Positions 1-24,000 of a stretch of 24,000 bases of DNA are shown here, in pieces. The notes beneath the pieces are model-generated. The model ran no database searches, was not told the DNA's origin, and saw only the letters and a list, made by a program, of their open reading frames with translations. This DNA comes from Candidatus Thioglobus perditus (lineage in GTDB: Bacteria > Pseudomonadota > Gammaproteobacteria > PS1 > Pseudothioglobaceae), in assembly GCA_002909145.1 (NCBI GenBank), contig PNQY01000179.1, positions 10,939 through 34,938 of the forward strand, given 5' to 3'. Numbering within the stretch: position 1 is the first letter of the stretch; each line of letters begins with the position of its first letter. The position numbers were made by a program, and so were the translations under genes.

Positions 1-1
1 C

Positions 2-196
2 AACCTTTCATCACATAATAAAGCCAACAAACTAATTGAGCGTTTTGGTAACAAAGGGTTTGATTATATGGGAGACCATATGCGCGACCTGCCAGTATGG
101 GAAGCCTCAAATTTATCAATACTAGTAAACGTACCAGAGAGGGTGATAAAAAACACCCAGCACCTTGATACATTGTTACTTTTTAAAAGAGTCTAA
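2..196 (+). CDS. 3' end of a gene entering from the left; possibly a HAD-superfamily (phosphoserine-phosphatase-like) hydrolase
   Basis: Frame 2 is open from the window edge to TAA at 194-196 (64 aa). 'FDYMGDHMRDLPVW' resembles HAD motif IV (GDxxxD followed by P). Only a fragment is visible. Confidence 0.35.
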   Translation, partial: NLSSHNKANKLIERFGNKGFDYMGDHMRDLPVWEASNLSILVNVPERVIKNTQHLDTLLLFKRV

Positions 197-369
197 AAAC
201 CCTCAATTAAATACGACAAGCTTCCAAGAATTAAATATACTAAGCTAGTTACAACTAAAGTTGCAGCTATAACCCTAGCAAGAGCGATATTATTATTAAG
301 AAGTTTTTTATTTACAATCCAAATAAAATATCCAACAAGAAGTGCAATAAATAAAATTCTAATAAACAT
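193..369 (-). CDS. hypothetical 58-aa two-TM membrane protein
   Basis: ATG at 369, TAG at 193-195. Translation is MFIRILFIALLVGYFIWIVNKKLLNNNIALARVIAATLVVTSLVYLILGSLSYLIEGF, i.e. two hydrophobic helices. It is below the 60-aa cutoff of the ORF track, lies 14 nt downstream of uvrC on the same strand, and has no Shine-Dalgarno. Confidence 0.3.
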   Translation of the reverse strand: MFIRILFIALLVGYFIWIVNKKLLNNNIALARVIAATLVVTSLVYLILGSLSYLIEGF

Positions 370-383
370 AAATATTTGTGTAA

Positions 384-2171
384 TTATTTTTTAAAACTTG
401 CAGCTATTTTAGTCGCTAACATAAGATTAATGCCACTTACTTTTTGAATCTCTGCAATACTGGCTTTTTGAATCTCTTGTAATCCGCCAAAATAATTAAG
501 TAATGCCTCTCTGCGCATCTTGCCTATGCCATTAATATTTTCAAGTGGCGAAGTTGTGCGTTTTTTTCCACGTTTTTTTCTATGATTTTTGATAGCAAAT
601 CTATGTGACTCATCACGAATATGGTTCACTAACAACAAGGCTTGATCGTGTGGCGGCAAGTTAATTTTATTAACTTTATTATTCTCAATAATAATAAGGG
701 TTTCAAGCCCCGCCTTTCTACCCTCTCCTTTTGCAATTCCGACTAATTGTACATCATCAACCCCAATTGAATTCATTACCATTACCGCCTGATTAAGCTG
801 ACCCAAACCACCATCAATAAATACAATATCAGGCATAGGACTGTCATCTTTTAAAGCCTTAGAGTACCTCCTAAAAATCACCTGCCTCATAGCTGCATAA
901 TCATCTCCTGGAGTTATATCTTTAATATTAAATTGACGATATTTAGCCACTTTTGGCAAGCCTTTTTCAAACACCACACAAGAGGCTGTAGTCGCCTCAC
1001 CCATCATATGACTAATATCAAAACACTCCATAATATTTGGCAGTTTTTTAAGATTGAGAGTTTTTTGCAAATGTAGCAATTGTGAGTGTTTAGTAAATTT
1101 TGAAACCAAGTATTGATTAAGCTCCTCTTTGGCAGTAAGAGTAGCAATATCAAGAAAATGCTTTTTGTCTTTTTGTGGACTGTCAATAATATTAGTATTA
1201 AGAGCCGAAGATATAATTTTTTTATCGCCTAGTTTATGATTTACAAGTATTTGCTTAGGAGTGTCTTTACCTAAATAATAAAGTGGCAAAAATGCTTCCA
1301 ATACTTTTTCTAAGTTTTTACCTTTTGAATTTTTAGGCATAACAAACTCTTGAGCAATCTGTTTACCAGAACGCACAAATAAAACTTCAACACCATGAGT
1401 GTGATCTTGCTCAACAATGCTAACAACATCCATATCCCCCATAGATTTAGAGCTATGCTGCTCTTGAATTATGCGCAAATCAATCAACTGATCTCGCAGT
1501 CTTGCTGCAAGCTCAAAATCTTGAATCTCGGACGCTAATTGCATTTTTTCTGAAATTTTATCCAAGGTTTTCTTGCCTTTCCCGGATAGAAAAAGAGAGG
1601 CCATTCTAACGTCTTGAGTGTAATTATCATTGCTAATTTTCCCCACACACGGGGCACTACACAAGCCTATTTGATACTCTAAACAAGGACGTGATCTGGA
1701 TCTATATGTTGCATTGGTACAACCACGAACTTTAAATATCTTTTTTAATAGATCTAGAGACTCTCTAACTACATTGGCTGACGGGTACGGGCCAAAAAAT
1801 TGATATTTTTCACTTCTACTGCCACGATAAAATCCAATTCTAGGGTGTTTATCATTAGTTATATAAATATATGGATAGCTTTTTGCATCTTTTAATAAAA
1901 TATTGTATCTAGGATTGTTGAGTTTAATTAACTCACTTTCCAACAACAATGCCTGAGTTTCAGTAACAGTTACAATAACTTTAAAATCTTTTATATTTGC
2001 AACCAAAGCTCTAGTTTTATCATCATTATGATGCTCTTTAGCAAAATAGCTAGACACTCTTTTTTTTAGGTTTTTAGCTTTACCTACATAAATAACCAGA
2101 TCCCTCTTATCAAGCATCTGATAGACCCCTGTAGAGCTTGTTAAATTTTTTATCTTTTCTTTAATTGTCAT
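384..2171 (-). CDS. uvrC: excinuclease ABC subunit C (UvrC)
   Basis: 595 aa with ATG start. N-terminal GIY-YIG motif (GVYQMLDKRDLVIYVGKAKNLKKRVSSYF), a central UVR-like helix region, and a C-terminal endonuclease plus helix-hairpin-helix tail (INGIGKMRREALLNYFGGLQEIQKASIAEIQKVSGI). Confidence 0.95.
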   Translation of the reverse strand: MTIKEKIKNLTSSTGVYQMLDKRDLVIYVGKAKNLKKRVSSYFAKEHHNDDKTRALVANIKDFKVIVTVTETQALLLESELIKLNNPRYNILLKDAKSYPYIYITNDKHPRIGFYRGSRSEKYQFFGPYPSANVVRESLDLLKKIFKVRGCTNATYRSRSRPCLEYQIGLCSAPCVGKISNDNYTQDVRMASLFLSGKGKKTLDKISEKMQLASEIQDFELAARLRDQLIDLRIIQEQHSSKSMGDMDVVSIVEQDHTHGVEVLFVRSGKQIAQEFVMPKNSKGKNLEKVLEAFLPLYYLGKDTPKQILVNHKLGDKKIISSALNTNIIDSPQKDKKHFLDIATLTAKEELNQYLVSKFTKHSQLLHLQKTLNLKKLPNIMECFDISHMMGEATTASCVVFEKGLPKVAKYRQFNIKDITPGDDYAAMRQVIFRRYSKALKDDSPMPDIVFIDGGLGQLNQAVMVMNSIGVDDVQLVGIAKGEGRKAGLETLIIIENNKVNKINLPPHDQALLLVNHIRDESHRFAIKNHRKKRGKKRTTSPLENINGIGKMRREALLNYFGGLQEIQKASIAEIQKVSGINLMLATKIAASFKK

Positions 2172-2231
2172 CTGTACAAAAAAATCTTAAGGAGGTAAAA
2201 TAATGACTCATTAATTTCTCATTTAAAAACA

Positions 2232-2891
2232 ATGATCAAATCACTATTAATTATATTATCTATTTTGCACATGAGTACTGCTTTAGCAGTCAATAAAGCA
2301 CCAGATACGGAAAATATTAGTAAAAATATAGTAAATATTATCGATCCGCCTAACTCTGCAGCACTGAACATTATGGTGGATGCCCTAAGCTCGTTAAAAG
2401 AGCTGAAAAAACAAAATAAGGCAACCCCAGAAAATGTTGAAGCTCTAATCCGTATAAAATTATTACCAAATATTGCTATGGGAGTTTCTACCAAAATTGC
2501 ACTTAGCAAGCATTGGAGTAATTTAGATGTTAACCAAAAAAAGTTTTTTCAAAACTATATTTCTGAATCCCTAATCCAAGACTACGTTAGTATCCTATCT
2601 AGCTATGATAAGCTGGATACAGTTAAAATTGCAGTAGATCCAAAAGTTAAACGTAAGGATAATAAAGCAATAGTCAAGCTAATTGTTAATATTAATGATA
2701 ATCCAAAACCTATAATAATCTCACTAAAAATGATTAGACTTAACTCTTGGCATGTTTACGATCTCGTGTTTTCTGGAGTTAGCATTGTTAAAAACTATAG
2801 CGCCCAATTTAATTCACACATTAAGCGTAAAGGTGTTGAAAGTTTGATTAAAAAGTCAGAGAAAAAGTTAAATAAACTAAAAAAACTATAA
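2232..2891 (+). CDS. mlaC: MlaC/Ttg2D-family periplasmic phospholipid-binding protein
   Basis: 219 aa with a signal peptide (MIKSLLIILSILHMSTALA). It aligns by eye with E. coli MlaC blocks (LLPNIAMGVSTKIALSKHW, WHVYDLVFSGVSIVKNYSAQFNSHIKRKGVESLI). It sits directly upstream of murA, as the mla operon does in E. coli. No mlaFED or mlaB is present in the window. Confidence 0.75.
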   Translation: MIKSLLIILSILHMSTALAVNKAPDTENISKNIVNIIDPPNSAALNIMVDALSSLKELKKQNKATPENVEALIRIKLLPNIAMGVSTKIALSKHWSNLDVNQKKFFQNYISESLIQDYVSILSSYDKLDTVKIAVDPKVKRKDNKAIVKLIVNINDNPKPIIISLKMIRLNSWHVYDLVFSGVSIVKNYSAQFNSHIKRKGVESLIKKSEKKLNKLKKL

Positions 2892-2901
2892 AAAATAAAT
2901 A

Positions 2902-4161
2902 GTGTACAAGCTTATCATTAAGGGTGCTCAGCCATTAAATGGCAGTATTAAAATTGCCGGATCAAAAAACTCATCCTTACCAATTTTATTCGCCTCAATA
3001 CTAGCAGACTCACCAGTAACACTAACCAACACCCCACATCTAAGTGATGTATCAACCACACTTAGATTGTTAATGGATATGGGGTCTGAATTTGTTCTAG
3101 AATCAGACAGCTCTATTTTTATAGACTCATCAAAACTAACCAAACTAACTGCGGAATACAGCTTGGTTAAAACTATGCGTGCATCAATATTAGCACTAGG
3201 ACCTATGTTAGCAAAATATGGTAAAGCAAAAATATCGCTACCAGGTGGTTGTGCTATTGGTGCTAGACCTGTTAACTTACATCTTAAAGCATTGGAAGAT
3301 CTTGGCGCCACAATAGAAGTAAAAAACGGATATATTTATGCTGAAGCTGAAGGGTTAATTGGCACAGAAGTATATTTTGAACAGGTGAGCGTAACTGCTA
3401 CTGAAAACATTATTATGGCAGCTACAATTGCAAAAGGCACAACTGTTATCAGCAATGCAGCACAAGAGCCAGAAATTGTAGACCTGGTTAATTGCCTTAT
3501 AAAAATGGGGGCAAAAATATCTGGAGCTGGTACTGCAATTATCACCATTAAAGGTGTTGATAAATTATCAGGAGTTAGTTACGCGGTTTGCCCTGATAGA
3601 ATTGAGGCGGGGACATATCTCGTTGCAGCAGCTATTACTGGTGGCAGCATTACAGTTAAAAATGTACGCCATCAATCAATGCGCTCTATTATTGGAAAAC
3701 TAATAGAAACTGGGGCAAATATTAAATCCACTAAAAACTCAATAACCCTTAATATGAACGGCAAGAGACCTAAGGCTGTTAATGTTAAAACTAGTGCTTA
3801 CCCAAACTTCCCTACAGATATGCAAGCGCAATTTACCGCATTAAACACTATTGCAGATGGGCACAGTACTATAACTGAAACTATATTTGAAAACCGCTTT
3901 ATGCACATTCCAGAGCTTGCGCGTATGGGTGCAGATCTAACTTTAGAAGGCAACACCGTTGTTTGCAAAGGTGTAAAATCGCTTACTGGCGCAAATTTAA
4001 TGGCAACTGACCTTAGAGCTTCGGCCTCATTGGTTTTAGCGGCTCTTGCGGCTAAAGGCACAAGTACTATTGAACGCGTGTACCACTTAGATCGTGGTTA
4101 TGAAACTATTGAAGAGAAATTAAAACTATTGGGCGCAAACATTGAGCGCATACAGGATTAA
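2902..4161 (+). CDS. murA: UDP-N-acetylglucosamine 1-carboxyvinyltransferase (MurA)
   Basis: 419 aa with GTG start at 2902. It has the typical N-terminus (LNGSIKIAGSKNSSLPILFASIL) and an active-site loop LPGGCAIGARPVNLH carrying the Cys targeted by fosfomycin. Confidence 0.95.
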   Translation: MYKLIIKGAQPLNGSIKIAGSKNSSLPILFASILADSPVTLTNTPHLSDVSTTLRLLMDMGSEFVLESDSSIFIDSSKLTKLTAEYSLVKTMRASILALGPMLAKYGKAKISLPGGCAIGARPVNLHLKALEDLGATIEVKNGYIYAEAEGLIGTEVYFEQVSVTATENIIMAATIAKGTTVISNAAQEPEIVDLVNCLIKMGAKISGAGTAIITIKGVDKLSGVSYAVCPDRIEAGTYLVAAAITGGSITVKNVRHQSMRSIIGKLIETGANIKSTKNSITLNMNGKRPKAVNVKTSAYPNFPTDMQAQFTALNTIADGHSTITETIFENRFMHIPELARMGADLTLEGNTVVCKGVKSLTGANLMATDLRASASLVLAALAAKGTSTIERVYHLDRGYETIEEKLKLLGANIERIQD

Positions 4162-4166
4162 AGCTT

Positions 4167-4784
4167 ATGCTAACTATTGCATTATCAAAAGGTAGAATTT
4201 TAAATCAAACTCTACCATTATTAAAGAAAGCTGGATTAGAAATTGCTAATGAAGAGCTAAATTCACGCAAGCTTATCCTTGATACTAATCTTGATGATGT
4301 CAAGGTAATTATTATACGCGCTACTGATGTGCCTGTTTTTGTGCAACATGGAGCTGCTGATATCGGTATTGCTGGTAAAGATGTACTTCTAGAGCATGGA
4401 GCAAATGGTTTGTTTGAGCTGCTAGACTTAGGTATTGCTAAGTGTAAGCTAATGGTTGCAGCTACATCTGACAAACAACTAGAACAAAACATACTTAAGG
4501 TTGCCACTAAATACGTTAATTCTGCTAGAAATTATTTTGAAAGCAAGGGTCAATCGTGTGAAGTTATAAAACTATACGGTGCAATGGAGCTTGCCCCTGT
4601 AGTTGGATTATCACACTGTATTGTGGACTTAGTTGATACAGGCAATACTTTAAAAGCTAACGGCCTTATACCTCTAGATCACATTGAAAATATTAGCTCA
4701 CGCTTGGTAGTTAACTCTGCCTCATTCAAAACCAAAAACCTACAAATTAAAAACTGGGTTGAAGCAATAGAAGACAACTTATGA
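4167..4784 (+). CDS. hisG: ATP phosphoribosyltransferase, short form (HisG-S)
   Basis: 205 aa, the length of the short HisZ-dependent form. N-terminus [11 protein letters not shown] and the motif [14 protein letters not shown] are present. Its TGA overlaps the hisD ATG (ATGA at 4781-4784). Confidence 0.9.
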
Positions 4785-6073
4785 TTACTAAATTATTATC
4801 ATCACAAGAAGATTTTCAAGACAAGCTATCAGACCTGTTAGCTTGGGAAAGTGTTTCTAATGCTGATGTTGCTAAAACAGTAGATGATATTATCGCCAAT
4901 ATTCGTAAAGATGGTGATGATGCATTGGTTAACTATTCGGCTAAGTTTGACGGTGTCAATGCTAACAGTATGTCTGAACTTACTATTGAATCAGGTGCAC
5001 TAAAAGAAGCTTTTAACACATTAGACGATAAAGATAAAAATGCACTTAAAACCGCAGCAGATCGAGTAAAAATCTATCATGAAAGGCAACTACAAGAAAC
5101 TTGGAGTTATCGCGAGAATGATGGCACTATGTTGGGTCAAAAAATTACCCCACTTGATCGTGTTGGTTTGTATGTCCCTGGTGGTAAAGCGGCCTACCCT
5201 TCTTCAGTTTTAATGAATGCTATTCCAGCCAAAGTAGCTGGTGTTGAAGAGTTGATCATGGTAGTTCCTACCCCTAATGGAATAACCAACCAACTAGTGC
5301 TAGCTGCAGCTTATATATCTGGTGTGGATACTGTATTTACTGTAGGTGGTGCGCAAGCCGTTGCCGCACTAGCATATGGCACTCAAACCATTCCAAAAGT
5401 AGACAAAATTGTTGGGCCGGGAAATATCTATGTAGCTACAGCTAAACGCGTAGTATTTGGCCAAGTAGGCATCGATATGATTGCTGGTCCTAGCGAAATT
5501 CTAATTATTTGTGACGGAAAAACTAATCCTGATTGGATTGCTATGGATTTGTTCTCTCAAGCTGAACACGATGAGGATGCACAATCCATCCTGCTTTGTC
5601 CGGACGCTGATTTTATTAATGAAGTGGAAGCAAGTATTGCTAAATTATTACCAACCATGGAACGCAAAGAAATAATTGCTACCGCATTAAAAGATCGTGG
5701 AGCACTAATCCAAACCAAAGATATGGATGAAGCTGTTGCAATATCAAATCAAATCGCACCAGAACATTTAGAATTATCGGTTGAAGACCCAGAGTCCATG
5801 CTTGATAATATAAAACATGCAGGTGCAATCTTTATGGGTCGCCATACTTGTGAGTCTTTGGGCGATTACTGTGCTGGACCAAATCATGTTCTACCAACTT
5901 CTGGAACTGCACGCTTTTCCTCACCACTTGGAGTGTATGATTTTCAAAAGAAGTCAAGTTTGATTATGGTGTCTGATGAAGGTGCTAATATTTTAGGTAA
6001 TATTGCTGCAACGCTAGCCGATGGCGAAGGCCTGCAAGCTCACGCTCAATCTGCACGATACCGCATAAAGTAA
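4781..6073 (+). CDS. hisD: histidinol dehydrogenase (HisD)
   Basis: 430 aa with motifs [28 protein letters not shown] and [30 protein letters not shown]. Confidence 0.95.
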
Positions 6074-6116
6074 TTTAGTCTTTTTTTCTTCTGCTGTGCT
6101 GAGGTTTGTAAAATTT

Positions 6117-7199
6117 TTAACCAATCAGCACATTAAAAGTAAAGCCACCTACTATTGCCATAGTGAAAATCACACTTAAAAATGCAAATAACAGTGGCCA
6201 TTTAAATAATTTCTTTAATAAAATTACCTCTGGCAAGCTTGCGCCGCCACTACCAATAACCAGTGCCATTACTGCACCAATACTCACACCTTTAGCAACA
6301 AACGATCCAATTAACGGTATAAGCGCAGTAACACGAATATAAAGCGGTATACCAACCAAAGCAGCCGCTGGAATAGCTGCTGGATTGTCCTTTCCTGCAA
6401 CTTCAGTAAAAAAATCAGTAGGCACAAATCCATGCACAAACGCACCAATAATCATAGATACAAACATATACGGCATCATAGTTTTAAACAGTACCCAGCT
6501 TTCCACCCAAGCTAATTGGTACAAACTTGGCTGTGACATTGTAGAGCTAGGTTCATCACAACAACCAGTCTGCCCCTCAGTAGAGCAGCAACTAACCGAT
6601 TCATTGTTAGTTTCACAACAATTTGACTCTTCCTTGTTAGAACAACAGTCACTTAAATTATTGTTATCTTCGCAACAACTACTTTCACTATCTACACTTG
6701 AGCAACAAGATCCACTCTCTTTACCTGTTGATATCAACTCTTGCTTAACATAACGCTCAAAATTAAAATACTGCAACAACACTCCGGCAATAATCGAGAT
6801 ACTTAGCGCTAAAAGTGCATAAATAATAGTTACACGCACCCCCAAAACTGGAATAAATAAAACAATTACAATTGGATTAAGTAATGGCGAAGTAAATAAA
6901 AATGTCATAACTGGACCAAATCCAGCTCTAGCTTTTAAAAGCCCAATTAACATTGGAATTGTGGAGCAACTACAAAATGGAGTAACAGCTCCTAGAGCTG
7001 CAGATACAAAGTAACCCTTGCCTTTGCGCGTACCTAATATTTTTTGAATTTTTTCTGGAGAAATTTTTTGATTAATTAACGCAACTAAATAACTAATACC
7101 AATAAATAAAATTGTTAATTCAACAAATAAACTGACGAACGTCTCACCAGTTTCAATTAACTTTAGTTGAGTTTGTGTTGTGAAATAATCCAATATCAA
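6117..7199 (-). CDS. polytopic permease of the UPF0718/ArsP-like family with a Cys-rich central loop
   Basis: 360 aa, multi-TM. The motif GAVTPFCSCSTIPM is what I associate with the ArsP/YraQ-type 'predicted permease' family. The central loop (aa 165-214) holds six CC pairs. The only available start is TTG at 7199 (or TTG at 7193), 3 nt after the ffh stop, so the start is uncertain. Confidence 0.7.
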   Translation of the reverse strand: MILDYFTTQTQLKLIETGETFVSLFVELTILFIGISYLVALINQKISPEKIQKILGTRKGKGYFVSAALGAVTPFCSCSTIPMLIGLLKARAGFGPVMTFLFTSPLLNPIVIVLFIPVLGVRVTIIYALLALSISIIAGVLLQYFNFERYVKQELISTGKESGSCCSSVDSESSCCEDNNNLSDCCSNKEESNCCETNNESVSCCSTEGQTGCCDEPSSTMSQPSLYQLAWVESWVLFKTMMPYMFVSMIIGAFVHGFVPTDFFTEVAGKDNPAAIPAAALVGIPLYIRVTALIPLIGSFVAKGVSIGAVMALVIGSGGASLPEVILLKKLFKWPLLFAFLSVIFTMAIVGGFTFNVLIG

Positions 7200-7202
7200 T
7201 GA

Positions 7203-8630
7203 TTAAAATGGAAATTTATTGCCACCACCCATACCAGGTAGTTTCATTTTTGATAAATCCGGCATTCCTTGAGGCATACCGCCCTCTTCACCTTGCATGC
7301 CAGCCATCTTGGCCATCATTTTTTTCATTTTGCTACCACCCATTTTTTTCATTTGTTTTTGCATTTTTTCAAACTGTTTGAGTAGTTTATTAACCGCCTG
7401 GGGACTGGTACCAGAACCTCTAGCAATTCGGTTTTTGCGTGAACCTTTAATCAATTTAATGTGTGATCTTTCCTTTGGCGTCATTGAATTAATAATGGCC
7501 ACCATTTTTTTGGTTTCTACTGATCCCATTGCTTGGTTTTTAACACTTTGTGGGATTTGACCCATACCTGGCATTTTATCCATTAATGCCTCCATGCCAC
7601 CCATTTGCTCCATTTGTAACAATTGATCACGCATATCTTCAAGATCAAATCGACCTTTTGCCATTTTCTTAGCTGATTTTTCAGCTTTTTTATGATCAAC
7701 CTTGCGAGATATCTCTTCAACCAATGAAAGCACATCACCCATACCCAATAAACGAGAAACTACACGATCAGGATGGAATGGTTCTAGTGCATCAATTTTT
7801 TCACCAACACCTAAAAATTTAATTGGTTTACCAGTGATATGACGAACTGAAAGCGCTGCACCACCACGCGCATCACCATCAGTTTTAGTTAGAATTACAC
7901 CAGTTAAAGGCAGCGCATCTGCAAAAGACTTAGCAGTATGAGCGGCATCTTGGCCAGTCATAGAATCTACTACAAACAAAGTTTCAACTGGATTTACTTT
8001 CTTTTGTAGTGCCTTGATTTCACTCATCATTTCTGCATCTACATGCAGTCGACCAGCGGTATCAACTAATAAAACATCATGGAATTGTTTTTGTGCATGT
8101 TTTTTTGCAGAAGCAACAATCTTTTCAGGCTTTTCGTTTATATTAGAAGGGAAAAAATCAACCTCAACTTGATTAGCTAGAACTTCTAACTGGTCAATTG
8201 CAGCAGGACGATAAACGTCAGCACTTACAACTAATACCTTTTTATTTTCACGCTCCTTTAAATAGCGTGCAAGTTTAGCAATTGAGGTGGTCTTACCAGC
8301 ACCTTGAAGGCCGGCTACCATTACTACTGCTGGAGGCTGTGTTTTTAAATCTAGAGTTTTATTCTCACCACCTATAATTTCAGTAAGCTCACCCTCTACT
8401 AGCTTAACAAAAGCCTGATGAGGAGTCAGACCTTCTGAAACCTTAAGACCTAAAGCTTTGGTTTGCACCTGATCAAGAAATACCTTGATTACATCTAGCG
8501 CAACGTCAGCTTCAAGTAGTGCTCGACGCACTTCACGAATAGCTTCTTTTATGTTAGCTTCAGAGAGTTTGTTTTTACCTTGTAAGGCTTTAAAACTATT
8601 GGAAAGGCGATCAGTTAAATTATCAAACAT
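7203..8630 (-). CDS. ffh: signal recognition particle protein Ffh
   Basis: 475 aa. SRP54 N and G domains (GLQGAGKTTS, DTAGRL, TKTDGDARGGAALS) and a Met-rich M domain and tail. Confidence 0.97.
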   Translation of the reverse strand: MFDNLTDRLSNSFKALQGKNKLSEANIKEAIREVRRALLEADVALDVIKVFLDQVQTKALGLKVSEGLTPHQAFVKLVEGELTEIIGGENKTLDLKTQPPAVVMVAGLQGAGKTTSIAKLARYLKERENKKVLVVSADVYRPAAIDQLEVLANQVEVDFFPSNINEKPEKIVASAKKHAQKQFHDVLLVDTAGRLHVDAEMMSEIKALQKKVNPVETLFVVDSMTGQDAAHTAKSFADALPLTGVILTKTDGDARGGAALSVRHITGKPIKFLGVGEKIDALEPFHPDRVVSRLLGMGDVLSLVEEISRKVDHKKAEKSAKKMAKGRFDLEDMRDQLLQMEQMGGMEALMDKMPGMGQIPQSVKNQAMGSVETKKMVAIINSMTPKERSHIKLIKGSRKNRIARGSGTSPQAVNKLLKQFEKMQKQMKKMGGSKMKKMMAKMAGMQGEEGGMPQGMPDLSKMKLPGMGGGNKFPF

Positions 8631-8693
8631 TTTTTCAAAAAATTGTACTAAAAGTATCGTATTATATAACCTTTATATTAATTATATATATAG

Positions 8694-9479
8694 ATGATTT
8701 TATCTTACCTTACTATTAGTGCATATTTGCTCTCAACATTACTGCTAGCGCGCTATTTCACTAAAAATAAAGTACAGCATCAACATTACCAGACTATCAC
8801 TTTATTAATTAGTTTTGCAATTATTACACATGCACTTAACTTTACTAATTTTTGGAATTCAGAAGGAATTGTATTTGGACTGGCAAATAGTGCGTCTTTT
8901 GTAGCGTGGTTAATTGCAGCTCTATTGTTTATTTCGTCAACCTCAAAAGCTGTACACGCTCTAGGAATTTTAGTCTATCCAATAGTTGCAGCAGTACTTG
9001 CTTTTAGTCTTTTGTTTCCTGATACTGATGAAAAAGTAATTCCACTAAGTATTGCCTCGCATGTATTTTTATCCATTACTGCATATGCCCTTCTTGCACT
9101 AGCAGTATGCCAATCCATACTACTGAAAATTCAAGATCAACACTTGCATGAGCACAAAATTAATGGCTTTATTAATAAACTACCGCCTTTGCAAACTATG
9201 GAGGCATTATTGTTTCAGAGCTTAAGAATTGGTTTTTACTTACTAACCCTGTCATTAATAACAGGGTTTATATTTATTGATGATTTATTCCAACAACAAA
9301 TAGCACACAAAACAATTTTATCAATTGTTGCTTGGATTGTTTTTGCCATACTAATATCTGGTAGAAAAATATTTGGCTGGAGGGGTAAGCAAGCCACAAT
9401 AGCAACACAATTTGGATTTGGGCTTTTGGTGATTGCTTATTTTGGCTCTAAATTTGTTTTAGAAAGATTGCTAACCTAA
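8694..9479 (+). CDS. ypjD: CcsA/YpjD-family inner-membrane protein (cytochrome c assembly protein family)
   Basis: 261 aa with about 8 TM segments. It is divergent from ffh, as ypjD is in E. coli, and has the C-terminal block HKTILSIVAWIVFAILISGRKIFGWRGKQA typical of this family. Confidence 0.7.
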   Translation: MILSYLTISAYLLSTLLLARYFTKNKVQHQHYQTITLLISFAIITHALNFTNFWNSEGIVFGLANSASFVAWLIAALLFISSTSKAVHALGILVYPIVAAVLAFSLLFPDTDEKVIPLSIASHVFLSITAYALLALAVCQSILLKIQDQHLHEHKINGFINKLPPLQTMEALLFQSLRIGFYLLTLSLITGFIFIDDLFQQQIAHKTILSIVAWIVFAILISGRKIFGWRGKQATIATQFGFGLLVIAYFGSKFVLERLLT

Positions 9480-9500
9480 GTAACAGGTAAGCACTTTTAT

Positions 9501-11288
9501 TTAGTCAATATGTAGGACCGCTAGAAAGGCTTCTTGAGGGATATCCACCCTACCAACACTACGCATACGCTTTTTACCTTTTTTCTGCTTATCAAGCAAT
9601 TTACGCTTACGTGACACATCACCGCCATAACATTTTGCAGTTACATTTTTTCTTAGGGCTTTAACATTAGTACGAGAAATAATCTTAGATCCGATACAAG
9701 CCTGAATAGCCACATCAAACATCTGACGCGGGATTAATTCTTTCATCTTTTCTGCAATTTCTCTACCTTTGCGTACAGAGTCTTCACGATGAATAATAAG
9801 TGCTAGAGCGTCAACCGTTTCACCATTAATCATAATATCTAGGCGAATAAGGTCAGATTCTTGGTAACGTTCAAATTGATAATCCATAGATGCGAATCCA
9901 CGCGATACAGATTTAAGCCTGTCAAAGAAATCTAATACAACCTCATTAAGCGGTAATTCATATACAAGTGATACCTGCCTACCCATATAGGTGATATTTT
10001 TTTGCACTCCTCGTTTTTCCACACATAGACTAATTACCGCACCAACATATTCATCAGTAACTAGAATATTAGCAGTAATAATTGGCTCTCTGAATTCGGC
10101 TATTGATTGATTTATTGGCATTTTTGATGGGCTATCAACTCTATGTACTCCACCTTTAGTATCAACAATTTCATAAATAACTGTAGGTGCGGTGGTAATT
10201 AAATCAAGATCATATTCACGCTCTAAGCGCTCTTGAATAATTTCCATATGCAACAAACCTAAAAATCCGATGCGAAATCCAAATCCTAACGCGTCAGAGT
10301 TCTCTGGCTCATATTGTAGTGCTGCATCATTTAGACGCAATTTTGCTAAAGCATCACGGAATTTTTCATAATCCTCTCCGGATATTGGAAATAGTCCTGC
10401 AAACACTCTTGGCTGAACCGGCTTAAATCCTTCTAGCGGCTCTAATGTGGAGTCTTTAGCACCTGTTATAGTGTCACCTACAGGAGCTCCATCAATATTC
10501 TTAATACTAGCAATTAAAAAACCAACCTCACCAGCCTTAAGACTTTCTGTTTTTGTACGCTTAGGGGTAAATACACCAACCTCATCTACCAAGTGATCTT
10601 CACCATTAGAAAAAACTTTAATCTTGGTTTTGGCTTTAATTTCACCATCAATAACACGAATTAAAGAAACCACACCTAAATAATTGTCAAACCATGAGTC
10701 AATAATAAGAGCCTTGATTGGGGCATCAGGATTGCCTTCTGGAGCTGGAATTTTTTCAACAATCTGCTCTAAAATATCTTCAATACCAATACCTGACTTA
10801 GCGCTTGCATGTACAGCATCGTGCGCTTCAACACCAATAACATCTTCAATTTCATCCACCACACGATCAGGATCAGCGGCAGGAAGATCGATTTTATTAA
10901 GAACCGGAACAACCTCCAGGCCTTGGTCTAATGCAGTGTAACAATTAGCAACAGTTTGCGCTTCAACGCCCTGAGAGGCATCTACAATTAACAAAGCCCC
11001 TTCACACGCAGATAGTGAGCGTGATACCTCATAAGAAAAATCTACATGACCCGGAGTATCAATAAAATTAAGCTGGTATATTTCTCCATTTTTATCTGTG
11101 TAATCAAGAGTTACACTTTGAGATTTAATAGTAATACCTCGCTCTTTTTCAATATCCATAGAGTCAAGAACCTGAGATGACATCTCACGATCGCTTAATC
11201 CACCACAAAACTGAATAAACCTATCAGCTATGGTTGATTTTCCATGGTCAATGTGGGCAATAATTGAAAAATTGCGGATGTTTTTCAT
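9501..11288 (-). CDS. lepA: translation elongation factor 4 (LepA)
   Basis: 595 aa. GTPase motifs [17 protein letters not shown] and NKIDLP are present, and the C-terminal domain is conserved through to ...[12 protein letters not shown]. Confidence 0.97.
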
Positions 11289-11330
11289 ATGATAAAATAG
11301 ATTTTTTTAAGTCGAGTCATTATACAGTCA

Positions 11331-11780
11331 ATGGATAAAGTTCAAGCAATTACCTGTAAAGCCACCAGTGATTTAGAAGTTAGCATTCCTGATAATGAAG
11401 GCAGGAATGTTGTCTTGTACTTTTATCCAAAAGATTCAACCCCAGGGTGCACTACTGAAGGGCAAGATTTTAGAGATAATCACCAAGCATTTATAGATTC
11501 AAACACAGTTGTATATGGCGTAAGTCGTGACAAAATGAAATCTCATGAAAACTTTAAAGCTAAGCAAAGCTTTCCATTTGAGTTAATTAGCGACCCTGAT
11601 GAAACATTGTGTAATCTATTTGGTGTTATTCAACTCAAAAAACTATACGGACGCGAATATATGGGTATTGTAAGATCAACTTTTTTAATTGATAAGAATG
11701 GTAATATTATTAAACACTGGGATAAAGTGAAAGTTAAAGGTCATGTTGATGAAGTCCTTGAACAGGTAAACAAATTATGA
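11331..11780 (+). CDS. bcp: peroxiredoxin Bcp/PrxQ (thiol peroxidase)
   Basis: 149 aa with the peroxidatic motif [14 protein letters not shown]. The residue at +5 from the peroxidatic Cys is Gln rather than Cys. The stop overlaps the ubiG ATG (ATGA). Confidence 0.85.
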
Positions 11781-12475
11781 GCAATGTAGATTTTAATGAA
11801 GTAGATAAGTTCGCACAACTAGCTTCACGCTGGTGGGATAAAGACTCCGAGTTTAAACCATTACACGATATAAACCCGCTAAGGTTAAAATACATCAAAG
11901 AGCAAGTCAGCGAACCTCTAAAAGATAAGAAAATTCTAGATGTTGGCTGTGGTGGTGGCATATTAAGTGAGGCAATGGCACTTGAAGGAGCGAACGTTAC
12001 TGGTATTGATATGGCTGAAGCCGGACTAGAAGTCGCAAAACTTCACTTGCTTGAATCTGAGCTTAATATCGATTATCACAAGATTCCAGTTGAAGAATTT
12101 GCAGAGCAGCACCCCGGTAGTTTTGACTTGGTAACCTGTCTTGAAATGCTAGAACACGTGCCTGATCCAAGTTCAATTATTAAAGCCTGTGCAAAATTAG
12201 TAAAGCCTGGAGGCCAGGTATTTTTCTCCACCATTAATCGCAATACCAAATCTTATCTATTTGCTATTATTGGTGCTGAATATATTCTTAAACTTCTACC
12301 TCAAGGCACGCATGACTTTGACAAATTTATTCAACCAGCTGAAATAGATGAATGGGCTAGAGAATCTAGCCTTGCACTTAAAAGTATGATTGGCATGACT
12401 TATAATCCACTAACTAAAGTATATAAACTAGAGAATGATGTTAGTGTTAACTACTTATGCTCTTACAGTAAGTAA
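11777..12475 (+). CDS. ubiG: ubiquinone biosynthesis O-methyltransferase UbiG
   Basis: 232 aa. N-terminal [29 protein letters not shown], the SAM-binding motif [13 protein letters not shown], and [10 protein letters not shown]. Confidence 0.9.
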
Positions 12476-12489
12476 GGCATTTGATTCTA

Positions 12490-12519
12490 AATCTATATTA
12501 TTGATTTTTAATATAGATT
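12490..12519. repeat. perfect 11-bp inverted repeat (aatctatatta / taatatagatt) with an 8-nt spacer
   Basis: Read directly: 12490-12500 is the reverse complement of 12509-12519. It lies between the ubiG stop and the hydrolase start. The stem is almost all A/T and no T-tract follows, so it could be a weak terminator or an operator. Confidence 0.4.
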
Positions 12520-12527
12520 GATGTAGA

Positions 12528-13256
12528 ATGGCAAGTATGAGAAAAATACTTGCTAGCATTTTATTATTTATATCTATCAATTCATTTGCAGATGTTGTTG
12601 TCTTAGTGCATGGATATGATAGCAAGCCAAGCGTCTGGTTAAAACACGGAATATACCAAAACCTTAGCCAAAAGTTTAATAATAAGCACGTTATCTATAC
12701 TGCACAGCTGCCGAATAAAGCTCCTATTGCTATACAGGCAAATATTCTATCCAAACAATTAGAAGGATTAAAAAAGCAATACAATCAGCCAATTATTCTG
12801 GTTGGACATTCGGCTGGTGGAGTTGTAGCTAGATACCTAACAGTACATAGGAAGGGCCTAAACATTAAAGGATTAATTACTATATCTGCACCACACCTAG
12901 GCTCAAACTTAGCATTTGTTAGCAATATTGTTAGCGGTGTTGTGCCGTTTACCAGTATTATTCCAGTGTTTGATTCTTTGGATGAGGCTAAAGGCTTATA
13001 TGGCAATATTCGTAGAAGGTCAATCTTCTTAAAACAACTAAATCATCAACAACACCCAGATATTTGCTACGTATCTATTATTCGTGAAAAGTCATTAGTT
13101 AGTGATATGGTAAGTATGCAGCACTCTCAAAATATGAACAGTGTTCCGGCACTTAGAGGCAAGTCTTACGTAATAGGATCACACAAACATCATAGTTTAA
13201 ATAGATTTGATACAAACCGCATCGTCCAAGCTATTAATGTGTGTGATAAAAAATAA
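12528..13256 (+). CDS. secreted alpha/beta-fold hydrolase (esterase/lipase-like)
   Basis: 242 aa with a signal peptide (MRKILASILLFISINSFA; the start may be the ATG at 12537). VVLVHGY oxyanion-type block and GHSAGG nucleophile elbow. The substrate is unknown. Confidence 0.6.
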   Translation: MASMRKILASILLFISINSFADVVVLVHGYDSKPSVWLKHGIYQNLSQKFNNKHVIYTAQLPNKAPIAIQANILSKQLEGLKKQYNQPIILVGHSAGGVVARYLTVHRKGLNIKGLITISAPHLGSNLAFVSNIVSGVVPFTSIIPVFDSLDEAKGLYGNIRRRSIFLKQLNHQQHPDICYVSIIREKSLVSDMVSMQHSQNMNSVPALRGKSYVIGSHKHHSLNRFDTNRIVQAINVCDKK

Positions 13257-13272
13257 ATCTATAAACCAGATC

Positions 13273-13656
13273 TTAATCAACAGTTTCTAGAACCACAAAT
13301 GCAACTGCATTGTACTTCTCATCAGACAGGCTTAGATGCGCATGCTTAATATCTTTATTTAACAAGTGTAATCGTAATTTCTCACTAGGAATAAAGTAAG
13401 GTTTACCTTCTTCATTATTGCGTACAGTTAAATCTTGAAAGCTAACAATTTTGCCGATTCCGGTGCCTAGGGCTTTAGCAAATGCCTCCTTAGCGGCAAA
13501 GCGTTTTGCACAGTATGAAGCGCTGTCGCCCTTGTTTGCAAATAAAGCCCGCTCATGCTCTGAGAGTACACGCCTAATAAAGCCGTCCTTATTTTTATTA
13601 AGTATCTGCTCAACACGTTCAATATTAATAATATCTGTACCAACCCCAAATATCAC
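13273..13656 (-). CDS. acpS: holo-[acyl-carrier-protein] synthase (AcpS)
   Basis: 127 aa with GTG start overlapping the pdxJ stop (GTGA). Motifs [14 protein letters not shown] and [16 protein letters not shown]. Confidence 0.9.
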
Positions 13657-14378
13657 TTTCTTGCTCCTAATATTAATTCTTTCATTTCACGTGTAGCAGA
13701 CTCAAGACCAACAAACACAGCTCTAGCAATAATAGAATGACCAATATTAAGTTCTACAATTTCTGGTAGCTTTGCAATTGCAAGAGTATTTTCCATTGTT
13801 AACCCATGTCCAGCATTGACTTGCAAACCAATAGAGTGCGCATAAGTTGCCATTTCTTTAATTCGTATAAATTCTGCTTGTTGTTCATCACCTGTAGTGT
13901 CTGCATAATGCCCAGTATGAAGCTCGATAACTGGAGCGCCACATTCAAGTGCCGCATCAATTTGATCTTTTTGTGCATCAATAAATAATGATACAACCAC
14001 ATTAGACTCGCCTAGCTGAGCACAGACATCGCTCATTCTATTAATTTGTGAGGCAACATCAAGACCACCTTCTGTGGTTAACTCCTCGCGCTTTTCCGGC
14101 ACCAAACAACAGTCTTGTGGCTTAATTTTGCTAGCTATTGAAACCATTTCATCAGTGGCAGCCATCTCTAGATTCATTTTTGTAGTTAATTTATTGCGCA
14201 AAATCTCAACATCAATGTCTTGGATATGACGCCTATCTTCACGCAAATGCAAAGTTATACTGTCTGCACCAGATTTTTCACATAACAAGGCGCCTTCAAC
14301 AGGTGAGGGATAATCTGTACCTCTGGCCTGTCTTAAAGTTGCAATATGATCAATGTTAACACCTAGATAAATACTCAC
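13653..14378 (-). CDS. pdxJ: pyridoxine 5'-phosphate synthase (PdxJ)
   Basis: 241 aa with GTG start. Motifs [36 protein letters not shown] and VNAGHGL. Confidence 0.95.
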
Positions 14379-14379
14379 C

Positions 14380-15072
14380 TTAACCCCTAGTAAAAAATAA
14401 AGACCTGCTCTTTAGTGGCTTGTTGCCTAATAAAAAACCTAAGCGCTGTCTATTTAAATCTCTACATACCTTTAATTGTTCCAAATTTGGAATATTATCA
14501 ATATCCTCAATTAACAATTGGTTTAATAATTTTCCGGATATTTTACCAGTATGGCTTTGTGCAAAACCTAATTGCGATTGATATTCATAATTCATATCTT
14601 GATTAATATTATTGCCATTAATATCATTTGCAAAATCCAGTGCATAACCAAGCTCAGATAATAAGTTGTTCTCAAACAATCTTAATGACCAATGATTAAA
14701 CCGGCCCTCTAAAGAAGATATTCTACTTATAAATTGCTGGTAGACCTTAAATAGCTTAATATGCTGGTCTTGATCAAACAACAATCTAGATATTAGCTCA
14801 TTGGCATACATTCCTAATATTAACCCCTCACCTTTCAAACTTCTAGGAATATCATCAACCTCCCAATTGCTTATAGTTTTCAGCTCCCCTTTTCCAGAAA
14901 ATGAGATATTGAGATGCTGAAACATTTGAATATTGGTTTTTGATCCCCTAAGACCTCTACCAACCAGACGAATCTTGCCATATTCGTAAGTAAAAAAATC
15001 AAGCAGTAGCGAATTATTCTTGAAAGCTCGACGATGAATTAAAAAAGCTGGAGTAAGGTCAACTTTATTCAT
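14380..15072 (-). CDS. recO: DNA repair protein RecO
   Basis: 230 aa. N-terminal OB-fold-like block ([33 protein letters not shown]) and the canonical position between era and pdxJ. Confidence 0.85.
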
Positions 15073-15082
15073 TTAATAGTGT

Positions 15083-15967
15083 TTAATCGTAACCTAACGA
15101 AGCCAATGCACGCTTGTCATCTGACCAGCCGCTTGACACTTTTACCCATAATTTAAGAAAGACTTTTCTTTCTAGAAACCCTTCTATGCTCTTGCGTGCT
15201 TCGGTACCTATTAATTTAAGCATTTCACCTTTATTGCCAATTACAATATTTTTTTGCGACTCTTTGTCAACAAAAATACGCGCAGATATTCTTTGCATAT
15301 TACCATCTAACTCAAACTGTTCAATTTCCACAGTAAGGTCATATGGCAATTCATCTTCTAAATGACGCATAAGCTTTTCTCTAATAAACTCAGCAACAAT
15401 AAATTTTTCACTTCTATCAGTTATATAGTCTGGATCGAAAATAACACCTTGCTCTGGCAAATGCCTCAATAGCAATTTTCTTAATGCAATCGTGTCCTTT
15501 TTCCTAAATGCAGAAAGTGGAAACATATCTGTTGGCTGATATTTTTCAGATATTTTCTCTAAAAATGGCAGTACACTTTGTGGAGAGGCTAAGTTGTCAA
15601 TCTTATTAATACACAAGATAACCGGCACATCAACTTGAGACACATGTTCCAAAACTCGCATATCTTCTTTTGTCCATTTTCCAGCCTCAATTAACCAAAG
15701 AATCATATCAACATCTTTAATGCTGGAGCTTGCCGCCCTATTCATGTAAGAGTTAATGGCTTTTTTGTTGCCCATATGAATACCAGGAGTATCAACAAAT
15801 ACCATTTGATAATCATCACTAGTATCAATTGCATGAATACGATGCCTTGTGGTTTGTGGACGATGCGAAGTGATAGATAATTTTTGACCAATCAACTCGT
15901 TAATGAGCGTAGATTTACCAACATTTGGACGCCCTACTACTGCAATAAAACCAGACTTAAAACTCAT
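15083..15967 (-). CDS. era: GTPase Era
   Basis: 294 aa. Motifs GRPNVGKSTL, DTPG and NKID, with a C-terminal KH domain (VIGNKGEMLKLIG). Confidence 0.96.
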   Translation of the reverse strand: MSFKSGFIAVVGRPNVGKSTLINELIGQKLSITSHRPQTTRHRIHAIDTSDDYQMVFVDTPGIHMGNKKAINSYMNRAASSSIKDVDMILWLIEAGKWTKEDMRVLEHVSQVDVPVILCINKIDNLASPQSVLPFLEKISEKYQPTDMFPLSAFRKKDTIALRKLLLRHLPEQGVIFDPDYITDRSEKFIVAEFIREKLMRHLEDELPYDLTVEIEQFELDGNMQRISARIFVDKESQKNIVIGNKGEMLKLIGTEARKSIEGFLERKVFLKLWVKVSSGWSDDKRALASLGYD

Positions 15968-15969
15968 AA

Positions 15970-16686
15970 TTATTTAGCTTCCTTTAATTTATCTAGTAAT
16001 ATTTGAGCACATGATTGTTCAGCTCTTTTAATACTTTTGGCTTTTTGGTCCACTTGTATGTTTTGATCTTTTAAATAGCAGTTGATCGTAAAAACAGCAT
16101 TGTGATCCTTGCCAACTGTTTTCGTTAGCTCGTATTTTGGTAGTGCTTTACCTCTTTTTTGCAAATACTCTTGCAACTGGGTTTTTGGATCTTTAAGTGA
16201 ATCATTTGGATTTATATCTTTTAACAAATCTTTAAATAAATTCAGAATTACAGTGTTAGTAGTTTCAAAATCAGCATCTAATAGCACAGCCCCAAAAATA
16301 GCCTCTACCGCATCCGCCTGAATAGATTCGCGACGATAGCCACCGCTTTTCAACTCACCAGCACCTAGGATTAAAATATCTGACAACTCTAATGATGAGC
16401 CTAATTGAGCAAGAGTTTTACCTCTAACCAAATGCGATCTTAACCTAGAAAGCTTACCTTCATCAACATCTGGAAAGCGTTTATACAATTCACGAGAAAT
16501 TACAATACCCAAAACACTGTCACCCAAGAACTCGAGGCGTTCATTATTATTCTTGCCTATACTGCGGTGCGTAAGTGCAAGTTTTAATAAGGACAAATCC
16601 TTAAACTGATAATTAATTTTATTTTGTAATTTTTCCACTACTTTGTATTGGGTTTTAATGCATTTAATGCGTCTATAATTAACCAA
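15970..16686 (-). CDS. rnc: ribonuclease III
   Basis: RNase III signature NERLEFLGDSVLG and a C-terminal dsRNA-binding domain. The track start is TTG at 16686. An in-frame GTG at 16638 would give a more canonical N-terminus (MEKLQNKINYQF...), so the start is uncertain. Confidence 0.9.
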   Translation of the reverse strand: MVNYRRIKCIKTQYKVVEKLQNKINYQFKDLSLLKLALTHRSIGKNNNERLEFLGDSVLGIVISRELYKRFPDVDEGKLSRLRSHLVRGKTLAQLGSSLELSDILILGAGELKSGGYRRESIQADAVEAIFGAVLLDADFETTNTVILNLFKDLLKDINPNDSLKDPKTQLQEYLQKRGKALPKYELTKTVGKDHNAVFTINCYLKDQNIQVDQKAKSIKRAEQSCAQILLDKLKEAK

Positions 16687-16720
16687 TATTATAACTCAAG
16701 CTAATAATTAACTATTAACC

Positions 16721-17392
16721 ATGTTTTGGCAAGAAGACTCTAAAAAGCAACATTTTACTCTGCCTGATACCATACAAGATGCAGTGTTTAATATACATTC
16801 TAAAGTTCTACCAATTGATCATAGTTTTTTATTATCACAGGCACTTCTAAATCACCTTCCATGGCTGGAAGAGGTTAATGCAGGTGTGCACAGTATTGGT
16901 GTGCACGATGGCAATGGATGGAAGCAAGACCATAAAAATGGGCTTTACTACCCCTCTAGACGCTCTAAATTAGTCATTAGGATGCCAAAAGAAAATCTTA
17001 TTGAGGCTAATAAGCTTGTTGGAAAAACTCTAGACTTAGGTAAATATAAAATAGATATAGTTAAAGCATTAAAACCAAAACTACTTAGTAGTATGCAAGT
17101 TGTCTTTGCAAAAGCTGTAGCCTGTGATCAGAACACAGACGAGGATGACTTTCTACAAACCTCATACAATCAACTTAAAGATTTAGGCATTCAACCTAAA
17201 AAAATGCTTGCAGGACTTGAGAGTAGTATTAAAACCGATACAGCAAGTTTGCATGCTAGATCTTTAATGGTTGCAGACCTTACTAAACAAGAATCAGTAA
17301 AACTACAAGAGCACGGCATTGGAAAACACAGGTTGCTTGGCTGTGGCTTATTTATTCCACATAAAGATATTGAAAGTGCTGATGAATCTTAA
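16721..17392 (+). CDS. stand-alone Cas6/Cmx6-like RAMP-superfamily protein (COG5551-like; older annotations say 'DNA repair protein')
   Basis: 223 aa. From memory it resembles proteins annotated 'type I-MYXAN CRISPR-associated protein Cas6/Cmx6', which start M.WQED and end ...GCG.F.PHK. A C-terminal glycine-rich loop GIGKHRLLGCG (G-x-G-x5-G-x-G, nt 17315-17347) is the RAMP hallmark. No array or other cas genes are nearby. This needs HMM confirmation. Confidence 0.5.
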   Translation: MFWQEDSKKQHFTLPDTIQDAVFNIHSKVLPIDHSFLLSQALLNHLPWLEEVNAGVHSIGVHDGNGWKQDHKNGLYYPSRRSKLVIRMPKENLIEANKLVGKTLDLGKYKIDIVKALKPKLLSSMQVVFAKAVACDQNTDEDDFLQTSYNQLKDLGIQPKKMLAGLESSIKTDTASLHARSLMVADLTKQESVKLQEHGIGKHRLLGCGLFIPHKDIESADES

Positions 17393-17456
17393 CTTGCTTT
17401 AATTAACACCTAGCATTACAATTTATACACCTACATACAACCACTGGGGAGAGGTT

Positions 17457-18488
17457 ATGCGTTTATTAATATTAGCTTTACTAATATTTACATCATTTTT
17501 ATCTACAGCTGCAGAACATAAAAAGGAAGGCGATTTCCTAGGTGCAAAAATAGTTGATGAGTTGCCAAATTGGTTTAAGTCCACATTTATGGATTTCTCT
17601 GAAGACTTAGAAGAAGCCGCGGATGAAGACCGTCATATTATGATTTACTTTCATCAAAATGGCTGTCCATACTGCGCTAAATTAGTAGAAGACAATTTTC
17701 ATGATGAAAAATTGGTTGCAAAATTACAAAAAGATTTTGATGTAATTGAAACCAATATGTGGGGTGATCGTGAACTTACCGATTGGACTGGAGAGGAGTT
17801 TAGTGAAAAAGAATTTTCAATCAAAATGAAAATTCAATTTACACCTACTTTAATATTTTTAAATTCAAAAGGTAAAAGTGTTTTAAGATTAAATGGCTAT
17901 CAGTCTATTGAGAAAATGCAGGCTACACTTGATTACATCTCCGGCAAGAATTATCTTAATCAATCTTATGCAAAATACATTAATAATCTAAAGAAAAATA
18001 AATCTGGCAAGCTTAATCAAAACTCTATTTTTGAGACTGGACCGCATATGCTATCACGCAATCAAAATATGCCAGCAAGCAAATATTTAGCTGTATTTTT
18101 TGAAGAGCCAAATTGTAGTGAGTGTGATTCTTTTTATCAAAATCTAATGCCACTTGATAAAACACAGGATTATTTGAAGAAAATGCAAGTCGTACGCTTT
18201 AACGCTCTATCCAATGAAAAACTCATAACACCAAATGGCAAGCTTACCACCGCTAAAGATTGGTACGACGAGTTAAAACTAACTTACAAGCCAGCTATTG
18301 TATTTTTTGATAAAAATGGATCTGAAATTATTAGAAAAGACGCATATTTCAAACAATTTCACTTTCATAGTATTATGACTTATGTGTTGACAGAGTCTTA
18401 CAAAACACAACCAAGTTTTCAGCGCTACATTGAGCACAAAGCTGACAAGATAAGAGAGCAAGGAATAACTGTTAATATTTGGGAATAA
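17457..18488 (+). CDS. secreted protein with two thioredoxin-like folds (CPYC and CSEC motifs)
   Basis: 343 aa with a good SD (GGGGAGAGG) and a signal peptide (MRLLILALLIFTSFLSTAA). Domain 1 is IMIYFHQNGCPYCAKL with a cis-Pro loop at FTPTLIF. Domain 2 is LAVFFEEPNCSECDSF with KPAIVFF. It is SoxW/DsbD-gamma-like by eye. Confidence 0.65.
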   Translation: MRLLILALLIFTSFLSTAAEHKKEGDFLGAKIVDELPNWFKSTFMDFSEDLEEAADEDRHIMIYFHQNGCPYCAKLVEDNFHDEKLVAKLQKDFDVIETNMWGDRELTDWTGEEFSEKEFSIKMKIQFTPTLIFLNSKGKSVLRLNGYQSIEKMQATLDYISGKNYLNQSYAKYINNLKKNKSGKLNQNSIFETGPHMLSRNQNMPASKYLAVFFEEPNCSECDSFYQNLMPLDKTQDYLKKMQVVRFNALSNEKLITPNGKLTTAKDWYDELKLTYKPAIVFFDKNGSEIIRKDAYFKQFHFHSIMTYVLTESYKTQPSFQRYIEHKADKIREQGITVNIWE

Positions 18489-18494
18489 TATAAT

Positions 18495-18824
18495 TTAAAC
18501 TTTTTTAACAAATTCTGATTTTAACTTCATAGCTCCAAACCCAGAAATTTTGCAATCAATATTATGATCACCCTCGCATAGACGGATATTTTTCACCTTA
18601 GTGCCAACTTTAACAGCCGACGAAGTGCCTTTTATTTTTAGATCTTTAATAATGCTTACTGTGTCTCCATCAGTAAGTGTATTGCCGTTTGCGTCTTTTA
18701 CTATCTCTTCTTGTTCGTTCAAATCATCTGCTGAGAACTCATAAGCACACTCAGGACAAACCAAAAGATTGCCATCTTCATACACATACTTAGAGTCACA
18801 CTTAGGGCAATTAGGTAAGCTCAT
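18495..18824 (-). CDS. yjdM: zinc-ribbon protein YjdM/PhnA
   Basis: 109 aa, nearly collinear with E. coli YjdM: [81 protein letters not shown]. Confidence 0.9.
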
Positions 18825-18833
18825 AATTATCTC

Positions 18834-19688
18834 TTATACAGTAAATGGATATTTAATCGGATCATGATGCTCGTAACCCACCAACTCAAAATCATCCATG
18901 GTTACCCATGTTTCTAGGTCTTTTAGAGTTTTAATTTCTGGATTAATCTTTAGTGATGGTAGCGCTAACGGTTTACGATCAACCTGTTCATTTTTAAAAA
19001 TATCTACTTGATTTTCATAAAGGTGCACATTGGATAAATGGTGACGCATTTTTCGCGCTTTTTTTCCCGTAATTTGTGCAGTAATCATAAGCAAAAATGC
19101 AACCTGAAAATGATTAAATGGCTGACCAAGTGCATAGTCTGATGAACGCTGATAGCTTTCCAGATAAAGATCATCACCTAACAAATTAAAATGATGTGTG
19201 TGCATACATGCCGGTAAGCACGCACGATGAATGAGATTTGGATGGTTAAAAGTCATAATCTCGCGTCTATCATCAATACCATTTGACAGATCAGTTACAA
19301 TCTTTTTATATTGGTCTAATGGTTCATCATCTTCAATGCCTGGAAATGCTCGCCCTATCACCCCATAACACATACCCATATCATCTTCACCTTTACGGTG
19401 TGGATTATCTAGCCAGGCTTGGTTGTCATTGGCATTGGCATTCCAAGTATTACAGCCAATGGCTCGAAATTGCGCAGCAGAATCGTAGCCTCGAATATAG
19501 CCCAGCATTTCAGCAATGGCAGATTTCCAGAAGAGTTTTTTAGTGGTAACCACAGGCACAGTGCCATCAGATAAATCGTGCTCAAAAGTCGCGCCAATAA
19601 TAGCTAATGTTTTTTGCCCTGTGCGAGCATTTTCAAGCCACACGCCTTCATCTAAAATTCTTTTTCCAATATCAATATACGCTTTCAT
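18834..19688 (-). CDS. thyA: thymidylate synthase ThyA (283-284-aa Haemophilus/Vibrio-type)
   Basis: 284 aa. Blocks WKSAIAEMLGYIRGYD, CLPACMHTHHF (catalytic Cys), YQRSSDYALGQPFN, and a C-terminus LETWVTMDDFELVGYEHHDPIKYPFTV matching my recollection of H. influenzae ThyA. The lgt TGA overlaps the thyA ATG (ATGA at 19685-19688). Confidence 0.95.
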   Translation of the reverse strand: MKAYIDIGKRILDEGVWLENARTGQKTLAIIGATFEHDLSDGTVPVVTTKKLFWKSAIAEMLGYIRGYDSAAQFRAIGCNTWNANANDNQAWLDNPHRKGEDDMGMCYGVIGRAFPGIEDDEPLDQYKKIVTDLSNGIDDRREIMTFNHPNLIHRACLPACMHTHHFNLLGDDLYLESYQRSSDYALGQPFNHFQVAFLLMITAQITGKKARKMRHHLSNVHLYENQVDIFKNEQVDRKPLALPSLKINPEIKTLKDLETWVTMDDFELVGYEHHDPIKYPFTV

Positions 19689-20455
19689 TTTTTCTCATAA
19701 GCTTTGTTTAATAGATAAATCCCCAGCATAATCATTGGCAGAGTTAAGACTTGGCCCATAGTTAACCATCCAAATGCAAGGTAACCAATATGCGCATCAG
19801 GCATGCGAACAAACTCAATTATAAATCTAAAGAGTCCATAAAAAATTAAAAATAGACTTGATATAGTCATAGACGGCCTTGGCTTATTACTAACCATCCA
19901 AAGGATGGCAAATAGTACAAATCCCTCTAAAAACGCCTCATAAAGCTGTGACGGATAACGTGAAACACCCTCAGATTTAATATACACACCCAATGAGCTA
20001 TTAGTAACCCCACCCCATAACTCACCATTAATAAAATTACCAATTCTACCAAACCCCAGTCCCAACGGCACAAGCGGTGCGACAAAATCCATGGTGGTAA
20101 AAAATGTTTTGCCATATTTACGATTAAATAAATACATGGCAAATAAAACACCTAAAAATCCTCCATGGAACGACATTCCACCACCCTGGATAGAAAAGAT
20201 TGATAGTGGATCATTCAAGAATGTAGAAAGATTATAAAACAACATATAGCCCAATCTTCCACCAACAACAGCTCCAATAGCACCATAGAAAATTAAATCT
20301 TCAATCTGCTGTTTATTCCAATGATCTAAATTCTTAGATCTGTAATTAGCTAAAAGATATGCTGACAAAAATGCCAATAGATACATTAACCCATACCAAT
20401 AAACTTGTACAAAGCCTAAGTCAAATGCAACTGGATTAATATCTGGGTAGGTCAT
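19685..20455 (-). CDS. lgt: prolipoprotein diacylglyceryl transferase (Lgt)
   Basis: 256 aa, polytopic. Motifs GGRLGYM, GGMSFHGG, FGRIGNFINGELWG and YPSQLYEAFLEG, in the conserved lgt-thyA arrangement. Confidence 0.95.
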   Translation of the reverse strand: MTYPDINPVAFDLGFVQVYWYGLMYLLAFLSAYLLANYRSKNLDHWNKQQIEDLIFYGAIGAVVGGRLGYMLFYNLSTFLNDPLSIFSIQGGGMSFHGGFLGVLFAMYLFNRKYGKTFFTTMDFVAPLVPLGLGFGRIGNFINGELWGGVTNSSLGVYIKSEGVSRYPSQLYEAFLEGFVLFAILWMVSNKPRPSMTISSLFLIFYGLFRFIIEFVRMPDAHIGYLAFGWLTMGQVLTLPMIMLGIYLLNKAYEKK

Positions 20456-20477
20456 ATTTTAAATTCTTTGATAGTGA

Positions 20478-20554
20478 TAAAGACTTCTAAATAATTTAAA
20501 CACTAAACATTCAGCTTTAAATGGCAAAATTCTATCCAGCTGAGCTGCAAACGC
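20478..20554 (-). pseudogene. decayed second copy of tRNA-Arg(CCG)
   Basis: At a constant offset of 2330 nt from the intact tRNA, the first 24 tRNA nt (20531-20554) match 20/24. The remaining 53 nt (20478-20530) align ungapped at about 27/53, with a good share of the differences being G/C in the intact copy versus A/T here. No cloverleaf can be folded. Confidence 0.45.
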
Positions 20555-20621
20555 AGATTATGTGAAAGCAGTTAAAATGCTTGTTGATTGATCTATTTGT
20601 CAGAGCAAAAAACTTTTTGCA
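20531..20621. repeat. left copy of a 91-bp direct repeat (tRNA 5' part + tRNA upstream flank + last codons of the arsR-family gene)
   Basis: Hand alignment with 22861-22951 gives 80/91 identical with no gaps. The terminal 23 bp (20599-20621, gtcagagcaaaaaactttttgca) are identical. Confidence 0.85.
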
Positions 20622-20749
20622 GTGGTTCTTGACAGTCATTATCACCTTTTTAAGTTATCCAAAATCAACTAGCTAATACGTGAGCAATCATACCATATAC
20701 ACCCAATTAACTTCCTTCCATAAAGTGCAAAAAGCACAACAAATATATC

Positions 20750-20774
20750 TCAAGTGTAGAAAGTTTACACTTGA
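20750..20774. promoter_or_regulatory. perfect 9-bp palindrome TCAAGTGTA-N7-TACACTTGA (candidate operator)
   Basis: Read directly: 20750-20758 is the reverse complement of 20766-20774. It lies in the ~300-nt non-coding leader, 150 nt upstream of the wHTH gene. Confidence 0.45.
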
Positions 20775-20874
20775 AATATAATGATGAAAAAACCTCAGGT
20801 TTTCAACCTGAACCACCCCTTAAGAACAGCGAGTAGTTCGAAATATGATGATTAAGTCAATACAGTTCAATATA

Positions 20875-20883
20875 TGCTATAAT
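20875..20883 (+). promoter_or_regulatory. extended -10 promoter element TGCTATAAT
   Basis: An exact TGnTATAAT lies 41 nt upstream of the wHTH ATG (20924). An AAGG ribosome-binding remnant sits at 20913-20916. No good -35 is present. AT-rich background makes chance matches likely. Confidence 0.35.
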
Positions 20884-20923
20884 TAAATGTAACAAATATC
20901 AATATAAATGCGAAGGCGACAAT

Positions 20924-21202
20924 ATGAAAGAAATCAGAAATCTATTTAAAATGCGTGAATCCCTTGATAGGTACGAAGAAGAAATTGGCATTGCCAAGCT
21001 TTCTAACCTTGAAAAATCAATACTGGAATTTATTGCATCTACCGATAACCCAACAATTACTTTAATTACTAAAACAGACTATTTTAAAAAATATTCATTC
21101 TCATCAATTAAAAGAGGGGTTAATTCACTTATTGAGTACAAGCTTGTTAGACAAGATATATCACAAGAAGACAAAAGAAATAAATTTTTAGTTTGCACTT
21201 GA
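20924..21202 (+). CDS. small winged-helix (MarR-like, truncated) DNA-binding protein
   Basis: 92 aa. LSNLEKSILEFIASTDNPTITLITKTDYFKKYSFSSIKRGVNSLIEYKLVRQDISQEDKRNKFLV follows the MarR wHTH pattern (helix-turn-helix, then the wing R..D..D.R...L). It ends right after the wing, so it lacks the usual C-terminal dimerisation helices. Confidence 0.55.
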   Translation: MKEIRNLFKMRESLDRYEEEIGIAKLSNLEKSILEFIASTDNPTITLITKTDYFKKYSFSSIKRGVNSLIEYKLVRQDISQEDKRNKFLVCT

Positions 21203-21777
21203 TAGCGCACCTGGTGTTATCATTTATAAAGCTAATTAAAATTAATTTAATTGTATTAATTGCAATAGCTTTAGTCTTTTACGTAACCATTTTATTAGGG
21301 GACGGTCCCGGAAAGCTCGACACATATTTAAAATTTATGATGGGTGCAAAAATTCTGCTTTTATTAACTTTTGGTTTTGCAGCAGTCCCTGGAATTATTA
21401 TTGCATTCGCATTTATCGCAACCAATTACTCTCCATTAATTGTGGACAATTTTGGGGTGGTGATATTCACTCTTATTCATACCATAGTACCAATTAGTGC
21501 TATACATTTAATGAATATCACTAAAGTATCTAATTTTATAGATCTAACAAATATAGACTTCCGTCATATAATGTTTTTAGTACTATTTGCTTCACTATTC
21601 TCAAGTATTTTCAAATACATTTTGATTGAAGAGTTTACTAATTTAGAAATCAATGGAGGGTTTTTTATATGGAAGTATTTCATATCTAATTCACTTGGTG
21701 GATTAGTTTTAATATACTTTGTGCTGAGAACTATTCCTTATGCGCTTTCAAAGCTTGGTTACCAATTAAATAACTAG
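21193..21777 (+). CDS. hypothetical polytopic membrane protein (about 5 TM), paralog-like to the next gene
   Basis: 194 aa. It has no ATG start (TTG at 21193, with alternatives TTG 21199 and GTG 21214) and overlaps the wHTH gene by 10 nt in another frame. I count five hydrophobic segments. The C-terminal segment FISNSLGGLVLIYFVLR mirrors FLPGDIIGGIVFLLTSV of the next ORF. Confidence 0.5.
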   Translation: MHLIAHLVLSFIKLIKINLIVLIAIALVFYVTILLGDGPGKLDTYLKFMMGAKILLLLTFGFAAVPGIIIAFAFIATNYSPLIVDNFGVVIFTLIHTIVPISAIHLMNITKVSNFIDLTNIDFRHIMFLVLFASLFSSIFKYILIEEFTNLEINGGFFIWKYFISNSLGGLVLIYFVLRTIPYALSKLGYQLNN

Positions 21778-21779
21778 AA

Positions 21780-22373
21780 ATGCATCTACTTTTAATAAAT
21801 ATCAAAGCCTTCCTCATTGTATTTTTATCTTATTTCATTGTTAATGTTATGCTTAATTTTGAAATTTTTCAAAATATTATCTTCTTTACTAAAGACTTTA
21901 ACCCTACTGTTGGCTTCCTTTTGTATTTACCAATTGGAGCAGTACTATTGAATTACTTGCTATATGGTAAAAAAGTCATATTAATTATTTCTGCCACAGT
22001 AATTTCGTACGGAATTTACAATGAACTCAAAAGTCATATCTTAATTGGATATTCAATTGTTGGAATATTTGGCCCGTTATTGGCGATATGTTTAGTTGAA
22101 AGATTTAAACTTATTGATTTTAAAAAATTCCCAAATACTCCAGTCAAAAGTTTATTGTTTCTGTGTGTTGTTGCGGCGGTAATAAATACTACTGGTAAAT
22201 TTATAGTCTATTACTCCTACCCCTATAGTGATGCTGCTATAAGTTGGTTTGATGGCGGACCAACTACTTTCTTATTAACCTTTCTGCCTGGTGATATTAT
22301 TGGTGGTATTGTGTTTCTTTTAACAAGTGTGTTTGTTATCAGATACTTTCATTTAGAAGACATTGACGCCTAA
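21780..22373 (+). CDS. hypothetical polytopic membrane protein (about 6 TM), faintly MASE1-like
   Basis: 197 aa with ATG 2 nt after the previous stop. The pattern LPIGAVLL...GIFGPLLAICLVERF...FLPGDIIGGIVFLL reminds me of MASE1-type membrane sensor domains. This is unverified. Confidence 0.55.
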   Translation: MHLLLINIKAFLIVFLSYFIVNVMLNFEIFQNIIFFTKDFNPTVGFLLYLPIGAVLLNYLLYGKKVILIISATVISYGIYNELKSHILIGYSIVGIFGPLLAICLVERFKLIDFKKFPNTPVKSLLFLCVVAAVINTTGKFIVYYSYPYSDAAISWFDGGPTTFLLTFLPGDIIGGIVFLLTSVFVIRYFHLEDIDA

Positions 22374-22458
22374 AAAGTATTTTTTACAAGTGAATGAATC
22401 TTAATTTAGAGCAATAGAGATAATCATTTTATGGAAAGTAATTGCTACACTTTCAATA

Positions 22459-22779
22459 TTATGATTTATAAACATTAACTAAAATAACTCCTATAACAAT
22501 TAAAAACAATCCAAAAATAGTTGGCCAATTTAACATCTGTTTATAGAAAAAATAACTTAGTATTGCTATAGAAAAAACTCCTATACCTGACCAAGACGCA
22601 TAAACAATTGATAGGGGTAATTTTTGAGAAACAATAGCAAGAAAATAGAAAGATACTATATATGAAGTGAACAAAATAGTAGTAGGCAATATTTTGGTAA
22701 AATTTTGCGATGCAGGTAACATCATCGTACCCAAGACTTCAAACACAATTGCTCCAAAGAGTATTAAATATACATTCAT
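22459..22779 (-). CDS. small multidrug resistance (SMR/EmrE-like) transporter
   Basis: 106 aa with 4 TM segments. The essential TM1 glutamate is present in GAIVFEVLGTMML, YASWSGIGV corresponds to EmrE AIWSGVG, and the length and topology are typical. Confidence 0.85.
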   Translation of the reverse strand: MNVYLILFGAIVFEVLGTMMLPASQNFTKILPTTILFTSYIVSFYFLAIVSQKLPLSIVYASWSGIGVFSIAILSYFFYKQMLNWPTIFGLFLIVIGVILVNVYKS

Positions 22780-22807
22780 TCTAGAAAAAATATAAGTCTA
22801 TGAAATA

Positions 22808-22884
22808 TGGTGCGCTCGACAGAATTCGAATCTGCGACATTTGGCTTCGGAGGCCAACACTCTATCCAGCTGAGCTACGAGCGC
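22808..22884 (-). tRNA. tRNA-Arg (anticodon CCG), CCA-encoded
   Basis: Reverse complement is GCGCTCGTAGCTCAGCTGGATAGAGTGTTGGCCTCCGAAGCCAAATGTCGCAGATTCGAATTCTGTCGAGCGCACCA. It folds as a cloverleaf: 7-bp acceptor stem (GCGCTCG/CGAGCGC), D arm, anticodon stem TTGGC/GCCAA with loop CTCCGAA, and T arm GCAGA-TTCGAAT-TCTGT. Confidence 0.92.
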
Positions 22885-22951
22885 AAATTATGCGGAAGTA
22901 GTTAAAATGTTTGTTTATTGATTTATTCGTCAGAGCAAAAAACTTTTTGCA
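22861..22951. repeat. right copy of the 91-bp direct repeat
   Basis: See 20531-20621. It covers tRNA nt 1-24, the 38-nt gap, and the last 8 codons plus stop of the ArsR-family gene. Confidence 0.85.
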
Positions 22952-23231
22952 TATTGGCAACTAATTTCAAAATTTTTGCATCTTTAACTTTACATAAAAT
23001 TTTGTTACCATCACGCCGCGATTCTACAATTTCTTTGGTTCTAAGAATATCAATATGCTGTGAAATATTAGACTGAGAAGACCCTACTTGTTTTACAATT
23101 TCAAGTACTGGTAATTCTTCATTTTTTAGTGCGCACAGAATCTTTAAACGCAACGGATGTGCCATTGCTTTTAAAGCTCTAGTGGCCTTTTCAATATCCT
23201 CTTCTTTCTCTAAAAGTGTCATGTCGCCCAT
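22923..23231 (-). CDS. ArsR/SmtB-family transcriptional regulator
   Basis: 102 aa with SD GGGAGAG upstream. Family pattern LKAMAHPLRLKILCALKNEELPVLEIVKQVGSSQSNISQHIDILRTKEIV. Cysteines occur at LCAL, ILCKV and FCSDE. The canonical ELCVCD metal site is absent. Confidence 0.85.
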   Translation of the reverse strand: MGDMTLLEKEEDIEKATRALKAMAHPLRLKILCALKNEELPVLEIVKQVGSSQSNISQHIDILRTKEIVESRRDGNKILCKVKDAKILKLVANMQKVFCSDE

Positions 23232-23253
23232 AATATTCTCTCCCTAAGATTTT

Positions 23254-23838
23254 TTAAATTCTACCCAGCATTCCATAAATGCCATATCTTCTAGCTTTTA
23301 TTAACACCATCTTTTGGTAATAATTAGTTAGACTATCATTGTTAAGAACAATATCAAATATTTGCCAATTTTCTTCTTTGTTTTGATGGAATAGCAGATC
23401 AATATATATAGGATATGATGAATATCCATTAACTCTAAGTTGTACAGCTATAGAGCCACCCATTACTGGTCTAGCAGAAATGAACTGGAAAGATGTAGAG
23501 TTTGCCTGAGATAATCTTGTTAATAGTGTTGAAATAATGTTTTTCTTTAGCTTTCCTGAAAAGAACCTAACCTCGTCTTGGCTTAAGCTATTATTAGTAA
23601 CCAATAACACCTCATTAGCAATATGTTCAAAATCAAACATTGGAGATATTTCTTTATCAACCAAAAAATTCATCATTTGAGGTGAATAAGCTGCAGCAGT
23701 TGTAAGTTGATTAAGCTTTACTATAGCTGACTGTATGGCCTGAACCGGTCCGCTTTCTTGTGATTCCTCTTCTTCAGCGAATAAGCCTAATGAAAACAAC
23801 ATTGTTAAAGCTAATAAAATTACATTAAATCTTCTCAT
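23254..23838 (-). CDS. second MlaC/Ttg2D-like periplasmic lipid-binding protein
   Basis: I prefer the ATG at 23838 (MRRFNVILLALTMLFSLGLFA signal peptide) because GGAGAAAAA precedes it; the track start at 23868 is 10 codons upstream. Family-like blocks are EISPMFDFEHIANEVL and NWQIFDIVLNNDSLTNYYQ. Family assignment is by eye. Confidence 0.55.
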   Translation of the reverse strand: MRRFNVILLALTMLFSLGLFAEEEESQESGPVQAIQSAIVKLNQLTTAAAYSPQMMNFLVDKEISPMFDFEHIANEVLLVTNNSLSQDEVRFFSGKLKKNIISTLLTRLSQANSTSFQFISARPVMGGSIAVQLRVNGYSSYPIYIDLLFHQNKEENWQIFDIVLNNDSLTNYYQKMVLIKARRYGIYGMLGRI

Positions 23839-23942
23839 TTTTTCTCCATTATATAAAAACAAAACCAAGTAAAATCAAACTCAATATTGTAGGTGTTTTC
23901 ACAGTATTATATTTAAACTTTTTATAAGTAAATGATTATATT

Positions 23943-24000
23943 ATGAATTTCTTTAACTTTTTTAAGCATTTATTGCTTTTAGTAATTTTTTTAACCCTTT
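23943..24000 (+). CDS. 5' end of an ORF leaving the window (hydrophobic N-terminus)
   Basis: ATG at 23943, then MNFFNFFKHLLLLVIFLTL with no stop before the window end. Only 19 codons are visible. Confidence 0.2.
   Translation, partial: MNFFNFFKHLLLLVIFLTL

Follow-up and report, generated by a model that had tools for sequence, protein, structure and literature searches.

How does a streamlined marine bacterium come to hold a block of accessory genes beside a tRNA gene when no mobility gene accompanies them, and why should the repeat that flanks this block preserve the 5' side of the tRNA best? The question is raised by positions 20478-22951 of a 24,000-nt stretch of DNA from Candidatus Thioglobus perditus (GCA_002909145.1 PNQY01000179.1:10939-34938), which was analysed at its full length and is called the window below. 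We find that a 2.3-kb accessory block has been inserted between a tRNA-Arg gene and lgt in one lineage of SUP05, a marine sulfur-oxidising group. The locus is a degenerate tRNA-linked genomic islet, of an ordinary kind but with an unusual scar; as a further case of a known type of feature, the tRNA-linked island, its interest is modest. The features discussed are collected in Table 1.

Table 1. Features of the islet and its surroundings (window coordinates)
Feature	Positions	Strand	Basis or remark
lgt-thyA, core genes	18834..20455	-	left of islet; Pfam
full-length pseudo-tRNA-Arg, the decayed resident gene; abuts lgt	20478..20554	-	in-register identity
left flank copy H': non-coding copy of arsR 3' end and spacer	20555..20621	-	26/27 and 33/40 identical to right copy
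non-coding stretch of insert, 302 nt	20622..20923		abrupt junction with duplicated flank at 20621/20622
two terminator-like hairpins between cassette and left repeat copy	20744..20812	-	consensus scan only
extended -10-like box TGCTATAAT upstream of cassette	20875..20883	+	conserved at the cassette's other genomic location
92-aa protein, possibly winged helix-turn-helix; first gene of three-gene cassette	20924..21202	+	
194-aa membrane protein, distant tandem paralogue of 197-aa protein	21193..21777	+	
197-aa multi-helix membrane protein, rare family	21780..22373	+	
SMR (EmrE/Qac-like) efflux pump, 106 aa, islet cargo	22459..22779	-	PF00893
functional tRNA-Arg(CCG)	22808..22884	-	ARAGORN; Rfam tRNA 66.4 bits
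right flank copy H: arsR 3' end, stop codon, 38-nt spacer before tRNA	22885..22951	-	
arsR-family regulator gene, 102 aa, core	22923..23231	-	PF01022 E 3.5e-11; NF033788

Empty sites in related lineages

An initial annotation, made from the sequence, had read the locus as an insertion or duplication event at a tRNA gene, that is, a small genomic islet, and had proposed a search of relatives for arsR and tRNA-Arg followed directly by lgt. Such empty sites were found in five related SUP05 lineages (L092/93, L094/95, L103/104, L105-107 and L108-110), and the insertion reading is thereby borne out. In each of them the order is MlaC-ArsR-tRNA-Arg(CCG)-lgt-thyA with no genes between tRNA and lgt, and the lgt ATG lies 3-36 nt past the 3' end of the tRNA. 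The adjacency of lgt to the tRNA extends to the most distant of the SUP05 relatives examined. The arsR gene on the other side is core and syntenic in all relatives, with 83-94% amino acid identity to its orthologues at the empty sites; it is assigned to its family by NF033788 (79.5 bits against a cut-off of 55), Pfam HTH_5 and the NCBIfam ArsR/SmtB entry. When genome contigs were searched with Lgt, none of the matches listed, all of 62% identity or less, had a tRNA before lgt.

At least four assemblies, built independently from different samples (L081, L082, L091 and L102), contain the structure at 99.8-99.9% identity, and three of them (L081, L082 and L102) span both repeat copies; it is therefore not an assembly artefact. 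Contigs of the same species are 99.8-100% identical; those that extend past the tRNA carry the islet, and no empty site was seen among them.

A G+C profile and a self-comparison had also been suggested as checks. The self-comparison places the repeat above shuffle background, as detailed below, and the insert proves to have the lowest G+C of the window: 29.5% against 35.2% overall, with none of the 437 other 2186-nt windows in the 24 kb as low (minimum 29.6%), although only these 24 kb serve as a core reference and genes for membrane proteins are AT-rich. The low G+C fits the islet reading weakly.

The repeat and the two tRNA copies

The repeat was first described as an ungapped match of 80 out of 91 positions at an offset of 2330 nt. 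Our own count of 20531-20621 against 22861-22951 gives the same 80/91, whereas in 20 shuffles of the region 19500-24000 the best 91-nt ungapped diagonal averaged 48.3 and reached 50 at most. A repeat search extends the match to 115 nt (20507-20621 against 22837-22951; 83%, ungapped, offset 2330), and weaker identity continues over 144 nt. With the tRNA placed by ARAGORN and Rfam and arsR identified by Pfam and NCBIfam, the right copy comprises, as reported, nt 1-24 of the tRNA, a 38-nt spacer and the stop and last eight codons of arsR, so that the last 27 nt and stop of this gene fall within the repeat. On the tRNA side, the earlier limit at nt 24 did not hold, since identity goes on beyond it and falls in steps. 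Within one register it is 96% in the arsR 3' end, 82% in the spacer and 88% in tRNA nt 1-24, then 62% in nt 25-48 and 41% in nt 49-77, compared with 20-25% outside either end. The islet is thus flanked by a tRNA-derived direct repeat of 115-144 nt, which is atypical in covering the whole tRNA and its upstream flank.

The left copy is a full-length dead tRNA-Arg with its upstream flank, and not a mere 5' fragment. In register, the pseudo-tRNA matches the right copy at 21/24, 15/24 and 12/29 positions, and its last 33 nt match the tRNA of the empty sites at 18/33 (chance 0.24, p = 1.3e-4). It receives no ARAGORN call and no Rfam match at E<=1, and Rfam detects no RNA family over the islet besides the intact tRNA. 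A search for a tRNA remnant within 20622-20923 gave scores no better than shuffles.

The intact gene differs from two of its counterparts in a single respect. Its nt 1-48 are identical to those of the empty-site relatives L092 and L094, and the sole difference from these two lies in four compensated pair swaps in the T-stem, which reads GCAGA/TCTGT against GGGTG/CACCT at empty sites in a comparison with six relatives. The GGGTG/CACCT form is present at all five empty-site lineages. In a single metagenome scan the variant T-arm occurred elsewhere only in L101, from one other species, which shares the variant arm and about 16 nt downstream of it and in which foreign, non-lgt DNA comes after the tRNA; viral contigs gave 0 hits. 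Across arsR-mlaC, L101 is 72.8% identical to the window at the nucleotide level, and two empty-site lineages are 75.5% and 75.3% identical. L101 thus stands no nearer to the window than do the lineages with empty sites; the variant T-arm must therefore have spread horizontally, and the GCAGA/TCTGT T-stem could be used as a marker of past integration at the tRNA-Arg(CCG)/lgt site.

Which type the pseudo-tRNA descends from can be judged from the same stem. Over its last 33 nt it matches the ancestral type at 18 positions and the variant at 16; at the eight T-stem sites that separate the types it is ancestral at four, variant at two and neither at two, and both variant-like sites are T and reachable by C>T. 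We favour derivation from the empty-site type, an assignment made on eight sites of a heavily mutated sequence. The left copy keeps the ancestral T-arm and the working tRNA carries a foreign one, so the 3' part of the tRNA was exchanged, as in classical tRNA-targeted integration. Contig L085, from the same species and 100% identical in its arsR flank, terminates with the ancestral T-arm. It is not used here as evidence of an empty-site strain, because nt 1-50 of the tRNA do not differ between species and an assembly join across species would account for it just as well.

These observations take away most of a puzzle posed by the initial annotation, namely that the 5' end of the tRNA, and not the 3' end, is duplicated. 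With a whole decayed tRNA in the left copy and its 3' part exchanged in the working gene, the 5' part resembles 'the repeat' merely because it is far less decayed. The scar can mislead in this way: its 5' side is best preserved, yet it is the 3' side that was exchanged. What stands is that duplication of the tRNA 5' half with its upstream flank, 27 nt of arsR included, is unusual, and simple site-specific integration would not yield it. The decay itself is uneven. Changed G/C sites number 5/32 in the flank plus tRNA nt 1-24 and 22/31 in tRNA nt 25-77 (p = 1e-5), leaving 84% and 29% conserved, respectively; changed A/T sites are equal in the two parts (6/59 and 2/22).

Cargo genes and the non-coding stretch

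The open reading frames between the copies encode proteins of 92, 194 and 197 aa, the latter two both membrane proteins, and an SMR pump. That these are non-core genes, with the housekeeping pair lgt-thyA to their left, had been noted at the outset, and the same gene content is confirmed here. The pump resembles EmrE/Qac proteins in its length, in a full-length match to PF00893 (residues 4-94, 77.7 bits against a cut-off of 23.7, E 1e-21) and in the presence of Glu14, but it scores below every NCBIfam equivalog cut-off. Its closest homologues, at 75-85% identity, lie in unrelated contexts, and homologues of such identity are common in marine metagenomes. The three-gene cassette (20922-22357) is 75% identical to one located after a tRNA-Pro/Arg(TCT)/His cluster in another lineage, where it stands without the SMR gene. 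The cargo is a mosaic, made up of the SMR pump and a three-gene cassette whose counterpart in another lineage occupies a different tRNA locus.

Within the cassette, the 197-aa protein belongs to a family so rare that a set of 5.8 billion proteins contains just 2 clusters of it, and one of 1.84 billion has 29 representatives. Neither it nor the 194-aa protein matches PF05231, whilst 7 of 22 family relatives match MASE1 (best E 7.5e-7). The AF2 model of the 197-aa protein has a pLDDT of 87.8, and its best PDB matches are ECF S-components at a TM of ~0.5, which is not significant (E>0.2). The start of the 194-aa protein is uncertain, gene callers giving 187 aa. For the 92-aa protein, which is 66-68% identical to orthologues in L097-L100, the original label of a winged helix-turn-helix is plausible in view of weak matches (phrog_37711, E 1.9e-5; a CARF/Csa3 HTH, E 0.016; a MarR-type chain, E 0.18), but there is no Pfam match and the single-sequence structure model is poor (pLDDT 57.5). 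No relatives of this protein were found in viral contigs, and PADLOC matched none of the cargo to a defence system.

Upstream of the cassette, TGCTATAAT falls within the sole stretch conserved between the two cassette upstream regions, which scores 28 compared with 18.8 +/- 2.5 for shuffles (maximum 29). A scan of the minus strand inside the flank copies for sigma-70-like promoters returned none, which leaves the left flank as no more than a speculative candidate for the lgt promoter.

Origin of the islet

The tRNA-Arg(CCG)/lgt site is an integration hot spot in SUP05 genomes and mussel symbionts. In the Bathymodiolus septemdierum symbiont (AP013042, L096) it holds an integrase island, with the integrase at the lgt-proximal end and an ancestral-type 3'-half fragment of the tRNA abutting lgt; this attR fragment begins at the anticodon loop, near the identity step of the window's left copy. 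Among classical tRNA-linked islands with tyrosine integrases this is the closest to the islet, which is like them in its adjacency to a tRNA, absence from relatives, incoming T-arm, far-end tRNA-derived repeat, lower G+C than the flanks and accessory cargo. It differs in being just 2.3 kb long, in having no integrase or other mobility gene, and in a far-end repeat that spans the complete tRNA and 67 nt upstream of it, reaching into the end of a protein gene, instead of a 3' fragment. Compared with what is expected of an integrase-mediated element, the foreign T-arm in a functional tRNA fits and the 5' half and upstream flank in the far repeat do not.

The lack of an integrase or transposase, remarked on from the start, was confirmed by Pfam for the islet ORFs, and tblastn with the L096 integrase gave only hits of E>1 over the 24-kb window. 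An integrase remnant was sought in the window and in L101 and none was found; an integrase encoded outside the window might still act in trans. Nor did Pfam, PHROGs or NCBIfam reveal tycheposon-type integrase, replication or packaging domains in the four cargo proteins. The tycheposons of Prochlorococcus are comparable in their streamlined marine host, cargo beside a tRNA and partial or pseudo-tRNA scars, but the islet is without their hallmark integrase or replication module. In the tycheposon model, islands next to tRNAs grow through degenerated elements and flanking DNA carried along with them, and the paper names 'flanking DNA from other hosts' explicitly among the sources of such material (bioRxiv 10.1101/2020.12.28.424599).

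The history that we favour, with moderate confidence, is that an integrase-less circle entered by a Campbell-type crossover and that the resident tRNA then decayed. It builds on what the comparisons show: an insertion with empty sites in relatives, a full-length pseudo-tRNA, a swapped T-arm of a type that has spread horizontally, an integrase element at the same site in a symbiont and a mosaic cargo; to these it adds a circle, a crossover and a lock-in, which we infer. The ancestral SUP05 order is mlaC-arsR-tRNA-Arg(CCG)-lgt-thyA. In a donor, an integrative element that targeted tRNA-Arg(CCG) and supplied its own T-arm would have been resident at the site. Aberrant excision, in the style of specialised transduction, would have carried off the tRNA with its flank on the arsR side, while the end towards lgt was lost; in the relative that has kept an integrase, this is the end that bears it. 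The integrase-less circle could then have entered an empty site by a single homologous crossover in the ~115 nt of flank and tRNA 5' part; alternatively, a linear fragment could have entered by homology-facilitated illegitimate recombination, with the same result. Either route would give arsR-H-tRNA(new T-arm)-cargo-junction-H'-tRNA(old T-arm)-lgt. In the window's lineage a 2330-nt segment now separates arsR from the old tRNA. Read on the minus strand, it carries a new tRNA-Arg with a foreign T-arm, the SMR pump, the cassette of three genes and 300 nt without coding sequence. The left repeat copy is the old resident tRNA with a copy of the upstream flank (spacer and last 27 nt of arsR), dead and still attached to lgt. 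With one of the two tRNAs redundant, the old copy would have decayed, mostly by G/C to A/T changes.

There are precedents for such a route. Lambda dgal is a heterogenote of the specialised-transduction type, and the islet may be compared with it in that the carried host flank would give homology and be duplicated, one junction would be illegitimate and integration functions would have been lost. Homology-facilitated illegitimate recombination is documented in PMC3240628, and the likeness would again lie in the homology of a carried host flank, the duplication of that flank and a single illegitimate junction. The islet is without phage genes, and the analogy would be one of mechanism only.

Were the DNA between H and H' to be deleted today, the one intact tRNA-Arg(CCG) seen in the window would go with it, and if the genome is without another copy, the islet would be locked in. 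A fuller reading, possible but less likely than not, is capture without an integrase of its own, by way of host flank picked up by a tRNA-Arg element, followed by lock-in through tRNA replacement, with the spared flank serving lgt-thyA expression. If this is true, the cell would have no tRNA-Arg(CCG) other than the incoming one and could not survive losing the islet by way of the repeats, whilst the spared flank and tRNA 5' part would persist for the expression of lgt-thyA; in every relative lgt begins right beside the tRNA. Should both lock-in and promoter role hold, the locus would illustrate how a small islet becomes permanent through an incoming tRNA copy. The locus is a clean, dated-by-decay case of a streamlined marine bacterium (SUP05/Thioglobaceae) gaining accessory genes at a tRNA hot spot with no mobility gene kept.

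Against the circle and crossover stands the uneven decay, which a single event with neutral drift does not predict; an extra assumption is therefore needed, whether constraint, gene conversion or a two-stage history. In addition, lineage-specific states missing from other species are common to both flank copies, so the donor would have been of the same or a very close lineage, and an entirely intragenomic origin is equally compatible with these states. A donor in which the variant T-arm is joined to an integrase, to the SMR gene or to the cassette was not found in the viral scan (0 hits) or in L101, the sole other metagenome locus, which ends 560 nt after the tRNA.

Lineage-specific sequence in both flank copies would also follow from a tandem duplication of ~150 nt (arsR 3' end, spacer and tRNA), with an integrase element then entering the upstream tRNA copy and replacing its T-arm, and with the integrase, the attR fragment and most of the rest of the element deleted later, while the downstream tRNA decayed. 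We regard this as rather unlikely. At least three independent events are needed, the DNA from the cargo to the left flank copy holds no attR-type 3' piece of the tRNA, integrase remnants are absent, and a tandem duplicate of the tRNA was seen in 0/5 relatives examined, even though this history would explain the foreign T-arm of the functional copy and the ancestral T-arm of the pseudo copy and draws on an integrase element that uses the same site in a relative.

A two-stage history, in which an old integration left an attR (tRNA nt ~25-77) by lgt and a later homologous exchange set the flank and tRNA nt 1-24 in front of it, in register, would explain why the 3' two-thirds of the pseudo-tRNA decayed more strongly than the 5' part (G/C changes 22/31 against 5/32), and the attR fragment of L096 starts close to the identity step, at the anticodon loop. 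It is nonetheless quite improbable: A/T sites are equally diverged in the two parts, which argues for equal age, and no simple recombination would place just this flank (27 nt of arsR and the spacer) and the 5' part of the tRNA in register ahead of an older fragment and not give the Campbell product too.

Far less credible is ancient vertical content, with the four genes already flanked by two tRNA copies in an ancestor of these SUP05 lineages and later lost from the relatives. Deletion through the direct repeats would restore a clean empty site, and SMR homologues of 75-85% identity are common in marine metagenomes, but five independent losses would be required, and the ancestral T-arm is found at all five empty sites and the variant at two filled sites only. 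The cassette at another tRNA locus in another lineage, the unrelated contexts of the SMR relatives examined, the G+C of the insert, lowest in the window, and the abutment of lgt on the tRNA in even the most distant SUP05 relatives examined all speak against it too. Chance similarity or an assembly artefact can practically be dismissed, given 80/91 identities against a shuffle maximum of 50 and the recurrence of the structure, at 99.8-99.9% identity, in no fewer than four independent assemblies, of which three span both copies.

A tRNA-Arg repeat on either side of the islet

The repeat search returned a direct repeat of 115 nt (83% ungapped identity, offset 2330), which includes a 23-nt block, TGCAAAAAGTTTTTTGCTCTGAC. 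The initial annotation had described a 91-nt repeat with 80/91 identical positions; our recount gave the same figure. Across 20 shuffles of 19500-24000, the best 91-nt diagonal had a mean of 48.3 and a maximum of 50. The three pieces it had named in the right copy, namely the first 24 nt of the tRNA, a spacer and the end of an arsR gene, were also found here. At least four independent assemblies contain this structure at 99.8-99.9% identity, and three of them cover both copies; an assembly artefact is therefore ruled out. The left copy remains in register with the right copy across the entire tRNA, and the left flank starts abruptly at 20621/20622.

Features of the islet and its bracketing repeat (window coordinates), with identity of the left to the right copy by segment
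Feature	Position	Strand	Remark	Identity, left vs right copy
Direct repeat	20507-20621 and 22837-22951		115 nt	83%
Right copy, piece 1: tRNA-Arg(CCG) nt 1-24	gene 22808-22884	minus		88%
Right copy, piece 2: spacer			38 nt	82%
Right copy, piece 3: stop and last codons of ArsR-family gene	gene 22923-23231			96% (arsR end)
tRNA 25-48				62%
tRNA 49-77				41%
Outside either end				20-25%
Palindrome in arsR last codons	22929-22944 and 20599-20614		16 nt	
Terminator-like hairpins	20744-20812	minus	two, just upstream of left flank	
Three-gene cassette	20922-22357	plus		
Genes for 194- and 197-aa proteins	21193-22373			
SMR pump	22459-22779		full PF00893 match, Glu14 kept	
Cas6-family gene	16721-17392	plus	PF09559	

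The empty site and the exchanged T-arm

The lgt gene beside the left copy encodes a protein with 75-81% identity to its counterparts in Candidatus Thioglobus and in the symbionts of Bathymodiolus gills and of vesicomyids, which together make up the SUP05/Thioglobaceae clade. The initial annotation had proposed looking for an empty site in relatives. Such a site is present in five SUP05 lineages (loci L092/93, L094/95, L103/104, L105-107 and L108-110), where the order is mlaC-arsR-tRNA-Arg(CCG)-lgt-thyA and 3-36 nt, with no gene between, separate the tRNA from the lgt ATG. Among the matches listed, none of 80 gammaproteobacterial lgt loci outside SUP05 has a tRNA before lgt.

Some smaller differences between these loci were also noted. 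The pseudo-tRNA of the left copy ends ∼22 nt before the lgt ATG (TCACTATCAAAGAATTTAAAAT, window 20456-20477), compared with 3 nt in L092 and L094, and TTAAAATATG, directly before the lgt start, is common to the window and the Bathymodiolus septemdierum symbiont. A stand-alone Cas6-family gene, taken from the precomputed annotation of same-species contigs, lies between a thioredoxin-like gene and rnc, a position kept in all SUP05 relatives examined. At L103 (952-3494 of that locus; CP125320.1, a complete SUP05-type genome) parA/parB upstream of the locus are fragmented, with a DDE transposase close by, which suggests gene decay in that lineage.

At L096, in the B. septemdierum symbiont (AP013042), lgt is directly preceded by a tyrosine integrase gene (domains Arm-DNA-bind_3 and Phage_integrase), which forms the lgt-proximal end of an island; Fic, HTH_17 and restriction-modification genes follow farther from lgt. 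A tRNA-Arg fragment of ancestral type, from anticodon loop to CCA, separates the integrase gene from lgt and is a classical attR. The tRNA-Arg(CCG)/lgt site is an integration hot spot.

Both window copies were aligned with the empty-site loci. The intact tRNA matches that of L092 and L094 except in the T-stem, where GGGTG/CACCT is replaced by GCAGA/TCTGT, a difference of four pair changes, all four of them compensated. The GGGTG type is present at every empty site. In an exact-match scan of a metagenome collection, the variant T-arm (GCAGATTCGAATTCTGT) was found elsewhere only in L101 (contig Ga0105349_10001512), which is from a different species and in which the DNA 3′ of the variant tRNA is not lgt; ∼16 nt 3′ of the tRNA are also common to the window and L101. 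Across arsR-mlaC, L101 is no nearer to the window (72.8% nucleotide identity) than are the empty-site loci L092 (75.5%) and L103 (75.3%), so the variant T-arm has moved horizontally. It is tied to filled sites, as would be expected of an element-borne tRNA 3′ end.

The left copy is not recognised as a tRNA by ARAGORN or Rfam (E≤1). Its last 33 nt are nevertheless identical to the empty-site tRNA at 18 positions (chance 0.24, p = 1.3e-4). At the eight T-stem sites that distinguish the two T-arm types, it agrees with the ancestral type four times (G, T, G, A), with the variant type twice and with neither twice; the two variant-type bases are both T, each derivable from an ancestral C by C>T. From the in-register identity, the match to the empty-site tRNA and the T-stem sites it follows that the left copy is the resident tRNA-Arg gene, now dead, together with the flank upstream of it, and still joined to lgt. 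The weakest link in this reading is the ancestral assignment of the T-arm, which uses few sites. The earlier view that the well-conserved duplicate comprises the 5′ end of the tRNA and its flank, not the 3′ end, thus needs qualification: the 5′ part is indeed the best kept, but the copy runs through the whole tRNA.

A same-species contig, L085 (GCA_024449815.1, JAANSY010880709.1), matches the window with 100% identity from mlaC through arsR and the spacer to tRNA nt 49, and its last 14 nt (∼window 22835) are of the ancestral T-arm type, GGGTGTTCGAATCAC, instead of the variant type. The contig represents either a strain with an unreplaced tRNA, possibly at an empty site, or a cross-species join within the conserved tRNA. 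Several other same-species contigs also break within the tRNA: L083 at 22840, L087 at 22850 and L091 at 22864.

Short ORFs were seen directly after tRNA-His in L100, a locus with cassette orthologues (1754-1831, beginning MATIQKIRRTHDIAYRVLIPSS), and directly after the variant tRNA-Arg in L101 (∼494-423, minus strand; MMSTIHKISNKKGVSYRIFVRSI and stop). The two resemble one another as well as tyrosine-integrase N-termini, and may be stubs of integrase genes; the L101 peptide had no match in PHROGs.

Cargo of the islet

The nearest relatives of the SMR pump (75-85% identical) are common in marine metagenomes and lie in unrelated operons. The three-gene cassette has 75% DNA identity to a cassette of another lineage, which follows a tRNA-Pro/tRNA-Arg(TCT)/tRNA-His cluster downstream of ubiD, with no SMR gene alongside. 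Thus, at least two modules make up this mosaic islet. The sole stretch 5′ of the cassette common to both locations is a TGCTATAAT box. As the initial annotation had supposed, the insert is AT-rich: its G+C content, 29.5% against a mean of 35.5%, is the lowest among equal-sized windows of the 24 kb.

The 194- and 197-aa proteins, tandem paralogues only distantly related to each other, come from a very rare membrane-protein family, with 29 representatives among 1.84 billion proteins; seven of 22 family relatives match Pfam MASE1. The confident AF2 model of the 197-aa protein (pLDDT 87.8) bears a weak likeness to ECF-transporter S-components (TM ∼0.5, E>0.2). Members of the family are ∼180-200 aa long and share the motifs LPxGA, PLLAI, NTxxKF and GDxxGG. 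In two lineages the tandem paralogues follow a 92-aa putative HTH protein, which may be a winged helix-turn-helix.

Origin of the islet and decay of the left copy

The locus has the descriptive features of a tRNA-linked genomic islet, as originally proposed: it adjoins a tRNA, is absent from relatives, has a tRNA-derived repeat on either side and deviates in composition. Lacking a recombinase, it does not qualify as an active integrative element. No integrase had been noted in the initial annotation, and our search for an integrase remnant was likewise empty, as was that for a 3′ fragment of the tRNA in the stretch separating the cargo from the left flank. Simple site-specific integration accounts for the swapped T-arm, but does not explain why 27 nt of arsR, the spacer and the 5′ half of the tRNA are present twice.

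Among single events, the most economical would be Campbell-type homologous integration of a circle carrying the arsR 3′ end, spacer, variant-T-arm tRNA, SMR gene, cassette and 300 nt. Such a circle could have come from an integrated tRNA-Arg element that excised aberrantly, taking the arsR-side flank and leaving behind the lgt-side end, where the integrase lies in L096. Its integration would give arsR-H-tRNA(variant)-cargo-junction-H′-tRNA(ancestral)-lgt (H and H′ being the right and left flanks), the arrangement observed. The same product would be expected of a linear fragment incorporated through homology-facilitated illegitimate recombination (PMC3240628). Circle, excision and crossover are all postulated steps, and variant T-arm scans of viral contigs and the metagenome collection gave no candidate donor element. 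A precedent for the general idea is the Prochlorococcus island-growth model, in which degenerated elements and other hosts' flanking DNA accumulate beside tRNAs (bioRxiv 10.1101/2020.12.28.424599). In its workings the locus resembles the degenerate remains of a tRNA-targeted integration combined with homologous capture, all processes already known. Three points are unusual: the pseudo-tRNA is full length and its upstream flank is duplicated, the T-arm swap is compensated and marks past integration, and the left copy has decayed unevenly.

This decay is concentrated at G/C sites, of which 5/32 have changed in the flank and tRNA 1-24 against 22/31 in tRNA 25-77 (Fisher p = 1e-5); in the latter, G/C>A/T makes up 20 of 24 changes. 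A/T sites show no such difference (6/59 and 2/22 changed), which suggests that the two parts are equally old. If so, either the 5′ part is under constraint or the right copy has served as template for its repair. Constraint is conceivable, since in all relatives the start of lgt-thyA follows immediately on the tRNA, and these genes may need upstream sequences. The promoter scan found no consensus within the flank, and the two terminator-like hairpins lie just upstream of it. Recombination between the flanks would be expected to delete both the islet and the one tRNA-Arg(CCG) gene that is intact in the window; if the genome has no second such gene, loss of the islet by this route is now impossible.

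At its 3′ end, arsR contains a near-perfect palindrome of 16 nt, GCAAAAAGTTTTTTGC, made up of its last codons; the palindrome is the same in both repeat copies, lies 5 nt within the repeat boundary and is absent from the arsR ends of relatives. It could be a protein-binding site or a product of chance.

Follow-up and report, generated by a model that had tools for sequence, protein, structure and literature searches.

The three genes at positions 20924-22373 of the window (the whole stretch of 24,000 nucleotides of Candidatus Thioglobus perditus DNA that was analysed) form a cassette of the SUP05 clade without previous characterisation, which is most likely a membrane-controlled, self-regulating switch; we put the probability of this reading at about 0.35. 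Gene A encodes a minimal winged helix-turn-helix (wHTH) protein, and genes B and C encode two related polytopic membrane proteins that would control it. The SUP05/Thioglobaceae clade includes mussel symbionts as well as bacteria that are central to sulfur oxidation in oxygen-minimum zones and vent plumes. An earlier note on this DNA had described the trio as uncharacterised, which agrees with the outcome of Pfam, NCBIfam and PADLOC searches with the three window proteins, none of which gave a significant match; taken as a whole, the observations in that note are partly confirmed and its interpretation is partly supported. The features of the cassette are as follows.

20873-20883, + strand: candidate promoter, extended -10 element TATGCTATAAT, with TG at 20875-20876 and TATAAT at 20878-20883, about 40 nt 5' of the A start
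20912-20916, + strand: Shine-Dalgarno-like GAAGG, 7 nt 5' of the ATG of A, read from sequence
20924-21202, + strand: gene A, 92-aa ORF, mini winged-helix protein
21214-21777, + strand: gene B, 187-aa polytopic membrane protein with GTG start (mechanical ORF 21193-21777, 194 aa, TTG start)
21780-22373, + strand: gene C, 197-aa polytopic membrane protein with 5-6 transmembrane (TM) helices

The three ORFs lie on one strand where the earlier note had placed them (A with 92 aa, the middle ORF with 194 aa when read mechanically, C with 197 aa), and the gap of 2 nt between B and C is as described there. The 10-nt overlap of A and B that had also been reported is not confirmed. The start of B is most likely GTG 21214, 11 nt past the A stop, because a sister lineage of about 65% identity carries an in-frame TAA directly before the GTG that aligns with GTG 21214 of the window, and because gene callers return B as a 187-aa protein. 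The middle gene is correctly said to have no ATG start, and its GTG is conserved; orthologs of B share 61-63% identity. The start of C, 2 nt past the B stop, suggests translational coupling. Homology between the window and the sister lineage begins about 60 nt 5' of the ATG of A, and the extended -10 element is the sole upstream block that is identical between the two; it probably serves as the promoter of the trio, and it was not called by a simple -35/-10 scan. At the position matching the GAAGG before A, the sister lineage has GAGG. A complementarity of 21 nt between the ribosome-binding region of A and the coding region of B was also seen, with no obvious counterpart by eye in the sister lineage.

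That the ORFs are real genes, and not chance ORFs, follows from the recurrence of the gene order in about 110 independent loci, which extends to A proteins of 40-45% identity and membrane proteins of 25-35%. When the window is compared with the 63-66%-identical type, dN/dS is about 0.26-0.29, and it is higher among close pairs; constraint is moderately relaxed (~0.27). Compared with a 99%-identical relative, all five differences in the window are non-synonymous, which is not significant. In PADLOC-DB v2, which covers known anti-phage defence, B and C have no match and A has chance-level CARF matches only (E 0.016-0.025), and no function is assigned by Pfam, NCBIfam, PADLOC, PDB-sequence, phage or plasmid matches.

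Protein A had been described as a truncated MarR-like wHTH, and it does appear to be a winged helix of the MarR clan with nothing beyond the wing: an N-terminal helix is followed by the HTH (ITxITK..YFxKYSxSSIKRxV) and a wing with a DKRxK motif, where the chain ends. The window protein itself has only a weak HTH_27 match in Pfam (E 0.14, below Pfam thresholds); in a set of 14 relatives, matches are found to MarR_2 (E 5e-6) and MarR (E 1e-5), to SarA/Rot in 11 and to Penicillinase_R in five. The best PDB sequence matches of A are the MarR-family proteins 3oop (E 0.004) and 4em0, the 3oop alignment covering the recognition helix and the DxR wing, and beyond such MarR-level matches the A profile retrieves only spurious prion-protein ones from the PDB sequences. 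A is conserved in about 107 loci, and its homologs all have 92-97 aa and end 5-10 residues past the wing. MarR proteins dimerise and bind ligands through their C-terminal helices. The A family appears to share the HTH and the β-wing with D-x-R motif with MarR/SarA regulators, but has 92-95 aa compared with about 140-150 aa. A and all its homologs lack the helices α5-α6, with which a MarR protein completes its dimer interface and its ligand pocket; small-molecule sensing by A alone is for this reason unlikely.

The mutual similarity of B and C, for which the earlier note had proposed a gene duplication, is real but weak, and the two proteins are paralogs. BLASTP aligns 45 residues at equivalent positions with E 0.003, and hhalign aligns 87 columns with E 1.7e-5 and 78% probability; both proteins enter one family alignment at full length and are matched by one family HMM, and intermediates such as P0021 and P0029 mix B-like and C-like motifs. 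C keeps all family motifs, i.e., G45, LPIGA (50-54), G63-KK, GPLLAI (98-103), a basic loop (107-123), INTxGKF (135-141) and PGDIIGG (170-176), and with them a conserved intramembrane K140 and D172. B is divergent and has lost the family proline (LPxGA to FMMGA) and the Gly-Asp pair (GDxxGG to SNSLGG). Members of the membrane family have 182-206 aa and 5-6 helices, and outside the membrane their conservation is strongest in the basic TM4-TM5 loop (F-x-L-S-N-F-F / V-S-N-F-x-D-L-x-x-I-D-F-R-H), which is predicted to be cytoplasmic by positive-inside reasoning. The AlphaFold2 model of C has six helices (pLDDT 88.9, pTM 0.87); an earlier AlphaFold run with three sequences reached pLDDT 38.7 and was kept out of the fold search.

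Among 1.84 billion representatives, 28 credible matches to the membrane family were found, stand-alone proteins of about 100-200 aa with a single exception, a 314-aa protein with an N-terminal extension of no assigned family. Word-indexed homolog searches reached two lineages only, and a 27-sequence profile gave the same five proteins. The membrane-family profile has no match among PDB sequences, and Foldseek found nothing among viral structures.

The earlier note had made its reading depend on the conservation of the trio as a unit, and this was found: at about 110 loci in SUP05/Thioglobaceae genomes and marine metagenomes, a wHTH gene of 92-95 aa is followed on the same strand by one to four paralogous membrane proteins of about 185-200 aa, and these are the only genes found repeatedly within the arrays. 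When family members from the protein-only search were traced back to their loci, a wHTH gene was upstream in every case. The module was found only in the SUP05/Thioglobaceae clade, and its usual position is a syntenic slot between ispH-pfkB and mfd, occupied in 48 of 59 multi-gene metagenomic loci and in nine genome loci. With its linked wHTH gene, it occurs in at least five different genomic contexts, and an HU gene often adjoins the array. C has no homolog in 50,697 phage records or 72,556 plasmids, and the wHTH profile finds nothing among IMG/VR contigs, thus the module is not evidently phage- or plasmid-borne.

Composition of the array is variable, with one or two regulators and zero to four membrane paralogs overall, and the number of paralogs changes across this whole range between close relatives at one hot spot; within the family the paralogs are highly divergent (25-35% identity). 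There are loci with an intact wHTH gene and decayed or missing membrane genes (L019, L021, L027, L088), loci with tandem A-A pairs (L020, L058, L084), and duplications that carry A together with a membrane gene (L017, L018, L069-L072). A 75-aa ORF inside the arrays of L101 and L104 is probably spurious; its position overlaps that of an adjacent family ORF, and it could be assigned to no family. Strain-variable copy number in one slot of streamlined genomes may mark niche- or strain-specific sensing or protection.

The window copy is translocated, and sits between lgt and SMR/tRNA-Arg, not in the slot between ispH-pfkB and mfd. It is surrounded by the following features.

20507-20620, - strand: left direct-repeat copy, about 114 nt, in which the promoter region and the first ~46 nt of tRNA-Arg(CCG) are duplicated in decayed form, without T-arm, about 50 nt upstream of lgt
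22459-22779, - strand: SMR gene, assigned by family search
22808-22884, - strand: intact tRNA-Arg(CCG) gene, whose 5' part lies in the right repeat copy
22837-22950, - strand: right direct-repeat copy, made up of this 5' part of the tRNA gene and ~66 nt upstream

The two repeat copies share 94 nt at 79% identity in the repeat search, extended to about 114 nt by gapped alignment, and bracket a segment of about 2.2 kb that comprises the trio and the SMR gene; the left copy gives no tRNA call with ARAGORN or Rfam. RelB/YafQ toxin-antitoxin pairs adjoin two other trios of the window type (L003, L004), together with umuDC and a restriction-modification system, and a third (L013) adjoins a tyrosine integrase and a helicase by a tRNA cluster. 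SMR and ArsR were considered as parts of the module and rejected, being absent at all other loci.

MASE1 is one of the domains through which bacterial kinases and c-di-GMP enzymes most commonly receive input at the membrane, with signal and mechanism largely undefined, and to our knowledge it is otherwise known only as a membrane input fused to cytoplasmic outputs such as histidine kinases or GGDEF/EAL enzymes. The faint resemblance to MASE1 mentioned in the earlier note is seen at the level of the family: ten of 27 relatives match PF05231, all of them below threshold, since the best score of 29.0 bits (E 7.5e-7) stays under the curated gathering score of 29.8 bits. The matches are co-linear and cover profile positions ~3-175 of 299, whereas the E. 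coli MASE1 controls match positions 1-299; the window proteins B and C have no match even at E ≤ 1. In hhalign comparisons with the MASE1 domains of E. coli PdeF, PdeA, DgcE and UhpB, the family aligns over 40 columns with E 6e-4 and 29% probability, in a region that corresponds to the LPxGA...G.R..PG motif; with UhpB alone the comparison is not significant (E 0.099), and canonical MASE1 proteins were absent from the matches of the C-based family profile. B and C may be remote relatives of the N-terminal half of the MASE1 sensor domain, at a sub-threshold level of sequence similarity.

The family and the MASE1 proteins (UhpB, DgcE, PdeF, PdeA) appear to have in common a motif, hydrophobic-L-P-x-G-A ... 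F-G-x-R/K-x-x-P-G, near the second hydrophobic segment, and a polytopic inner-membrane architecture with little extramembrane mass. Compared with a full MASE1 domain of about 300 residues and eight TM helices, the family has only 182-206 aa (typically ~190) and 5-6 helices, or about half the domain, in agreement with matches that end at about position 175. Its members are unfused, occur as tandem paralogs beside a wHTH gene, and all lack a kinase or GGDEF/EAL output domain. The family could accordingly represent a naturally minimal MASE1, a half domain paired with a 92-aa protein predicted to bind DNA, and might be a tractable system for what MASE1 senses and how the signal is passed on. The literature gave nothing that links MASE1 to S-components or to SUP05.

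The absence of an output domain from B and C, and the wHTH protein as their only invariably linked partner, led us to propose a split one-component switch in which the membrane proteins control A, by analogy with known systems. The tight spacing of the window type (A and B 11 nt apart, B and C only 2 nt) and the conserved promoter block favour this proposal, and a physiological regulatory role fits with most SUP05 genomes keeping the array in one core slot. The trio would be a self-contained operon transcribed from the extended -10 promoter 5' of A, with A most likely binding and repressing its own promoter. B and C would probably act as a heteromer that perceives a membrane- or envelope-level cue and controls A, likely by docking it at the basic cytoplasmic TM4-TM5 loop, and repression would be relieved when A is docked at the membrane. 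B and C might in addition act as effectors themselves, in protection or transport.

The logic is that of SdpR/SdpI in Bacillus subtilis, where the small wHTH autorepressor is sequestered at the membrane by a 6-TM protein whose gene comes next, and where a conserved cytoplasmic TM4-TM5 motif of SdpI has been proposed as the docking site of the regulator (PMC2910880). The same order, a small wHTH gene (~90 aa) first and a polytopic membrane protein of ~200 aa closely behind it, is conserved together with the spacing in about 110 loci here, and in the B/C family, too, the TM4-TM5 loop is the best-conserved soluble element. The two systems differ, however, in several respects. There is no sequence relationship: neither B nor C nor any of 27 relatives matches the SdpI/YhfL family, and the family matches of A are to MarR/SarA-clan models and not to ArsR (HTH_5); no toxin gene is linked, and two to four membrane paralogs take the place of one SdpI; and the host is a Gram-negative gammaproteobacterium.

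Several observations weigh against the split switch. The operon encodes no obvious effector gene, and A persists without its proposed partner at the loci with decayed or missing membrane genes. The PF05231 similarity is sub-threshold everywhere and absent for B and C of the window. The variable copy number, the islands with tRNA, integrase, toxin-antitoxin or restriction-modification genes, and the relaxed dN/dS suit immunity or defence cargo equally well, and the fold of the C model resembles, weakly, that of small-molecule-binding ECF S-components. More tentatively, the cassette may represent a new type of split one-component system, limited to the SUP05 sulfur oxidisers, which are abundant worldwide, and their symbiotic relatives, in which stand-alone half-MASE1 proteins serve as interchangeable sensors, diversified by birth and death (0-4 per array), and gate a minimal MarR-like repressor by membrane sequestration; if so, it would for the first time give access to the function of the N-terminal half of MASE1.

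A role as immunity or defence cargo is less likely. B, C and their paralogs would then protect the cell, e.g., against a membrane-acting bacteriocin or by phage exclusion, A would be only the autorepressor of the cassette, and arrays would grow and shrink with immunity specificities. The variable number of strongly divergent paralogs at one hot spot fits with this, as do the accessory contexts of the window-type trio, including the partly duplicated tRNA of the window, and the non-significant excess of non-synonymous differences from the 99%-identical relative. Neither B, C nor their relatives match SdpI, CPBP/Abi or any other immunity family, however, and the lack of a PADLOC match, of a linked toxin gene at any locus and of homologs in phage records, plasmids and IMG/VR contigs argues in the same direction. 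The majority form is, furthermore, a syntenic core locus and not an island, and the conserved intramembrane Lys and Asp together with the Gly/Pro motifs resemble a binding site more than a passive shield. Even as plain regulated membrane cargo, the proteins would constitute a clade-specific family, of modest general interest.

In another reading, B and C would be solitary proteins for high-affinity binding or transport of micronutrients, similar to ECF S-components (ThiT, PanT, RibU-type), with A as their repressor and paralogs that differ in substrate. The closest PDB folds to the C model in Foldseek are ThiT 3rlb (TM 0.58/0.64, probability 0.93), 4tkr, 5edl, PanT 4rfs and the CbiM/NikM-type 4m5b; the length of ~190 aa, the helix count of a six-helix bundle and the predicted N-in/C-in topology agree with S-components, and K140 and D172 might bind a ligand; MarR-type regulators, too, commonly adjoin transporter genes. 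This uptake function is nevertheless improbable. All Foldseek E-values are at least 0.35 (0.35-1.4) with TM scores of 0.45-0.64, and helical bundles without any relationship readily score ~0.5-0.6; there is no sequence match to S-component, BioY or CbiM families; EcfT and EcfA genes are absent from the module, the window and the flanks of the ~110 loci; B lacks the conserved Asp and Pro; and vitamin S-component families are widely spread, whereas this family is restricted to a single clade.

Still less probable is that A regulates other genes independently, as a small protein of nucleoid- or SarA-like type with which unrelated membrane genes are merely co-transcribed. Intact A genes at loci with decayed or missing membrane genes, the tandem A-A pairs and the frequent HU neighbour are consistent with such a role, but linkage is essentially universal and travels with the module to its different contexts, and A and a membrane gene have been duplicated together.

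The earlier suggestion of one membrane-anchored transcription factor, formed by A and B as a single protein either directly or through programmed frameshifting, is highly implausible and contradicted by the comparative data: the mechanical B ORF of the window does begin inside A in the -1 frame, and a near-slippery A_TTT_TTA is present at 21184-21190, past the last B-frame stop at 21181, but in the sister lineage (L002 type) A and B are in the same frame and parted by TAA-TAC-TAA, a -1 shift there would meet a TAG after three codons, A and B are 40-120 nt apart in the majority form, no fused A-B protein is found among the matches from the 1.84 billion representatives, no recoding signal is conserved, and the TTT-TTA is accounted for by the conserved KFLV residues of the A wing.

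The trio consists of a mini winged-helix (wHTH) gene, A, and two genes for polytopic membrane proteins, B and C. The three same-strand ORFs are present exactly where the earlier note had placed them, with the 2-nt gap before C:

20924-21202, plus strand: A, 92-aa ORF with an ATG start
21193-21777, plus strand: middle ORF (B) as listed mechanically, 194 aa with a TTG start
21780-22373, plus strand: C, 197-aa ORF with an ATG start, 2 nt past the middle ORF

B most likely starts at GTG 21214, 11 nt past the TGA of A, because in the sister lineage the TAA stop of A is followed by TAC TAA and then by a GTG that aligns with this codon, and because gene callers give a protein of 187 aa; the 10-nt A/B overlap described previously is thus an artefact of choosing the first TTG. 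Searches of all three proteins against Pfam, NCBIfam and PADLOC gave no significant match, the sole match being a weak one of A to HTH_27 (E 0.14), and the module can still be called uncharacterised. Around the trio lies ordinary core chromosome (uvrC, murA-like, hisGD, ffh, lepA, rnc-era-recO-pdxJ-acpS, thyA, lgt).

Word-indexed homolog searches reached two lineages only, one 98-99% identical to the window trio and the sister lineage (the type of related locus L002), 61-66% identical, which includes Candidatus Thioglobus autotrophicus (CP137632, CP137633). Both retain the order A, B, C, and each of the three window genes has a dN/dS of 0.26-0.29 when compared with the L002 type. An exhaustive search of 1.84 billion representatives with a C profile returned 29 proteins at E < 1e-3, all stand-alone and of ~100-200 aa save one of 314 aa and a repetitive one of 522 aa that looks like a false positive; directly upstream of each of the four C-family proteins traced to DNA lies either an A homolog or a further family member. 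With an A profile and one genome per species, 19 loci were found, 13 titled SUP05, Ca. Thioglobus, Ca. Ruthturnera or Bathymodiolus thiotrophic symbiont and six in MAGs labelled Gamma- or Proteobacteria only, and a metagenome scan added 80 further loci. Local HMMs identified 140 ORFs of the A type, spread over 107 loci, and 211 of the membrane family, spread over 102. In the array, between one and four membrane paralogs follow one or two regulators on the same strand, with a single exception (L046) in which the membrane genes are convergent, and no other gene recurs inside it at the loci from the genome and metagenome scans. The three genes are real and form a unit, as had been supposed, A and membrane paralogs being linked across more than 100 loci.

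Sequence matches place A in the MarR/SarA clan. Of 14 diverse homologs, 11 match SarA/Rot, six MarR_2 (best 5e-6), six MarR (1e-5) and five Penicillinase_R, and the PDB sequences closest to A come from the MarR family, the alignments covering the D-K-R wing together with the recognition helix. A and its homologs, all 92-97 aa long, end a few residues beyond the wing and lack the C-terminal helices that canonical MarR proteins have, in keeping with the truncated MarR-like wHTH proposed earlier.

B and C are paralogs, judging from their alignments, and the suspected internal duplication is borne out: BLASTP pairs them at equivalent positions (E 0.003), hhalign does so over 87 columns (E 1.7e-5), and both align full-length in one 27-member family with intermediate sequences. 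C has every family-conserved residue (G45, L50-P51, G53, G63, P99, K140, G171-D172, G175-G176), and B has lost P51, G171 and D172. In cultured-strain genomes the B ortholog (L003 10001-10549, Ca. Thioglobus autotrophicus CP137632) lacks five residues (LIVLN) of the third hydrophobic segment relative to L002/L007 (182 versus 187 aa), which may reflect relaxed constraint on the degenerate paralog.

The resemblance to MASE1 raised in the earlier note stands, but not as membership. Ten of the 27 family members match Pfam MASE1; every one of these matches falls at positions ~3-175 of the 299 in the profile and short of the gathering score (best 29.0 versus 29.8 bits, E 7.5e-7), whereas the E. coli controls PdeF, PdeA, DgcE and UhpB match over the entire model. 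hhalign of the family against four E. coli MASE1 domains aligns the LPxGA...FGxRxxPG motif (E 6e-4, 29% probability), and we read the family as a remote homolog of the N-terminal half of MASE1. From hydropathy and charge distribution we favour an N-in/C-in topology with a strongly basic cytoplasmic TM4-TM5 loop, the best-conserved non-membrane element of the family. The module amounts to a MarR-like wHTH together with a MASE1-like input module, here unfused, halved and arrayed, for which no published description was found in the literature; it is a robust, uncharacterised system specific to one clade of ecologically important bacteria, its homology to a known domain being remote.

In most loci the array lies in the same syntenic slot, hemE-trpA-accD-(FKBP)-ispH-pfkB / array / mfd(-)-maf(-)-folA-gltB; this is so at nine genome loci and at 48 of the 59 metagenomic loci with several genes. 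At the smallest the slot holds a single regulator (L021, L027, L088) and at the largest two regulators with four paralogs (L018); some copies are decayed, and some regulator-membrane units stand in tandem. In this majority form a small hairpin lies ~10-30 nt before the regulator ATG (L015, L019, L024, L028, L029, L031, L053, L071, L086, L099 and others), its loop and 3' arm holding the Shine-Dalgarno sequence (CCTCT-GAGG-AGAGG) and its arms covarying (e.g., ATATCT-GGGG-AGATAT in L031); it could be a translational control element or operator, and is absent from the window copy. The window trio falls in a minority clade, with A proteins at least 60% identical, located outside this slot, and both forms occur in one MAG (L014 and L028). 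The window-type settings and the repeat found in the window are:

window and L001: between lgt and SMR/tRNA-Arg
L014 and L041: past ubiD and a tRNA Pro-Arg-His cluster
L013: island with a tyrosine integrase and helicase, adjoining the tRNA Pro-Arg-His cluster
L003 and L004: between RelB/YafQ modules and umuDC plus restriction-modification genes
L007 and L042-L044: adjoining MORN or zinc-ribbon genes
20507-20620 and 22837-22950: two copies of a direct repeat, ~114 nt, ~80% identity

Judged by its position outside the majority slot and by the repeat copies, which enclose the SMR gene along with the trio, the window copy is a relocated paralog of the clade-wide locus; it is probably horizontally mobile, and the module was not found in phage, plasmid and viral-contig collections. 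The repeat comprises the promoter region and first ~46 nt of tRNA-Arg(CCG) (22808-22884, minus strand), and is not a classic tRNA-att footprint because the 5' rather than the 3' part is duplicated. A decayed copy lies ~50 nt upstream of lgt, which may be transcribed from the duplicated tRNA promoter. At L003, the T. autotrophicus trio borders an accessory island (11460-20549) that includes umuDC and encodes a MazG-like protein, an ADP-ribosylglycohydrolase and a restriction system made up of ResIII/RE_endonuc and an N6_N4 methyltransferase. The opposite side has two RelB/YafQ-type modules, and the right flank differs in the sister strain (L004), where Sel1/trypsin, sortase and VWA genes are found.

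Beyond gene reality, paralogy, linkage and distribution, what we say of the trio is inferred. Our tentative reading, at a probability of about 0.35, is a split sensor-regulator, in which A would repress the conserved TGnTATAAT promoter and B and C, probably as a heteromer, would perceive a cue at the level of the membrane or envelope and control A, likely by docking it on their conserved cytoplasmic loop as is proposed for SdpI with SdpR (PMC2910880). It is suggested because the wHTH and membrane families are universally and exclusively linked, because MASE1, the apparent relative, is an input domain normally dependent on an attached output and the membrane proteins have no output domain, and because A has lost the ligand-binding parts of MarR.

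Copy-number flux and island contexts would also suit a protective or immunity cargo with A as a plain autorepressor, but this is made rather unlikely by the array's place in a syntenic core position and by the absence of any toxin or defence signature. That B and C are S-component-like uptake proteins is suggested solely by a weak fold match and seems improbable: the AlphaFold2 model of C (27-sequence alignment; pLDDT 88.9, pTM 0.87) is confident and has six helices, its closest PDB neighbours are ECF S-components (ThiT 3rlb, TM 0.58/0.64; 4tkr; 5edl; PanT 4rfs), with the transition-metal transporter 4m5b also near, every PDB match has E 0.35 or worse, and no viral structure matched. An independent regulatory role for A, set beside the linkage of the two families, appears improbable. 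A single membrane-anchored factor, the fusion or frameshift option of the earlier note, is rejected as having next to no likelihood: the A and B frames differ in the window and coincide in the sister lineage, but there two stops intervene; a -1 slip at the conserved TTT-TTA (wing residues F-L) would yield an A-B fusion in the window but in L002 runs into TAG three codons later; A-to-B-type spacing in the majority form is 40-120 nt; and no fused protein is among the C-profile matches.

Two further genes flank the tRNA-Arg gene:

22459-22779, minus strand: SMR-family small multidrug transporter
22923-23231, minus strand: ArsR-family wHTH

They are ruled out as module parts because they are absent from all other loci, and make up a second small-regulator/membrane-protein neighbourhood immediately adjoining the trio. 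In the 468-bp lgt/trio spacer, two hairpins with T-runs resemble terminators (20744-20780 and 20794-20812, minus strand) and are oriented to halt minus-strand transcription arriving through the trio region, and such sites are enriched around it (5 observed versus 0.9 expected). Elsewhere in the window, a solitary gene at 16721-17392 (plus strand), between rnc-era-recO-pdxJ-acpS and a thioredoxin-like gene, encodes a 223-aa protein with a strong match to Pfam 'Cas6 Crispr' (PF09559, E 1.3e-47), neither a CRISPR array nor a further cas gene being noticed in the window, and two MlaC-family paralogs (2232-2891, plus strand; 23254-23868, minus strand) lie less than 24 kb apart.
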